From positions 256,001-320,000 of the forward strand of contig CAWFAK010000009.1 of NCBI GenBank assembly GCA_963813715.1: a DNA stretch of 64,000 bases, read 5' to 3'. Source of the stretch: an uncultured Planctomycetaceae bacterium. Its GTDB lineage: Bacteria; Planctomycetota; Planctomycetia; Planctomycetales; Planctomycetaceae. Position 1 is the first letter of the stretch, and the number at the start of each line of letters is the position of its first letter. Positions 1 through 64,000 of the stretch are shown in pieces. A program made the translations under genes and the position numbers. Under the pieces are notes generated by a model. It was not told where the DNA came from and searched no databases. It worked only from the letters and a program-made list of their open reading frames with translations.

Positions 1-16
1 ATTGCGCGCAGTCTGT

Positions 17-171
17 GGCGAGCGGTGGGTGTCAGCCCGCCGGTTCTTCGTTTTCTGTCCTTCCTTGTCTTTCGCATCGTGCGCCCGACGCAGAATTGCG
101 AGTGACACAGAACAACTCAGAAAACAAGAAGCAAGCGCAAAGAACCGGCGGGCTGACACCCGCCGCTCGCC
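17..171. repeat. Inverted REP doublet (REPIN-like), copy 1
   Basis: 31-bp GGCGAGCGG(T/C)GGG-TGTCAG-CCCGCCGGTTCT at 17-47 with its reverse complement at 141-171, around a 93-bp unique spacer. Confidence 0.9.
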
Positions 172-180
172 AGTGCGAGC

Positions 181-1105
181 TCAGTGCTCGGCGCGGGCCC
201 GCTTCGGTCGACCTTTTGCCGAGTGGCCGTTGGACGCGAAATCGCGCAGCGCGCCGATGAACCGCTCGACCGCCGGGCTGTGGTAGCGGTTCTTCCGCCA
301 GATCATGGCGATCGTCCGAGTCGGCTTCTCGCCGCTGAGCGAGCGATACTTCGTCTGCTGCGACCGATCGGCACTGACGGCCATCTGCGGAATCAAGGAG
401 ACGCCGTGCCCCAGCGCGACCAGCTCCTGCACGGTCAGCAGCTGTGCGCTGCGGCAACTGACCGCCGGATGACACGACTGGTCTTTGCAGAAGCTCAGAA
501 CCTGCTGCCCCAGGCAATGCGTCTCGCTCAAGAGCACAAAACGCTCTTTCGAGACGTCCTGCATCGTGACCGTTCGCTTGCGCAACGAGCGGGTGTCCGA
601 CCGTTGTCGCCAACAGCAGTTCCTCGGTGAGCAGCGGCTCGACCGCCAGTTGTTCCTCGGAAACCGGCAGCGCCAACACGCCGACGTCCACATCCCCTTC
701 CAGGCAGGCTTGGATCGTGTATTCGGTCAGGTTCTCGGAGACGGTGACCTCCGTCTTCGGATGATCGCGGAGAAATCGCTTGAGCAGCGGCGGCAAAAGA
801 TAGGGGGCGATGGTCGGGATCGCCCCCACGGTGATCTGGCCAGCGTCCGCGTCCTCAGTCATCGCCCGCTTGGTGCCGTCGACGGCCGCCAGGATCTCGA
901 TCGCCCGGTCGAAGAGCACGCGGCCGCGATCGGTCAGGCGGACCTTGCGGCTCGTGCGATCGAAGAGCGGCCCGCCGAACTCCCGCTCGAGCTTGATGAT
1001 CTGCTGGCTCAGGGAGGGCTGCGCCACAAAACACTTTTGCGCGGCCCGCGTGAAGTTGGCCAGCTGGGCCACTGCGACGAAATAACGGAGCTGTTGCAGC
1101 TCCAT
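181..1105 (-). CDS. oxyR: LysR-family regulator, OxyR-like (one frameshift near 580-600)
   Basis: N-terminal HTH MELQQLRYFVAVA...AQPSLSQQIIKLE and GAIPTIAPYLLP (ORF 32..1105); C-terminal part in ORF 181..693 contains HCLGQQVLSFC, a C-x8-C spacing like OxyR C199/C208. Confidence 0.8.
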
Positions 1106-1140
1106 AGCCGGATCCTATTGCTTGGATAGAAACAAGAGAT
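1104..1140. promoter_or_regulatory. OxyR-type operator
   Basis: ATAG-N7-CTAT-N7-ATAG-N7-AGAT, overlapping the LysR start codon and lying upstream of the divergent cytochrome c gene. Confidence 0.7.
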
Positions 1141-1274
1141 TTCACATATAGCCCGCCGCTCGCTACCCTGCAACTTCCCGGCGGCCGCAGGCGGCGAGCG
1201 GGGTGTTCTTCCGCAACGATGCCTGCGTGTCGTCCGGATCTGGCAACGAAGAATCTGCAACGGAGGATCGAACC

Positions 1275-2690
1275 ATGAAAAAGCGCTTTATCGACAAACA
1301 GGGGCGAGCGGCCGCCGCCGTACTGGCGGCCGCTGTCGCTTCGGGAATCGTCTGGTCGACCAGCGTCGGCGCTTACGACGACCCGCCCAGCTCCTACAGC
1401 CCGGTGGTGATCAAGGAGACGTTCCCGCAGATCGAGCAGCGGATGAAGGCCGAGAAGGCGGCCGTGATGCAGCGGCAAAAGGATCTGTTGGCCCAGCGCT
1501 ACGACCTGTCCGACCACCCGTCTGGCGACACCAAAATGGGCCGGCAAAAGCCGGTTCAAGAGGGCGTCCGCGCGAAGTTGCCGACCGGCGTCACGTGGGA
1601 CGAACTGGGCGGAATGACGCCCGATCAGATCAAGGGGAAGGACGCGTTCCCGCCCGGCTTCATGCCCCTGCCCCACCCGCATCATGCTGAAGGCGGCATG
1701 GTCTTCCCCGAGGCCCACATCAAGGAAGTGCTCAAACAAGAGGGGCGCGATCTCAATCGCTTCGACCTCGAGTTCGATCTACCCGAACACTTTCTCCCCG
1801 AGTTCCCGCCGGCCATTTATCTCACAACGCGGCCCGACCTGGGCGACGTGTCCCAGGGCAAGCTGGTCACCATCGAGAACTTTTACGAGCTGTTTAACGG
1901 CATCTTGAATCCCAAGCAGCTGGAAGGTCTGCGGCTGCTGCTGACTCCGTTCGCCCAGCAGCAATTCAACATCACCGAAGATCGGCGTTCGGAGAAGCCG
2001 AGCCGGGGCGTGACCTGCTTCGACTGTCACGCCAACGGCCACACCAACGGCGCATCGCACCTGGTCGGCGATATCCGGCCGCAGCAATTCCGCCATCGCA
2101 TCGAGACCCCCAGCCTCCGCGGAGTCAACATCGAGCGACTGTTTGGCTCGCAGCGGGCACTCAAAACGGTCGAGGACTTCACCGAGTTCGAGCAACGAGC
2201 GGCTTATTTCGACGGCGACCCGGTGATCGCGACCAAGAAGGGCGTCAACATTCTCGATCGTGGCAGCCAGGTCCATTTCATGGCCGAGTTCGAGGAAATT
2301 ATGGACTTCCCGCCCGCGCCCAAGCTCGATTTGTTCGGCAAGCTCGATCCGTCGAAAGCCTCGCAGGCCGAGCTGCGGGGACAGGACGTCTTCTTCGGCA
2401 AAGGGAAGTGCGCGGTCTGCCACGTGGCGCCGTACTACACCGACAACTTGATGCATAACCTCAAAGTTGAGCGGTTCTACAAGCCGCACGACATCAACGG
2501 CGAATACGCGTCGGCGGACGGCCCGATCAAGACGTTCCCGCTGCGGGGCATCAAGGAATCGCCCCCCTACCTGCACGACGGGCGGCTGTTGACGCTCGAC
2601 GACACGGTCGAGTTCTTCAACCTCGTGCTCGGCACCAAGCTGACGGCCGAAGAGAAGACCGACCTGGTGGCGTTCATGAAGTGTCTCTAG
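1275..2690 (+). CDS. Exported di-heme cytochrome c (bacterial cytochrome c peroxidase/MauG superfamily)
   Basis: Signal peptide; CFDCH and CAVCH heme motifs; TPSLRG and PPYLHDG motifs; GGAGG upstream of ATG 1275. Confidence 0.85.
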   Translation: MKKRFIDKQGRAAAAVLAAAVASGIVWSTSVGAYDDPPSSYSPVVIKETFPQIEQRMKAEKAAVMQRQKDLLAQRYDLSDHPSGDTKMGRQKPVQEGVRAKLPTGVTWDELGGMTPDQIKGKDAFPPGFMPLPHPHHAEGGMVFPEAHIKEVLKQEGRDLNRFDLEFDLPEHFLPEFPPAIYLTTRPDLGDVSQGKLVTIENFYELFNGILNPKQLEGLRLLLTPFAQQQFNITEDRRSEKPSRGVTCFDCHANGHTNGASHLVGDIRPQQFRHRIETPSLRGVNIERLFGSQRALKTVEDFTEFEQRAAYFDGDPVIATKKGVNILDRGSQVHFMAEFEEIMDFPPAPKLDLFGKLDPSKASQAELRGQDVFFGKGKCAVCHVAPYYTDNLMHNLKVERFYKPHDINGEYASADGPIKTFPLRGIKESPPYLHDGRLLTLDDTVEFFNLVLGTKLTAEEKTDLVAFMKCL

Positions 2691-2764
2691 TCCGAGACGA
2701 TTTTCCGAAACGAAACCGCGCTTCACAACGCGATCCCTGACGGGTGGCCCTGCGACAGTGGGTT

Positions 2765-2819
2765 GGGGTCCTCATTCCTCCTTGTCCATCTCCAAGGCGG
2801 GGATGGGGACCCCTTTTTT
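2765..2819 (+). terminator. Intrinsic terminator after the cytochrome c gene
   Basis: GGGGTCCTCATTCCTCCTTG...CAAGGCGGGGATGGGGACCCC hairpin followed by T7. Confidence 0.65.
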
Positions 2820-3004
2820 GCCTGCCCGGTGGTCGTCGCAGCGCCCGTTGGGCCAGTCGACGATTGCTCAGCGGGCGATGGCCAAGAGACGTCCCAGTCG
2901 GCAGCAAAAAAATGGGCCGATTGGGCAAATTCCCCTTGTCAGAAGGGGCCGAATTGTCAACCATACATTTATCGGATCGTGCAAACGTAGCACGAGGGAC
3001 GATA

Positions 3005-3237
3005 AGCCGCGAAGGGGTCGGACTTGGCGAGCCGATCGAAGCGGATGGCCTTAACAGAGAGGAGGTGGTCTTGTGAGTTCTGAGTGTAATAGTAGCCAAA
3101 AAGGTGGTAACGCCTAAAGGCAGTCGACGGGCTGTCGACTTGGGCAGCCACCGTCTCGTAAGGATCACCTCCAAAAAATCCTACGAGAACAAAAGAAGGC
3201 TCGGTTCCCCCAGTGGGAGCCGAGCCTTCGTTCTTTT
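3005..3237 (+). ncRNA. Candidate structured RNA containing a 14-codon sORF (3073-3117)
   Basis: Nested helices with G.U pairs; GGAGGTG SD 3061-3067; GTG...TAA 3073-3117; anti-SD GATCACCTCC 3163-3172; terminal terminator. Confidence 0.5.
3187..3237. terminator. Bidirectional intrinsic terminator
   Basis: AAAA-GAAGGCTCGGTTCCC-loop-GGGAGCCGAGCCTTC-GTTCTTTT, immediately downstream of the minus-strand MFS gene. Confidence 0.8.
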
Positions 3238-3264
3238 CCGGACGGCGGTTTTCCGATTCGCGGA

Positions 3265-4749
3265 TCAGATCTCGAGTGGCGCTTCGACGCCGCCGGTGAA
3301 CTCTTCGCCGTCCATCGGCTTGCCGTGCAGGATCTCGACCTTGTAGCCGCCCTTCGCCCGGAAGTAGACGATCAGGATGAGATAGCCGAAGGCCATAAGC
3401 ACGGGGACGATGGCCGTATAGCGCAGGGCCATGCGTCCGCCATAGAGGCGCGCGTCTTCCACAACCGGCGCGTCGGCTTGCTGCTGTGCGTCGAGAGTCT
3501 GATTCGCGTCCACCTTGTCGACCAGCTCGCCGACCTTCTTGCCGTCCAGGCCGGAGATCGGTTCAAAGAAGAGGAAGTGGCTCTTTTCCCCGGCGACATA
3601 CCGCTCGAACGTCGAGGGGGACTTTTCCCGCAGCTCCTTGGCCGCGAAATAGTCCTGCTGGTAGCCGATGCCAGGCCCGCCCAGAAGTCCGGCTGACAGC
3701 ATGCCGATGCCGCCCATCGTGCCCATCGTCAGTGCGCCGCCTTTGGGGAACCGCTCACCGACCACGCCCAGCATCGTCGGCCAGAAGAACGTTTTGCCGA
3801 GCGCGTAGGTTGTTCCCGCGACGAACACCAGGGCCGCCGCACCGGCATAGCTCAAAGCCGACAGGCCGATGGCCGCCAGGCAGGAACCGCAGAAAAGCAG
3901 GCCGATGGGGTTGATCCTCTCGACGATGGGTCCGGCGAAAAATCGCAGCACGAACATCAAAGTCGACATGTAGACGAAGAGCAAAAACGCCTTCCCCTTG
4001 ATCACGTTGTTCATGATGTTCGTGATCCAGCTGTCGGTCCCCAGTTCGACGTAACCGACCATCGCCATCAGCACGACGAGAAACAACAAAATCGGCGAGG
4101 CAAATTCCAGGAGCATCGTGGAAAACCCGACGCCGGCGGCGCGGGCTTCCGAGAGCGGGAATTTCTGGAAGAGGATGATGGAACCGTAAATGGCCGTCGG
4201 AACCAGGAACAGGGCCATCAGGATCTCCCAACGCACCTGTTGGATGGCCGAATTCGCTCCGCAGAAGCAGTACGCGAGCACCCCGCCCAGAACCAGGCCG
4301 CCCGGCCAACCCGCGTGCAGAATGTTGAGGTAATGCGTCTTCTGCCGCGGGTACAACGTCGCCACGAGCGGATTGATCGCCGTTTCGCACAGCCCGTTGG
4401 CGAACGAGAACATGAACATGCCCCAATAGAGGCAGTTGTACGTGGCGGTCTGGCCGAAGGCGGCGTAGATCGGCGTCGCCGCCAGCGTCACCACGGCCGA
4501 CAGCACGTGGAGCAAGAAGGCCAGCATCAAAATGGCCTTATAGCCCAGGCGATCGGTGACGGTGCTGAACAGAATGATGGTGATACCGCCGCCGACGAGT
4601 CCTCCGCCCGTGATTGTGCCGAGCACCTGCTTCGTGAAGCCGAATTGCGACTCCCAGTCGGCCAAGATGGCGCCGCGCAGGGCGAAGCCCAGGCCGGCGG
4701 CGATCAGCGTCATGAAGCTGGCGAAGAAGAGTGGGCGGTTGTTGTTCAT
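3265..4749 (-). CDS. MFS transporter
   Basis: About 12 hydrophobic segments; TDRLGYK MFS loop motif; NILHAGWPGG. Confidence 0.85.
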   Translation of the reverse strand: MNNNRPLFFASFMTLIAAGLGFALRGAILADWESQFGFTKQVLGTITGGGLVGGGITIILFSTVTDRLGYKAILMLAFLLHVLSAVVTLAATPIYAAFGQTATYNCLYWGMFMFSFANGLCETAINPLVATLYPRQKTHYLNILHAGWPGGLVLGGVLAYCFCGANSAIQQVRWEILMALFLVPTAIYGSIILFQKFPLSEARAAGVGFSTMLLEFASPILLFLVVLMAMVGYVELGTDSWITNIMNNVIKGKAFLLFVYMSTLMFVLRFFAGPIVERINPIGLLFCGSCLAAIGLSALSYAGAAALVFVAGTTYALGKTFFWPTMLGVVGERFPKGGALTMGTMGGIGMLSAGLLGGPGIGYQQDYFAAKELREKSPSTFERYVAGEKSHFLFFEPISGLDGKKVGELVDKVDANQTLDAQQQADAPVVEDARLYGGRMALRYTAIVPVLMAFGYLILIVYFRAKGGYKVEILHGKPMDGEEFTGGVEAPLEI

Positions 4750-4966
4750 CGAGAGGAGACCTCAGCGCGGGAGGGGTCGGAAGCGGCGATAAGACCTCGC
4801 ATCGTACAACGGCCCGAAGGCGTTTTCCACGACCGAAAGCCAGTTTCGGCCGAAGAAACGAGCTTGCCCCGCGCGTCGCGCGGGCTGGACTCCGAGCGTC
4901 CGCAGAGGCTGACGCGAGCGAACTGTCTCAGGGCCGATTTTCCGTCTCGGCGGCAGGCCAAAACGG

Positions 4967-6091
4967 TCAGGAGCGGCGGCGAACGACGATCAGTTTGCCG
5001 CGCCGCGTCGCCTCGATGTGGCCGGGCAGCGTCACCGTCCCGCCCTCTTGGATTAACCGCCAAAGTCGGTCCCAGCCCTCGAAGCCGACGGCTTGTCGCG
5101 GCCAGTTCTGCCGCTTCCACAAGAGGACGAAGGCTTCCCGGACGATGTGCCTGCGCTCGCCGGCCAGCACGTCCGCGTTCAATCGCACCAGATCGGGCGA
5201 TTGATCTTCGAGGGACTTTTCGAGCGTTTCAGCGGCCAGCTCTTCGATGGTCGTTTGCACGTCGCGGATCCGCTCGGCCGTTTGTCGGACCGCGTCGAGG
5301 ATTTGCGGGCCGAGAATGCGGACCAGGTCAGGCAGGGCCTCGTTTCGAATGCGGCTCCGCGTCCGAGCTTGGTCGAAGTTGGTTTCGTCGGTCCGAAATT
5401 CCGCGCCGATCGACTCGAGAAAAGCGAGCAACTGTGACCGGTAGAAGGAGCTGAGGGGCCGCGAGAGGATAACGCCTTTGGCCAAGGGACGAGTGGCCGG
5501 CATGCCTTGCAGGCCGGCAAGGCCCGTGCCTCGGAAGAGATGATGCAGCACTGTCTCGACCTGGTCGTCGGCCGTGTGGGCAACGGCCACGTGCGAGCAA
5601 TTTGCGGCGCCGGCGGCGCGCTCGAAAAACCGGTAGCGCACGTCGCGGGCGGCCTCTTCGAGATTCAAGCCCCGCTCGCGCGCATAGGCCGGCACGTCCG
5701 CCGATTCGAGTGCCAGCGGAATGTCCAGGCGCTGGCACAGGTCGGCCGTCCAAGCGGCATCGTCCGCGGCAGCGGCGCCGCGGATTCCGTGATCGAGGTG
5801 CGCCGCGACGAGCTGCAATCGCTCCTGCTCGGCGAGGGCATGCAGGCCATACAACAGGGCCACGCTGTCGCCTCCCCCGGAGACACCGACCAGAATTCGC
5901 CGGCCGCCTAAACCGAGCGACTGGATTGATTTCGCCAGCGCGGCGAGAAACGGCGGGGCAGCCTGCGGCGGTGCACACGTTGCCTCTCGGTGATCATTGA
6001 GCGCAGAGATTGCCTGCTGACCTCGATCGGAATCTGTAACGTCGGAATCGGCGACGTCAGAATCTGCGAAGCCGGAATCTGTGACGTCCAT
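4967..6091 (-). CDS. tilS: tRNA(Ile)-lysidine synthetase (short form)
   Basis: VGVSGGGDSVALL PP-loop; HLDHGIR; EEAARDVRY; AHTADDQVET; R-S-R-I-R motif. Confidence 0.92.
   Translation of the reverse strand: MDVTDSGFADSDVADSDVTDSDRGQQAISALNDHREATCAPPQAAPPFLAALAKSIQSLGLGGRRILVGVSGGGDSVALLYGLHALAEQERLQLVAAHLDHGIRGAAAADDAAWTADLCQRLDIPLALESADVPAYARERGLNLEEAARDVRYRFFERAAGAANCSHVAVAHTADDQVETVLHHLFRGTGLAGLQGMPATRPLAKGVILSRPLSSFYRSQLLAFLESIGAEFRTDETNFDQARTRSRIRNEALPDLVRILGPQILDAVRQTAERIRDVQTTIEELAAETLEKSLEDQSPDLVRLNADVLAGERRHIVREAFVLLWKRQNWPRQAVGFEGWDRLWRLIQEGGTVTLPGHIEATRRGKLIVVRRRS
6031..6090. repeat. 4 x 15-bp imperfect tandem repeat at the tilS 5' end
   Basis: gaatctgtaacgtcg/gaatcggcgacgtca/gaatctgcgaagccg/gaatctgtgacgtcc, encoding DVTDS-GFADS-DVADS-DVTDS. 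Confidence 0.7.
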
Positions 6092-6136
6092 CGGTCACCA
6101 GTCGCCGAAGATGGCGCGGTCAACAAATCGCGTAAG

Positions 6137-6164
6137 TTGACGTCTCGACTCGCCCTGATAGGAT
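6137..6164 (+). promoter_or_regulatory. Sigma70-type promoter for 6S RNA/rny
   Basis: TTGACG-N16-TAGGAT with extended -10 TG. Confidence 0.6.
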
Positions 6165-6188
6165 AAAGGACTATTGATCACTGCGCGG

Positions 6189-6364
6189 AATTATTCGTTT
6201 TCCGCGAAACCGAAAGATGACGTAAGCTTAATGTTGGTCGGGAGCTTTGACGTTTCCCGGAACCTCCGAGGATCACCGCGGGGGACAGCGAAGGCCGCGG
6301 GAATTTCCACTCGGCTTTCCTGAGTTGTAACACGATCAGACCCGTTGGAAAACCAAGAATGGTT
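6189..6364 (+). ncRNA. ssrS: 6S RNA
   Basis: ~175-nt rod: AATTATTC/GAATGGTT and GTTTTCC/GGAAAAC closing stem; AGCTTA/TGAGTT and GGGAG/TTTCC flanking a central bubble; apical TTCCCG/CGGGAA and CCTCCG/CGGGGG; position upstream of rny is known 6S synteny. Confidence 0.72.
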
Positions 6365-6762
6365 AGCCGTTTCAGCAGGGCGCTCTCATTCGTCGTGCAG
6401 TTCATGCTTGGACTGAGCGGCGTGGTTCGGTCTCTCCGCTCCGTCGTCTCCCGTGTCGCGCGGGGCCGGCAACGGAGCATGGCGAGGCAGTCGAGGGTGG
6501 TCCCCGTTCCGTTGTGGCTCGCACCGCTCGGCTTGCTGGGGCTCAAGCCCGCACTTGCGCCGGCCGCTGCGCCCGCCCGACACCGCGAGTCGCGCTTTGG
6601 CCCGGGTGATTGTGCCCGGCGCTTCGATTGCGCCCGGCACCATCGATGATTGGCCGTTTCAACTCGATGCCGTCCCTCCGTTGATTGCTCGTTTGCCGGT
6701 CGCCCTCGCCTGTGGGGCCGGCCCGGGTTTCGTCGCCGTTCCGATCGGAAAGCGGCGATGGC

Positions 6763-8309
6763 ATGGGCGTAATCGATTTGGTGGTTGGGCTGATCTGTTC
6801 GGCGCGGGTGTCGGGGCCGGCTTGCTGCTCGAGCGGGTCCGCCAGGGGGCGGGTTACCGCACTCGGGACGAAATCATCAAGCAAGCCGAGGTCGAGGCGG
6901 GCAACCTGCTCAGGTCGCATGAGCTGGCGGCCAAGGAAGACCTGCTCAAGCGCCGCGAGTCGATGGAGCGCGAGATCCAGAACACGCGCGAAGAGCTCCG
7001 CGAAGTCGAACGCAAGCTCGACCGCCGCGAAATCGTGCTCAACGAGCAGGTCGACGACATTCAGAAAAAGGAACGGATGCTCGAGCTGACGCAGCACAAG
7101 CTGGCCGACCGCGGCAAGGCGCTCGAAGTCCGCGAACGCGAGCTCGAGCGCATCCTCGAGGAGGAGCAGGAACAGCTCTACAAGATTAGCGGACTCGACA
7201 AGAAGGCCGGCACCGAAATGCTGCTCGAACGGCTCGAGCGGCAGCTCAAGAACGAAACCGGCGCGGTGATTCTCAGATTCCAGAACGAACTCAAGGCGCA
7301 GTGCGATCGCCAGTCGCGCGAAGTGCTGGCCATGGCGATCCAGCGCTACGCCGCCCCGCACACCTCCGAAACCACTGTTTCGACCGTCGACATCCCCAAC
7401 GACGAGATGAAGGGCCGCATCATCGGCCGCGAAGGTCGCAACATCCGCGCCTTCGAGAAGGAGACGGGCGTCGACGTGATCGTCGACGACACGCCGGGCG
7501 TGGTGATCGTCTCGGCCTTCGACAACGTCCGTCGCGAAATCGCCAAGCTGGCGATGATCAAATTGATTCAGGACGGGCGGATCCATCCGAGCCGCATCGA
7601 AGAGGTCGTCCGCGAAACGCAGAAGGAAATGAACGACCGCATCCGCCACCTCGGGCTCGAGGCGGCGCAGGAAGCCGGCGCCGCAGGTCTGCACGAAAAA
7701 CTGGTCGAGTTGATGGGACGGCTCAACTTCCGCGTGAGCTATAGCCAGAACGTGCGGCGGCACTCGATCGAAGTCGCCCACCTCACCGGCATGCTGGCCG
7801 AACAGCTGGGGCTCGACGGGGCGCTCGCTCGCCGTTGCGGCTTCTTGCACGACATCGGCAAGGCCGCCGACCACGAAATGGAAGGCGGACACCCGGCCGT
7901 CGGTGCCGAGTTGCTCAAACGCTATGGAGAGCCGCCCGAGGTCGTGCACGCGGCGTTGGGCCATCACGACGACATCCGCGTCGATCATATTTACACAGTG
8001 CTGGTCGCCGCGGCCGACGCCATCTCCGCCGCTCGTCCCGGTGCGCGGCGCGAGACGCTGGAAAAATACGTCAGGCGGCTCGAAGAGCTGGAGTCACTGG
8101 CTTGCGGGTTCCCGGGGGTCGAGCAGGCGTACGCCGTGCAGGCCGGTCGCGAGATCCGCGTGATCGTCGACGCCAAGCAGATCAACGACCGCGAGGCGGC
8201 CAAGATGTGCCGCGACCTGGCCAAGTCGATCGAAGAAACGCTCACGTATCCAGGCGAGATCAAGGTGCAGGTGCTGCGCGAGTTTCGCACGGTCGAGTTT
8301 GCGAAGTAA
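6763..8309 (+). CDS. rny: Ribonuclease Y (frameshift near 6795 within the TM anchor)
   Basis: TM anchor [22 protein letters not shown]; coiled coil; KH domain [15 protein letters not shown] domain LHDIGK...[12 protein letters not shown]. Confidence 0.95.
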
Positions 8310-8369
8310 GAGGCGGGTCGCCCAACCTTCGAATCGACAGGCTGATCCGCCGCGGCGGACCGCTCGCCT

Positions 8370-9865
8370 TTAGGGCGCGGGCACGTGTGACGAGAGGACG
8401 CGCTCGGCTGCGGCCTCGCCACTTTGCACGCAGTCGGGGACGCCCACGCCGTCGAACGCGTTCCCCGCGAGAGCCAATCGCGGGTGGCCCGCAAGCAAGC
8501 TCCGGATGTGGGCCACCCGATCGCGATGGCCGACGTAATATTGTGGCATCGACCGCTCGTGACGCGAGACCCGCGCGAAGAGCGGCTCGCCCCGCACTCC
8601 CAGGATCTCGCCCAGCTCCGACCGCACCAAGCGGACCAGTTCCTCGTCGTCCCCCTGGAGAAACTCCGGCTGCAGGGCCCCGCCGACGAATGTCCGCAGC
8701 ACAACTTGGCCGGCCGGCGCGGCCCGCGAACTTGCGGCTGGCAAACGAGACCGACAAAATCCGCCGCCGCTCGACGGCCGGAATCACCAGGCCCGACGCG
8801 GCGAGCGGATGATCCACGTCGCGCTCGCGATGTCCGGTCACCACAATCGCGCTCGACGCGTATTCGATTGCGCCCAGGGCCGCGCTCAGGTTCGCGTCGG
8901 CCGTCGTCAAGAGTGCGGCCGCTCGGTGGGCCGGCAGCGCACGAACGACCGCGTCGAACGGCAGGCTGCGTCCGTCTGCCGTTTCGAGCGTCCAGCCCTC
9001 GCCCGTGTCAGCAGAACGCCGCAGGCCGCGGATGGGCGTGTCGCGCCGAATCGATCCGGCCGCTTCGATGCGGCGCACGAGCGCGTCGACCAGTTCCGAC
9101 ATCCCATTTTGAAAAGAAGCAAACATGCCGTAGCGGGCGCCGCTTTCAGGCGACGCGCCCGCCGACTGAGGTCTCTTCCGGCCGCCGCTGGCCGCGCGCG
9201 GCGCGGATCAGGCTGCCGTGCCGCCGCTCCATCTCGATGAACCGTGGCAACGTGGCTTCGAGGCTGAGTTTTTCCGGATCGGACGTGTAGATGCCGGCCA
9301 CCAGTGGCTGAACGAGCCGATCGAGCGCCTCGGCTCCGAGGCGGCGCCGCACGAACGACGCGACGCTTTCGTCGCCGGTTTCGGTCCGCCGCGGCACGAG
9401 GCATTCCAGTCCGAGCCGCAGTTTTCCCAGCGGACTGAAGATCGGCGAGGTGAGCACCGGCCAGATGCGGGACGGTGCCATCAGCATGAATCCGTCCGGG
9501 ATGGGGACCGGTTTGCCTCGCCGCAGCACGAGCGCCTGGCGATGGGCGGCGTCGGTGGGGATCAGCCGCTCGTCGAGATGCAGACGGTGGCACAACTCGA
9601 TTCCCGCCGGCTTGTTGGTGATGAACGAGTCGGCCCCCATTTCGACGACGCAGTCGGCGATCCGCTCGGTCCAGATCACGCCTCCCAAGCGGGGGCCGGT
9701 CTCGAACAGCTCGACCTCGACACGTTGCCGCGATTTTTCGGCCAGCTCGAGGGCGTGGTGCGCGGCCGCCAGTCCGCTGATACCGCCGCCGATCACCGCG
9801 AGCCGAAAGGCGCGATCGGCTCGCGCTGCGGGTTGTTCGCGGAGAGTGTGACCTTCTGGACTCAT
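8370..9865 (-). CDS. hemY: HemY-type FAD-dependent proto/coproporphyrinogen oxidase (two frameshifts)
   Basis: VIGGGISGLAAAH; EMGADSF; SFQNGMSELVDAL; MPQYYVGH; GVGVPDCVQSG across ORFs 9146..9865, 8260..9126 and 8370..8744. Confidence 0.9.
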
Positions 9866-9880
9866 GCAACACGACGAATT

Positions 9881-10936
9881 CTAAAAGCCGTCGTTCGAGC
9901 GGGACGCCCCCATCTCGTGCACCATCGCCACCAGGGCTTTGACATTCGCTGGATCGGTCTCGGGCAGCACGCCGTGGCCCAGGTTGAAGATATGCCCCGG
10001 CCGCCCCCCTGCTCCCGCGAGCACGGCCTGGGTCTGCGCCTTGAGCGTCGCCAGGTCGGCCTGGAGCACCAGCGGATCGAGATTTCCCTGCATCGCCATG
10101 TCGTGCCCCACGGCGCTGCCAGGCGTCGGCGAGATCCATCCGCCAATCAAGGCCGATGATCGAACCGCCGGCCTCGCGCTGAAGCTGGAGGAGCGCCGGA
10201 TTGCCAGTCAGAAAATGAATCGTCGGCACGTGCGTCGGCAAACGCGCAAACACTCGCTGGGAATATGGCAGAGCGTATCGTCGATAGTCGGCCGGCGACA
10301 AACAGCCGACCCAACTGTCAAAAATTTGTACGGCCTGGCAACCGGCCTCGATCTGTCGCTCGAGATAGCCCACGATCGAGTCGGCCAATCGCCCGAGCAG
10401 CGCAGCCCACAGCTCGGGGCAGGCGTACATGATCCGCTTCGTGCGAGCGAAGTCGCGCGAGCCGCCCCCTTCAATCGCGTACGACGCCAACGTGAACGGG
10501 GCCCCGGCAAAACCCAAGAGCGGAATGTCGCCCGGCAGCTGTTTGCGGACGAGCCGCACCGTGTCGTAGACAAAGCCCAGCTCGTCTAGGTCGCAAGCCC
10601 GCACCCGCTGCAGGTCGTCGAGCATGCGGACCGGGTTAGAATCTTCGGGCCGCCGCCGGCCGTGTACTCGAGCTGAAAACCCATCGGCTCGAGGATCGGC
10701 AGCAAATCGGCAAACAAGATCGCCGCGTCGACGCCGAGCGCCTGCTGGGCGGTGAGCGTGACCTCCGCCGCCAGCTCGGGCCGCTTGCACAGCTCGAGAA
10801 ACGTGACCCGATCGCGGACGCGGCGATACTCGGGCAAGTACCGGCCCGCCTGGCGCATGATCCAGACGGGCGTGGTATCAACGGGTTCGCGCCGGGCGGC
10901 ACGCAGAAAGCGACTGTTATGAAGCTCGGGCGTCAT
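9881..10936 (-). CDS. hemE: Uroporphyrinogen decarboxylase (two frameshifts)
   Basis: [55 protein letters not shown]. Confidence 0.95.
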
Positions 10937-10955
10937 CAATCCAATCTTAGCAGTT

Positions 10956-11071
10956 GGCGAGCGGCCGGTGTCAGCCGGCCGGTTCTTGGCGTGTTCGGTC
11001 GAACGCGCAATCACGTTTTGATCGCGGGATTGGGGTTCAAAGAACCGGCGGGCTTACACCCGCCGCTCGCC
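10956..11071. repeat. Inverted REP doublet, copy 2
   Basis: Arms at 10956-10986 (compensatory stem change CGGCCGG/CCGGCCG) and 11041-11071 (TGTAAG loop). Confidence 0.9.
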
Positions 11072-11911
11072 CGTGCGATCGCGCTTACCTGGTAAGATCG
11101 TCGGCGCGGCTTCCAGCGTTTGGACGACCAGCTGGCCCATCCGGGTCGGAACCGCTTCGACGTCGACCGGCAAGCCCTGTTCGCGGATCGTCTCGCTCGC
11201 AGTCGGACCGATTGAGCCGATCACGCATCGCCGGGCGGCGGCAATCCACGCGACGCTCTGGCTGGCCGACTCGGCCACCTCCAATACGCAATTGAGCTGG
11301 TGGGCGCTCGTGAAAAGCAGCACGTCAAACTGGTCGGTGATCGTCGCCGCCACGGCCCGACGCAGCGGTTCGACGTCCTCGGGCAGCGCCCAGCGATAGA
11401 CGGGAATTTGCTCCACCGTCGCACCGCGCGACGCGAGCGCTTCCGCCAGCTCGTCGTTTGGTCGGCCGTATTCCTGCACGGCGATCCGTTTCGATGCGAC
11501 GACTCCCGCCGCCTCGAGTGCCGTGAGCAGTTCGCGCCACGTGTTGGGCTCGGCCGCACGAACAGTGATCGGCACTTGCCACTCGCGGAGCACGGCCGCC
11601 GGTTTCGGTCCGCGGACGGCGACCGTAGTGCGGCGAAGCGCGGCAAGAAGCTGTTCGCGGTCAAAACGCGTTTCGACTGCCTCCAACAGGGTCCGCGCTC
11701 CGACGCCGGTGAGAAATACCATTACGTCGAACTCGCCGGCCAGGAGTGCTTCAGCAAAGGCGAAAGCACGCGTATTCGACTCGAGCGGCACCTCGCGCAT
11801 CGACGGCACAACCGTCGCGGAGGCTCCCTGACGCTCGATCAGCGAGTCGCATTTCGTCGGCGCGGCGGCTCTCGAAGCTGCAAACTCGCAGAGAGTTCCC
11901 TGGCTGATCAA
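11054..11911 (-). CDS. hemD: Uroporphyrinogen-III synthase
   Basis: FLTGVG; RGPKP; VQEYG; PVYRW; FTSA; SIGPTAS; sits directly upstream of hemE; 5' end may carry an indel. Confidence 0.85.
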   Translation of the reverse strand: MISQGTLCEFAASRAAAPTKCDSLIERQGASATVVPSMREVPLESNTRAFAFAEALLAGEFDVMVFLTGVGARTLLEAVETRFDREQLLAALRRTTVAVRGPKPAAVLREWQVPITVRAAEPNTWRELLTALEAAGVVASKRIAVQEYGRPNDELAEALASRGATVEQIPVYRWALPEDVEPLRRAVAATITDQFDVLLFTSAHQLNCVLEVAESASQSVAWIAAARRCVIGSIGPTASETIREQGLPVDVEAVPTRMGQLVVQTLEAAPTILPGKRDRTGERRV

Positions 11912-11917
11912 CCACCG

Positions 11918-12065
11918 TCACCACATTCCCATCATGTAACCGACCCAGAACATCGGGTTCGCGGCGGCCAGCCAGGCGATCGTCACGAGGACGAAGATGG
12001 CGGCGACCAGAACGCCGCCGATGCAGCCCAGCACGAAAAGCGCACGGCGGACCTGTCGAGTTCAA
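11918..12065 (-). CDS. Possible small membrane protein
   Basis: Open frame VRRALFVLGCIGGVLVAAIFVLVTIAWLAAANPMFWVGYMMGMW*; a TTG start at 12065 needs a 1-nt indel. Confidence 0.3.
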
Positions 12066-12164
12066 CCCGACGGATGGAGCCGGAGTCAATTATAAAGAAC
12101 CGGTCGGCGAAGACTGTGGCGGGCCCCCGAAGAATTTGGCGAGCGTGCGATTCGCTCAGCGCAT

Positions 12165-12343
12165 TAAAAAAACGCCGCGAGTAACGGTTCTGAAACGGCC
12201 GACCGGATGAGCGGAGGCGCTTTCCCGGAATCATGCCGAAGCACGTCCGGCTCCACTCCCGGCCGGCCGTTCCAGTGCCGTCGGGCGAAGGTCTGGGTGA
12301 CGAAGAACCCAGGCTGTGAAGGGCGAGCAGCATTGCTCGCGAT
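12165..12343 (-). ncRNA. Candidate sigma54-dependent structured RNA
   Basis: Two short hairpins, then a ~115-nt hairpin capped by C(UUCG)G, then U7. Confidence 0.5.
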
Positions 12344-12353
12344 TTATCTCTTT

Positions 12354-12369
12354 GGCAAACGCTGTGCCA
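12354..12369 (-). promoter_or_regulatory. Sigma54 (-24/-12) promoter
   Basis: Minus strand TGGCACAGCGTTTGCC (GG-N10-GC, near consensus). Confidence 0.65.
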
Positions 12370-12541
12370 GCGAAACACAGAGTGTAAATATGTCGTTTTT
12401 CCCGGGGAATTTTGCAATTCTCGCTCGCGCGACGTTTTTCGCGGCGCGGCAGAGTGCCTTGACCTTATTCAACTGCTGTCGAAGAATCGGGCGAGTGCCT
12501 CGATCGCGGGCGGCGGACGTGCCGCGACGAGTTACAGAGGC

Positions 12542-12571
12542 TTGACCGGGCGGCGGACCGAGCCGTATTCT
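12542..12571 (+). promoter_or_regulatory. Possible sigma70 promoter
   Basis: TTGACC-N18-TATTCT upstream of the DUF1844-like gene. Confidence 0.4.
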
Positions 12572-12688
12572 GCCAGTGAAGTCGGGCGCTCGATCGGTTG
12601 GATTCTGGAAGCGTATGAGCCGTCCGGAGTTCCTCGTCTGAACTCGCCGTCCCAGGGCAGGCTGATCGGCGTCGATGGGGACGATCGC

Positions 12689-13249
12689 ATGAGCAAAAAC
12701 GAATCTGTGACCGACGAAACTAGCTCGTCTCCCGGCACCCAAGCTTCCCCAGCTCCCGGCTCACGGATTGAAGTCGCCGGCGACGAGGACTGGAAGTCGC
12801 GGGTCAAAGCCGAGGCCGCTGCTCTCGATCAGCAATTCCGCTCGCAGCCGCCAGACAATCCGTCGGAGGCATCGAAGCCGGCAGGACAGGCAAACGCGGA
12901 AACCCCGTCAGCCGCCACAAGCGAGGCGACCGCCGCCAGCGACACCCCCGACTCGGCAAGTCGCGCAGTCCCGGATCGGGAACCGGCACGGGAAATGCCC
13001 GAGCCAACCTTCGCGGATCTCGTCGCCTTGCTTTCCACGCAGGCGATGATGTTCCTCGGACTCATTCCTAACCCGGCAACTCAAAAGACGGTAACGCAGC
13101 TGCCGACGGCTCGATATTTCATCGACCTGATTAGTATCCTGGAGGAAAAGACAGCGGGCCGAATCACGAAAGAAGAATCCACTATCCTCGCCGAAACGTT
13201 ACACTCATTGCGCATGACTTTTATGCAGTGTTCCAAGCAAACCGGTTGA
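12689..13249 (+). CDS. DUF1844-like protein
   Basis: DEDWKSRVKAE; PEPTFADLVALLSTQAMMFLG.IPNP; ARYFIDLISILEEKT.G. Confidence 0.75.
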   Translation: MSKNESVTDETSSSPGTQASPAPGSRIEVAGDEDWKSRVKAEAAALDQQFRSQPPDNPSEASKPAGQANAETPSAATSEATAASDTPDSASRAVPDREPAREMPEPTFADLVALLSTQAMMFLGLIPNPATQKTVTQLPTARYFIDLISILEEKTAGRITKEESTILAETLHSLRMTFMQCSKQTG

Positions 13250-13346
13250 GAAGACGTTCGCTTTTCCCGCTTTGAAGTCCCGCGGGCGCTGGCCCGCTTT
13301 TGCTCGAAGAGATCGTTGCCGCCGTTCCTTCGAGTCGGCCCGCATT

Positions 13347-14629
13347 ATGAAGACGTCTCATCCCGCACATTGGCGGTCTTACGTCGACCCGTCGCGCTGG
13401 TTCCGGGTGTGGCATCCGCCGGGATGGACGCTCGTCGAATCGGGAGGCGAGGCGCAGCTCGTCGGGCCGGGGTCGGGCGGACTGTTGCGGATCGTCGGCC
13501 GCTGGCGCTCGAACTGGAACAAAGTCGACTTCGACACGATCGTCGATCCCGAACAGGTCTTCTCCGACAGCCGCCACATCCGCCGCACGCGCCGCTCGAA
13601 GGTCCGTACCCCTCGATGTGCACCGAGGGCGAATCGAACGACCTGGCGAAGCTCTCGTGGTGGAAGCGGTGGCTGCGGCCGCCAGAGTGGCGTCCCTGGA
13701 AGCTGTGGACCGCCCGCTATAAGTCCGTCTGCGTGGTCGCCACGTTTCAGACGACGGGCCGCCGCGATCCGGAGCTGGAGACGCTGGCGACGATGATCAT
13801 GAACTCGCTCGAGTTCGCGGACGAGCCGCCCGATCCGCCGCACATTTTCGCGGACCGCGTGGTGCGGATCGCCCGCGACCGGTTTCCGTCGCTCAAATGC
13901 CATCGCAGCGACGAATTTCGCGTGCAGCTCGGCGAATCGAACATCAATCTCTTCAACTTTTACCGCAACTACGTGCAGGAGCCCGAGCGTTTCGAAGACA
14001 TCATTCTTCCCGCGCTCGCCACCGTCGCGCAGGTGCAAAAGTGGGACTCGGCCCAGTCGGAACCGAGCCTGGCGTCCGTCCGCGGCCGCATTCTGCCGAT
14101 GCTCTATCCCGAGGAAGTCTGGCGGCGGAGTTTCCCCAACTTCGTCGGCACTCCCTGGGTGGGCGACCTGATGGTGCTCTACGTCGTCGATGAGCAGCAC
14201 GCCTATTGGTACATCCGGGACGACATGCTCAGCCGCTGGCACATCGACCGCGAAACGCTGCACGAGTTGGCCCTGGCGAATCTCGACCGCTACTTCGAGC
14301 GGCAACAGATGGAATACGTGATGGGCCGCGAGGACGGCGGCTCGATGCTGTTGATGCCCAAACGGCCCGATGCCTACAACTCGTCGCGGATTCTCAGTCG
14401 CCAGTTCTGTTCGGCCCTGCGGACGGAATTGGGGGCCGAACTGGCCGTCGGTGTTCCCAGCCGCGATTTCATCGTCGCCGTCAGCATGGGGCAGGCCGAG
14501 GCATTGAGCGAAATTCGCCGCAAGGTCGAAGACGACTTCAATCGCATGGATCACCCGCTCTCCCCGCGGCTATTGCTCGTCAGCGCCGACGGCGTGAGCG
14601 AGTTCCCGGAGCGCCCGCTTGAGGCGTGA
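13347..14629 (+). CDS. DUF1444-like protein (frameshift near 13590)
   Basis: INLFNFYRNY; RILPML; VLYVVD; LALANL; AVGVPSRD; N-terminus in ORF 13272..13796. Confidence 0.65.
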
Positions 14630-15395
14630 ACTGATCCTGCTCGGCACGGGGACCAGCGTCGGCGTTCCGGTGATTGGCTGCCGGTGTCCGATCTGCACCT
14701 CGACGAATCCCCGCAACCAGCGCACCCGCACGGGCGTGTTCGTCCCGGCTCCAGAAGGAAATTTCCTGATCGACACCTCGCCCGAGCTGCGGCTGCAGCT
14801 CCTGCGCGAGAAGGTCGAGCTAGTGCACGCGGCCATCTTCACGCACAGCCACGCCGACCACATCTTCGGGCTCGACGATCTGCGAATCTTCGGTTACCGG
14901 CTCGACCGGGACATCGGCCTTTACTGCGAGCCGATTGTCGAGCAGCAAATTCGCGCGGCCTTCAGCTACGCGTTCGCCCCGGCCGATCCCGACGCCCACC
15001 ATTTTGCCGTCCCCAAGTTCGCCATCAAGCCGATGTCGACGGAGCCCTTCAACCTCCTGGGGCAAACCGTCCGGCCGATCCGCCTGATGCATGGCAAGCT
15101 GCCGATCTTGGGATTTCGGCTCAACGACGTGGCCTACTGCACGGACGTGAGCGCCATCCCCGACGAGAGCTGGCCGCTTCTGGAAGGCTTGGAGACGCTG
15201 GTGATCGACGCGCTTCGCGATCATCCGCATCCGACGCACTTCAGCGTTGGCCAGGCGCTCGAAGCCATCGAGCGGGTCAAGCCGCGCCGGGCGTACTTCA
15301 CGCACGTCTCCCACTCGCTCGAATACGAAGCGACCAACGCCCGGCTGCCCGACGGCGTCGAACTCTCCTACGACGGCCAGCGCATCGAATTCTGA
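14619..15395 (+). CDS. MBL-fold metallo-hydrolase (PhnP/YycJ-like)
   Basis: LGTGTSVGVPVIGCRCPIC; THSHADH; YCTD; THVSH; SYDG. Confidence 0.9.
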   Translation: MRRELILLGTGTSVGVPVIGCRCPICTSTNPRNQRTRTGVFVPAPEGNFLIDTSPELRLQLLREKVELVHAAIFTHSHADHIFGLDDLRIFGYRLDRDIGLYCEPIVEQQIRAAFSYAFAPADPDAHHFAVPKFAIKPMSTEPFNLLGQTVRPIRLMHGKLPILGFRLNDVAYCTDVSAIPDESWPLLEGLETLVIDALRDHPHPTHFSVGQALEAIERVKPRRAYFTHVSHSLEYEATNARLPDGVELSYDGQRIEF

Positions 15396-15465
15396 CTACC
15401 ACGGCGACGAACCGGCGAGCCCTGCGACGAACGCTTACAGGATCTGGCGACGGTTTGGCATCGCG

Positions 15466-16342
15466 TCACTCCTCGCCGCCGGACACGGACAGCCTGGCGG
15501 CCTTCAACGTGTTGGCGAGCAGCATGGCAATGGTCATCTTGCCGACGCCGCCGGGCACCGGCGTGATAGCCGACGCGACCTCGCATACGGGCTCGAAATC
15601 AACGTCGCCCACCAGCTTGTCCGCCACGCGGTTGATGCCCACGTCGATCACCACGGCCCCCGGCTTGACCATGTCGGCCGTCACGAACCGGGGAGATCCG
15701 ATGGCGGCGATCAGGATGTCCGCCCGCCGAGTGACGTCCGCCAGGTTCTTCGTGCGGCTGTGGCAGATCGTGACCGTCGCGTCCGCCGCGGTTCCCTTTT
15801 GGATCAGCATCAACGCCATGGGCTTACCCACGATCTCGCTGCGACCCAGCACCACGACTTCGGCTCCCGCGATGGTCGTCTGCGATTCGAGCAACAATCG
15901 CTGAATGCCGTGCGGCGTGCAGGGCAAGAAGCGGGGACGCCCCTGCACTATCCGGCCGACGTTCTCGGGATGAAACGCGTCGACGTCCTTGAGCGGCGAG
16001 ACGGCATCGAGCACTCGCTGCGGGCGGATTTGCTTGGGAAGCGGCAGCTGCACGAGGATGCCGTGCACGTCCGGATCGGCATTACAGCGGGCGACGAGCT
16101 CCAGTAGCTCGGCCTCGGCTCGTCGTCGCCGCGAGCCGATGCAGCGTGCTCTTGAGTCCCGCTTGCTCGCAAGCCTTTTGTTTGCCGCGGACGTAAGTGG
16201 CGCTGGCCGGATCTTCGCCGACCAGGATGGCGACCAGGTGCGGCACGACGCCTGTTCGCTCGCGCAGCTCGGCCACCTGGGCGGCAACTTCGGCTTGCAC
16301 CTTCGCGGCAATGGCCTTGCCGTCAATAATTCGGGCGGTCAC
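15466..16342 (-). CDS. folD: Methylene-THF dehydrogenase/cyclohydrolase (frameshift near 16120)
   Basis: [52 protein letters not shown]. Confidence 0.95.
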
Positions 16343-16355
16343 GGTGAGGTCTCTT

Positions 16356-16901
16356 TCATTCGGCCGGCAGACTCCACGGCAGTGCGTGCCAGACCTTGAG
16401 CGTCAGCCACAGGGCCAGCCCCGCGTAGATCGCCGCCATCACGTCGTCGATCATGATGCCGAGCCCCCCAGGAAACCGCTCGAGACGGCGAACCGGCCAC
16501 GGCTTGGCGATGTCAAAGATTCGGAACCAGATAAACCCCAGGATTGCCGTTGAGAACGTCATCCGTTCCAGCAAGAATACAATAGGGACGGCCGCAATCT
16601 CATCGAAGACGACCGAGCCGGGATCCTTCTTATCGAAGAGGCGAGCGGCACGGTCGCAGAGGGGAATTCCGGCCAGAAAAATCGCCACGATTGCGGCAAT
16701 TTGGACTGCCAGCGGCCAGCCGGAGCGGTCCAGTCCCCACGCCAGGGGCAACCCCAGCAACGTACCGAAAGTTCCCGGCATGACCGGCACGAAACCGATG
16801 CCCAGTCCGGTCGCCAGAATGAGAACCGTTTGATCCCAAAGACTGTGAGAGCGCAACTGCAAATCTGTCGCCCGCCTCAGCCGTGACCACCTATCGTCCA
16901 A
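16356..16901 (-). CDS. pgpA: Phosphatidylglycerophosphatase A
   Basis: PGTFGT; KDPGSVVFDE; FRIFDIAKPWP; GGLGIMIDD. Confidence 0.9.
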   Translation of the reverse strand: MDDRWSRLRRATDLQLRSHSLWDQTVLILATGLGIGFVPVMPGTFGTLLGLPLAWGLDRSGWPLAVQIAAIVAIFLAGIPLCDRAARLFDKKDPGSVVFDEIAAVPIVFLLERMTFSTAILGFIWFRIFDIAKPWPVRRLERFPGGLGIMIDDVMAAIYAGLALWLTLKVWHALPWSLPAE

Positions 16902-17006
16902 CGGCCCGCCTAACTATACTCGGTCCCGCGCGGAGCGGCCACACGCCGCTCACTCTTACGCTGTGCTGCGACAGCTCCGCGCGACCGTTCCCCGTCGGAG
17001 CGATTC

Positions 17007-18794
17007 ATGTCCGCGTCTGATGTTCCCACCTCCGCCTCTGCCCCCGTCCCAGCCCCTGCTTCTGGCGCCGCGCACGAGCCCAAGTTCACCAAAGAGGAGT
17101 TCCTCAAAGAGGGGAGCTGCCAGCTTCGTGGCACCATCGCCCAAGAACTGCGGGACGACTGCGACAACTTCATCGAAGACAACGCCAAGCTGCTCAAGCA
17201 TCACGGCACTTATCAGCAGGATGACAAGGACCACCGCAAAGAGAAGAACGCCGACGGCACCCGCAAGGGCAAGGCGTACATGTTCATGGTCCGCACCCGC
17301 ATCCCCGGCGGAAAAGTGACTGCCGACCAGCTCCTCGCCGAGCTGGACCTGTGCGAGCGCTACGGTAACGGCACGCTGCGGATCACATCGCGGCAGGGGC
17401 TGCAGCTGCACGGCGTTGTGAAAGAGCACCTGCGGGAGACGATTCGCGGCATCAACCACACGATGCTCACCACGTTGGCCGCCTGCGGCGACGTCGAGCG
17501 GAACGTGATGTGTTGCCCGGCTCCGTACGCGAACAATCCCGTGCGCCGCGAAATGCAGGAAATGGCCGACCGCGTGGCCGAACACCTCAAACCGCGGACA
17601 ACCGCATATTACGACATCTGGCTGAAGGACGACGCCGGCAACGAGATCGACGCCACCGAATTCAAGCCGGTGGACGAGCCCATCTACGGTGCCCGTTACC
17701 TGCCGCGGAAATTCAAAACGGCCTTCGCCCTGCCCGAGGACAATTGCGTCGAGATCTACTCCAACGATCTGGGCTTTTTGGCAATCGTCGAGAAGGAAAA
17801 AATCGTCGGCTACAACGTATTGGTCGGCGGCGGCATGGGCGTGACGCCCAGCGCCCACAAGACGTTTCCCGCAGTGGCTCAGCGGCTGGCCTTCGTACCG
17901 CCGGAGCAAGTCGTCGGGGTGGCCGAAGCCATCGTTAAAGTGCAGCGCGACTTTGGCAACCGCGAGGACCGCAAGGTCGCCCGCCTCAAGTACCTGATTC
18001 ACAACTGGGGCGTTCCCGCCTTCAAGGAGAAGGTCGAAGAATACTTCGGCCACGTCCTCGCCGATCCGCATCCCACCAACGTCACAGACGTTGACGATCA
18101 CCTGGGCTGGCACGAACAGGGAGACGGCCGGCTGTTTTTGGGAGTGAACGTCGAATGCGGCCGCCTCAAAGACGAAGGCGATCTCCGCGTCAAATCGGCC
18201 GTGCGGCTCCTGCTGGAGAAGTACCAGGTCCGCTGCCGGCTCACGCCGATGCAATCGCTGATCTTCTGCGATCTCGCGCCGAGCGAGCGGTCGAACATCG
18301 AACGCATTCTCATCGATCATGGCGTCAAGCCGGCGCCGGAGTTGTCGCCCCTGCGACGGCTGGCCATCGCTTGCCCGGCCTTTCCGACCTGCGGGCTGTC
18401 GATCACCGAATCGGAACGGGTGATGCCTGAACTCGTCACCCTGATCGAGGCGGAGCTGGCCCGCCTAGGGATGCCGCAGGAGCGGATCGCCACGCACATG
18501 ACCGGCTGCCCCAACGGCTGTGCGCGGCCCTATACACCGGACATCGGCTTCGTCGGCAAGACGCTGGGCAAGTACACGATCTACGTGGGCGGCAATCTCA
18601 CCGGCTCGCGACTGGCGTTCATTTACAAGGACCTGGTGCCCTTCGACGACCTCGTCCCGTCACTCGTTCCGCTGTTGACCCAATTCAAGAACGGGCGGCA
18701 GAACGGCGAATCGTTCGGCGACTTCTGCCAGCGGCTGGGAAAAGAGGCGGTCGGCGACCTGGGCGAGAGCGCGGCTGCCCCCGCGAACGCATGA
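17007..18794 (+). CDS. cysI: Siroheme/4Fe-4S sulfite reductase hemoprotein
   Basis: HGTYQQDD; RITSRQGLQLHG; ACGDVERN; YLPRKFK; ACPAFPTC; TGCPNGC. Confidence 0.9.
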   Translation: MSASDVPTSASAPVPAPASGAAHEPKFTKEEFLKEGSCQLRGTIAQELRDDCDNFIEDNAKLLKHHGTYQQDDKDHRKEKNADGTRKGKAYMFMVRTRIPGGKVTADQLLAELDLCERYGNGTLRITSRQGLQLHGVVKEHLRETIRGINHTMLTTLAACGDVERNVMCCPAPYANNPVRREMQEMADRVAEHLKPRTTAYYDIWLKDDAGNEIDATEFKPVDEPIYGARYLPRKFKTAFALPEDNCVEIYSNDLGFLAIVEKEKIVGYNVLVGGGMGVTPSAHKTFPAVAQRLAFVPPEQVVGVAEAIVKVQRDFGNREDRKVARLKYLIHNWGVPAFKEKVEEYFGHVLADPHPTNVTDVDDHLGWHEQGDGRLFLGVNVECGRLKDEGDLRVKSAVRLLLEKYQVRCRLTPMQSLIFCDLAPSERSNIERILIDHGVKPAPELSPLRRLAIACPAFPTCGLSITESERVMPELVTLIEAELARLGMPQERIATHMTGCPNGCARPYTPDIGFVGKTLGKYTIYVGGNLTGSRLAFIYKDLVPFDDLVPSLVPLLTQFKNGRQNGESFGDFCQRLGKEAVGDLGESAAAPANA

Positions 18795-20439
18795 CCTCAC
18801 AAGTCTCCACGGCTAAACCGGGCTCGTCGCGGCAGGGTCGCACCTGGGAGTCGCTGCTCGAGTCGCTGCGCCATGACCGGGCGCAGATCGCGACCGGCGG
18901 CGGCCCCAAAGCCATCGAACGCCAGCACGAGAAGAAACGCCTCACGGCCCGCGAACGCGTCGCCCGTCTGATCGATGCCGACAGCACGTTCTTCGAGTTC
19001 GGCCGCTTCTCCGCGTGGGGCATGTACGGCGACTGGGGACCGGCGCCGGCGGCCAGCGTGCTCTGCGGCATCGGCATCGTCGCCGGTCGGCGGTTTATGC
19101 TCGTCGTCAACGACGCAACGGTGAAGGCCGGTTCGTTCTTCCCGATGACGGTGAAGAAGGTGCTCCGGCGCAGCGGATCGCGCTCACCAACCGGCTGCCG
19201 CTGATTTACCTCGTCGATTCGGCCGGTGTGATGCTGCCTCTGCAAGAAGACGTCTTTCCCGACGAAGACGACTTCGGCCGCATCTTTCGCAACAACGCCG
19301 TTTTGTCGGCCCTGGGAGTGCCGCAGATCTCGGCCATCATGGGCAACTGCGTGGCTGGCGGCGGCTATCTCCCGGTGCTCTGCGACAAGCTGATCATGAC
19401 CGAGGGTTCGGGGCTTTATCTCGCCGGGCCGGCGCTGGTCAAAAGCGCCATCGGGCAGGACGTCGGCCACGAAGAGCTGGGCGGCGCCAAGATGCATGCG
19501 GCAATCAGCGGCACCATCGACTTCCGCGAGCCGGATGACGACGCGGCCATCACGCGGGTGCGCGCCCTGGCCGCGATGCTGCCCATCGATCCGCGAGCGT
19601 CGCAGTTTCGCCGCGAAACGCCAATCGCGCCGGCCCGCCCGGGCGAGGACATCTATCAGATCGTCTCACCCGAACGGCAGCAGTCGCACGAAGTCCGCGA
19701 CCTGCTCACTTGTCTGGTCGATGCGGGGACGTTTCAGGAGTACAAGGCCGACTATGGCCGCACGGTTGTCTGCGGCTACGCGCGGATCGGCGGCTTTGAC
19801 GTCGGCATCCTGGCCAACCAGCATCATCCCGAAAAGACCCCTCGCGAGGGGCTGCAATACGGCGGCGTGATCTACCACGACAGCGCCGACAAGATGGCCC
19901 GCTTCATCATGGACTGCAACCAGACCTGGACGCCGCTGGTTTTTCTGCAGGACGTCTCCGGCTTTATGGTCGGCCGGGACTCGGAGCAGTCGGGCATCAT
20001 TCGCGCGGGGGCGAAGGTGGTCAACGCCATCTCCAACAGCCGCGTCCCCAAGCTGACCGTAGTTTTGGGCGGCAGCTACGGGGCGGGAAACTACGCGATG
20101 TGCGGCAAGGCCTTCGATCCGCGTTTCATCTTCGCCTGGCCCACGGCCGAGTACGCCGTCATGGGCTCGGCTCAGGCCGCGTCGACGCTCTTGGACGTGA
20201 ACATTGCCGCGATGAAGCGGCGAGGCCATGCCGTCGACGCCGCCGAGCTGGAAGAAATCCGCCGCAAGGTGACCGAGGCGTACGACGCCTGTCTCGATCC
20301 GCGTTATTCAGCGGCCCGCGGCTGGGTCGACGAAATCATCGAGCCGGCCAAGACCCGGGACACGCTGATCGAAGCCCTCGAAGTCGCCACCCGCCACGCT
20401 GACGACGAGCCCTTCCGCACCGGCGTGCTGCAGGTTTAG
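18791..20439 (+). CDS. Acyl-CoA carboxylase beta (carboxyltransferase) subunit (frameshift near 19165)
   Basis: LTARERV; NDATVKAG; LVDSAG; MGNCVAGGGY; GFMVG; GSYGAGNYAMCG. Confidence 0.9.
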
Positions 20440-20465
20440 ACCGGTTCACCGCCGTTCTAAAGCGG

Positions 20466-21056
20466 TCAGTCCTGCGCGAGCGGACGGTCCTTTTCGCTCT
20501 TCGTGTCGGCTGCAAAGCTCGTGCGGAACGCGTCGAGGTTGGCGGCAACCGTCTTTTCGGGGCCGGTCAGCCGGATGAAGTAGTTGCCTTCCTTCGTGGT
20601 GAGAATCACGCTCAGCGCGCGGGCCTTGGGCATCTCCTGCGTCCGCTGCTGGACCATCGGACCGATCGGCTTGTTCCACGTTCCCTGCAGATCCAGGAAG
20701 ACGTATTCCCCCTGCGGCGATTTCCCCGAGGTGGCCTTGGCTTTGCGGCCCGGCGGCTGGAACGATTTCACCCAGCGCTGAATGTTGGGATCGACGCCGC
20801 CCCCTCCTCCGTCGAAGTAGTAAACGACGAAATCGGCGTCCTCTGAATCGCCCTCGACCTTCGGCACCTTCATCTGGGCCTTGCGGAAGCGGCTGCTCAC
20901 TTCCTCTTTGTGCCAGCTTTCCGGCACGGTCAGGCTCAGGTCGCCGGCTTTGATTGTCTTGGTGTTGTCGGCAGCCCGCGCCGGCACTCCGTAAGCCAGG
21001 AGCAAACCGGCGAAGGCAAACGCGGCCACAGATGCAAATCGGGGTCGAACGGGCAT
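20466..21056 (-). CDS. Exported hypothetical protein
   Basis: Signal peptide (ARA-A); GGGVDPNIQRW; YFIRLTGP. Confidence 0.7.
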   Translation of the reverse strand: MPVRPRFASVAAFAFAGLLLAYGVPARAADNTKTIKAGDLSLTVPESWHKEEVSSRFRKAQMKVPKVEGDSEDADFVVYYFDGGGGGVDPNIQRWVKSFQPPGRKAKATSGKSPQGEYVFLDLQGTWNKPIGPMVQQRTQEMPKARALSVILTTKEGNYFIRLTGPEKTVAANLDAFRTSFAADTKSEKDRPLAQD

Positions 21057-21194
21057 CGAGAAGCTCCTCGGCGGAGGGATCAGTCGGAACGGGCGGCGGC
21101 CAACGTCTGCATTTTCAAAGATCGAACCGCCGAATGCAAACGCCAGCGCCAAAGAGCCGCTAGAGCCGACGAGGGGCGACAAACGGCCGGACGC

Positions 21195-22913
21195 TTACTT
21201 CCGCGTCAGCAGCTTCTTGAATTCCTTGAACGGCCGCGTGTTGGCCACGTCTTTCTTTTCCAGGCCGGCCCGGCGGGCCTGGTAGACGCCGTATTGCATC
21301 AGGTCGAACCCCGTGACGCTGTGGCTGTCGGTGCTGATGACGATGGGAATGCCCAGGTCGCGGGCCGCCGCCGCATGCACGTCGTCGAGGTCGAGGCGGT
21401 TGGGGTGGGCATTGATCTCCATCATCGTGCCGTGATCGGCGGCCGCCTTCAGGATCTCGTCGAAGGCAACGTCGGCTCCGGGCCGCTTGCCGACGAGGCG
21501 TCCCGTCGGGTGGCCGATGCAATCGACATGCGGGTTGGTAATCGCTGTCAGCAGCCGCTTGGTGATCTGCTGTCGCGGCTGCTTGAGGCCGTAATGCAAC
21601 ACGGCCAGCACCCAGTCGGCTTCTGCGAGCACTTCGTCGTCGAGATCGAGCGTGGCGTCCTCGAGGATGTCGCACTCGATGCCGCAGAGCACCTCGATCC
21701 CCGAGACTTTCGCTCGAATTTTGGCGATCTCTTTCCAGTGCGCCCGCAGGCGAGTCGCATCGAGACCGTTGGCCATCGAGACCCGCTTGGAGTGATCGGT
21801 GATGGCAATGTATTCGAGGCCGCGCGCCTTGGCCGCGTCGATCATTTCCCGGATCGTCGCCGTCCCGTCGGTGACGGTCGTGTGCATGTGCAGATCGCCG
21901 CGGAGGTCGGACAGTTCGAGCAGATGCGGCAGGTCGCCGGCGGCCGCCCGCTCGATTTCGCCCCGGTTCTCCCGCAGCTCGGGCGGAATCCAGGGGAGAT
22001 CGACGGTCCGATAGACTTCTTCCTCCGTGCGGCCGGCTACCAGCGTATCGTCGCGAAAGACGCCGTATTCGTTCAGCTTGAGCCCGCGGTCGAGGGCCCG
22101 CCGCCGGATCACGATATTGTGCTCTTTCGACCCGGTGAAATACTGCATCGCCGCGCCGTACGACTCGTCCGGCACCACCCGCAGGTCCATTTCGATCCCC
22201 GAGCGCAGCCGCACCCGCTGCTTGGTCTCGCCGCGCGCCAGAACGCGCTCGACGAGCGGGTGGGCGGCCAGCTGGTCCATCGCCTCGGCCGAGTTCTTCG
22301 CCGTGGCTAGCACGTCGAGGTCGCCGACCGATTCCTTGAGACGGCGGCCGCTCCCCGCCAGGGTCGCCTGCGTCACCGACTTGAGTTTGAGCAGGTCCGC
22401 GACGATCGCGTCCGCCTCCGGCTTCACTTCGCCCAGCAAAAACCGCTTGCCCGCCGCGGACGCCTGTTCAATTCCGGCCAGGATCGTCTCTTCGGTCTTC
22501 TTGCCGAATCCCTTGAGCTTGGCGATCTGGCCCGATTGGGCGGCCTGCCGCAGATCGTCCAGCGATTGGATCGAGAGTTCTTTGAACAGTGTGGCAACCT
22601 TCTTCGGCCCCAAGCCGCCGATCCGCAGCATCGCGACGACGCCGGCCGGCACTTCTCGGCGAGCCTCTTCGAGCTGCGGCAACTGCCCGGTCTTGAGGAT
22701 GACGTCGATCTTGATCGCCAGGTCTTTGCCGATCCCCTGCAACTCTTCGAGCTTGCGCTCGGGGTCAGCAGCGATGTCGGCCAGAGATTCGGCCAGGTCG
22801 CCCAGCACGCGGGCCGCGTTGCGATAAGCCCGCACCCGGAACGGATTGGCCGCCTGAATTTCGAGGATGTCGGCGTAATCGTCGAACATCCGCGCGACTT
22901 CGGAGTTCTGCAT
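21195..22913 (-). CDS. polX: DNA polymerase X with PHP exonuclease domain
   Basis: [14 protein letters not shown]...[40 protein letters not shown]. Confidence 0.95.
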
Positions 22914-22952
22914 GATCCGGATCCGGAATCGAACAGCCCAATGCGATCCGCA

Positions 22953-23113
22953 GGCGAGCGGCGGGTGTCAGCCCGCCGGTTCTCATTTGCCGGTGCTTGT
23001 TTTAGACGAAAACGGGGCGCGCTGCACGCCCGGAGCACCGCAGGTTCGTAAATGTCCGACGCAACTCGCGAAGGCGCAAATCAGAACCGGTGGGCTTACA
23101 CCCGCCGCTCGCC
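22953..23113. repeat. Inverted REP doublet, copy 3
   Basis: Arms at 22953-22983 and 23083-23113 (TGTAAG loop). Confidence 0.9.
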
Positions 23114-24295
23114 ACGGAGTGCGCCGAGGATGCCGTCGGTGGCGACCTCGTCGAGTCCCAGCGACTGTTTCAACTGGCGATACGCTTCCAGCGCCGCCCC
23201 TGCGCTTGGTCCGTCGGTCGCGGGACGTCGCACGGCACGCAGCAGCAGGTTTTTGGCCGTGTGCTCGAGCTCGATGAATTCGACCACCTGCGTTTTGTAA
23301 CCACAGGCTTCGAGGGCCTGGGCACGCAGGGCGTCAGTCGCCAGGCTGGCGAATTGCGCATGCAAAATTCCCTGATGATGCAGGGGGTCCAGTTGGGGCA
23401 TGTGAATCTTGGGAGCCAGCTCGTGCTGGCAGCAGGGGACGGCCAGGATGACGGCCGCCCGCCAGGCAACGGCCCGGGCTAGCGCGTCGTCGGTGGCCGT
23501 GTCGCAGGCGTGCAGGGAGACGGCCAGATCGACCGTCCCCTCCTCGGGCTCGTCGCCGATCTCGCCCACGCGAAACTCGAGCCCCGGGCAGCCGAGCTTC
23601 GCGGCGATCCGCCGGCAATCAGCAATCACGTCGGCTCGGCGATCGAGCCCCAAAATGTGCACCGACCGACCGTGCACGCGAGTGAGCAGGTGATAGAGCG
23701 CGAACGTGAGATAACTTTTCCCGCTGCCGAAGTCGACGACGCGGAGCGTCCCGTCGGCGGGCAAATCCGGGATCACGTCGTTCACCAATTCGAGGAAGCG
23801 GTTGATCTGGCGGAACTTGGATTGCTTCGCGGCTTTCACCTTGCCGGCCGGAGTCATCACGCCGATTTCGACGAGAAAAGGCGTCGGCTCGTGCTCGGGC
23901 AAGAGGTGCGCCTTTGCGCGGTTGTGCTCGAGCGGAACGGGCGTCCGCGTGGGACGGCCGCTACGAACGCGCAGCCGACCATCGGCCACCACGGAAACTT
24001 CCCAGTCGGCGTCGAGGGTGAAAACGTGGGCGCGACCGTACGAAGAGCCCAGCAACTCGCGGATTCGCCCGCCGGTGGCTGCCGGTGCCAGGTTCTCGTG
24101 CGTCTCGCGTCCGTCGGTCCGCGCGGCCCACTGATAAACGAGGGTCCCCTTCACCGTCGTCGGCCGCACCGTGAACCGCTCGGGACCGTCGCCCGCCCGT
24201 CGCTGACTGAGCGTCGTTCCCAGGCACGAGCCGTCGGTCAGCGCGGCGTCAAGCCGCTCCCAAAACTCGGATTCGCTGGAGCCGTTGGCGGTCAT
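23096..24295 (-). CDS. SAM-dependent methyltransferase
   Basis: KFRQINRF; VDFGSGKSYLTF; SLHACDTATD; VPCCQHE; HTAKN. Confidence 0.85.
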   Translation of the reverse strand: MTANGSSESEFWERLDAALTDGSCLGTTLSQRRAGDGPERFTVRPTTVKGTLVYQWAARTDGRETHENLAPAATGGRIRELLGSSYGRAHVFTLDADWEVSVVADGRLRVRSGRPTRTPVPLEHNRAKAHLLPEHEPTPFLVEIGVMTPAGKVKAAKQSKFRQINRFLELVNDVIPDLPADGTLRVVDFGSGKSYLTFALYHLLTRVHGRSVHILGLDRRADVIADCRRIAAKLGCPGLEFRVGEIGDEPEEGTVDLAVSLHACDTATDDALARAVAWRAAVILAVPCCQHELAPKIHMPQLDPLHHQGILHAQFASLATDALRAQALEACGYKTQVVEFIELEHTAKNLLLRAVRRPATDGPSAGAALEAYRQLKQSLGLDEVATDGILGALRGERRV

Positions 24296-24918
24296 CGGCA
24301 AACCGCCTCGACGATCTCGTTCGCGAGGGCCGACATCTGCTTGTTGAACGCGGCGCGGTCGCCCAGCGGCTTGATCCGCAGCATGAGGTTGTTGGGGCGC
24401 CCCACAGCCCACCCCGCAAATGTCTGGCGAATCGTGCGGATCGACCGCCGCCCGAAGAAGAACGATCCGGGATGATCCATCAACAAGAGCGGCAGGCGAT
24501 GGCCGTCATCCGGGCCGAGCACGGGCAGCTCGTGCCGGGAAACTTCGACCCGCATCGGCGAGCGGTACGCGCCCAGCGCCACGCCGCCGCGAAGCAGTTG
24601 CAGCGGCGCCCGCAGCAAGGCCCGCGTCGTCGAACGCGAGCGCGGCGAACTGTCGGCGGAGACCATGCGAATCTGCTCGGCGAACTGCGGTAGGAAGAAC
24701 AGCCCCCCTCCCGTCGCGTAAAGCTGGCCTCGATCGGGCAACGTCGCCCGCGAGAGCCGGACCGGGCCGAGGACCGCAATCAACGGGCCGATCGCCGCGG
24801 CGAGTTCCTCGATCGTCGGGTCGCCGGTGCGCAAGTCGATCGGGTAATCGCACTGCGGGCATTGCTCGGCGATCGGTTCGACCCAAGACAAGCATTGCTG
24901 GCACAAGACGAGCGCCAT
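24292..24918 (-). CDS. Hypothetical protein with N-terminal zinc ribbon
   Basis: CQQC-x10-CPQC; ATGA overlap with the methyltransferase start. Confidence 0.6.
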   Translation of the reverse strand: MALVLCQQCLSWVEPIAEQCPQCDYPIDLRTGDPTIEELAAAIGPLIAVLGPVRLSRATLPDRGQLYATGGGLFFLPQFAEQIRMVSADSSPRSRSTTRALLRAPLQLLRGGVALGAYRSPMRVEVSRHELPVLGPDDGHRLPLLLMDHPGSFFFGRRSIRTIRQTFAGWAVGRPNNLMLRIKPLGDRAAFNKQMSALANEIVEAVCR

Positions 24919-24980
24919 AGCATTGTCTCTTCTAACCACCCTTCTTGAGCATGGCAACGCCGAGTTTTCAGGGGACGCTC

Positions 24981-25150
24981 ATGGACAAAAAACAAAAGAA
25001 ACAGCTCGACGCCGCCAAGACGCGGATGCAGAAATTGCGCCAACTGCTGGCCGGCGCCGCGATCAGCCGGACGATCCGCAAGAGATCACCCGTCTCAAGC
25101 AAGAAATTGCCGAGGTGGAGGCCCAGATTCATAAGCTGCACGCAAACTGA
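24981..25150 (+). CDS. Small coiled-coil protein (one frameshift)
   Basis: [26 protein letters not shown] + [26 protein letters not shown]. Confidence 0.55.
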
Positions 25151-25254
25151 AGGTTTCGTCACCGGCTCCTTGCTTCGCCCGACCAGCGCCCGCCGGACAG
25201 CCTCGGCGCACCCGAAATCGTGTTGTCACCGGCGCCTTTAAGGGAATCGGCTCC

Positions 25255-25722
25255 GTGGCCGGCTCGTTTCCGCCGACGATCATCATCGTTCACCCTCGCG
25301 AGAAGCGCTCGAAATGCACGGTCGAGTCGCTTCGGGGCCGCGACGGCTTTGCCTTTTGGACTTTTCCTGACCGCGGGCCCGAGCCGCTCGACGGCTATGT
25401 ACGGCTGGCCATGGAGGGCCCGGTGATTTCTGCTGCCGATGCCGACCGGGGCTTGCTCTTGCTCGACGGCACCTGGCGACTGGCTCAGCGGATGGAAAAA
25501 TTCTTTCGCGAGCTGCCGACCCGCAGCCTGCCGCCGATCCAGACCGCCTATCCCCGGATGTCGCGAATCAAACCCGATCCGGCAGGGGGCCTGGCGACCG
25601 TCGAGGCACTGTACGCGGCCTACCGACGATTGGGCCGAGCGTGCGACGGCCTGCTCGACGATTACCACTGGGCCGATCAATTCGTCGCCACGAACGAATG
25701 GGCGTGGTCCGCGACGACGTGA
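25255..25722 (+). CDS. Tsr3/DUF367-like (DTW-type) putative RNA aminocarboxypropyltransferase
   Basis: [31 protein letters not shown]...[12 protein letters not shown]. Confidence 0.6.
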
Positions 25723-25936
25723 AGGCGAAGGCCTTCCCAGGGGCGATGTGGGAGATTCACCCACAGTAATTTCAGAATGCTGCGTGCAGACTCTCGGGCA
25801 CGGGGCGCGTACAGATGATTGTTCGCTCGCGCGGTCGCGCCGGACACTGTCGAATTGCTCGGCAAAGGGCATGAGGCGGCCGTGCGCGACGCGTGTCGCA
25901 TCGGTGCGAGCAGGAGAAGGAAAGAGATCGGAGCTC

Positions 25937-26173
25937 ATGAGTACGGACATCTCGCCCCAGGCTGAACGACATTGGGAAACCCTCGTTCGAGCCGATCTGC
26001 GGCTAGCCCCCTACACGGAGCTGGCGCGCGTGACTTGCACACTGCGAGACGGCGTGCTGACTCTCAACGGGTGTGTTTCCTCGTATTACCTCAAGCAGAT
26101 CGCCCAGCGGATCGTTCTTGACCGGCTCGAGAGAAGGGCAACCGTCGTCAACGAGCTGGAGGTCGAATCCTAA
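25937..26173 (+). CDS. BON-domain protein
   Basis: GVLTLNGCVSSYYLKQIAQ...VVNELEV. Confidence 0.75.
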   Translation: MSTDISPQAERHWETLVRADLRLAPYTELARVTCTLRDGVLTLNGCVSSYYLKQIAQRIVLDRLERRATVVNELEVES

Positions 26174-26239
26174 CACGCCGGAGTGTGGCCGCAGTCGACG
26201 CGAACGAAGCGGCGGACGGCCAAAATCAGGAAACCTGCG

Positions 26240-26455
26240 ATGCTGATCTTACGACGAAAAATCGGTGAAAGAATTGTCATCGACGGGCAAATCGAAGTGA
26301 CCGTGCTGCATGTCCAAGGCGGAAAAGTGCGATTAGGTTTTACCGCGCCGCGCCATGTGCGCGTGCTGCGGCAAGAGGTGCTGCGGGCGTCGACAGACAG
26401 CGCGATCTCCGATCCGACCGCTGCGGCTGTTGAAGTGGAAGCGTCGGTCACGTAA
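26240..26455 (+). CDS. csrA: Carbon storage regulator
   Basis: MLILRRKIGERIVIDGQIEVTVL.VQGGKVRLGFTAP..V.VLRQEV. Confidence 0.9.
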   Translation: MLILRRKIGERIVIDGQIEVTVLHVQGGKVRLGFTAPRHVRVLRQEVLRASTDSAISDPTAAAVEVEASVT

Positions 26456-26694
26456 AGCCCGCCGGCCCGGACGCGTGGCGGAAGGAGGATGCTTCAGTCC
26501 CGGATTTCCCTGCGCCATTGCCCGGCACCATTTCCCGTTGCGAGTTTCCATTTCTGATTTCTCATCGCACGCTTTCGTCCCCCTGCTCTGCGGTTAAAAT
26601 GCGAGATGCATCGACCCGGATGAGCGACTGCGAGTCTCAGGCCGCGAACAGGCGGAACGCTCACGAACTGCCGGAAGCGGAAGAGGTAGTTGCC

Positions 26695-27408
26695 ATGAGT
26701 ACCACGGCCACACGCAAGCAGCCCACCGTTCGCCGCCAAAAACATGTCGAGCCCGCCCAGGACCGGGCCAAGGTGCTGTTGGTCGATGACCACGAGATGC
26801 TCCGGCAGGGCATGCGGCTGCTCATCGAGCAGCAGAAAGATCTGCAAGTCTGTGGAGAAGCCACGGACGAGATCTCGGCCGTCAAGCAGTTTCGCGCCGC
26901 GGAACCCGACTTGGTAATTGTCGATCTGAGCCTCAAGGAGGGGGACGGGATCGAGCTCATCAAGCGGATCAAGCTGCTCGACCCTGAGGCCCGCATGCTC
27001 GTCTATTCGATGCATGACGAGCGCGTTTACGGAGAGCGGGCTCTCCGCGCCGGTGCGAAGGGTTACGTCAGCAAGCAGCAGCCCGCGCGAGCCGTGCTGC
27101 AGGCGATTCGCCGGGTGCTGGCCGGCTCGATGCACTTCAGCGGCGAGATGACGCAGCGACTGCTCGAGCGGGCGGCCGCCAGCGAGCCAATGAGTCCCGC
27201 ATCGCCGGTGGAAAGTCTCTCCGACCGGGAACTGGAAGTTTTCGAGATGATCGGCCGCGGTTTGACGACCCGTTCGATCGCGGCCAGTTTGCACTTGAGC
27301 CCGCGCACGGTCGACACATATCGGGAACGTCTCAAGATCAAACTGGCGCTGGCCAACTCGGCCGAATTGCATTACCGGGCCGTCCAATGGGTGCTCAAGG
27401 GGACTTGA
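26695..27408 (+). CDS. NarL/LuxR-family response regulator
   Basis: VLLVDDHEMLRQG; PDLVIVD; GAKGYVSK; LSDRELEVF HTH. Confidence 0.92.
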   Translation: MSTTATRKQPTVRRQKHVEPAQDRAKVLLVDDHEMLRQGMRLLIEQQKDLQVCGEATDEISAVKQFRAAEPDLVIVDLSLKEGDGIELIKRIKLLDPEARMLVYSMHDERVYGERALRAGAKGYVSKQQPARAVLQAIRRVLAGSMHFSGEMTQRLLERAAASEPMSPASPVESLSDRELEVFEMIGRGLTTRSIAASLHLSPRTVDTYRERLKIKLALANSAELHYRAVQWVLKGT

Positions 27409-27414
27409 AGCCGG

Positions 27415-28104
27415 ATGTCGAAAGAGCAGTGGACGGCGGTTGATCAATACCTGAGCGAAACTCTCGTGGCACCAGACGCCGCGCTCGACGCGGCGCTCGC
27501 GGACAGCAACGCGGCCGGTTTGCCCGCCATCAACGTCACGCCCCACCTGGGGAAATTCCTGTACCTCTTGGCCCGGATGCAAGGGGCGAAGAACATTCTC
27601 GAGATCGGCACGCTCGGCGGCTACAGCACGATCTGGCTGGCGCGGGCCCTGACCCCCGGCGGACGGCTGATCACCCTCGAAGTCGATCCGAAGCATGCTC
27701 AGGTGGCGCGGAAGAACGTCGCGCGGGCCGGCGTAGCTGATGTCGTCGATTTGCGGCTCGGCCGGGCCATCGATCTGTTGCCCGGCGTGGCCGCCGACAT
27801 GCGAGCCCCGTTCGACTTGATCTTCATCGACGCCGATAAGCCGAGCAATCCGGACTACTTCTCCCAGTCGCTGGAGCTGTCGCGGGTCGGGACGATCATC
27901 ATCATCGACAACGTCATTCGCAACGGCGCCGTCATCGATGAGCACAGCACCGACACCAGCGTGCAGGGAGTCCGCCGGATGAACAAAATGCTGGCCGCCG
28001 ACCCGCGGGTGACGGCGACGGCGTTGCAAACGGTCGGCAGCAAAGGCTACGACGGTTTCGCGATGGTGCTAGTGACCTCGGACCCGAAGCAGCCGGCCCG
28101 ATGA
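27415..28104 (+). CDS. O-methyltransferase (caffeoyl-CoA OMT-like)
   Basis: ILEIGTLGGYST; FDLIFIDADK; IIDNV; KGYDG. Confidence 0.9.
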   Translation: MSKEQWTAVDQYLSETLVAPDAALDAALADSNAAGLPAINVTPHLGKFLYLLARMQGAKNILEIGTLGGYSTIWLARALTPGGRLITLEVDPKHAQVARKNVARAGVADVVDLRLGRAIDLLPGVAADMRAPFDLIFIDADKPSNPDYFSQSLELSRVGTIIIIDNVIRNGAVIDEHSTDTSVQGVRRMNKMLAADPRVTATALQTVGSKGYDGFAMVLVTSDPKQPAR

Positions 28105-28586
28105 CTGGTCAACCAGTGTTGAGTCAGCTGCGCGACTGGCTGACGTCTCAAAGTGTGACGTTTCGCGAAGTCCACCATGAGCCGACGACGACCTCCGAAC
28201 AGTCGGCTCGCGCCCGCGGCGAAGAGCTGCGCGTCGGCGGCAAGGCCCTCTTGATGAAGGGGGACGACGACCAGTTTCGCCTCTTCGTCCTGCCGGCCGA
28301 CCGCAAAGTCGATTCGAGCACCCTCCGGCAGAAGTTCGGCTTCAAGAAACTGCGGTTCGCCACGCCGGAAGAATTGAAGGCGGCGACCGGCCTGGTCCCC
28401 GGTTCGGTCCCGCCGTTCGGCCGTCCGATCCTGCCCTTCGACCTCTACGTCGATGCGGCCATTCGCGCGAACGATCGCATCGCGTTCAACGCCGGGTCGC
28501 TCACTGACTCGATGATCGTGCCGATGGCCGATTATTTGCGCGTGGCGGCGCCGACCGAGTGTTTCGCGTTCTCCGTCGAGCCCTGA
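28101..28586 (+). CDS. YbaK/ProX aminoacyl-tRNA editing domain protein
   Basis: GKALL; LRFAT; GSVPPFG; FNAG. Confidence 0.85.
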   Translation: MTGQPVLSQLRDWLTSQSVTFREVHHEPTTTSEQSARARGEELRVGGKALLMKGDDDQFRLFVLPADRKVDSSTLRQKFGFKKLRFATPEELKAATGLVPGSVPPFGRPILPFDLYVDAAIRANDRIAFNAGSLTDSMIVPMADYLRVAAPTECFAFSVEP

Positions 28587-28670
28587 CCCGTCGTCAGCCT
28601 CATCGGTTGCGGAGCAGTCGATCTTGTTGGCCGGGTCGGCGGGGTCTATCCTTTGGAGAGGAGGAGCAAG

Positions 28671-29726
28671 ATGGGAATCGACCGAAGACAGTTTCTTGCG
28701 GAGGCAGCGGGACTGTTGGCGTTGTCGGCCGTTGACCCGGCCGGCGTTGCCCTGGGGGGGCCCGTTTCCCTTAAGGATCCCAAGGTCAACGACGCGGTCA
28801 AGCGCGGCCTCGACTTTCTCGCCCGCGAACAGCGCCGCCAGGGTTATTGGGAAGCGACGGGCGGCCAATATCGCGTGGCCATGACCGCGCTGGCCGCCAA
28901 TGCCCTGGCCTGCGAAGGGTCGACCACCACGCGCGGCAAGTATGCCGAGAACATTAAACTCGCCGTCGACTATCTCATCGAGCTGTCCAATCCCGAAACG
29001 GGGCTCATCGGCTACAGCCGCGATTACCACTACACCTACGGCCACGGCTTCGCGATGCTCTTCCTCTCGCAAATCTTCGGCGAGGAGGAGGATCTCCAGC
29101 GGCGACAGGACTTGCGGCGGGTGCTGACCAAGGCGGTCGATTTCAGCGTCGGAGCGCAGACGCCGGCCGGCGGTTGGGGCTACGTCTCCCACAAGGACCA
29201 GCCCGATTTCGACGAAGGCTCAACCTGCATCACGCAGGTGCAGGGGCTCCGCGGCTGTCGCAACGCGGGCATCCCGGTGCCGCAGCAATCGATCAAGGCG
29301 GCCGTCGAATACATCAAACGCTGCACGGCTTCCGACGGCGGCGTGCAGTACAGCATCCGCGGCGGGGGCACGCGACCCGCGATTACCGCGGCCGCCATCG
29401 CCTGCCTGTTCAACGCGGGCGAGTACGACAACGAATACGTGAAGAAGCTGCTCGACTACTGCGACAAAAACGTCTGGCCCGGCAGCTCGGCCACCCGTTA
29501 CTTCGGCCACTGGCACTACTCCCACTACTATTTCTCGCAGGTCATGTATCGCCTGGGTGACGAGAAGTGGAAGAAGTACTTCGACTGGGTGAGCAAAGAG
29601 ATCGTGCTCAAACAATCGGCGTCCGGCGCGTGGAAGGAAGGCCCCTACGGCCCCGTCTACCCGACGTCGATCAACCTCACGATCCTGCAGATGGACAACG
29701 GCTTCCTGCCGATCTACCAGCGCTGA
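28671..29726 (+). CDS. Prenyltransferase/squalene-oxidase repeat protein with Tat-like signal
   Basis: DRRQFL signal; QW-type repeats EQRRQGYW, AQTPAGGWGY, KQSASGAW. Confidence 0.8.
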   Translation: MGIDRRQFLAEAAGLLALSAVDPAGVALGGPVSLKDPKVNDAVKRGLDFLAREQRRQGYWEATGGQYRVAMTALAANALACEGSTTTRGKYAENIKLAVDYLIELSNPETGLIGYSRDYHYTYGHGFAMLFLSQIFGEEEDLQRRQDLRRVLTKAVDFSVGAQTPAGGWGYVSHKDQPDFDEGSTCITQVQGLRGCRNAGIPVPQQSIKAAVEYIKRCTASDGGVQYSIRGGGTRPAITAAAIACLFNAGEYDNEYVKKLLDYCDKNVWPGSSATRYFGHWHYSHYYFSQVMYRLGDEKWKKYFDWVSKEIVLKQSASGAWKEGPYGPVYPTSINLTILQMDNGFLPIYQR

Positions 29727-29766
29727 ACTGAACCGTTAAGCGCGCAGCGGCATTGTGCTTCCTTCG

Positions 29767-31214
29767 TCATGCGTGCTTCGTGCTTTTCGCAGCATGCAGC
29801 CAGTCGGTGTGAAACGTTCCTGGCTTGTCGACGCGCTGGTACGTGTGCGCGCCGAAGTAGTCTCGCTGGGCCTGCAACAAGTTGGCCGGCAGGCGATCGC
29901 GGCGATACGCGTCGTAATAGCTCAGCGCGGCGGAGAATCCGGGCACGGGCAGCCCCAGCTCGACGGCCGTGGTCACCACCCGTCGCCAGCTCGGCTGGGC
30001 CGCCGTGGTCGCCTTGCGGAAGAAGTCGTCCAGCAGCAGGTTCTCGAGGCCCGGCGTTTTGTCGAACGCCGTCTTGATGTCTTCCAGGAAGCGAGCGCGA
30101 ATGATGCAGCCGCCCCGCCACAAGAGGGCGATCTGCCCGTTGTTGAGCTTCCAGCCCAACTCCTTCGCGGCCGCGTCCAGCTGCACAAAGCCCTGCGCGT
30201 AGCTGGAAATCTTGGAGACATAGAGCGCCTGCCGCACGTCTTCGATGAACGCCTGCTTGTCGCCGCGAAATGAACTCTGCGGGCCGGTGAGCACCTTCGA
30301 CGCCCGGACGCGGGCCTCTTTCTGAGCGGACAGGCAGCGGGCGAAGACCGCCTCGGTGACCAGCGTGGTCGGCACGCCCAGGTCGAGGGCGTGCTGGCTC
30401 ATCCATTTGCCGGTCCCTTTCTGCTGGGCCGTATCGAGAATTTTGTCGACGAGCGAATCCCCTCCATTCGCCGTCCTTGACGCTGAAGATGTCGCGGGTG
30501 ATCTCGATCAAGTAGCTTTCCAGCTCCGTCCGGTTCCACGCATCGAAGACGTCGTACAGCTCGTCGTTGCCGAGGCCCAGCGCGTGCTTGAGCAGAAAGT
30601 AGGCCTCGCAGATCAGCTGCATGTCGCCGTATTCGATGCCGTTGTGGATCATTTTGACGTAGTGGCCCGAGCCCCCCTCGCCGATCCACTCGCAGCAGGG
30701 CATATCCGCCTTGGGCCCGACCTTGGCGGCGATCGCCTGAAAAATGGTCTTGATGTGCGGCCATGCGGCGCTCGTGCCGCCCGGCATGATGCTCGGCCCC
30801 TTGAGCGCCCCCTCTTCGCCGCCGGAGACGCCGGTGCCGACGTAGAGCAGGCCCTTGGCTTCCGCCTGCTTCGACGCGCCGCTCGGTGTCGGGAAAGTGC
30901 GTGTTGCCGCCGTCGATCAGGATGTCGCCGCGGCTCAAGTGCGGCTCGAGCTCGCCCAACAACTCGTCGACGGCCGGACCCGCTTTGACCATCATCATGA
31001 TCTTGCGCGGCGACTTGAGGCTGGCGATCAACTCCGGCAGCGAGTGATAGCCGTGGATCGACTTGCCCTTGGCGGGACCGGCGAGAAACTCGTCGACCTT
31101 GCTGGTCGTGCGATTGAACACGCCGACCGAGAAGCCGCGGTTGGCCATGTTGAGGACAAGATTCTGCCCCATCACGGCCAGGCCGATCAGGCCGATGTCA
31201 TTTTGCTCTGCCAT
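29767..31214 (-). CDS. gnd: 6-phosphogluconate dehydrogenase, decarboxylating (two frameshifts)
   Basis: [50 protein letters not shown]. Confidence 0.95.
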
Positions 31215-31238
31215 CCCGCGCTCCCTTGTTTGCGTCCC

Positions 31239-31352
31239 GGCGAGCGGCGGGTGTCAGCCCGCCGGTTCTTGAGAATCTAATATCGAGACCGCTTTCGACG
31301 TCTTTCAAATTCAAAAATTCAGGAACCGGCGGGCTGACACCCGCCGCTCGCC
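31239..31352. repeat. Inverted REP doublet, copy 4
   Basis: Arms at 31239-31269 and 31322-31352. Confidence 0.9.
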
Positions 31353-31355
31353 AAA

Positions 31356-32265
31356 TCATTTTGCCGGCTTAGCGGCGTGCCAGGGCGGTTGATCCGGCAG
31401 GTAGGACTCGAACTCCGCGACGAGCGCCTGCTCGTACTCGCCGCCGTAGTTGCTCGCGAGAAACCGGTCGCAGGCCTCGCGGAAAAATCGCTCCCAGCTG
31501 GCGTCCTCGTTGCCCGGGTTAGTCGGATAAAAGTGGGCGCCGACCGCTTTGGCCGCCGCCAGGTCGCCGGGGGCGTCGCCGATCATCAGCACGTTTTGCG
31601 GCCTGTAGCCGGCTTTCGACGCCTGGGCCAGAATTTCTTTCTTGCTGCCGACTTCCTGGCCGCAGATCGCCGCCACGGAGGCCGCGATGCCGTGTTCTTC
31701 CCACTCTTTCTTGAGCGCGGCCCCCGGCGTCGCCGAGCAGACGATCACGTCGGCCACGCTCGACAGCTTGTCGAGCGACTCGCGCACGAACGGGAACGGC
31801 GGCACGCCACGGACCATCGCGTCGATCGACTCGTTGACGGCGTGCGACCAGGCGTACGCCAGCGCCAGGTCCGGGTCTTTAGTTTTCTCGACCTCGGCCT
31901 TGAGTGCGGGCATTCCCAGCTTGCTTTCGCGCTGGAGCCAGCCGACGAGCCCGGCGAGCTTGGCGACGTGCACGTGGCGACGCGTGACCTCGGGCCGATC
32001 GCGCAAGCAGATCGAACGTCATGGTCAGCCCGGGAAAGCGATTGATGCCCCGCCACTTGGAATACAAATTGACGAACTCGGCCGCCTCGCGGGCGAATTT
32101 GGAGATCGGCTGCAGGTCAAAGAAGCGGATGATATTGGGGATGAAGCATTCTTTGTGCTTGACCTCCATCGTGTCGAACGCGCAACCGTCGGAGTCGATG
32201 CCGACCAGAAAATCATGCCGCCGCTCGAAATGATCCAACGGGTTACCGGACACGGGGTGCCTCAA
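31356..32265 (-). CDS. HAD-superfamily hydrolase (frameshift near 32000)
   Basis: GIDSDGCAFD motif I; CSAT; K; MIGDAPGD motif IV. Confidence 0.8.
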
Positions 32266-32269
32266 GTCT

Positions 32270-32385
32270 GAATGAACGAAGCACGAATGACGAAGGAATG
32301 ACCGAATGACCTAAGCCCGAATGTGCCGAGTCGTCATTCGTGCTTCGTGCTTCTTTCGTCATTCGTGCTTCGTCATTCGGGTTTC
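32270..32385. repeat. Fold-back array of 7-mers (GAATGAC/GAAGCAC and complements)
   Basis: About 6 forward units followed by about 7 reverse-complement units (GTCATTC/GTGCTTC). Confidence 0.85.
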
Positions 32386-33676
32386 TTACCGGCGGTCCGC
32401 CTGCGGGACGTACGTTGGTAGTTTCTGCCCGGCGAAGAGTGGTTGCAATCGTGCCAGGCGCAGGCGGCCGTCGACCAGGGGCAGGCTGGGCCAGTCGTCG
32501 CCGATCAGCGGGCGGGCGTAACGCACGAAATCGTCGCTGACGTCGGTGCCGTCGCCGCTGATCCACTCGGGCGGGAACGTCGCGTTCGCTATTGGCCACT
32601 TCGGCCAGCGGCACCTTGTCGTAACGGACGTTATAGATCGGCCCCGGCTCGCGCAGGATCGTCGCCATAAAGCCGCCCGTGCCGGCCGCCGCCAGCTCGG
32701 CCGCCTTTTGGCCGGCGCGATAGGCCTCGTCGAGATCGACGGTCGAGGCGTAAATCATGTTGTGTCGCTGGTCGGTTCCCGGCACGTTCGCGCGGGCCGA
32801 CCCTTTGACCGGCAGGCCCTTCGCGTTAAGCGCGTTGATGAGGGACTGAGCGACGGTCAATTCGCTCGCGCTGAATTGCGTATGGCCGAAGGCGTCCTTG
32901 CGAGCCCCCAGATCGCCGATCGACAGACCTTCGCTCACCACCAGAATCGCGCGGCCGGCTCGCCGCAACATCCCGCTCACGTTGTCGGCGATTTGCTCGA
33001 GCGTCGTCGGCCGCTCGGCCAGATAGATCTGCAGCGGCAGCTCGCGTCCCGGATCGGCCAGGCGGGCAGCGGCCGGGATGAAACCGATCTTCCGTCCCAT
33101 CGCCTGCAGCACCAGAACCGGATCGGCGGGGCTGCTGCCGGCGTTCTCTTCGTTGGCGAACTGCACGGCATGCGCCCAGTAGCGGGCCGTGCTGCCGTAG
33201 CCGGGCGTGTGATCGATCAGCTTGAACTGGCTGTCGCCGACGTCGTTGTCGATCGTCTTGGGCACGCCGACGGCGATCAGATCGAGGCCGCGCTGGGCCG
33301 CCAACTGGGCCACCTTGTTGGCGGTGTCCATCGAGTCGTTGCCGCCGATGTAGCAGAAGTAGCCGACGTCGTGCGCGCGAAAGACGTCCAAAATCCGTTC
33401 GAAATCCTCCTGCTGCGCTTCGCGGAGCTTGTAGCGACAGGTGCCGATCGAGCCGGCCGCCGGCGTCACCCGCAACAGGGAAATTTCCTCGGCGGGCTGC
33501 GCGGAGAGGTCGAGCAGTTCCTCCTTGAGCACGCCTTCGATGCCGTGCCAGCCAGCGTAGATCGAGCCGATCTGCGGATAGCCCCGGGCCGCTTCGATCA
33601 GGCCGCGGAGGCTGTTGTTGATGACCGGCGACGGCCCGCCCGATTGGGCGACGACCAGGTTCTTCGCTTTCGCCAC
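32386..33676 (-). CDS. pfp: 6-phosphofructokinase, probably PPi-dependent (frameshift near 32580)
   Basis: QSGGPSPVIN; GTCR; IGGNDSMDT; PKTIDND; MGR; VSEG; true C-terminus ...FVRYARPLIG...PQADRR* ends at 32386. Confidence 0.85.
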
Positions 33677-33778
33677 GCGCGCTTGCTCCTATTGCTCTCG
33701 GTCAAACCGTCGATGATGTTAAAGGGCCGGAACAAATTCCAGTCGCCGATCGGTCCGACGGCTCGCGTGCGAGAGGCG

Positions 33779-33807
33779 TTGCGTGCGAATTTTCGCCTCC
33801 CTATACT
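33779..33807 (+). promoter_or_regulatory. Possible sigma70 promoter
   Basis: TTGCGT-N17-TATACT. Confidence 0.45.
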
Positions 33808-33868
33808 CGACCGAACCCCGCGCAGGTTCACGTTTCCCGCCCCCTCAACCATCGTCGGAGCTCTGTCG

Positions 33869-35239
33869 ATGCGTCGCCTGATCCGCCTTGGTCTTTCTTC
33901 CCTCGCTTTCACGCTGTTGATCGCCGCGCCGCTCATCGCCGCCGACTCTTGGCCGGGGTGGCAGGGCCCGAATCGCGATAACATTTCGCCCGACACGGGA
34001 CTGCTTAACAAATGGCCGACGGACGGACCGCCACTCAAATGGAAGGCGGATGGACTGGGCGGCGGGTACTCGGGCATCGCCGTCGTCGACGGCAAGATTT
34101 ACACCATGGGGCAAGTCGGCGGGAAAACGGGGAGTTACAACGCTCCGGCCGCGCCGGCTCCGGCCGCAAAAAAGGCCGGCAAGGGACGAGCCGCTCGGCC
34201 AGCCCAGAATCGGGGAGGCTCAACAGGCGACTGCCGGGTCGTCTGCCTCGATGAGCAGACCGGCAAGCTGCTCTGGTCGCAACAAGTCGGATCAGGCGAC
34301 CCGAACTGCACGCCGGCAATCGATGGCGACCGGCTCTACGCCCTCGACCGTAACGGCGAGTTCGTCTGCCTCGACACGAACGATGGCCGGGTCGTCTGGC
34401 ATGTCAATTTTCCTCACGATTTCCACGGTCACATGATGTCCGGCTGGGGCTACAGCGAATCGCCCCTGATCGATGGTGAAAAGGTCATCTGCACGCCGGG
34501 AGCCGACGATGCCATGGTCGTCGCCCTCGACAAGAAGACCGGAGCCCCCATCTGGAAGGGCAAGCCGCCCGAGGACCTCGGTTCCAAGGGTCTGCCCGGG
34601 GCCGGCTATTCTTCGGTCGTGATCAGCCACGGAGCCGGCGTGAAGCAATACGTTCAGATCGTGGGCAAAGGCCTGGTTTCGTTTCGCGCGGAGGACGGCA
34701 AGTTTCTTTGGCACTACAACCGCGTCGCCAACAACGTCGCCAACATCCCGACTCCCATCGTCAAGGACGATTACGTCTTTGCATCCACCGGCTACGGAGC
34801 CGGGGCCGCTTTGCTCCAGCTCAAGCCGAAGAATGGCGGTGTCGCCGCTCACGAAGTCTATTTCCTGCCGGGCAACAAGGTGCAAAACCATCACGGCGGG
34901 ATGGTGATGGTGGGCGACTACATCTACATGGGTAACGGCCACAACAACGGCTTTCCCCTCTGCCTCGATTGGAAGACGGGCAAGATCGCCTGGAACGGCG
35001 GCCGGGGCCCCGGACAAGGCTCGGCAGCCGTGCTCGAGGCGGACGGCGAGCTCTATTTCCGCTACCAGGATGGCATGATGGCTCTGATCAACGCGACGCC
35101 GGACAGCTACCACTTGCAGAGCAAGTTCATGCTGCCGACGCACAATGCCGAAAGCTGGCCGCACCCGGTGATCGTGAACCGCCGCCTCTTCCTCCGCGAT
35201 CAGGACAACCTGCTCTGCTACGACATCGCCAAACACTAG
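33869..35239 (+). CDS. Exported PQQ-binding-like beta-propeller protein
   Basis: Signal peptide; WPGWQGPNRD; repeated CLD..TGK..W; WPHPVI...LFLRD. Confidence 0.9.
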   Translation: MRRLIRLGLSSLAFTLLIAAPLIAADSWPGWQGPNRDNISPDTGLLNKWPTDGPPLKWKADGLGGGYSGIAVVDGKIYTMGQVGGKTGSYNAPAAPAPAAKKAGKGRAARPAQNRGGSTGDCRVVCLDEQTGKLLWSQQVGSGDPNCTPAIDGDRLYALDRNGEFVCLDTNDGRVVWHVNFPHDFHGHMMSGWGYSESPLIDGEKVICTPGADDAMVVALDKKTGAPIWKGKPPEDLGSKGLPGAGYSSVVISHGAGVKQYVQIVGKGLVSFRAEDGKFLWHYNRVANNVANIPTPIVKDDYVFASTGYGAGAALLQLKPKNGGVAAHEVYFLPGNKVQNHHGGMVMVGDYIYMGNGHNNGFPLCLDWKTGKIAWNGGRGPGQGSAAVLEADGELYFRYQDGMMALINATPDSYHLQSKFMLPTHNAESWPHPVIVNRRLFLRDQDNLLCYDIAKH

Positions 35240-35282
35240 CCGAACAAACGCCCGAGGCACACGTGCCGCGCGCTTGACCAAC

Positions 35283-35327
35283 ACGCCGGGCCGGAGCGGA
35301 CACCATCGCTCGGCCCGGCGTTTTTTT
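35283..35327 (+). terminator. Intrinsic terminator
   Basis: ACGCCGGGCC-GAGCG...CGCTC-GGCCCGGCGT followed by a T-tract. Confidence 0.75.
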
Positions 35328-35490
35328 GTTGGGGCAAGCTCTTCTGATCCACGTGTTGCTGCCCGTGGCTGGGGAATTGGTCTTCGCGCCGAGGCGAAAA
35401 TCGGCGACAGAGCATCTGACGCCGCCGTGGCCCGAGGGGCCTTTACCGGACGGCAAAGGGACGGCGCGCTCCACGTCCGGCAGGTGCATC

Positions 35491-36960
35491 ATGTCCGCAG
35501 TCACGCGACGCGAACTGGAAGCCGACTTAGCGGCGGTCGATACGCGGCTCGTCGACCAACCCAACTCGACCGATCTGCGATCCGAGCGGGCCCGCCTGCT
35601 ATTCGAACTGGGCCGCGTCGACGAAGCCAAGGCTCAGTTTCTTGCCATCCTGCGACACGATGGCCGTCACTTCTCGACGCTCAACAACTTCGGCGTCCTG
35701 CTGCACCGGACCGGGGCGACCGAGGCTGCCAGCCGCGCCTATCGGGCGGCCATCGCGCTCGAGCCGGCCAATCCGATTGGCCACACCAACTTCGCAGACC
35801 TGCTCGTGCAAAGCGGGGACCTGCCGACGGCGCGAACGCACTACGAGCAGGCCCTGCGAAGCGATCCGCAATTTCGCTCGGCCCACCGGGGGCTCGCGGT
35901 CGTTTTCGCCGCCCTTGGCGATAGCGAGCGGGCCCGACACCATCAGGCGCGACAATACGCGGGGCAACCACTTGAAAGTTTTCCCTATTGGGGAACGTCC
36001 GAGCCGATCCCGATTCTCGTGCTCACGTCGGCCGGAATCGGCAACCTGCCCTGGCTCGACCTCGTCGACAACCGCGTTTTCGCGATCACCACCCTGGCGA
36101 CGGAGTTCTTTGACCCGTCGCAACCTTTGCCGCCGCACCGCTTGATCTTCAATGCCATCGGCGACGCGGACGGCTCCTGTGCAGCGCTCCGCGCGGCCAC
36201 AACCCTCCTCGCACAGACAACCGCGCCGGTCATCAATCCACCCACCGCCGTGTTGGCGAGCGGACGCGTCGCCAATGCCGAACGATTCCGCCAGCTTCCG
36301 GACATCGTCGCACCACAAACTATCGCCGTCGCACGTTCGCTGCTAAGCGGGTCCGAGGGAGCCGCCGAGCTTTTACAACGAGGCCTGTCTTTCCCCTTAT
36401 TGCTCCGCAGCGCGGGTTTTCATATGGGTCAGCATTTCGTTCGCGTCGACACGCCCGACGCGCTCGCCACTGCAGCCGTCGCGCTGCCCGGGGACGAGCT
36501 GCTTGCGATCGAAAACCTCGATGCCCGCGGCGCCGACGGCAAAGCGCGAAAATATCGTGTGATGTCGATCGATGGCCAACTCTATCCGCTCCACCTGGCC
36601 ATCTCGGACAACTGGAAAGTGCACTACTTCAGCGCCGAGATGTCGCAAAACCCACAGCACCAGGCCGAGGAAGCCGCCTTCCTTGACGACATGCCCGGTA
36701 TCCTGGGCTCTCAAACTCTGCGAGCCCTGGAACGGATTGCCGGCGCGCTGGGCCTCGATTATGCCGGCATCGATTTCGGAGTCGGGAGCGACCGAGAGAT
36801 TCTGCTGTTCGAGGCCAACGCCACGATGCTCATTCCGACACCCGGACCGGAGCCCGAGTGGGACTATCGCCGAGCCGCCATCGGCCGCGCATTGGCCACC
36901 GCACGGAAGATGGTATGCGACCGAGCGCCCCAATTGAGTAATGCCCGCCGCGCCGCGTAA
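35491..36960 (+). CDS. TPR-repeat protein with C-terminal ATP-grasp (RimK-like) domain
   Basis: About 4 TPRs; FPLLLR; KYRV; LGLDYAGIDF; LLFEAN. Confidence 0.7.
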   Translation: MSAVTRRELEADLAAVDTRLVDQPNSTDLRSERARLLFELGRVDEAKAQFLAILRHDGRHFSTLNNFGVLLHRTGATEAASRAYRAAIALEPANPIGHTNFADLLVQSGDLPTARTHYEQALRSDPQFRSAHRGLAVVFAALGDSERARHHQARQYAGQPLESFPYWGTSEPIPILVLTSAGIGNLPWLDLVDNRVFAITTLATEFFDPSQPLPPHRLIFNAIGDADGSCAALRAATTLLAQTTAPVINPPTAVLASGRVANAERFRQLPDIVAPQTIAVARSLLSGSEGAAELLQRGLSFPLLLRSAGFHMGQHFVRVDTPDALATAAVALPGDELLAIENLDARGADGKARKYRVMSIDGQLYPLHLAISDNWKVHYFSAEMSQNPQHQAEEAAFLDDMPGILGSQTLRALERIAGALGLDYAGIDFGVGSDREILLFEANATMLIPTPGPEPEWDYRRAAIGRALATARKMVCDRAPQLSNARRAA

Positions 36961-37285
36961 TTGGGCCTCGTTCCCGCCCCGCCTTTGTCTTCCCGCTGCG
37001 GGATCATGCGCACGGCCTTTCCCCGGAGGGCGCGTGGCTTCCCTCAAGGCGCGGCCTTCGGCCGAATCGGCGACGACAACCCACTTCGGCGGAGGGCTTC
37101 TACAGCCGCCGAAAAACTGGTCTTCGTGGCCAGAATGTGGAGTGCGTGTGGAGAGATGTTGATCGCGAGGGTTAGATCCCAGAATTCGTCGCGGCATCTC
37201 GAGCCCATGGATTTTCGGACATCTGAACGCACATCTCGTTAGGGCGGCTTGAGTTTCGGCATTCGCGCGGAGTTGCCTCGGATCA

Positions 37286-37301
37286 GGGCACACGAAATGC
37301 G
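37286..37301 (+). promoter_or_regulatory. Sigma54-like -24/-12 motif
   Basis: GGGCACACGAAATGCG (GG-N10-GC) just upstream of ATG 37315; an NtrC-type activator is encoded in the same locus. Confidence 0.4.
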
Positions 37302-37314
37302 AATGCAGCCACAA

Positions 37315-39372
37315 ATGCTTGCGGTGGCCACTGCATCATCAGGCTCGAACGGTGCACCCGCTGCCGACCCAAAGTGTCGCGAGACCGGTGCCGCGACCAT
37401 CTTAGTCGTTGAAGATGATCCAGTCCTTTGTGACGTGCTGTGCCGAATTCTCAGTCGGGATGGCTACGAAGTCAGCCGTGCTCTCAGCACGTCGCAGGCA
37501 CTGGAACTCATCAACGAGCGCTTGCCGCAGCTAGTCATCCTCGACGCTTTTTTGAAAGACGGAACGAGCCTGCAAGTGGCGCAGACGGCGCACCGACAGA
37601 ACGCCACATTGCCTGTGATTTTGCTGACGAACTCGTGGTCTAAGAACAAGGATTTTCCGAACTGGCCGGCCATCCGGCTGCTGAACAAGTCACTGGGCCT
37701 GCCCGATCTACGCTGGGCGGTCGCCGCAACGTTGAACGACGCCAAATCGCCGGCACCCGCCGCGAGGTTTGAACCGGCCGCGACAGAGCGGTCTCCAAAC
37801 CTTCCCACGTCCCTTCCAAAGCCCGGGTCCGCATTACGAACTGCTAAGGAATTCGTCATGGGTCTCTTTGAATCGAAGTCATCAAAAGTCGTCGGCGCCT
37901 TGCTTCTCGGCGTGGTCTTGGTGGTGGGATTCGTCGCTGCGAACGGAGTGATTCGGCCCTCCGCGGCCGCGGAGGAAGAAAAGCCTGCGGCGGCAAAGAA
38001 CGTGGGTGGGGACAAGTCGGCTTCGACCGACTCCATCGAGCTGGTGCCAGACAAACCGCATACGCTCTTTTTGCCGGAAGACGTTCGCACATCGCTCGGC
38101 ATCCGGAAGGACGGGGTCGATTTGATCGCGGTGGCAAAGGTGCCCGAGCGGACGCGGCCGCTGGAAATGCCCGGTTCGACGGCCCTCGATCCGACAAAGA
38201 TTTTTCGGATGCGAGCGCGTTTCGCCCCTTCGCCGTCCTCGGCCGAGTGCGTTGAGATCGGACAAATGCAGGAGGATCCGCGCAAGAGCGGGAAGCCCGG
38301 AACCGTCTTTCGGGAGATCCGTTCGGGGGACAAGGTCATCAAAGGCAACTTGCTGGCGACCTTCTACAGCGTGGACGTCGGGAACAAGAAGAATGATCTG
38401 GTCGATGCCATCTACCAGCTCAAGCTCGACGACCAGATCATGAAACGCTGGGAGGCCAAAGCGGCGATCGTGCCCGACATTATGCTCTGGACCCAGCAGC
38501 GCACCGTCATCGGAGACATCAATGCGATCGAACGGGCCGTGAGCATGCTGAGGGCATGGGGAATTCCGGAAGAAGACATTCAGGCTCTGCGGAAGGAAGC
38601 GGAGGCCGTCAAGCCCGAGGACGCACAAAAGAAGCTGCGGCTGCACGACAGGTCAGAGTTCGAGCGCTGGGCGCGGGTCGAAATCAAGGCTCCGGCCGAC
38701 GGCGTCGTCATCGAGCGGAACCTGACGGTGCAGGAAATCGTCGTGGACAACACCACGAATCTCTTCCAGGTCGCCGACTTGGGCAAGCTGTTTATCACCG
38801 CCAATTGTCCCGAGGATGACTTGCCCCTGCTGGAGGCACTGCAGGAATCGTCGCACGGTCTCATCCCGTGGACGGTAAGGACGGTCGGCAGCCCGCCCAT
38901 GCCGGGGTACATCGATGACATCAGCTACCTGATCGATCCCAACCAACATACGGCCGTCGTGAAGGGCTACATCGAGAACAAGCAGGCCAAGTTGCGGGGC
39001 GGACAGTTCATCAAGGCGACGGTTGAGCTGCCGGCTCCCGAAGACGTCGTCGAGATCCCGATCGACGCCATGATCGAAGATGGCCTGCAGACCGTTGTCT
39101 TCGTGGAAACGGATGCGGCGAAGCAGCAGTACACGATGCGGCGCGTCGCATTGACGCACCGTTTCGAGAACAGGGTCTTCGTCCGCAGCAAGCCGTTCGC
39201 CAAGGGGGAAGCCCTCACGCCCGAGGATGCCGCACTCGGGATGCTCCCCAAGGAGCCCCTGCGGCCCGGCGAACGGATCCTGGGCACGGCCGTCAACGAG
39301 CTCAAGGCCGTTGTGCTCGACCGAGAATCGGAAGCACGGGTCAAGACCGCCCAGGCGGGCAAGAACCGATAA
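37315..39372 (+). CDS. Receiver domain fused to an RND efflux periplasmic adaptor (CusB/CzcB-like)
   Basis: REC: ILVVEDD...LVILD...VILLT...K; TM VVGALLLGVVLVVGFVAA; MFP: IKAPADGVVIERN, LFQVADL, IDPNQHT, LRGGQF, VVEIP. Confidence 0.8.
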   Translation: MLAVATASSGSNGAPAADPKCRETGAATILVVEDDPVLCDVLCRILSRDGYEVSRALSTSQALELINERLPQLVILDAFLKDGTSLQVAQTAHRQNATLPVILLTNSWSKNKDFPNWPAIRLLNKSLGLPDLRWAVAATLNDAKSPAPAARFEPAATERSPNLPTSLPKPGSALRTAKEFVMGLFESKSSKVVGALLLGVVLVVGFVAANGVIRPSAAAEEEKPAAAKNVGGDKSASTDSIELVPDKPHTLFLPEDVRTSLGIRKDGVDLIAVAKVPERTRPLEMPGSTALDPTKIFRMRARFAPSPSSAECVEIGQMQEDPRKSGKPGTVFREIRSGDKVIKGNLLATFYSVDVGNKKNDLVDAIYQLKLDDQIMKRWEAKAAIVPDIMLWTQQRTVIGDINAIERAVSMLRAWGIPEEDIQALRKEAEAVKPEDAQKKLRLHDRSEFERWARVEIKAPADGVVIERNLTVQEIVVDNTTNLFQVADLGKLFITANCPEDDLPLLEALQESSHGLIPWTVRTVGSPPMPGYIDDISYLIDPNQHTAVVKGYIENKQAKLRGGQFIKATVELPAPEDVVEIPIDAMIEDGLQTVVFVETDAAKQQYTMRRVALTHRFENRVFVRSKPFAKGEALTPEDAALGMLPKEPLRPGERILGTAVNELKAVVLDRESEARVKTAQAGKNR

Positions 39373-39541
39373 CGGAATCGAGCCCCAGCCGGGGTGCCCC
39401 ACTGTGATTTCTACCCCAAGGCTTCGGCGAGCTCCCTTCGGTGCGACGTCGGCGAGTTCGAGCCTCAGGGTTGTTAGACGGCCGAGCCGAGCATGAAGAG
39501 TCAAGCCGCGGTCGGCTCAGGTCTGCCAGGGAGAATCGATC

Positions 39542-42500
39542 ATGCTTCGTAGGCTCATTGAATGGGCATTGGATAACCCGGTGGTCGTGATCGCACTGGC
39601 GATCACGCTGGCGGGCGTGGGTATCTTCTCGTTCCTGCATGTCAACGTCGAGGCGTATCCCGACCCGGCGCCCGCGATTGTCGAGGTCTTTGCGCAGATG
39701 CCCGGCGCCTCGGCCGAAGAGATCGAGCGGCAAGTCACCGTCCCGCTCGAGGTGACGTTCGCCGGCATGCCCGGCATCAAGGTCATCCACAGCAAGTCGC
39801 TCTTCGGCCTGAGCGACCTGAAGATGAATTGGGAATACGGCGACAAGTGGACGTACGAGGCGGGCCGGCAGGAAGTGATCAACAGGATCTCCACGATCGC
39901 GCAGCCGCTGCCGCCCAACGTGAGTCCGCAGATCTCGCCCGAATCTCCCTGCGGTGAGATCTACCGCTACGTGATCTTCAGCCCCAAGGATGTGCGCGGC
40001 AAGGAATTCTACACGCTCAACGACCTCAAGGCCGAGGAAGACTGGGTGATGGAACGCGAGTTCCGCACCGTGCAGCGGATCGTTGACGTGGGAAGCTTCG
40101 GCGGCACCGTGCGGCGCTATGAAATCCAGCCCGACCCGGACCGGCTGCGGCGCTACGGCGTCACCCTGATGCAGTTGCAAAACGCGATTACGAACAGCAA
40201 CGCGACGGTCGGCGGCGACTACGTCAACGAGGGCGAGGTGGCGATGACAGTCCGCAGCGTCGGACTGTTCGGCGCGGCGCAGACCCGGTGACAAAGGTGC
40301 TGGGAAAGAAGGATCCGGCGCAGGCCGCGAAGATCCTCCGCGCGGAGGAGCGTCGCCGCATTCGCGACATCCGAGCGCTGGTGATCACTTCGGTCAACAA
40401 CCAGCCGGTCCGCGTGGAAGACGTGGTTGAAGGTGGGCGAATTTCCGACGAGGGAGAGCTGGGGAAGCAAGGGGTCGTCGTCAGCCACCGCACGCGTCTC
40501 GGAGCGGTTGCCTACTGGAGGCCGGATCAACCTCGCCCCCCCCGCTCGACCCACTCGATTGCCGAGCCGGCGTATGGCCACAGTGAGCGCGACGTCGTGG
40601 AATGCATCGTCCTTCTGCGCAAGAACGAAGACACTTTGCCGGCGGTGAAGGACGTCAAAGCCAAGGTTGCGGAGCTCAACGACCCCGACCGGGGCCGGAT
40701 GCTCCCCGGCACAACGGCCGATTGCTATTACGACCGCAGCGAGCTGCTGCAGGTCACGACCGACACGGTGACCGAAAACCTGATGATGGGGATCGGCCTC
40801 GTCGTCGCCATCCTGTTCATGTTCGTCAATAACATCCGCACAGCCATCATCGTCGCCATCAACATTCCGCTGGCCCTCTTGTTTGCCTTCACGGTCCTCT
40901 ACGTGCGGGGCAAGTCGGCGAACCTGCTGTCGATCGGAGCGGTGGACTTCGGCATCATCGTCGACTCCTCCGTGATCATGGTCGAAAACATCTACCGCAA
41001 CCTGGCCGCAGGCAACTATCCCGAGCTGCCCATGAAAGAGCGGATCCTGCGTTTCGTGCGGGAGATCGACGGCGCGCTCCTGTTCTCCACGCTGATCATG
41101 GTCTGCGCATTCATCCCCTTGTTCACGATGCAGGGGGCGGAGGGAGAGCTTTTCCGGCCGATGGCCCAAACGTATGCCTTCGCGTTGGGCGGCGCGCTCA
41201 TCCTGGCCCTCACGCTGACTCCCGTGCTGTGCATGTTCATGTTCAAGCACTTCAAGCCGACGCACGAAAACATCCTCGTTCGCTTTCTGAAGCGACGCTA
41301 CATCTGGCAGCTCAACGTCTGTTTGGATCACCCCTATCTGACCGTATTGCTGATGACCGGTTTGATCGGATACACGGCCTCGTTGATCCCCGGTCTGGGG
41401 CGCGAGTTCATGCCGGCCCTCGAGGAGGGGAACCTGTGGATTCGCGGCACCGCGCCCTTGAACACCTCGCTGGAGCGCCACAAAAAGCTTTCGGAACAGG
41501 CCGAGGCCATCATGGCCACCTACCCCGAGGTCGAATCGATCGTCAACCAACTCGGCCGGCCCGACGATGCCACCGACACGGCTGGCTATGAGAACAGCGA
41601 ATATTTCATCCCGCTGCGGCCTGAAAAAGACTGGCCGAAAACGGTCAAGCAGACCGGCTGGCGGCGCTGGTTGTTCGGCCCGATGCGGGCCCGCACCAAA
41701 GAGGAGCTCGTCGCGGACATGGATGCCGAGCTGATGCGGAAGCTCCCGGGCATTGTCTGGAACTTCTCGCAGAACATCCGCGACAACGTGATGGAGGCGC
41801 TCTCCGGGATCAAGGGCGACAACTCGATGAAGATCTTCGGACCGGACCTGGACAAGTTAGAGTCCCTGGCCGAGCAATCCAAGGAAATCTTGGAGCAGGT
41901 GCCCGGGCTGGTGGACGTCGGCATCTTCCATATCCGAGGCCAGTCGCACCTGCAGTTCCGCGTTGACCCGATCAAGTGCCAGCGCCTGGGGAGTGAGCAC
42001 GGCCGACGTCAACAACGTGGTGAATAGCGCCCTGGGGGCCGCGGCTCTGTCGCAAATGGTCGAAGGAGAGAAGCTGTTCGACATCTCGGTGCGGTGGCCC
42101 AAGCGGCTGCGAAGCAGCGAGACCGACATCCTGGATATCCCGGTCGACATCATCAACAACACGGTGGTGTTGAACCAAGGTCCAAACGTCGTCCCGACCG
42201 CCCAGGGGACGGGTCTGGCGCCGGCCTCGACAGTCGGAACCCAAGCCAACACCACCAACCCAATCAGCGCGCAGGCACCGCGGTTGCGGATCCGCGACGT
42301 GGTGTCGCCGGTCGGCGAGGACGGCGACCCCGACGAGTCGGGCCAATTCGAACACCATGGCGCGTCGACCATCTATCGCGAGCAAAACAAGCGGATGATC
42401 GCCATCAAGTTCGGCGTCCGCGACCGCGACCTCGGGAGCGCCGTCGATGAAGCCGAGCAACGCACCAAGCACCTCTTCGAGGCCCCTTACTATACGGTCT

Positions 42501-43051
42501 GGAGCGGCGAGTTCGAGCAGATGCAGGACGCCATGGGGCGGCTGCTGTTTATCGTCCCAATTTCGCTCACGCTGATCGTCATTCTGCTCTACGCCTGCTT
42601 CAAGTCGTTTATGGACGCGGTTGTCGTGCTCACCAATGTCTTCGACGTGGCGGTCGGCGGCATCTGGGCCCTGTACCTCACCGGCACAAATTTCAGCGTT
42701 TCGGCCGCCGTCGGCTTCGTCTCGCTCTTCGGCATCGCCGTGATGGAGGGGCTGCTCATGATCTCGTACTTCAATGCGCTTTGCGCCGAGGGATTGCCCC
42801 TGAGAGAGGCGATCGTACAGGGGGCCGCCAAGCGGGTGAGACCCGTGATGATCACGGCCATGACGGCCATCTTGGGACTCTTGCCCGCGGCCCTGTCGAC
42901 AAAGATCGGCTCGCAGACGCAAAAGCCGCTGGCCATCGTCGTGGTGGGCGGCATGACGTTGACGCTGTTCGTCGACCGCTACTTGATGCCCGTGCTCTAC
43001 AGCTTTTACGGAAGCCGCCAGCCGCCCGGCGGGGGGGGCATGGCGCACTAG
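39542..43051 (+). CDS. CusA/CzcA-family RND permease (two frameshifts, near 40280 and 41990)
   Basis: [69 protein letters not shown]. Confidence 0.92.
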
Positions 43052-43247
43052 AACGCTCTCTCAGAGTCACGCTCCCACGCCGCGAATGCCCCTCTCCGTC
43101 GCGGAAAGGATCGTCGCCTTCTGCCGAAGGAGCCCCGCTTCGCGTGATCGGAGTGATCGCGGGAGTCGAGCCTTTGGGGGATGCACCGAGATGAAGTCGC
43201 CAAGTTTGCTGAGAGAGAGCCTCACTACCACGATTCCGGCCGCCCTC

Positions 43248-44718
43248 ATGGACCGACAAGCGATCGCCCGACTGCTGGTCGTCGACGACGAGCCGAACGT
43301 GCAGTACTCCCTGAAGAAGAGCCTCCAGTCGGACTGGCTGCAAGTCGTTACCGCGTCTACCGGCGGAGAGGGGATCGATCTGGTGCGTAACCAGCACCCA
43401 GACGCTGTGATCCTTGACGTTCGCCTGCCCGACATGTCGGGCCTCGACGCTTTCGACGAAATTCGACGGATCGATTCGCGGCTGCCGGTCATCATTCTCA
43501 CCGCCTACGGCACCACCGAGACGGCCATCGAGGCCATGAAGCGGGGCGCCTTCGAGTATCTGCTCAAGCCGGCCGATTTTCGCCAGCTACGCTCGCTGGT
43601 GGGCAAGGCGGTCGAGATCAGCCATTTGCGGCGCGTGCCGGCCGTGATTGCCGAAGACGATCCGGCCAACGACGACAGCGTCGACCGCATCATCGGCGAG
43701 ACGCCGGCGATGCGCGAGGTCTATAAGGCCATCGGCCGGGTCGCTCCCCTCGACGTGCCGGTGTTGATCCAAGGCGAGAGCGGCACGGGCAAGGAGCTGG
43801 TGGCCCGCGCGATCTACCAGCACAGTCGGCGCGGAGAAGCCGTTTCTGGCGATCAATTGTGCCGCAATTCCGGAAGGCATCCTCGAAAGCGAGTTATTCG
43901 GCCACGAGAAGGGCGCTTTCACCGGAGCCGACCGTCGCCGCGTTGGCAAGTTCGAGCAGGCTGACCAGGGGACGCTCTTCCTCGACGAAATCGGCGACAT
44001 GGCGCTGGGCACGCAGCCCAAGCTGCTGCGGCTGCTGCAAGAGCAGAAATTCGAGCGCCTGGGCGGTGACGAGACGGTCCGCACCGACGTGCGCGTGCTC
44101 GCGGCGACCAACCAGAATCTCGAGGACAAGGCCATCGCCGGACGCTTTCGCGAGGATTTGCTCTACCGTCTGAAGGTCTTCACGATTCGGGTTCCACCGC
44201 TCCGCGAGCGCCGTGAAGACCTTCCTCGGTTCGTCGCGCACTTCTTGAAGGTGCTGTGCCGCCGTTTGGGGAAGCGCGTCACCTCAATCGCCCCTGATGC
44301 ACTACGGCGGTTAGAAGAGTACGCTTGGCCCGGGAATGTCCGCGAACTTCAGAGCGCCATTCGCCACGCCTACGTTCAGTCGGCCGGGGAAGTGATTACC
44401 GCGGATTGCCTGCCGGAACATCTGCGGGGCGATGCCCCGGCCCGCTCGCCCAAACCCGAGTCGGATCCGCAACTGGTCGAGCTGACCGAACTGGTCTCGG
44501 CCTTGCTGCGCGGGGGCGAGCCGGACATTTACGATAAAGTCGCCGCCGTGGTCGACCGCGTGGTTCTGGAAGCGGTCCTGCGTCACGTCAAAGGAAGCCA
44601 GGCGCAGGCGAGCAAGCTCTTAGGCATCTCCCGGACGACTCTTCGCTCAAAGTTGCTCGACCTTGGACTGATGATCGAAAAGAAAATCCTTTCCGATATC
44701 AGTCGGCCAGATGAATAG
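43248..44718 (+). CDS. NtrC-family sigma54-dependent response regulator (frameshift near 43835)
   Basis: [31 protein letters not shown] read in the shifted frame; [17 protein letters not shown]; Fis [11 protein letters not shown]. Confidence 0.92.
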
Positions 44719-44822
44719 GAACGAGGCGGCGCCACACGACCAATGCAACGCGGTTGAGGGTGGCTCGGATCTTCTCCTTTGCGTGGATGCGTGTGGCTCG
44801 GCTCCGCGTGGGATGAAAAAAA

Positions 44823-44896
<74 letters not shown>

Positions 44897-45106
44897 GACG
44901 GCTATCTTAGCGAGCAGTCTCCCCTTTTCACGCACCTTCACTGCCAACGCCGGCGATTCCGTGTTTCGTCGGCTGTTGCTGGCGTGCCGCGTCCGGCTTT
45001 CGTAGGCTGGAGACGTCCTGATTTCGTCTCCAAGCCGTCGCCGCTGCGGCCGACGCAGTCCCCGTCCCGGGCTCGCTCAGATCCCTTCCAGGAGTTGGCA
45101 CCTACC

Positions 45107-46426
45107 GTGATTCATTCGAGACGTGGCCTCGTATTCGGGTTCGCCCTGGCACTGACTTTTGCCGCCAGCTCCCTTCCGGCCACCCGGGCAGACATTCTGG
45201 TCGGGGCAGCCAAGCGGGTGATTACGCCCAATCCCCTGCTCCCGGTGTCGGGGGGGATCGGCCGGCCGCATCCGGTGCATGACAAGCGGGGCGACCTGAT
45301 GACGCGGGCCGTCGTCCTGCGGAAAGGCGACGTCACCGTCGGCATTGTCAGTGTCGACAATATTGGCTTTCCCAGCGTGCTGGGGGACCGGATCCGCGAA
45401 CGCGTGACCCGCATCCCGGCGAAGAACATTCTCATCGGCTCGACGCACACGCACAGTGCGCCCGATTGCTACGGTTTCCCCGACGGTAATGGAGGCCACA
45501 CCGGCGACCTGCACTACATGGAGTTCGTTTGCGACAAGGCGACCGAGGCCCTCAACGAAGCCCTCGATCACCTCATTCCGTGCCACCTCAAGATCGCCAC
45601 GGGCGAAGCCAAGGGAAAGATCGCCTACAACTACTACGCCCCGCAGCTTTACGACAAACGCATGAGCGTGATCCAGGCCCAGTCGGCCGCCGACGGCAAG
45701 AACCTCGTCACGCTGGTCAACTATGCGATCCACCCAGAGGTGCTGGGCAACGAGGTCGGCTTCTGTAGTCCCGACCTGGTCGGCCCGTTGTGCGACAAGC
45801 TCGAAGCCGACGCGGGCGGCATGGCCATCTTCATGAACGGGGCGCAGGGGGGCATGATCACGGCCGACAATCGGCTGCTCGACAAGCCGCGGAGCCTGAT
45901 CGAGGGAGTTTGGAACGACGCCCGCACTTGGGACGAATGCCTGCGGATCGGTCACTTGATGGCCGACGAGGCCCAGCGGATCGTCAAGAACGCGACCGTG
46001 CAGGATAATCCTCAACTGGTGTGCGACTCGCTCAACGTCGAGTTTCCCATCGACAACCCACTGATGTGGGCGATCACGGTCGGCTCGCCGCTCAAGTATC
46101 CGCACAACGACGCCAACCACAGCGTCACCTGCCGTCTCAACCTGATCAATCTGGGGAACGCGCAGATCGCCACGATTCCCGGCGAGGCGCTGCCGAACAT
46201 CGGCTTCTATCTCAAGCGAAAAATGAAGGGGGAGAACAACCTGCTGTTTGGGCTCACCAACGACGCCTTCGGGTACATCCTGACCCGGGTCGATTTTCAC
46301 AGCTTCCCGCGGTACGACTATGTGTCGCGGACGTCGCTGGGTGAGAACACGGGCGAGATCCTGATCGACAACATTCTGAAACTCGTCGCCAAGAACGCCC
46401 CGCCCGAACACCTGGCAACCAAGTAG
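45107..46426 (+). CDS. Exported neutral/alkaline ceramidase-like hydrolase
   Basis: Signal peptide; GSTHTHSAP; NYAIHP; NGAQG; IPGE. Confidence 0.7.
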   Translation: MIHSRRGLVFGFALALTFAASSLPATRADILVGAAKRVITPNPLLPVSGGIGRPHPVHDKRGDLMTRAVVLRKGDVTVGIVSVDNIGFPSVLGDRIRERVTRIPAKNILIGSTHTHSAPDCYGFPDGNGGHTGDLHYMEFVCDKATEALNEALDHLIPCHLKIATGEAKGKIAYNYYAPQLYDKRMSVIQAQSAADGKNLVTLVNYAIHPEVLGNEVGFCSPDLVGPLCDKLEADAGGMAIFMNGAQGGMITADNRLLDKPRSLIEGVWNDARTWDECLRIGHLMADEAQRIVKNATVQDNPQLVCDSLNVEFPIDNPLMWAITVGSPLKYPHNDANHSVTCRLNLINLGNAQIATIPGEALPNIGFYLKRKMKGENNLLFGLTNDAFGYILTRVDFHSFPRYDYVSRTSLGENTGEILIDNILKLVAKNAPPEHLATK

Positions 46427-46475
46427 TCCGATCAATCGCGCACTTCCCGACCAACCCATCAACGAAAGATCTCCC

Positions 46476-47363
46476 ATGCCCCTCGAAAATGGCAAACAGC
46501 GAAAGACGGGGCTGATTACCGGCTCCGCCAGCGGTTTGGGACGCGCGATCGCGCTGCGGCTGGCACGCGACGGTTGGAACCTGTGCCTGGCCGACGTCAA
46601 CGATACGGCCAACGAAGAGACGCTGCGGCTCGTCCGCCAGGCGGGGGGCGACGGTTTCGTCGAGCATCTCGACGTCCGCAGCATCGAAGAATGGCGGGCC
46701 CTGCACGAGCGACTGCAGGCTCGCTGGCCGCAGCTCGACCTGCTGGTCAATAACGCCGGGGTCGCCGGGTCGGGCCGGGTCGGCGACTACTCGATCGAAA
46801 ATTGGCATTGGATCGTCGACATCAACCTGTGGAACGGCATCAACGGTTGCCACACCTTCGTCGAATGGCTTAAGGCCAATCCTCGCGGGGCGCATATCAT
46901 CAATACGTGCTCGTTGGCGGCGATCGCATCGGCCCCGACCATGGGGGCCTACAATGTCACCAAGGCGGGCATGCTGGCCCTGTCCGAGACCTTGTATGGC
47001 GAGCTGTTGCCGCACAATGTGGGCGTGACCGCCGTTTGCCCATCGGTCTTTCGCACGAACTTGCTGGACAAATCCCGCTGGTGCCAGCCGGAAGAGCGAA
47101 AACTCTTTCAGAAGGGGTTTGCCACTGCCAAGATGACGGCGGACTACGTGGCCGACGCGGCGATCCGAGCGATGGAGCGCAAACAGCTCTACGTCATGGT
47201 CCCGTTCGAGGCCCGTTTCAACTGGTATCTCAAACGGCTGAATCCGCAGTGGTTCCTGCGAAAAGTCGCCCGGATGTTCGAGGGCCAGCTCAAGGCGGCG
47301 GGAGGATTTGAACCCGCGGCTACAGAGCGTGTGCCCGAGTCGGTGGGAGCCGGCGACAAGTAG
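46476..47363 (+). CDS. SDR family oxidoreductase
   Basis: ITGSASGLG; VNNAG; YNVTK. Confidence 0.92.
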   Translation: MPLENGKQRKTGLITGSASGLGRAIALRLARDGWNLCLADVNDTANEETLRLVRQAGGDGFVEHLDVRSIEEWRALHERLQARWPQLDLLVNNAGVAGSGRVGDYSIENWHWIVDINLWNGINGCHTFVEWLKANPRGAHIINTCSLAAIASAPTMGAYNVTKAGMLALSETLYGELLPHNVGVTAVCPSVFRTNLLDKSRWCQPEERKLFQKGFATAKMTADYVADAAIRAMERKQLYVMVPFEARFNWYLKRLNPQWFLRKVARMFEGQLKAAGGFEPAATERVPESVGAGDK

Positions 47364-47498
47364 GCCAAATCGCCTCAGCTTGAAAGCAGCGGTGGCGCCT
47401 GTTATTTTCCGGCTAGTGCTGTTCGGTCGCGGCGAGTCTCGACGCTTTCTCCGAGACGCTTTGCCGCGAGTTCGCTTATCGATCGTGATCAACGCTCT

Positions 47499-49555
47499 AT
47501 GAACGCCGATCCGTTGCGTGCCGGCTCTGGCGGCGAAGACGACTCCTGGGAAACCCTGGCCGAAGATTTGTTCGGCATCGATCTGGGAAAGTCGGCAGCC
47601 GACGCCCAGATTTCCTCCGAAGACCTGCTGCTGGACGAACCGTCGCCGACGCCGGCGGCGGAACCCAAACCGGCAACCCCGGCAGCCGAATCGTCCCGCC
47701 CGGTCAGTGCGGGCGGAGAACGCCAGGGCGGCGAGCCGCGTCGAGAGTCGGGACGCCCGGAGCGCGGTCGATCCGAATCACCGCGCGGGGAGCGCGGTCC
47801 ATCCCGTCCGCCACACAAAAAGCGCACTCCGCCTCCGGCTGCCGACGACTTTGGAGCCGACCTCGATCTGGAAGCCCCGTTCGGCGCCCCACGCGATCCC
47901 GAACCGGTCGGTGAAGCCGCGTCCGACGAGTTCGACCATGACGAGCCCGAAGAGACGCCGCACCGTCGCGAAGAACATGGGCGTGAAGCACAGGGCCATG
48001 AGGAACGGGGCCGCGAGAAACCCGAGCGCGGGGAACGCGGCCACCAAGAGACGTCGGGCGGCGAGTCGGACGAGTCCTCCGGCGAGGCGCCGGCCTCTGA
48101 CGAGGAGGACGCGTATTGGGATCCCCTGAAGAACTGGCAATGGAGTGAAGAGCACCCGGAATCGTCGCACGATCGCGGTGAGCGCCGCGATCAGGGTGGC
48201 CGTCGCGGTGGCGGCGGACGCAGCGGGGGCGGTCGCGGCGGCAGCGGTGGACGCAGCGGCGCCGGTCGAGGGGGCGGGGGCGGGCGTGGTGAACGCGGAC
48301 CTGGTCGACGCGACTCGGGCGGTCGTCGCCACGAACGGGGCGAACGCTCTCGCGGCGGTGAATCTCGCTCGGAAGGCTCGCGACAGGAGCGGCCCGCCGA
48401 CGAAGGAGCCCGTGAGGAACGGCCGCCACGCCCGGCGCACGGACAACGCCCCGAAGGGGGCGGTCGATCCGAAGGGGGCCCTCGCACGGAGGGCGGGCAT
48501 CGCTCCGAAGGACGTCGCGGCGAACGGCCGCGATCGGAAGGCTCGCGCGGCGAAGGCCGCCCGGCCGAGCGCGGACCACAAAGGTCGGGCCGCGCCGAGT
48601 CACCGCGGTCGGCTCCGCCGGCCTCGGATACGGGTGATGACTTTGGTGCCGGTCTGCTCGAGGCCGACAGCGGTGCCGAACGACCCGGACACGAGCGATC
48701 GGGTGGAGAACGATCGGGCGGCACGCGCTCCGACGCGGGACGCGCCTCGCGCGACTTTGCCGAGGATCGCGGCGAACAGCGGCGAGAGTCGGCGGGCGAA
48801 CGTCCACAGGACGAGTGGGGCGAATCAGACGCGGCCGAACGCGACGAAGTCGAGGAGATCGACGAGGGCGGAGAGGCCGCGGGCGATGCCGAGCAACCCA
48901 GGGAAGGCGGCGCCCGGCCGCCCCGGCGCAGGCGCCGGCGGCGACGTTCGCGCTCGCGACGTGAAAAACCCGCAGGACCGATGGATCGGGAGAGGCTTGT
49001 GAGCGACGAAGGACCGCGCGAAGAATCGGAGCCCGAGCTGTTCGAAGAGGAGGACACGGAAGTCGTGTCCGAAGACCTCTCCGAATTTGGCGACGAGTCC
49101 GCACTCGATGAACCCGCACTCGACGAGGGGGCAATTGAAGAGCGGGACGAAGCCGGCGCCGAAGGTGAATCCGAAGACGCAGAGGGCGCCCGCGCCGTCG
49201 CCGACGACGTCGACGCCGCGGCCGTCGTGGATCGGGCGACCGCAGTGGCCCGCGCGAAGAGCGAGCGCCCGGTCGACCGAGCGTCGCCGGCGCCCCCGAG
49301 CCGCCCGACCTCTCCGACGAGCCAGATGACGACGACGAGGACGATGAAGACCTGGATGAAGACTCGGGCGACCTGACCGGCGAATCCGAGCTGACCGCCG
49401 AAGACGAAGAGGGGGACGAAAACGCCCCGCGGGTCTATCGCAACGTGCCGACGTGGGAAGAGGCCATCTCATTCCTCGTTCATAAGCGCCCCGAGGGCCG
49501 CCGTGACGAGGGCGGCCCCCGCGAACCACGCCGCGATGGCGGCCGGCCGCGGTAG
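47499..49555 (+). CDS. Large low-complexity, probably disordered protein (frameshift near 49190)
   Basis: N-terminal DSWETLAEDLFG; RGG/Gly-rich, poly-Arg and acidic blocks; C-terminal YRNVPTWEEAISFLV; stop TAG 49553-49555. Confidence 0.7.
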
Positions 49556-49615
49556 TTGCGCGTTCGGACTCCAATCACCCGGCGATTCCAATCATTTGAT
49601 AGGGCCTGAGCTCCC

Positions 49616-50906
49616 ATGGAATCGCCGACGCTGCTCCGCACGTGCCGCCTGGTGACCTTGGGCTGCAAGGTCAACCAGTACGAGACACAGCTCGTGAAGG
49701 AGGCCCTCACGCGCCACGGCTACCGCGAGGCCCAAGAGGACGAAACGGCCGACTTGTGCGTCGTCAACACGTGCACGGTCACCGGCACTGGGGACTCCAA
49801 GTCGCGGCAGGTCGTACGGCAACTGGCCCGGCACAATCCCGGCACGCGGACCATCGTGATGGGTTGCTATGCCACCCGCGATCCGCAGGCAGTCGCAAAC
49901 TTGCCCGGCGTCTTCGAGGTGGTCCGCGACAAGCGCGAGCTGCCCGACGTGCTCGGCCGACTGGGTATCGTCGACATGCCCCGCGGCATCAGCCAGTTCG
50001 AGGGCCGCAAACGCGCCTACGTCAAAGTCCAGGATGGCTGCATCCTCAAGTGCACCTACTGCATCATTCCGCACGTCCGGCCGGGGCTTGCCAGCCGCTC
50101 GCCCGACGACATCGAGGACGAGGTCCGGCGGCTCGTCGGCAACGGCTACCGCGAAATCGTGATCTGCGGCATCCATGTCGGCCACTACGGCGTCGACTCG
50201 ACGCGCGGCCGCTCGGGCCGGGCTCCGTTTCGTCTCTGGCACTTGTTTCGCCGCCTCGATCGCATCCCCGGCAATTGGCGGATGCGGCTGTCGAGCGTGG
50301 AAGCGGCCGAAATTAATGACGACTTCATCTCCGCCGCGGCCGACTGCGAGCACCTCTGCCCCCAGTTTCACCCGGCCCTGCAGAGCGGCTCGGATAGCGT
50401 GCTGCGGCGAATGCGGCGGCGGTACTCAATCGCCCGCTTCCTGGAAAAGATCGCTCGCATGAAGGAGCGTCTCGATCGGCCGGCCTTCACCACCGACATG
50501 ATCGTCGGCTTTCCGGGCGAGACGGAGGCCGACTTCGAGCTTTCGGCCGAGGCCTGCCGCCACGTCGGCTTCGTCAAAGTACACGTCTTTCCGTTTAGCG
50601 CCCGTGCCGGCACCAAAGCCGCCGCGTTTGCCGACGCGCTCCCTCCGGCCGTGATTCGCGAGCGGGTGTCGCGTCTGAGCGAACTCGAGCGCGAGCTGGC
50701 CGAGGAGTACTACCGAACGCTTCGAAAACGAGCGGGTGGAAGTGCTGGTCGAACAAGGCGTGCCGGCACGCCCCGGTTATGTCCGGGGGACGGATCGCCG
50801 CTACGTCCCCGTTGAGCTGCCGGGCGACGCGAACGATCTGGGGCGATTCGTGACCGCCGTCGGACAGAGCGCGTCGCGAGATTGTTTGTTTGCCATCCGG
50901 GCCTGA
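49616..50906 (+). CDS. mtaB: tRNA t6A37 methylthiotransferase (frameshift near 50725)
   Basis: TLGCKVNQYE; NTCTVT; KVQDGCILKCTYC; IVGFPGET; HVFPFS.R.GT.A. Confidence 0.92.
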
Positions 50907-50972
50907 ACGGCGCCGGGCTTTCTTTTTCATTCGAACCTTGTCTTCGGGCCTCAACATTCAGGCTGTAATCGC

Positions 50973-51647
50973 GTGGGTTATCTCGTCGCCATCGAAGGAA
51001 TCGACGGATCCGGCAAAGGGACACAAGCCCAGCGACTGCTGACTCATCTGCAGGCCGCTGGACGCCGGGGGACCCTGCTCTCGTTCCCCCGTTATGACGC
51101 CACGTTCTTCGGCCGGGCGGTCGGCGAATACTTGAACGGGGCCTTCGGGTCGCTCGGACAAGTGCATCCGTTCTTTGCGTCGCTCTTGTTCGCCGGCGAC
51201 CGATTCGAGTCGCGGAACATGTTGTGCGCGGCTGTCGCTGAGCAGGATGTCGTCGTGCTCGATCGGTACGTGGCCTCGAACATCGCCCACCAGGCCGCTC
51301 GGCTCGACGGAGACGCGCGCCAGCGGCTGATCGAGGCGATCGAGTACCTGGAGTTCGAGGTCTACCGGCTGCCGCGGCCCGACCTGGTTGTGTTGCTCGA
51401 CTTGAGCGTGCCCGCTGCGCAGCGGCTGATCGCCACGAAGCCGCGCCGCACGTACACCGAGCGCTCGGCCGACATCCAAGAGGCCGACGGCAATTACCTG
51501 GCGGGCGTTCGCGAGTTGTACCTGGAGCTGGCCGGCCGCGACCCGGAGTGGTCAGTGATTGCGTGCGAACGCCAAGGTGCGGTGCGGTCCGTCGAAGACA
51601 TCGCGCACGAAATCGCCCAACGTGTGGAACGGCAACTCACCACGTAG
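50973..51647 (+). CDS. tmk: Thymidylate kinase
   Basis: IEGIDGSGKGTQ; FPRY; LDRYVAS..AHQ; PDL. Confidence 0.92.
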   Translation: MGYLVAIEGIDGSGKGTQAQRLLTHLQAAGRRGTLLSFPRYDATFFGRAVGEYLNGAFGSLGQVHPFFASLLFAGDRFESRNMLCAAVAEQDVVVLDRYVASNIAHQAARLDGDARQRLIEAIEYLEFEVYRLPRPDLVVLLDLSVPAAQRLIATKPRRTYTERSADIQEADGNYLAGVRELYLELAGRDPEWSVIACERQGAVRSVEDIAHEIAQRVERQLTT

Positions 51648-51662
51648 GAAAAGGCCGCGGGC

Positions 51663-53042
51663 CTACGAGACTGGCCGTACCGCGCCGGTCGTGGCCGGGG
51701 TGGTCGTGTTTGTCGCGACACTGCTCCCAGTCACGTTGCTGCCTGCCAGGCTGTTCGCGGCCGTCGTCCCCAAGTTTTCCACCCGCAGCTTGAGGATGCG
51801 GCGTTTGTCGGCTTCGAGCACGGTCACGCGGAGTTGCTTCCAGGCCACCGTTTCGCGGCGCTTGGGAATGCGGCCGAGCTGGGCGTAGACGAAGCCGCCG
51901 ACCGTGTCGTAGTCCTCGTCGTCGGGCAAGTCGAACTGAAATTGCTCGTCGAGGTCGTCGATCCGCACCCACGGTTCCACGTCGACGGCGTTCGGTCCAA
52001 TCTGGCGGATGCCCGTGTCGTCGGCCGTGTCGTATTCGTCGACGATCTCGCCCACGATTTCCTCGAGCACGTCTTCCATCGTCACCAGGCCGGCCACGCC
52101 GCTGTATTCGTCGATCACGATGGCGATGTGCACGCCGCGGCGTTTCATGCTCTCGAGCAGCTTGTCGATGCCGATCGTTTCGGGAACGTAGAACGGCTCG
52201 CGGACGACGTCCTTGAGCGAGAGGCTCTGATCGCCGTTCTCGGCCGACATGTGCCGCAGCAGCTCCTTCGCGTAGAGGATGCCGACAATGTCGTCTGGCG
52301 ACGCGCCGATGACGGGCATCCGAGAGTGGCCGCCGGCGACCATCAACAGCCGGGCTTCCTCGAGCGTGGCGGTCGCCGGGACGCACTCCATTTCAGTCCG
52401 CGTCGTCATCACGGCGGCGACGTCTTCCTGTTGCGCGGCGATCACGCGTTCGATCATCCGCCGCGCCTGCGGAGCCAGAATTCCCTCGCGCTGCCCCAGG
52501 TCGACGACGCTTTCGACCTCGCGCAACAGCGATTCGTTGGTGTGACCGGACGGCTCCTTGAGGCCCCACAGACGGTGCATGAAGGAGTCGATTCGTCGCA
52601 CGGCAGCCACGACCAGCCGCATGCCGTTGAGCACCAGCTCCAGCATCGGCCAGCAGTCGGCCAGAAACCGCTCCCCCGTGACGCGGGCCAGGCTCCAGGG
52701 GAGCACGAAGAGCCCGAACACGAAGACGGCCGCCAAGAGAATCGGCTCCATGACGACGGCGAGCCAGTCGCGAAACGTATTGAGGTGCGTGAGATCAGCG
52801 GCGAACCGATCACCGGCGAGAGCGGCCAAGGCGGCAACGGCCAGCAGCGTCAGGATCCGCCAGGCGATCAGTCCGTCGGTCGATCGCCGCAGAATGATGC
52901 CGAATCGGTCGGGGTCTCCCAGTCGGCGGCACGCGTCGTCAAGCCGGCTGCGAGAAAAGCTGCGAAGCGCCTCGCAGGCGAACGAGCCGATCAGGGCGAT
53001 GATCACCAGCACGACAACGGCCGCAGCCTGCACCCAGGTCAC
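51663..53042 (-). CDS. Hemolysin/CorC family protein (CNNM-CBS-CorC)
   Basis: TM region; CBS pair HSRMPV, VIDEYSGVAGLVTMEDVLEEIVGEI.DE.D; C-terminal YDTVGG. Confidence 0.9.
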   Translation of the reverse strand: MTWVQAAAVVVLVIIALIGSFACEALRSFSRSRLDDACRRLGDPDRFGIILRRSTDGLIAWRILTLLAVAALAALAGDRFAADLTHLNTFRDWLAVVMEPILLAAVFVFGLFVLPWSLARVTGERFLADCWPMLELVLNGMRLVVAAVRRIDSFMHRLWGLKEPSGHTNESLLREVESVVDLGQREGILAPQARRMIERVIAAQQEDVAAVMTTRTEMECVPATATLEEARLLMVAGGHSRMPVIGASPDDIVGILYAKELLRHMSAENGDQSLSLKDVVREPFYVPETIGIDKLLESMKRRGVHIAIVIDEYSGVAGLVTMEDVLEEIVGEIVDEYDTADDTGIRQIGPNAVDVEPWVRIDDLDEQFQFDLPDDEDYDTVGGFVYAQLGRIPKRRETVAWKQLRVTVLEADKRRILKLRVENLGTTAANSLAGSNVTGSSVATNTTTPATTGAVRPVS

Positions 53043-53779
53043 GACGGGCTCCCGTTTTTGGCGGACCGAGCACGGCCCTTCACGGCCGTTGCCGGTCGCT
53101 GGCCTCGGCCCGAGCGTGGCCGCGCGACGATTTTCAGCTGGGCCAAGATCGCGCGTTCACGCTGCCTCATCAGGCGACGCTCCGTCGGCGATAGGTCGTC
53201 ATAACCGCAGAGGTGGAGCAAACCGTGCACCAAGTAAAGCGTCAGTTCCTCGCGGGCACTCCAACCGAAACGAGCGGCCATTTGGACCGCCATCTCCGCG
53301 CTCACGAGCACTTCGCCGTCGATGCAGCGGCCCGCGCCGCGAGGCTCGCCAACTTCGCTCGCGTCCCGCTTCTTCGGCTGCCGGCTCGGCGTCACGGGCG
53401 AGGATTCGAACAGGAAGCTGAGAACATCCGTGTCGTAGTCGTGCCCCAAGAAATCCCGATTGACGCGGCGGACCGTGGCGTCGTCGGCTAGCGCCACGCT
53501 GATTTGCGCGGCTGCGATACGCTCGGCGGCCAGCACCGTCCGCGTCACCTTGCGGACATAGGCTGTGTCGACGCGCACATGGGCCTGCCGGGCGCTGATG
53601 TCCAACGTGTAGGCCGCGCTCCTGCGTCGGGGCCGCGCTTCGCGACCGAGTCCGTGATCCGGTTCCGGGCCGGCTTCGGCCGGAGGCGGCGGCGCGGCGC
53701 CGGGGCGACGGCGGGTCCGCGCTCGGCGGCGTCCGGGCGCTCGCTTGGCGGTCCGCGGGAACGGCAGCCTGCGCGTCAT
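53039..53779 (-). CDS. ybeY: rRNA maturation endoribonuclease YbeY
   Basis: NRDFLGHDYDTDVLSF; HGLLHLCGYDD; ATGA overlap with the upstream gene. Confidence 0.9.
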   Translation of the reverse strand: MTRRLPFPRTAKRAPGRRRARTRRRPGAAPPPPAEAGPEPDHGLGREARPRRRSAAYTLDISARQAHVRVDTAYVRKVTRTVLAAERIAAAQISVALADDATVRRVNRDFLGHDYDTDVLSFLFESSPVTPSRQPKKRDASEVGEPRGAGRCIDGEVLVSAEMAVQMAARFGWSAREELTLYLVHGLLHLCGYDDLSPTERRLMRQRERAILAQLKIVARPRSGRGQRPATAVKGRARSAKNGSPS

Positions 53780-56112
53780 GCCGTTCTTTGCTCCGGATAC
53801 TTGATCCGCGAGTGATAAATGCCGATCAGCGATTTGACGAGCGATTCCTCGATAGCGTGAATTTCCGACAATGTCAGCGCGCACTCGTCGAACTGGCCGT
53901 CAAGGAGCCGGCTCATCGCAATGTCGTGCACCAGGTTCTCGATCCGCTTGGGCGTCGGATCACTGAGCGTGCGGCTCGCGCTCTCGACGGCGTCGGCCAG
54001 CATCAGCACCCCGGCCTCCCGCGATTGCGGCTTTGGTCCCGGATAGCGGAAGGCCGACTCTTCGACGCCCGGGCGATAGTCGGGCTGGCGATCGGCCTGC
54101 CGCTCGGCCTCGCGATAGAAATACTCGACGAGTGTCGTGCCGTGATGCTGCTCGATGAAGTCGATCAGCGGCCGCGGCAGGTTGTATTGCCCGGCCAGGT
54201 CGACGCCGTCTTTGACGTGGCCGATGATGATCAGAGTGCTCATTGCCGGCGCCAGGTGCTGATGCCGACTGGGGCTGCCTTCGGTACTGTTTTCGACGAA
54301 GTAGTGCGGCTTGAGCATCTTACCGATGTCGTGATAATACGCGCCGACGCGAACCAAAAGGCCGTTGGCCCCGATCCGTTCCGCGGCCGTTTCGCCGATC
54401 GTCGCCACGGCAATCGAGTGGTTGTAGGTGCCGGGAGCCAGCCGCACGAGCTCGCGCAACAGCGGGTGCGAGATGTCGCTCATCTCGAGCAGGCTGATAT
54501 TCGTGACCACGCCAAAGGCCTGCTCGATGAACGGCAAACTTCCGGCAACCAGGTACCCGGCCACCAGACACCAGCCGGCCGTCCGCGCGCCGCGGATGAA
54601 GACGCTCTGGTCGAACCACGGTCCAGTGACCGGTTCGCCGGCCAGCAGCTCAAAGCCCGCCGAAATCAAGAAGCAGGCAGCCGCCGTCTGAAAGCCGACC
54701 TTCACCAATCGCGAGCGGGAAGCGATCCGCCCCAGCGGGGCGACGGCAATCACCGCGACAGCGATCAGCAACACCAACTCACCCACGCTCCCCGTCGTTG
54801 ACGGCGTGAGCACCAGCGCCAGTGACACGGCCGTGAGAATCGCCAGCTCGTTGCCGTACACAATGGCCAACACCATCACGACGACGATGATGGGCACGAT
54901 CTCCGCCCGCCACGGGTCGAACGAGAGCACGTCCCCCAGCACAACGCCCGAGACGCACATCGTCAAATAAACGAACAGTCGCCCCGGGCTGGCGATCATT
55001 CGCGGCTCGTTGTGCCGCAGGTAGAGGCCGATGATCGCGGCGAGGATCAACAGCATGCCGCTCACGGTGGCGATGCGGAGGAACTTGCGGGCCGGCGTCA
55101 GGCGGGAGCCCAGTGATTCATGCTCGGTTCGCAGCACGGCCAACCGCTCGTCGTCGATGAAGGTCCGCGCGGGAACGAGGATCGTGTTCCGCGGGTATTC
55201 GAGCATCACGGGCAGCGTGCGCTCTCGCGCTTCATGCCGCGCCTGTAGCGTGGCCGCACCGTCGTAACTCAGGGTCACCGGCGCTTGCTTCACCAGCCAG
55301 CGCTCGAAAAGTCGGCGGCAGGCGTTGAGCCGCGGATATTTGGACCAGGCCTGGCCGAGCAGCCCGCTTTCTTTGAGCAACTCCGCCAACTGCACGTCCG
55401 CCGGGAAGACGATCTCCTGAGGCGTGACGCCGACGGGGATCTCGGATTTTGCCGGCACGATCGCCAGGCTTTGGTCGCCGCCGATCTTGTTGGCCGCGAA
55501 TTGATCGACGTCGGCCAGGCCCCGCGTGCGAAGGATGGCGGTGAAGTCCTGAAATTCCTTGATCACGGATTCAATCTGATTGCCGGCCGCACCCGGTCGC
55601 GGCGTGACGACCCGCCGCAGGATCGAAAATTCCTCCTCGGGCGGCAGGGCGCGAGGATTGGCCGGACCGCCCCGCCCGTCGGCTGTCAGTCCGAATGCGT
55701 CCTGAGTCTTGGGCGAGACGTCCTTCAGCGATTTCGCGTCCGCAATCTCCCGCAAATTGGCCCGTAGCTTGGCCGGCAACAGTACCAGCGGCTCGGGATC
55801 GTTGCGGAAGATGTGGGGCGTTTGCGCCTCGGCGTCGGCCCGGGCCCGGTCGGTGTTGAAGCGGTCGACGCGCTTGAAATCGACGCGGGCGATAATTCCG
55901 TGGTCGATGAAGTCGCCGATGCGATACGGAAACGGAGACTGCCAGGCTCGCAGGCAAATCACCAGGGCAGCCAGGGCGAGCCCGCACATGCCCAGTCGCA
56001 GCCAGACCGCGCGGTTGGCCACCGGCTGGCGGATGGCGTCTAAAAACGAGCCGGCCGGCTTAAGGGGTAAGGCTCGGGAGAAGCGTCTCTTCCGAAAGCC
56101 GAACACAGCCAT
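53776..56112 (-). CDS. 7TM-HD phosphohydrolase (PgpH/YqfF-like)
   Basis: Extracytoplasmic domain plus multiple TMs; APGTYNHS; YYHDIGK; HVKDG; QHHGT; FRYPGPKP; LADAVE. Confidence 0.9.
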   Translation of the reverse strand: MAVFGFRKRRFSRALPLKPAGSFLDAIRQPVANRAVWLRLGMCGLALAALVICLRAWQSPFPYRIGDFIDHGIIARVDFKRVDRFNTDRARADAEAQTPHIFRNDPEPLVLLPAKLRANLREIADAKSLKDVSPKTQDAFGLTADGRGGPANPRALPPEEEFSILRRVVTPRPGAAGNQIESVIKEFQDFTAILRTRGLADVDQFAANKIGGDQSLAIVPAKSEIPVGVTPQEIVFPADVQLAELLKESGLLGQAWSKYPRLNACRRLFERWLVKQAPVTLSYDGAATLQARHEARERTLPVMLEYPRNTILVPARTFIDDERLAVLRTEHESLGSRLTPARKFLRIATVSGMLLILAAIIGLYLRHNEPRMIASPGRLFVYLTMCVSGVVLGDVLSFDPWRAEIVPIIVVVMVLAIVYGNELAILTAVSLALVLTPSTTGSVGELVLLIAVAVIAVAPLGRIASRSRLVKVGFQTAAACFLISAGFELLAGEPVTGPWFDQSVFIRGARTAGWCLVAGYLVAGSLPFIEQAFGVVTNISLLEMSDISHPLLRELVRLAPGTYNHSIAVATIGETAAERIGANGLLVRVGAYYHDIGKMLKPHYFVENSTEGSPSRHQHLAPAMSTLIIIGHVKDGVDLAGQYNLPRPLIDFIEQHHGTTLVEYFYREAERQADRQPDYRPGVEESAFRYPGPKPQSREAGVLMLADAVESASRTLSDPTPKRIENLVHDIAMSRLLDGQFDECALTLSEIHAIEESLVKSLIGIYHSRIKYPEQRTA

Positions 56113-56401
56113 CTTGGCGACCTGGAGGGACCGACTGCGACTTTCCCGCGATCGCGCGGAGCCGTGGGTCGGACGGGCGACCGGTGCCAATTCTAGAACA
56201 GACCCGCCCCGAGTGCGACAGCGCCCCGGATGGGCCTCGGGCGAGGTCCATCGCCGTAGGGTGTGACAAGGCCGCCGGGCAGGCGGCCGCTGGCACACCA
56301 TTCGAAGGCTCGTCAGCCCCGGAAATGGTGTGCCCGTGCGCCGCTTCGCGGGCTGGTTACACACCCCTACTTCACTGATAACGACCGCCGGGTCGGCGCC
56401 T

Positions 56402-57358
56402 TTAGTGCTTCCGGGGGCGGCCGCCGCGGTCGTCTTTTTCGTAAGCGCGGACAATTTCTTTCACGAGGCGGTGGCGGACGATGTCGCGACCCGTCATTTC
56501 GACGATGCCGACCCGTTCGATCCCGTCGAGCCGACCCATGGCGTCGGTCAAGCCACAGGCCATGTGGGGAGGCAGATCGACCTGCGTAATGTCGCCAGTG
56601 ACCACCACTTTCGACCCATTGCCCATCCGCGTCAGAAACATCTTCATCTGGGTGACGGTCGTATTTTGACCTTCGTCCAAGATGATGAAGGTGTTGTTCA
56701 GCGTACGGCCCCGCATGAAGGCCAGCGGAGCGATCTCGACTACGTCCCTCTCCATGTAGCGCTTGACGGTTTCGTAGTCTAGGATGTCGTGCAATGCGTC
56801 GAGCACGGGCCGCAGATACGGATTGACCTTGGCGAAGATGTCGCCGGGCAGAAAGCCCAGCTTTTCACCCGCCTCAACTGCGGGGCGAACCAGCACGATC
56901 TTGCGGGCCTGCTCGGTCCGCAGGGCGTTCACCGCCTTGGCGACGGCCAGGTATGTTTTGCCGCAGCCGGCCGGCCCGATGCAGAAGATGAGGTCGTTCT
57001 GGTCGATGGCCCGGACGTATTCGGCCTGTCCCTCGCTACGTGGGTGAACCTTGCGACTGGCCGCGAAGACGTCGATCCCCTCCGCCGGAGTGACGCCGTT
57101 GCCCCCGTAAGCCTGCAGGATCTGGCCGACGTCCGCGTCAGTGATCTGGCCGCTTTCCTCAAAGATGCGGCGGAGCTTTTGAAAGACTTCGAGGCCGCGG
57201 CGGACGTGCTCGTCGTCCCCCTTGAGGCGGAGTTCGTCCCCCCGCAAGACCACATCGATACCCAAAACCTCCCGGACTTTGCGGAGGTATTCGTCGCGGG
57301 CTCCGAACAGAGTTCGGACTTCATTTTGATCGGGGAACGCGAGAGTCGCTTCTGACAT
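56402..57358 (-). CDS. phoH: PhoH-family protein
   Basis: GPAGCGKTYLA; RPAVEAGEKLGFLPG; PLAFMRGRT; DEGQN; TGDITQ.DLP. Confidence 0.95.
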   Translation of the reverse strand: MSEATLAFPDQNEVRTLFGARDEYLRKVREVLGIDVVLRGDELRLKGDDEHVRRGLEVFQKLRRIFEESGQITDADVGQILQAYGGNGVTPAEGIDVFAASRKVHPRSEGQAEYVRAIDQNDLIFCIGPAGCGKTYLAVAKAVNALRTEQARKIVLVRPAVEAGEKLGFLPGDIFAKVNPYLRPVLDALHDILDYETVKRYMERDVVEIAPLAFMRGRTLNNTFIILDEGQNTTVTQMKMFLTRMGNGSKVVVTGDITQVDLPPHMACGLTDAMGRLDGIERVGIVEMTGRDIVRHRLVKEIVRAYEKDDRGGRPRKH

Positions 57359-57669
57359 GGTCACCTGATTAGACCGATGGTGTGGGGCCCAAAACGCGAG
57401 GCCAGTCATCAATTCTACTCCCGCGGCGGTCGGTTGTCGCGGGGAGCAAATGCCTTCATGACTTGTCCGGAACTAACGGTTTGTCCACGCTTCCCCCGCC
57501 GTTCGACCAGCCAACTGTTTAAACCCTTGTCCGCATTGCGATTGTGAGGAAACCCAGAGACACGTGGGATGCTCTAAAGGTTCGGCAGATAGCCGTTCGA
57601 TGAAATGGTCTGAATCGACAACCGCGCACGCGCTGCGCCGCGGTCTGCGCAATTTAGGAGCGACAATTG

Positions 57670-59656
57670 ATGTCCGAGTCGTTCTTCGGTTTGCGGAAAC
57701 GGCCGTTTGCCGCGCTGCCCAATGTTGACTGCTTTGTGCCGCTGAACGGAATTTGCCAGGCGTACGACGGCCTGCTCCAGACCACCCTCGAAGGACGCGG
57801 GATCGGCATGCTGACCGCGCCTGCCGGCCTCGGCAAAACGCTGGTCTGCCAACGCCTCGCGCGCGAACTTTCCAACCGCTTTTCCGTCGTCTTTCTGCCC
57901 AGCGGCAATTTCCTCACCCGCCGCTCTCTGCTCCAGGCGATCTTATTCGAGCTGGGCCATTCGTTCGTGCGGATGGGCGATCAGGAACTGCGCCTGGCTC
58001 TTTCGGCCATGTTGCAGGCCATTCGCCCCACGCGGCAGGGACTCGTGCTGATCGTCGACGAAGCTCATCTCATGGCCACCCGCATGCTGGAAGAGCTGCG
58101 GGCCCTCCTCAACCTGGGCGAAGGGGACGAGCCGCTTGTCCGCTTGATCGTCAGCGGGCAGCTGGGTCTCGAAGAGACGTTGTCGCGGCCGCAATGCGAC
58201 GCTTTCAATCAACGGATTGCCTGCCAGGTGATGCTGCCCGTCCCTCACACGCGACGAATCGACGAGCTACATCACACGGCGGCTGGCGTGGGCCGGGGCA
58301 AACGTTTCCGATGTTTTCGCCCGCGACGCGCTGGCCGCCATCTGCGAAGCGTCCGACGGCGTGCCCCGTTGCCTGCACCAACTGGCCGACCACTGTCTGA
58401 CGCTGGCCACCAATCGCACCGAAAAGCCGATCAACCTCCGCACCGTGCGCGAGGCCCTCGACCACCTGAAGCAGCTGCCGCTGACTTGGGCCGAGCCGAC
58501 CGTCGGCCGCGGCACGACCAATCCGCTGGAGATGGCCCGCGCTCAAGCGGCCGCCATGTCCAATGCGTCGAGCGATCTGGACGGCCCGATGTGCCGTCCG
58601 ATGACCGACGCCGCCAAAGCGAATCGCCTGGACGAAATGCTGCCCGACACATATCCGCTGCAGGCCGATCGCTCCGTGATTGAGACCGAGTACGACGTTC
58701 CCACGGTGCACAATTCGTGGGAACTCGATTCCGAATCCGAGCTCGTGTCGCCCTCGCTGGACCACGATTCGATTCGCCGCGTCGATTCGGTAATCAACCG
58801 CGATCCCTACACTGGGGTTGCCGACAACGATGGCGAACTGATCGACACCATCGTCCCGGCCGTGGTCGGCAGCGAGTTCGACCTGGGCGGGACAGACGAC
58901 TTCGACGTGACCAATCTGGGCGGAACAATCGAGTTCGGTGACTCAATCGAGGTCGAATCAAACGAGGCTGAATTGAACGAGATCGAGTCGAACGAGCCTG
59001 TATCGAACGAGATTGCGTCGAACGAGCTCGTGTCAAAGAAGGCTGTGTCGAACAGCATGTCGCCAGTGGGCAATCTGCCCACTCAGACACGAACCGTCCA
59101 CGCGGAGGTCTTGCCCGAGATCGAAACGACAATCGAGACGAAGCCGCTGGGCGGCCGCAACGTCACTCGATCGAATTACGTCACGGCGTCGGAAGTTGCG
59201 GACGGAATCATCGCTGACAAAACGGTCACTGAGAAAGTGGTCGCTGCAGAGGCAGTCGACGAAGAAGTCGTGATCGACCGCTATGCCGCCCTCGATTCGG
59301 CCATCAATCGCCTGACCCGCACCATGCTCACGGTGCGAGCCAACGCCCGGACGAGGGCTGGGGAACCGATCGTTCTGCCCGAGCCCCCGGCGAGCAAAGC
59401 GATCTCGCTCGCGGCCCTCGATGCCGTGCATCAACGGTTCGACGTCGTGCTGCCCGAGGATGATCCGATCGAGGTGAAGGCGCCGGTGCTGGAGTCGTCT
59501 CGACAGACCGTCACGGCCGTCAGCTCCACAGTGGCGACGGCCGTCGCCACGCCTGCTCCCGCCGTTCGCGACACGTCGACGCGCAGCGCGGCCGACGAGC
59601 GTCGGCCTTACCAGCTGCTCTTCAGCGAGCTGCGTCGCAAGCGTCGCCGGGTCTAA
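57670..59656 (+). CDS. ExeA/GspA-like AAA ATPase with long acidic C-terminal region (frameshift near 58240)
   Basis: FFGLRKRPF; APAGLGKT; IVDEAH; SGQ; GVPR in the shifted frame; C-terminal YQLLFSELRRKRR. Confidence 0.8.
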
Positions 59657-59675
59657 GACTCGGCAGCCTAACCCG

Positions 59676-60695
59676 TCAACGCGCGGCTTCCTCTTCGCGA
59701 TTTTTGAGAGGCTGCCGGTCGTAGGCGAGCGCCCACGCGCGGAACTCGGTGTCGAGCGATGACAGATCGTTGACTGCGAACAGGCCGCGGAGCGTGCGCA
59801 AACCGGTGGGGTCGCTGCCGGCCGCCTGGCGGAACTTGCGGTAAAACGCCTCGAGCAGCCCGCGCTGTTGCAGGTACAGGCAGAAGTAGCGGGCGTGGGC
59901 ATAATCGATCGCCTGCCGATCGTTGCGGACGCGGGCCTCGCCGATCAAGGATTCGAGCGGCCGTAGCGTTCCATCGCGAAGCGCCGGCAAGAGGTCGCGG
60001 CTCCGCCAGTTGCCCCGGCCCGTGATGTGCAGCCGGTCCTGGGAGAAGCGGGCCTCTTCGAAGAGCGATGCCAGCCCCTCGTCGAACCATTCGGGCATGT
60101 CGGGAAAGTCGAAGTGGGCGAGCGCGTGCGTAAGCTCGTGCGCGAGGGTCCCCTCCCCCGTGTCGAGATTGACGATGAGCCGCCGATCCTTGCGCTCGTA
60201 GTAGCCGGCGTAGGCGGCGCGGCCGCGTCCCTCGAGGGCATAGGAGCAGCGCTCGTAGGCGTCGTCGCCCGAGAGCAACACGATGGTCACCGGCTGATCG
60301 GGCGAGCGGTCGAAGAAGGCGATCGACAGGGCGCGCTGCGCCGGCAGGATGGTTTCGCGATAAACGCGCTCGAGCCGCGCTGCGTCAAAATCGCCAAAGA
60401 TCACGAACGGCGTATGCACGATCGAGACATACTCGTGACCCAGCCTCCGCGACATTTGTTCGCGAACCCGCTGGCAGCCAGCGACGAGCGATTTTTGCAG
60501 CGGATCGGCAGTCTCTGGATGGGCCGACTCCGGTCGGGCCGGCTCCGGACGGGAGGCGTGCGCGGCGCGCGGGGTTTCGGCCGGTTCGATGGTGCTGGCG
60601 GCCGGCGCAGTCTGTTGGATGTCCGGCCGTGTCGCCAAGAATGCCGCCGCCAGAATGGCGATCGGTCCCAGGATGAGAGTGAGCAAACGGCCCAT
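59676..60695 (-). CDS. DUF1570-like zincin metallopeptidase-domain protein
   Basis: N-terminal TM/signal; AHELTHAL; PEWFDEGLASLFE. Confidence 0.75.
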   Translation of the reverse strand: MGRLLTLILGPIAILAAAFLATRPDIQQTAPAASTIEPAETPRAAHASRPEPARPESAHPETADPLQKSLVAGCQRVREQMSRRLGHEYVSIVHTPFVIFGDFDAARLERVYRETILPAQRALSIAFFDRSPDQPVTIVLLSGDDAYERCSYALEGRGRAAYAGYYERKDRRLIVNLDTGEGTLAHELTHALAHFDFPDMPEWFDEGLASLFEEARFSQDRLHITGRGNWRSRDLLPALRDGTLRPLESLIGEARVRNDRQAIDYAHARYFCLYLQQRGLLEAFYRKFRQAAGSDPTGLRTLRGLFAVNDLSSLDTEFRAWALAYDRQPLKNREEEAAR

Positions 60696-61025
60696 GGTCT
60701 TCTTCGCGAGACTTCGCGATTGCGCAGGAGGCACGCCACCGAAGCGAAGCTCGCTTCATCCTACCCGGATCGAATTGTCGCCGGCACGGCGGCGCGGCCT
60801 CCGGCGGCGGTTTTCGTCGATTGTCCCCTCTTGACCCGGTTGCTACGATTCAACCGCAAAGATTCGCGTATCCGATACGTCCGATCCTTGCCCTAGCGCC
60901 GGCGAGTGATTCAAGGCCATCGGCCCTCGGGCCGATGACATGGATGTCCAAACCTCGGACCGGCGCTCCCGGTCCGTCTCTATGGCCGCCGGCTCAGCCG
61001 GCTCTCCAACGGACTGGGTCACCGA

Positions 61026-62979
61026 ATGCACACCGGCCCCTCGGCGCTGACGACTGGACGTTCGAGTGTTCCGTACGCAACCACTACAGACGGGCGACGC
61101 GTAACCCGGCGGCGAATCGACCGCTCGGAGATGCAGGGAGAAACGTGCTGCTCGATGTATCGGACGCTCGGTGCACATCCCGATGTGGTTGACGGCGCCG
61201 CCGGTACCCGTTTTGCCGTCTGGGCTCCCAATGCGGCCGACGTCTCGGTCGTCTGTAACGCCAACGGCTGGAAGCCCGGTCAAAACCGGCTCTGGGGCAG
61301 CGACTCGGGCATCTGGTCCGGCTTTGTCCCCGGGATGAAGCACGGCGACGTTTACAAGTACATCATTCGCACGCGTGACAACCGTTCTCTCGAAAAATCC
61401 GATCCGGTCGCTTTTTACGCCGAGGTGCCGCCTCGGACCGCGTCCATCGTCTACCAGCTGCCCAACTTTCCCTGGCAGGACGGCAACTGGATGCAGAAGC
61501 GGGCGCACACCAATTGGTTCGAGCGGCCGATCTCCATCTACGAAGTGCACCTGGGCTCGTGGCGGCGGCCAAAAGATGGACGCCGTTACTTAAGCTACCG
61601 GGAGCTGGCTCAGCAGCTCGTCGACTACACGCACGAGATGGGCTACACGCACCTGCAGCTCATGCCCTTGTGCGAGTTCCCCTACGACGGCTCGTGGGGC
61701 TACCAGACCACCGGCTATTTCGCGCCACCAGCCGCTTCGGCACGCCCGAAGACTTCATGCACTTCGTCGACTACTGTCACCAGGCCGACGTCGGCGTGAT
61801 CATCGACTGGGTGCCGGCCCACTTCCCCTGCGACGGCCACGCGCTGGGCCACTTTGACGGCACGGCCGTTTACGAGCACTCCGACCCGCGCAGGGAATGC
61901 ACCCCGACTGGGGCACGTACATCTTCAACTACGGTCGCTCCGAGGTCCGCGACTTCCTGCTGTCGAGCGCGCGGTTCTGGCTCGAGACCTATCACGTCGA
62001 CGGCCTGCGGGTCGACGCCGTCGCCTCCATGCTTTACCTCGACTACTCGAGGAAGGCCGGCGAGTGGATCCCCAACCGTTACGGCGGACGCGAAAATCTC
62101 GAGGCGATCCAGTTCCTCAAGGATCTCAACGTCCACCTGCACGGCGCCTTCCCCGGCGTTCTGACCATTGCAGAAGAATCGACCGCTTGGGGCGGCGTCT
62201 CGGCCCCCGTCTATAACGGCGGCCTGGGCTTCAGCATGAAGTGGGACATGGGCTGGATGAACGACACGCTCCGCTACCTGCGGCACGAGCCCGTGCATCG
62301 CAAGTTCCACCAGAACGAGCTTTCGTTCCGCATGGTCTACGCCTTCACCGAAAACTTCATCCTGCCCCTCTCGCACGACGAGGTCGTGCACGGCAAGCGG
62401 TCCCTCATCTCGCAGATGCCCGGCGACTACTGGCAGCAGTTCGCCAGCCTGCGGCTGCTCTACGGCTACCAGTACACCATGCCCGGCAAGAAGCTGCTCT
62501 TCATGGGGGGCGAGTTCGGGCAGTGGACCGAATGGAACTACGACTCGGAACTCGACTGGGCCCTCTTCGGCCACAAGTACCACGACTCGCTGCGGCGGTA
62601 CGTCGGCGACCTCAACCGCGTCTACCGCTCCGAGCCGGCGCTCTACGAAATCGACTTCCGCTCCGAAGGCTTTCGCTGGATTCAGGCCGACGATTACCAG
62701 AACAGCGTCTACGCCTATTACCGGATCGCCAAAGACCCCAACGACATTGTGGTGGTGCTCGAAAATTTCACGCCGGTTCCCCGCCAGGCCTACCGCGTGG
62801 GCGTGCCGCGGGCCGGCTGCTACCGCGAGATCATTAACAGCGACGCGGCGATCTACGGCGGCAGCAACCTCGGCAACGCGGGAGCCGTCTACACGGAGCC
62901 AATCCCCGCCCACGGCCACGCACAGAGCCTGTCGCTGACTCTGCCGCCGTTGGCCATGCTCATGCTGAAGCCCGTTTAG
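61026..62979 (+). CDS. glgB: 1,4-alpha-glucan branching enzyme (two frameshifts, near 61725 and 61890)
   Basis: [63 protein letters not shown]. Confidence 0.95.
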
Positions 62980-63278
62980 AGATTTCGGGGCACGACCGAT
63001 TACGGCTTACGGCCCGCGACGGATTTCAGCCATAACGGGGGGAACGCGCCTCCGCCTCCCCGCGTCAAAACTTTGGTGAAGTGGGCGGCGACGCGTTCCA
63101 CTGGGCTCCCAACGCGTAAATTCTCCGGTTTCATCGCTGGAAGCCGCCCGACGTCTTTGGTTCCTCGGGCTGGCGGCGGTACAATAGACGCGCGGCCGGT
63201 GTTTAATTCTGTGGCTGGCGACCCGTCTCCCCTCCCCGGGTTCCCTTTCACCGTCCGTCCGGCACGCGGAGAACGATC

Positions 63279-64000
63279 ATGAGCCTTCGCGGTGATTGTC
63301 GATGGGTGGCGGTCTTGGCGGCCGTCTCTCTCCTCCAAGCGGCCAAACCAGCGACCGCCGATAGCGTCAAGTTGCAAAACGGCGGCGTGGTCGCGGGCTC
63401 CGTCACGACGGGGACCAAACAAGTCAGCGTGCGGACGGCGACCGGCGCTCTGATCGTCTTCGAGCGTGCAGCGGTCAAACAGGTTGTCCGCGGTCATGCC
63501 TCGCCGAAGTCGAGCCCAACCGTGACGAAGACCTCGTCTCGTTCCTCGTCGAAGCTCGCTCTGACGGCCGCCGAAGACAACTGGGTGCCGCGGGTCCGCG
63601 GGCTCGTCTCGCGATTGTTCGGGGGCGACCGCGAGAAATCGCGACAGGCCCGCCGTGCGCTTAGTCAAATCGACGACGTCGACGCCATCCCTGCGCTCAG
63701 CGTGTCGCTGGGCAGCAGTCGTAACGTCGAGGCGCGGCACCTTTACGTGGTGATCCTTCACAATCTGACGGGGCCCAAACCGGTTTATTACCTCGTGGCG
63801 CTTTCGCTCTTCGATCCCTCGCCTGAGATTCGCGCCGACGCCCGCCAGGCGCTGCGTGCCGAACAGTTCGAATCGGCGCGGCTGTTTTACATCGCTGCCC
63901 TGCGTTCGGGCACGCCGGCCCTCGCGCGACGGGCCGCGATTGCGCTGGGCGAGATCGGCGATCCGCGGGGCGATTCGGTCCCCTACTTAATCGACGCGCT
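63279..64000 (+). CDS. Exported HEAT-repeat protein (partial, runs off the window)
   Basis: Signal peptide then DSVKLQNGGVVAG; HEAT-like DAIPAL, DPSPEIRADA, RAAIALGEIGD...VPYLIDA; open to the window end. Confidence 0.7.
   Translation, partial: MSLRGDCRWVAVLAAVSLLQAAKPATADSVKLQNGGVVAGSVTTGTKQVSVRTATGALIVFERAAVKQVVRGHASPKSSPTVTKTSSRSSSKLALTAAEDNWVPRVRGLVSRLFGGDREKSRQARRALSQIDDVDAIPALSVSLGSSRNVEARHLYVVILHNLTGPKPVYYLVALSLFDPSPEIRADARQALRAEQFESARLFYIAALRSGTPALARRAAIALGEIGDPRGDSVPYLIDA

Follow-up and report, generated by a model that had tools for sequence, protein, structure and literature searches.

A candidate single-copy RNA family of Planctomycetia in which a short open reading frame ends inside a conserved hairpin

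Introduction

The dual-function sRNAs SgrS/SgrT, RNAIII/delta-haemolysin and SR1/SR1P are transcribed from a promoter of their own to a terminator of their own, have a conserved structure and contain a short frame that is translated. In mRNAs of the hok and tisB type, the Shine-Dalgarno (SD) sequence is sequestered by a downstream segment in a 5'-3' interaction, and in 6S RNA the synthesis of a short product triggers the release of the bound machine, RNA polymerase. We know of almost no regulatory RNAs described from Planctomycetia. Comparative genomics has yielded uORF and sORF candidate motifs, among them, in the accessible text of the reports, the fthC motif and the aroF-associated uORFC-13-1 (PMC11109978, PMC8632094). 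According to the part of the survey available to us, Planctomycetes are among the phyla with few SD-led genes (Nakagawa 2017, PMC5397173).

The locus described here lies in a stretch of 64,000 nucleotides from an uncultured Planctomycetaceae bacterium (the window). It resembles the dual-function sRNAs in its predicted independent transcript, its conserved structure and its short, putatively translated frame, but the ORF is shorter, its product is not conserved and it overlaps the core helices, so that translating and folding would exclude each other. As in the hok and tisB mRNAs, SD and start codon are predicted to be closed by a downstream complement, and an alternative local hairpin would free both; unlike there, the peptide is not hydrophobic or toxin-like and the masking segment is not conserved in the family. 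The likeness to 6S RNA (RF00013) is one of analogy, namely an abundant-looking, single-copy RNA of the housekeeping type that would offer an ideal site to a core machine. There is no similarity in sequence or fold, however, and the machine would be the ribosome, not RNA polymerase. With tmRNA (RF00023) the element shares a structured single-copy RNA and a frame of roughly 10 codons, whereas it has an SD, a start codon and a different fold. ARAGORN found no tRNA-like domain in 2600-3500, and the canonical tmRNA of the genome is encoded on another contig (167.9 bits).

Set beside the uORF and sORF candidate motifs, as far as the accessible portions of the two reports present them, the element is alike in that the stop codon lies within a stem and a terminator follows, and the downstream gene in one family of genomes (f4) is of the same enzyme class (DAHP synthase). 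It differs in its much greater size, having two hairpins in the 5' domain and probably a contact between loops, in its confinement to Planctomycetota, and in that no main ORF follows in most lineages and no regulatory codon runs occur. In the terms of those authors it matches the definition of an 'sORF' rather than a 'uORF' (PMC11109978, PMC8632094). On balance, we think that the element is a stand-alone regulatory RNA which would toggle between two states, one folded with the SD masked and the other opened by the ribosome.

Results

The locus and its predicted transcript

The element occupies a gap flanked by the convergent genes 1203..2690 (+) and 3265..4749 (-, MFS). An earlier reading of the letters of the window (the original prediction) had placed here a structured RNA with a short ORF and a two-state SD/anti-SD switch; the sequence elements that it listed are real and correctly positioned (Table 1). 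It had also described the gap as lying between two terminators. The 3' terminator was recovered and is readable on the - strand too, for the convergent gene, but the supposed upstream one, near 2798-2820, failed the scan, consisting of a GC hairpin of 4 bp and T6. The overlapping ORFs 2674..3174 (-), 2969..3151 (-), 2744..3076 (+) and 3104..3346 (+) were rejected as genes, as they gave no Pfam match and are crossed by non-triplet indels in relatives.

Promoter-like elements upstream of the first hairpin would place the start of transcription at about 2971-2975. Their TTGnnn-N17-nAnnAT arrangement recurs at an equal distance upstream of hairpin H1 in relatives, and a loose version of the pattern was found in 69 of 75 upstream stretches, compared with 20 matches in control stretches 330 nt further upstream; a strict sigma-70 scan of the locus found no promoter. 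Of the 75 family members, 60 have a terminator-like hairpin with a T-rich tail no more than 170 nt from the core. The promoter-like elements, the usual presence of a terminator and the variety of neighbouring genes are good sequence evidence that each copy in the family would be its own transcription unit.

Words from 2700-3700 are shared by 24 sequencing runs, 23 of which are recorded as RNA; four runs were aligned. The contigs assembled from RNA libraries comprise X1 (2700-3148) and X4 (2897-3180), and X5 and X6, which cover the flanks only. Since these contigs begin upstream of the predicted start and reveal neither strand nor ends, they were not taken as evidence of expression.

Table 1. 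Positions of the sequence and structure elements at the locus, numbered from the first nucleotide of the window. Promoter, terminator, hairpin P4 and the loop contact are predictions.
Feature	Position	Strand	Details
Promoter-like elements	2936..2964	+	-35 TTGTCA 2936-2941, 17-nt spacer, -10 AACCAT 2959-2964
Hairpin H1	2977..2995	+	stem 2977-2982 with 2990-2995, loop AAACGUA with conserved CGY
Hairpin H2	3007..3044	+	outer stem CCGC/GCGG, inner stem GGUCGG/CCGAUC, loop ACUUGGCGAG
Extended SD AGAGAGGAGGTGGTCT	3056..3071	+	16/16 positions pair with the 16S 3' tail: 13 Watson-Crick, 3 G.U
Mini-ORF MSSECNSSQKGGNA	3073..3117	+	GTG 3073 to TAA 3115-3117, 14 codons
Long hairpin P1-P2-P3	3103..3152	+	MFE folds plus covariation
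P1	3103-3108 with 3147-3152	+	GGYGG of the ORF with CCRCC
P2	3112-3117 with 3140-3145	+	holds the stop codon
P3	3119-3125 with 3130-3136	+	loop GACG 3126-3129
Proposed kissing contact	2986-2988 with 3127-3129	+	H1-loop CGU with P3-loop ACG
Alternative hairpin P4 UCUCGUAAGGAU / AUCCUACGAGA	3154..3188	+	CACCUCCAAAAA in loop
Cis anti-SD CTCGTAAGGATCACCTCC	3155..3172	+	pairs with 3061-3077 in the lowest-energy fold
Intrinsic terminator	3195..3239 (hairpin 3195-3229)	+	15-bp stem, T-rich tail

Distribution and relation to known RNAs

The homologue search proposed with the original prediction, carried out with blastn and a covariance model, found relatives across Planctomycetia. Blastn returned the element from 26 of 61 related genomes and once from the window's own genome, and the covariance model R1 found the element in 86 of 151 Planctomycetia genomes, always as exactly one copy (f1 32/35, f3 18/19, f4 21/35, f6 4/5, f11 3/3). 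Kolteria novifilia Pan216, which is in culture, belongs to the family. In a phylum-wide sample outside family f1, R1 matched 2 of 143 genomes. A pattern used to scan public genome contigs was too loose, giving at least 120 matches, mostly chance ones in GC-rich phyla; when 80 loci among the matches listed were re-scored, nine passed the model, all labelled planctomycetes, and 71 failed, six of the latter among the matches listed being labelled planctomycetes, including a Kuenenia MAG.

That the RNA belongs to no named family was borne out by comparison with Rfam 15, in which nothing at the locus reached the gathering score; the sole match at that level in the window is a tRNA (44823-44896). 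When matches were ranked by E-value instead, the highest at the locus was Pxr, which covers the terminator hairpin on the - strand and, at 28.4 bits, falls short of its threshold of 80. 6S RNA, SRP RNA and tmRNA were all found elsewhere in the same genome. The Rhodopirellula-1 motif (Weinberg 2010) was considered and rejected, being unrelated in sequence according to its listing and supplementary alignment. A full-text search of the literature, within the text open to such a search, returned no description of the family. Judged by these comparisons, the locus is a single-copy member of a previously uncatalogued structured RNA family common to most Planctomycetia.

Conserved helices and a probable loop-loop contact

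The + strand folds with -108.8 kcal/mol (z -4.71), a value reached by none of 200 shuffles, and the - strand no better than its shuffles (z -1.76, 7/200 as good). Covariation supports H1, H2 and P1-P3 in the aligned sequences. For H1, a MAFFT alignment of 73 sequences, not fitted to structure, has 95.2% of cells paired and 7/7 pairs changed on both sides. H2, the 5' hairpin of the original prediction, covaries in its outer and inner stems, and both hairpins together contain 177 doubly changed cells, compared with 61.6 ± 10.2 in shuffles (0/500). The conserved hairpin H1 and the promoter had been missed in that prediction.

In the long hairpin, 89.1% of cells are paired among 74 distinct sequences and 13/17 pairs of P1-P3 are changed on both sides, with 88 doubly changed cells as against 22.3 ± 4.1 in shuffles (0/500) and 15-27 in slid controls. 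An inner hairpin had been anticipated here and is present, but its proposed AGTCGAC/GTCGACT register is possible only in this sequence, and the family supports the pairing given for P3 in Table 1. The RNAalifold consensus behind model R1 had the SD paired with CAGCCACC. This was rejected in favour of P1, because f4 changes both P1 strands (GGCGGC:GCCGC) and R2, the model built on P1-P3, scores 9 of 12 divergent f4 sequences 7-9 bits above the SD:CCACC model. Sequence L013, with an insertion of ~100 nt between the 5' domain and the SD, was omitted from alignments A6 and A7; L095, with a similar insertion, was omitted from A7 and forms a gapped row in A6; and L074, with an insertion within the hairpin, was omitted from the covariation alignments.

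The loops of H1 and P3 probably kiss. Two of the pairs are invariant and the variable one reads C:G in 41, U:A in 26, U.G in 2 and otherwise in 2 of 71 sequences; the proposal rests on this one pair with few independent switches, a tree-aware test, itself underpowered, having counted 4 and 5 changes and 1 to 4 independent pairs. More tentatively, a pairing is proposed between the H2 loop and the middle of the ORF. A column count gave 25 doubly changed cells (11.3 ± 2.5 in shuffles) and 80.4% paired cells (73.6 ± 1.0), and a permutation of cognate versus non-cognate energies was negative (-11.68 vs -11.72 kcal/mol mean, 2740/5000 as good). As the alignments have it, the conserved core consists of the extended SD, the mini-ORF, P1-P2-P3 holding the stop codon and the 5' two-hairpin domain.

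Gene context

Neighbouring genes vary among the family members, and in f1 and f3 their orientation varies as well. A DAHP synthase gene follows on the same strand in 11 of 12 f4 loci and at the single f9 locus, starting 85-610 nt past the core, with a terminator-like hairpin between core and gene, as in attenuators; uORF motifs upstream of aroF are known from other bacteria, as stated in the accessible part of one report (PMC8632094). The element may on these grounds be a cis-acting leader, that is a uORF attenuator, which ancestrally served DAHP synthase and hence aromatic amino-acid synthesis and became detached in Pirellulaceae. We consider this unlikely. Like a ribosome-mediated attenuator, the locus has its SD and ORF upstream of the terminator, but there is no codon run, and co-oriented downstream genes are limited to f4 and the one f9 locus. 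Nor does the f4 peptide contain aromatic codons. In the window, where a likeness to leader peptides had been noted, a classical leader peptide does not fit because the next gene is convergent, and the terminator hairpin forms in the free, SD-blocked and stop-codon-blocked folds alike, with no antiterminator alternative seen among the three. In f1 and f3 the element keeps its own promoter and terminator, as predicted, despite the changing neighbourhood, and the f4 synteny could be mere inherited gene order. In f4, with its co-oriented DAHP synthase genes, the element may have a cis-regulatory role.

The mini-ORF and its peptide

The 14-codon ORF was found as originally described, and its frame is conserved in the family. 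All 74 distinct members contain an ORF of 9-16 codons. The stop codon falls at one model position in 58 of the 74, and all 58 are in frame with the start while falling into seven length classes of 10-16 codons; indels inside the ORF keep the frame, whereas past the stop their lengths are not divisible by three. The case for translation is built on this keeping of the frame across indels (counted per sequence), an open 13-codon frame being not rare by chance.

The encoded peptides (9-16 residues, hydrophilic or polar) are not conserved across families, as illustrated by MxYDCSSQRGGTV, MCSDNQRRLA, MTCGNQRWLL and MCTNQRWLF. Among 65 distinct peptides there was no single-amino-acid run beyond Ser-Ser or Gly-Gly, and the composition differed by family. 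Given this lack of conservation, translation as such is probably more important than what it produces. As the ORF ends within a conserved hairpin, a translating ribosome would have to unfold the RNA.

A somewhat less likely reading than the cis-acting leader is that of a small-protein gene, the product of which would be the 9-16-residue peptide, for example a signalling peptide or a modification precursor, with the RNA structure tuning its synthesis. The ORF is present in every sequence and stands, in this genome, behind the strongest SD, and the N-terminal residues are alike in f1 and f3 (M-E/D-Y/S-D-C), with Cys frequent. The peptide varies between families, however, and relative to the conserved GGYGG motif the frame is shifted by one base between f1 and f4/f14. 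Entropies of 1.06, 1.34 and 0.91 at codon positions 1, 2 and 3 reveal no excess of variation at the third position, nucleotide conservation and covariation extend past the stop codon and into the 5' domain, and no conserved maturase or partner gene lies nearby.

Complementarity to 16S rRNA

The strong SD GGAGGTG was found at 3061-3067, as predicted, within a longer run of complementarity (Table 1). The 3' end of the genome's own 16S rRNA reads GGATCACCTCCTTTCT, and no other of the genome's 12,750 GGAGG sites has so long a run, if the antisense of the rRNA gene is set aside. Other long SD-like sites in the genome mostly lack a following start codon and are hence uninformative. Within the family, no run complementary to the 16S tail is shorter than 11, 62 of 74 distinct sequences reach 14 or more, and GGAGG stands 7 nt from the start codon in 59 of 74. 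The GGUGRUC motif 3' of GGAGG is nearly invariant though its cis partner varies, which would be more in keeping with 16S rRNA as the partner than with an internal helix.

These features also bear on the notion of a pure non-coding RNA, in which 'SD', 'start' and 'stop' would be structural nucleotides and the ORF would never be translated. All motifs flanking the ORF sit in helices (GGYGG:CCRCC, SD:anti-SD), the SD is mostly paired in the predicted folds, the amino acids are not conserved, and the possible pairing of the H2 loop with the middle of the ORF would point the same way. We nonetheless hold it to be improbable, given a frame kept in 74/74 sequences and through seven length classes, indels that are in-frame only inside the ORF, the uniform spacing of GGAGG to the start, and a GGUGRUC motif without a conserved cis partner.

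Masking of the SD

The SD/anti-SD pairing of the original prediction dominates the predicted fold in this genome. The anti-SD GGATCACCTCC is present in 3155-3172 and identical to 11 nt of the genome's own 16S 3' end, and in the full-length fold the SD:anti-SD pairs have probabilities of 0.71-1.0. The alternative partner ATCCTACGAG is likewise present at 3178-3187, and P4 is predicted to form once 3056-3075, comprising SD and start codon, is held single-stranded. In the window the masked fold (-117.5 kcal/mol) is favoured by 12.3 kcal/mol over the SD-free fold (-105.2 kcal/mol). Modelling of the fold thus supports masking of the SD by the downstream 16S-tail copy in this genome.

As a defining feature of the family the SD/anti-SD pair did not hold up. 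The predicted main partner of the SD in 75 sequences was the 3' tail in 16, the 5' domain in 17 and the 3' arm of P1 in 7, these counts having no shuffled control. Of 65 sequences, only 17 had an SD:tail duplex stronger than those formed with shuffled tails (z < -2). Many f1 members retain GGATCACC, and in f3 compensating changes give a GUUCC:GGAAC version. In sister species of the same genus (L008-L011) the stretch of the downstream segment that is complementary to the SD has degenerated, and the cis anti-SD is absent in families f4 and f14. The predicted pairing probability of the SD averaged 0.75 and was never below 0.3 in the 75 sequences. Purine-rich segments in GC-rich RNA find partners readily, a caveat to the partner counts above. 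P4-like hairpins with altered sequence, read by eye and not counted, were seen in relatives (CUCAA..UUGAG in L022, CCUAUCGGA..UCCGAUAGG in f3).

A type I toxin mRNA with its SD locked by a 3' element until processing, to which the locus had been likened, is hardly credible, for the long-range sequestration of the SD from downstream and a possible metastable co-transcriptional fold would suit it, but the peptides are variable, hydrophilic and 9-16 residues long as against the hydrophobic, toxic ~20-60 residues of such toxins, the chromosome carries a single copy of the element, conserved by vertical descent across the class, and the - strand fold (z -1.76) gives no sign of a structured antisense RNA.

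Discussion

A stand-alone RNA toggling between two states would work as follows. From the + strand, between about 2972 and 3237, the gene would produce an RNA of ~265 nt; most Planctomycetia have one such gene. The RNA has a near-perfect ribosome-binding site complementary to the entire free 3' tail of 16S rRNA and an ORF of 9-16 codons, the last codons of which, together with the stop codon, form the 5' arm of the P1-P2-P3 hairpin; this hairpin probably docks on H1 by the loop-loop contact. Two mutually exclusive states may then be envisaged. In the folded state the SD would be masked, in this genome by the downstream copy of the 16S tail, and the ORF would be woven into the structure. In the ribosome-engaged state a 30S subunit would hold the SD and the ribosome would unzip P1, P2 and part of P3 toward the stop codon. 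The SD would be accessible chiefly during transcription, before the 3' mask is made, or whenever the fold is opened. Selection would act on the act of translating, not on the peptide, and the active conformation would be set by ribosome engagement.

The RNA would in this manner report translational capacity, or else a ligand or protein that stabilises the fold. Compared with a riboswitch, it has a covarying 5' domain and P1-P3 and a predicted SD mask, but the only ORF that could be controlled is the mini-ORF, and the gene context points to no ligand. As no gene follows here, the RNA would have to act in trans or via its own stability, and a role as a trans-acting sRNA is possible.

A more speculative elaboration, to which we attach little probability, would make the RNA a ribosome-directed counterpart of 6S RNA. 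By this analogy a decoy initiation region would capture 30S or 70S through the full 16S 3' tail and would be reset by the making of a throw-away peptide of 9-16 residues that unzips the RNA, so that free ribosomes and the availability of the anti-SD would be sensed or buffered in slow growth or stress. The decoy would be at work in a phylum in which SD sequences are otherwise seldom used.

The family would be an RNA gene found across the class in single copy, with five or more covarying helices and no entry in Rfam 15, and its description would add useful annotation for many planctomycete genomes. It would combine a maximal ribosome-binding site with a mini-ORF that is conserved in frame, free in sequence and terminates in the RNA's own core hairpin, and would so provide a clean natural case in which translation and folding of one RNA are mutually exclusive. 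It would also offer a testable handle on the use of the anti-SD in a phylum with few SD-led genes, and on ribosome engagement as a regulatory input.

Locus and fold of the element

The element lies in a 574-nt gap (2691–3264) flanked by convergent genes. The sequence description in the original prediction matches the window base for base, and the structured RNA that it placed on the + strand was recovered: the segment 2990–3245 has a folding energy of −108.8 kcal/mol, a value that not one of 200 shuffled sequences reached (z −4.71). The − strand fold was unremarkable against shuffles (z −1.76). No Rfam 15 family reached its gathering score at the locus; the original prediction had recognised no named family either. 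The best sub-threshold match was the terminator hairpin on the − strand, where it stands between an A-rich run and a T-rich run (3188–3259); it reads as a terminator both ways, and transcription of the convergent MFS gene probably stops here too. Weak sub-threshold matches to Pxr and RsmW are due to this A-/T-flanked hairpin. ARAGORN found nothing at the element, and the 6S RNA, SRP RNA and tmRNA of this genome are located elsewhere. The only Rfam gathering-level match within the 64-kb window was a tRNA gene. The upstream ORF contains a CxxCH haem motif.

Positions of the element's parts and of neighbouring features in the window
Feature	Positions	Strand	Description
Left flanking gene	1203–2690	+	495-aa ORF, no Pfam match at E 0.01
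A7 run	2906–2912		about 25 nt upstream of −35; conserved within genus
−35 element	2936–2941	+	arrangement common to relatives
−10 element	2959–2964	+	arrangement common to relatives
H1, 5' hairpin	2977–2995	+	95.2% paired; 7 of 7 pairs with changes on both sides
H2, 5' hairpin	3007–3044	+	covaries
Extended Shine-Dalgarno (SD)	3056–3071	+
Mini-ORF	3073–3117	+
P1, core hairpin			ORF GGYGG with CCRCC
P2, core hairpin			variable; contains stop codon
P3, core hairpin			GRCAGYC, loop GRCG, GGYUGYC
3' mask (cis anti-SD)	3155–3172	+
Intrinsic terminator	3195–3229		hairpin of the gap
Right flanking gene		−	MFS transporter
tRNA gene	44823–44896	−	76.5 bits, anticodon loop CAU

Distribution of the RNA family

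A blastn search with 2930–3245 returned the window's own genome with a single full copy. The homologues in relatives that the original prediction called for exist: at E ≤ 2.1e-5, clear blastn matches came from 26 of the 61 related genomes, among them 10 of 11 others of the genus. R1, a covariance model of the core (93 positions) that pairs the SD with CCACC, matched 86 of 151 sampled genomes of the class Planctomycetia, each of them exactly once (families f1, 32/35; f3, 18/19; f4, 21/35; f6, 4/5; f11, 3/3; f14, 2/5; f5, 2/30). In a phylum-wide sample outside f1 it matched 2 of 143 genomes, both sharing the design of SD, mini-ORF and hairpin. A loose pattern scan covered the genomes of 185,579 species; chance matches predominate among those listed, and 9 of 80 loci retrieved from them passed the model, all titled planctomycetes and including Kolteria novifilia Pan216. 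Judged by sequence comparison, the element represents a conserved gene family with one copy per genome. The full-text literature searched contained no account of it; an earlier report may exist.

Three members have insertions of roughly 90–105 nt, which in L013 and L095 separate the 5' domain from the SD and in L074 lie inside the P3 region. All else in the element is retained, so the junctions appear tolerant of extra sequence.

Secondary structure and covariation

In a standard MAFFT alignment (73 sequences), not fitted to structure, the 5' domain (H1 and H2) has 177 doubly changed cells, compared with 61.6 ± 10.2 in shuffled alignments (0 of 500 as high) and 36–59 in slid controls; as with all such shuffle-based counts, significance is overstated because the sequences are related and hence not independent. 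Every member folds, 3' of the ORF start, into one long hairpin, P1-P2-P3. In the alignment to R2, a model containing this hairpin (74 distinct rows), 89.1% of P1–P3 cells are paired, 13 of 17 pairs have both sides changed, and doubly changed cells number 88 against 22.3 ± 4.1 shuffled (0/500) and 15–27 slid, in an alignment that leans towards the model to which it was fitted. The SD:CCACC pairing of R1 was set aside for P1, because f4 has changed P1 on both strands (GGCGGC with GCCGC) and R2 outscores R1 by 7–9 bits for 9 of 12 divergent f4 sequences.

The loops of H1 and P3 contain CGY and RCG, respectively. Their variable pair is C:G in 41 of 71 sequences, U:A in 26, U.G in two and other in two, between two invariant pairs; U:A is found in f4, f5 and f9 and in three f1 genera, one of them the window's. 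When these columns are left out of tree building, the two sites change 4 and 5 times on the tree; the 1 to 4 independent pairs available do not suffice for a sign test. A kissing contact between the loops is probable, not proven. Pairing of the H2 loop (UGGC) with a mid-ORF GCCA has mixed support, negative by energy permutation and modestly positive by column count.

Probable transcription unit and gene context

Upstream of the first hairpin, and always equally far from it, relatives share the arrangement TTGnnn-N17-nAnnAT, from which we infer a transcription start near 2971–2975. A loose promoter pattern occurs in 69 of 75 family members versus 20 of the control stretches (at most 75) taken 330 nt further upstream, and a terminator-like hairpin followed by a T-rich stretch lies no more than 170 nt from the core in 60 of the 75. 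In f1 and f3 the neighbouring genes and their orientation vary. The element thus looks like its own transcription unit. The promoter may be a strong one, with the A7 run as its UP-like element. Contigs assembled from the RNA libraries of two studies cover the locus and are uninformative on transcript ends, strand and translation.

Among L069–L084 (families f4 and f9), a same-strand DAHP synthase gene (DAHP_synth_1 with a ferredoxin-like N-terminal domain) lies downstream in 11 of 12 f4 loci and at the single f9 locus, and eight f4 loci have an HD_4 (RelA/SpoT-type hydrolase) gene upstream, the exceptions being L071, L072, L081 and L082. The arrangement may be gene order that has simply been conserved, or the element may be linked in function to amino-acid or stringent control. 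A DAHP synthase leader, since detached or in f4 still active, would suit this synteny and sit poorly with the varied neighbours in f1 and f3; we regard it as unlikely.

Mini-ORF

An ORF of 9–16 codons is present in all 74 distinct sequences, ending within the 5' arm of P2, its start 4–11 nt after GGAGG (7 nt in 59). The stop triplet occupies one model position in 58 sequences, always in frame with the start (10–16 codons); in the other 16 the ORF ends within a few bases of it. Within the ORF, indels come in multiples of three; just past the stop they do not. Consensus peptides differ between families, f1 and f4/f14 place the frame one base apart relative to GGYGG, and codons 2–5 show no third-position relaxation (entropies 1.06, 1.34 and 0.91 for positions 1, 2 and 3). 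The peptide product is not conserved; the frame is under selection and the amino acids largely are not. A functional micro-peptide, favoured by the kept frame and disfavoured by the divergent products, is accordingly quite doubtful, and an RNA that is not translated at all, for which the part that the ORF's flanking motifs take in helices might speak, is improbable given that frame.

Ribosome-binding site

The 16S rRNA 3' end of this genome is GGAUCACCUCCUUUCU, and all 16 bases of the extended SD can pair with it (13 Watson-Crick, 3 G.U). No other of the 12,750 GGAGG sites in the 7.49-Mb assembly has so long a run, the antisense of the rRNA gene excepted. Runs of 14 or more occur in 62 of the 74 family sequences, and none is shorter than 11. 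UGRUC, 3' of GGAGG, is nearly invariant and its cis partner is not conserved, which indicates that pairing with the ribosome is selected for. Elsewhere in the genome, long SD-like sites mostly have no start codon after them; the sole other site with a well-placed one and at least 13 bases complementary to the 16S tail, near 914241 of contig C7 (− strand), precedes a 369-aa ORF. Nakagawa et al. (2017; PMC5397173) name Planctomycetes as one of the phyla in which few genes are SD-led.

The switch between SD/anti-SD pairing and an alternative hairpin, proposed in the original prediction, holds in the fold predicted for the window's genome and fails family-wide. In the window's genome the 3' mask closes the SD and start codon at pair probabilities of 0.71–1.0; holding 3056–3075 open yields the alternative hairpin 3154–3188 at a cost of 12.3 kcal/mol. 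Because the mask is made about 100 nt after the SD, the ribosome would have a window of access during transcription. Many f1 members retain GGAUCACC, and in f3 the pairing has a compensated form, GUUCC:GGAAC; L008–L011, of the window's own genus, have a degenerate SD-complementary part, and the mask is absent from f4 and f14. In folds predicted for the native sequences alone, the SD is mostly paired in 75 of 75 (mean 0.75), and among its main partners are the 5' domain (17 sequences), the 3' tail (16) and the P1 3' arm (7).

Interpretation

By the geometry, a ribosome at the stop codon must have opened P1, P2 and, through its footprint, part of P3, and in doing so also disrupts any H1-P3 contact. 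With the stop inside a hairpin that the ribosome must open, the folded and the translated RNA would be alternative states. The boldest reading that the data allow, a ribosome decoy, resembles 6S RNA in logic only; the long 16S pairing would suit it, and we consider it highly improbable. The extended SD corresponds to the 'perfect' consensus site of Firmicutes and should mean strong recruitment, not necessarily trapping. A type I toxin, suggested by the masking of the SD by a downstream segment, is scarcely credible with so variable a peptide. On balance we lean towards the element being a stand-alone regulatory RNA that would be switched by ribosome engagement.
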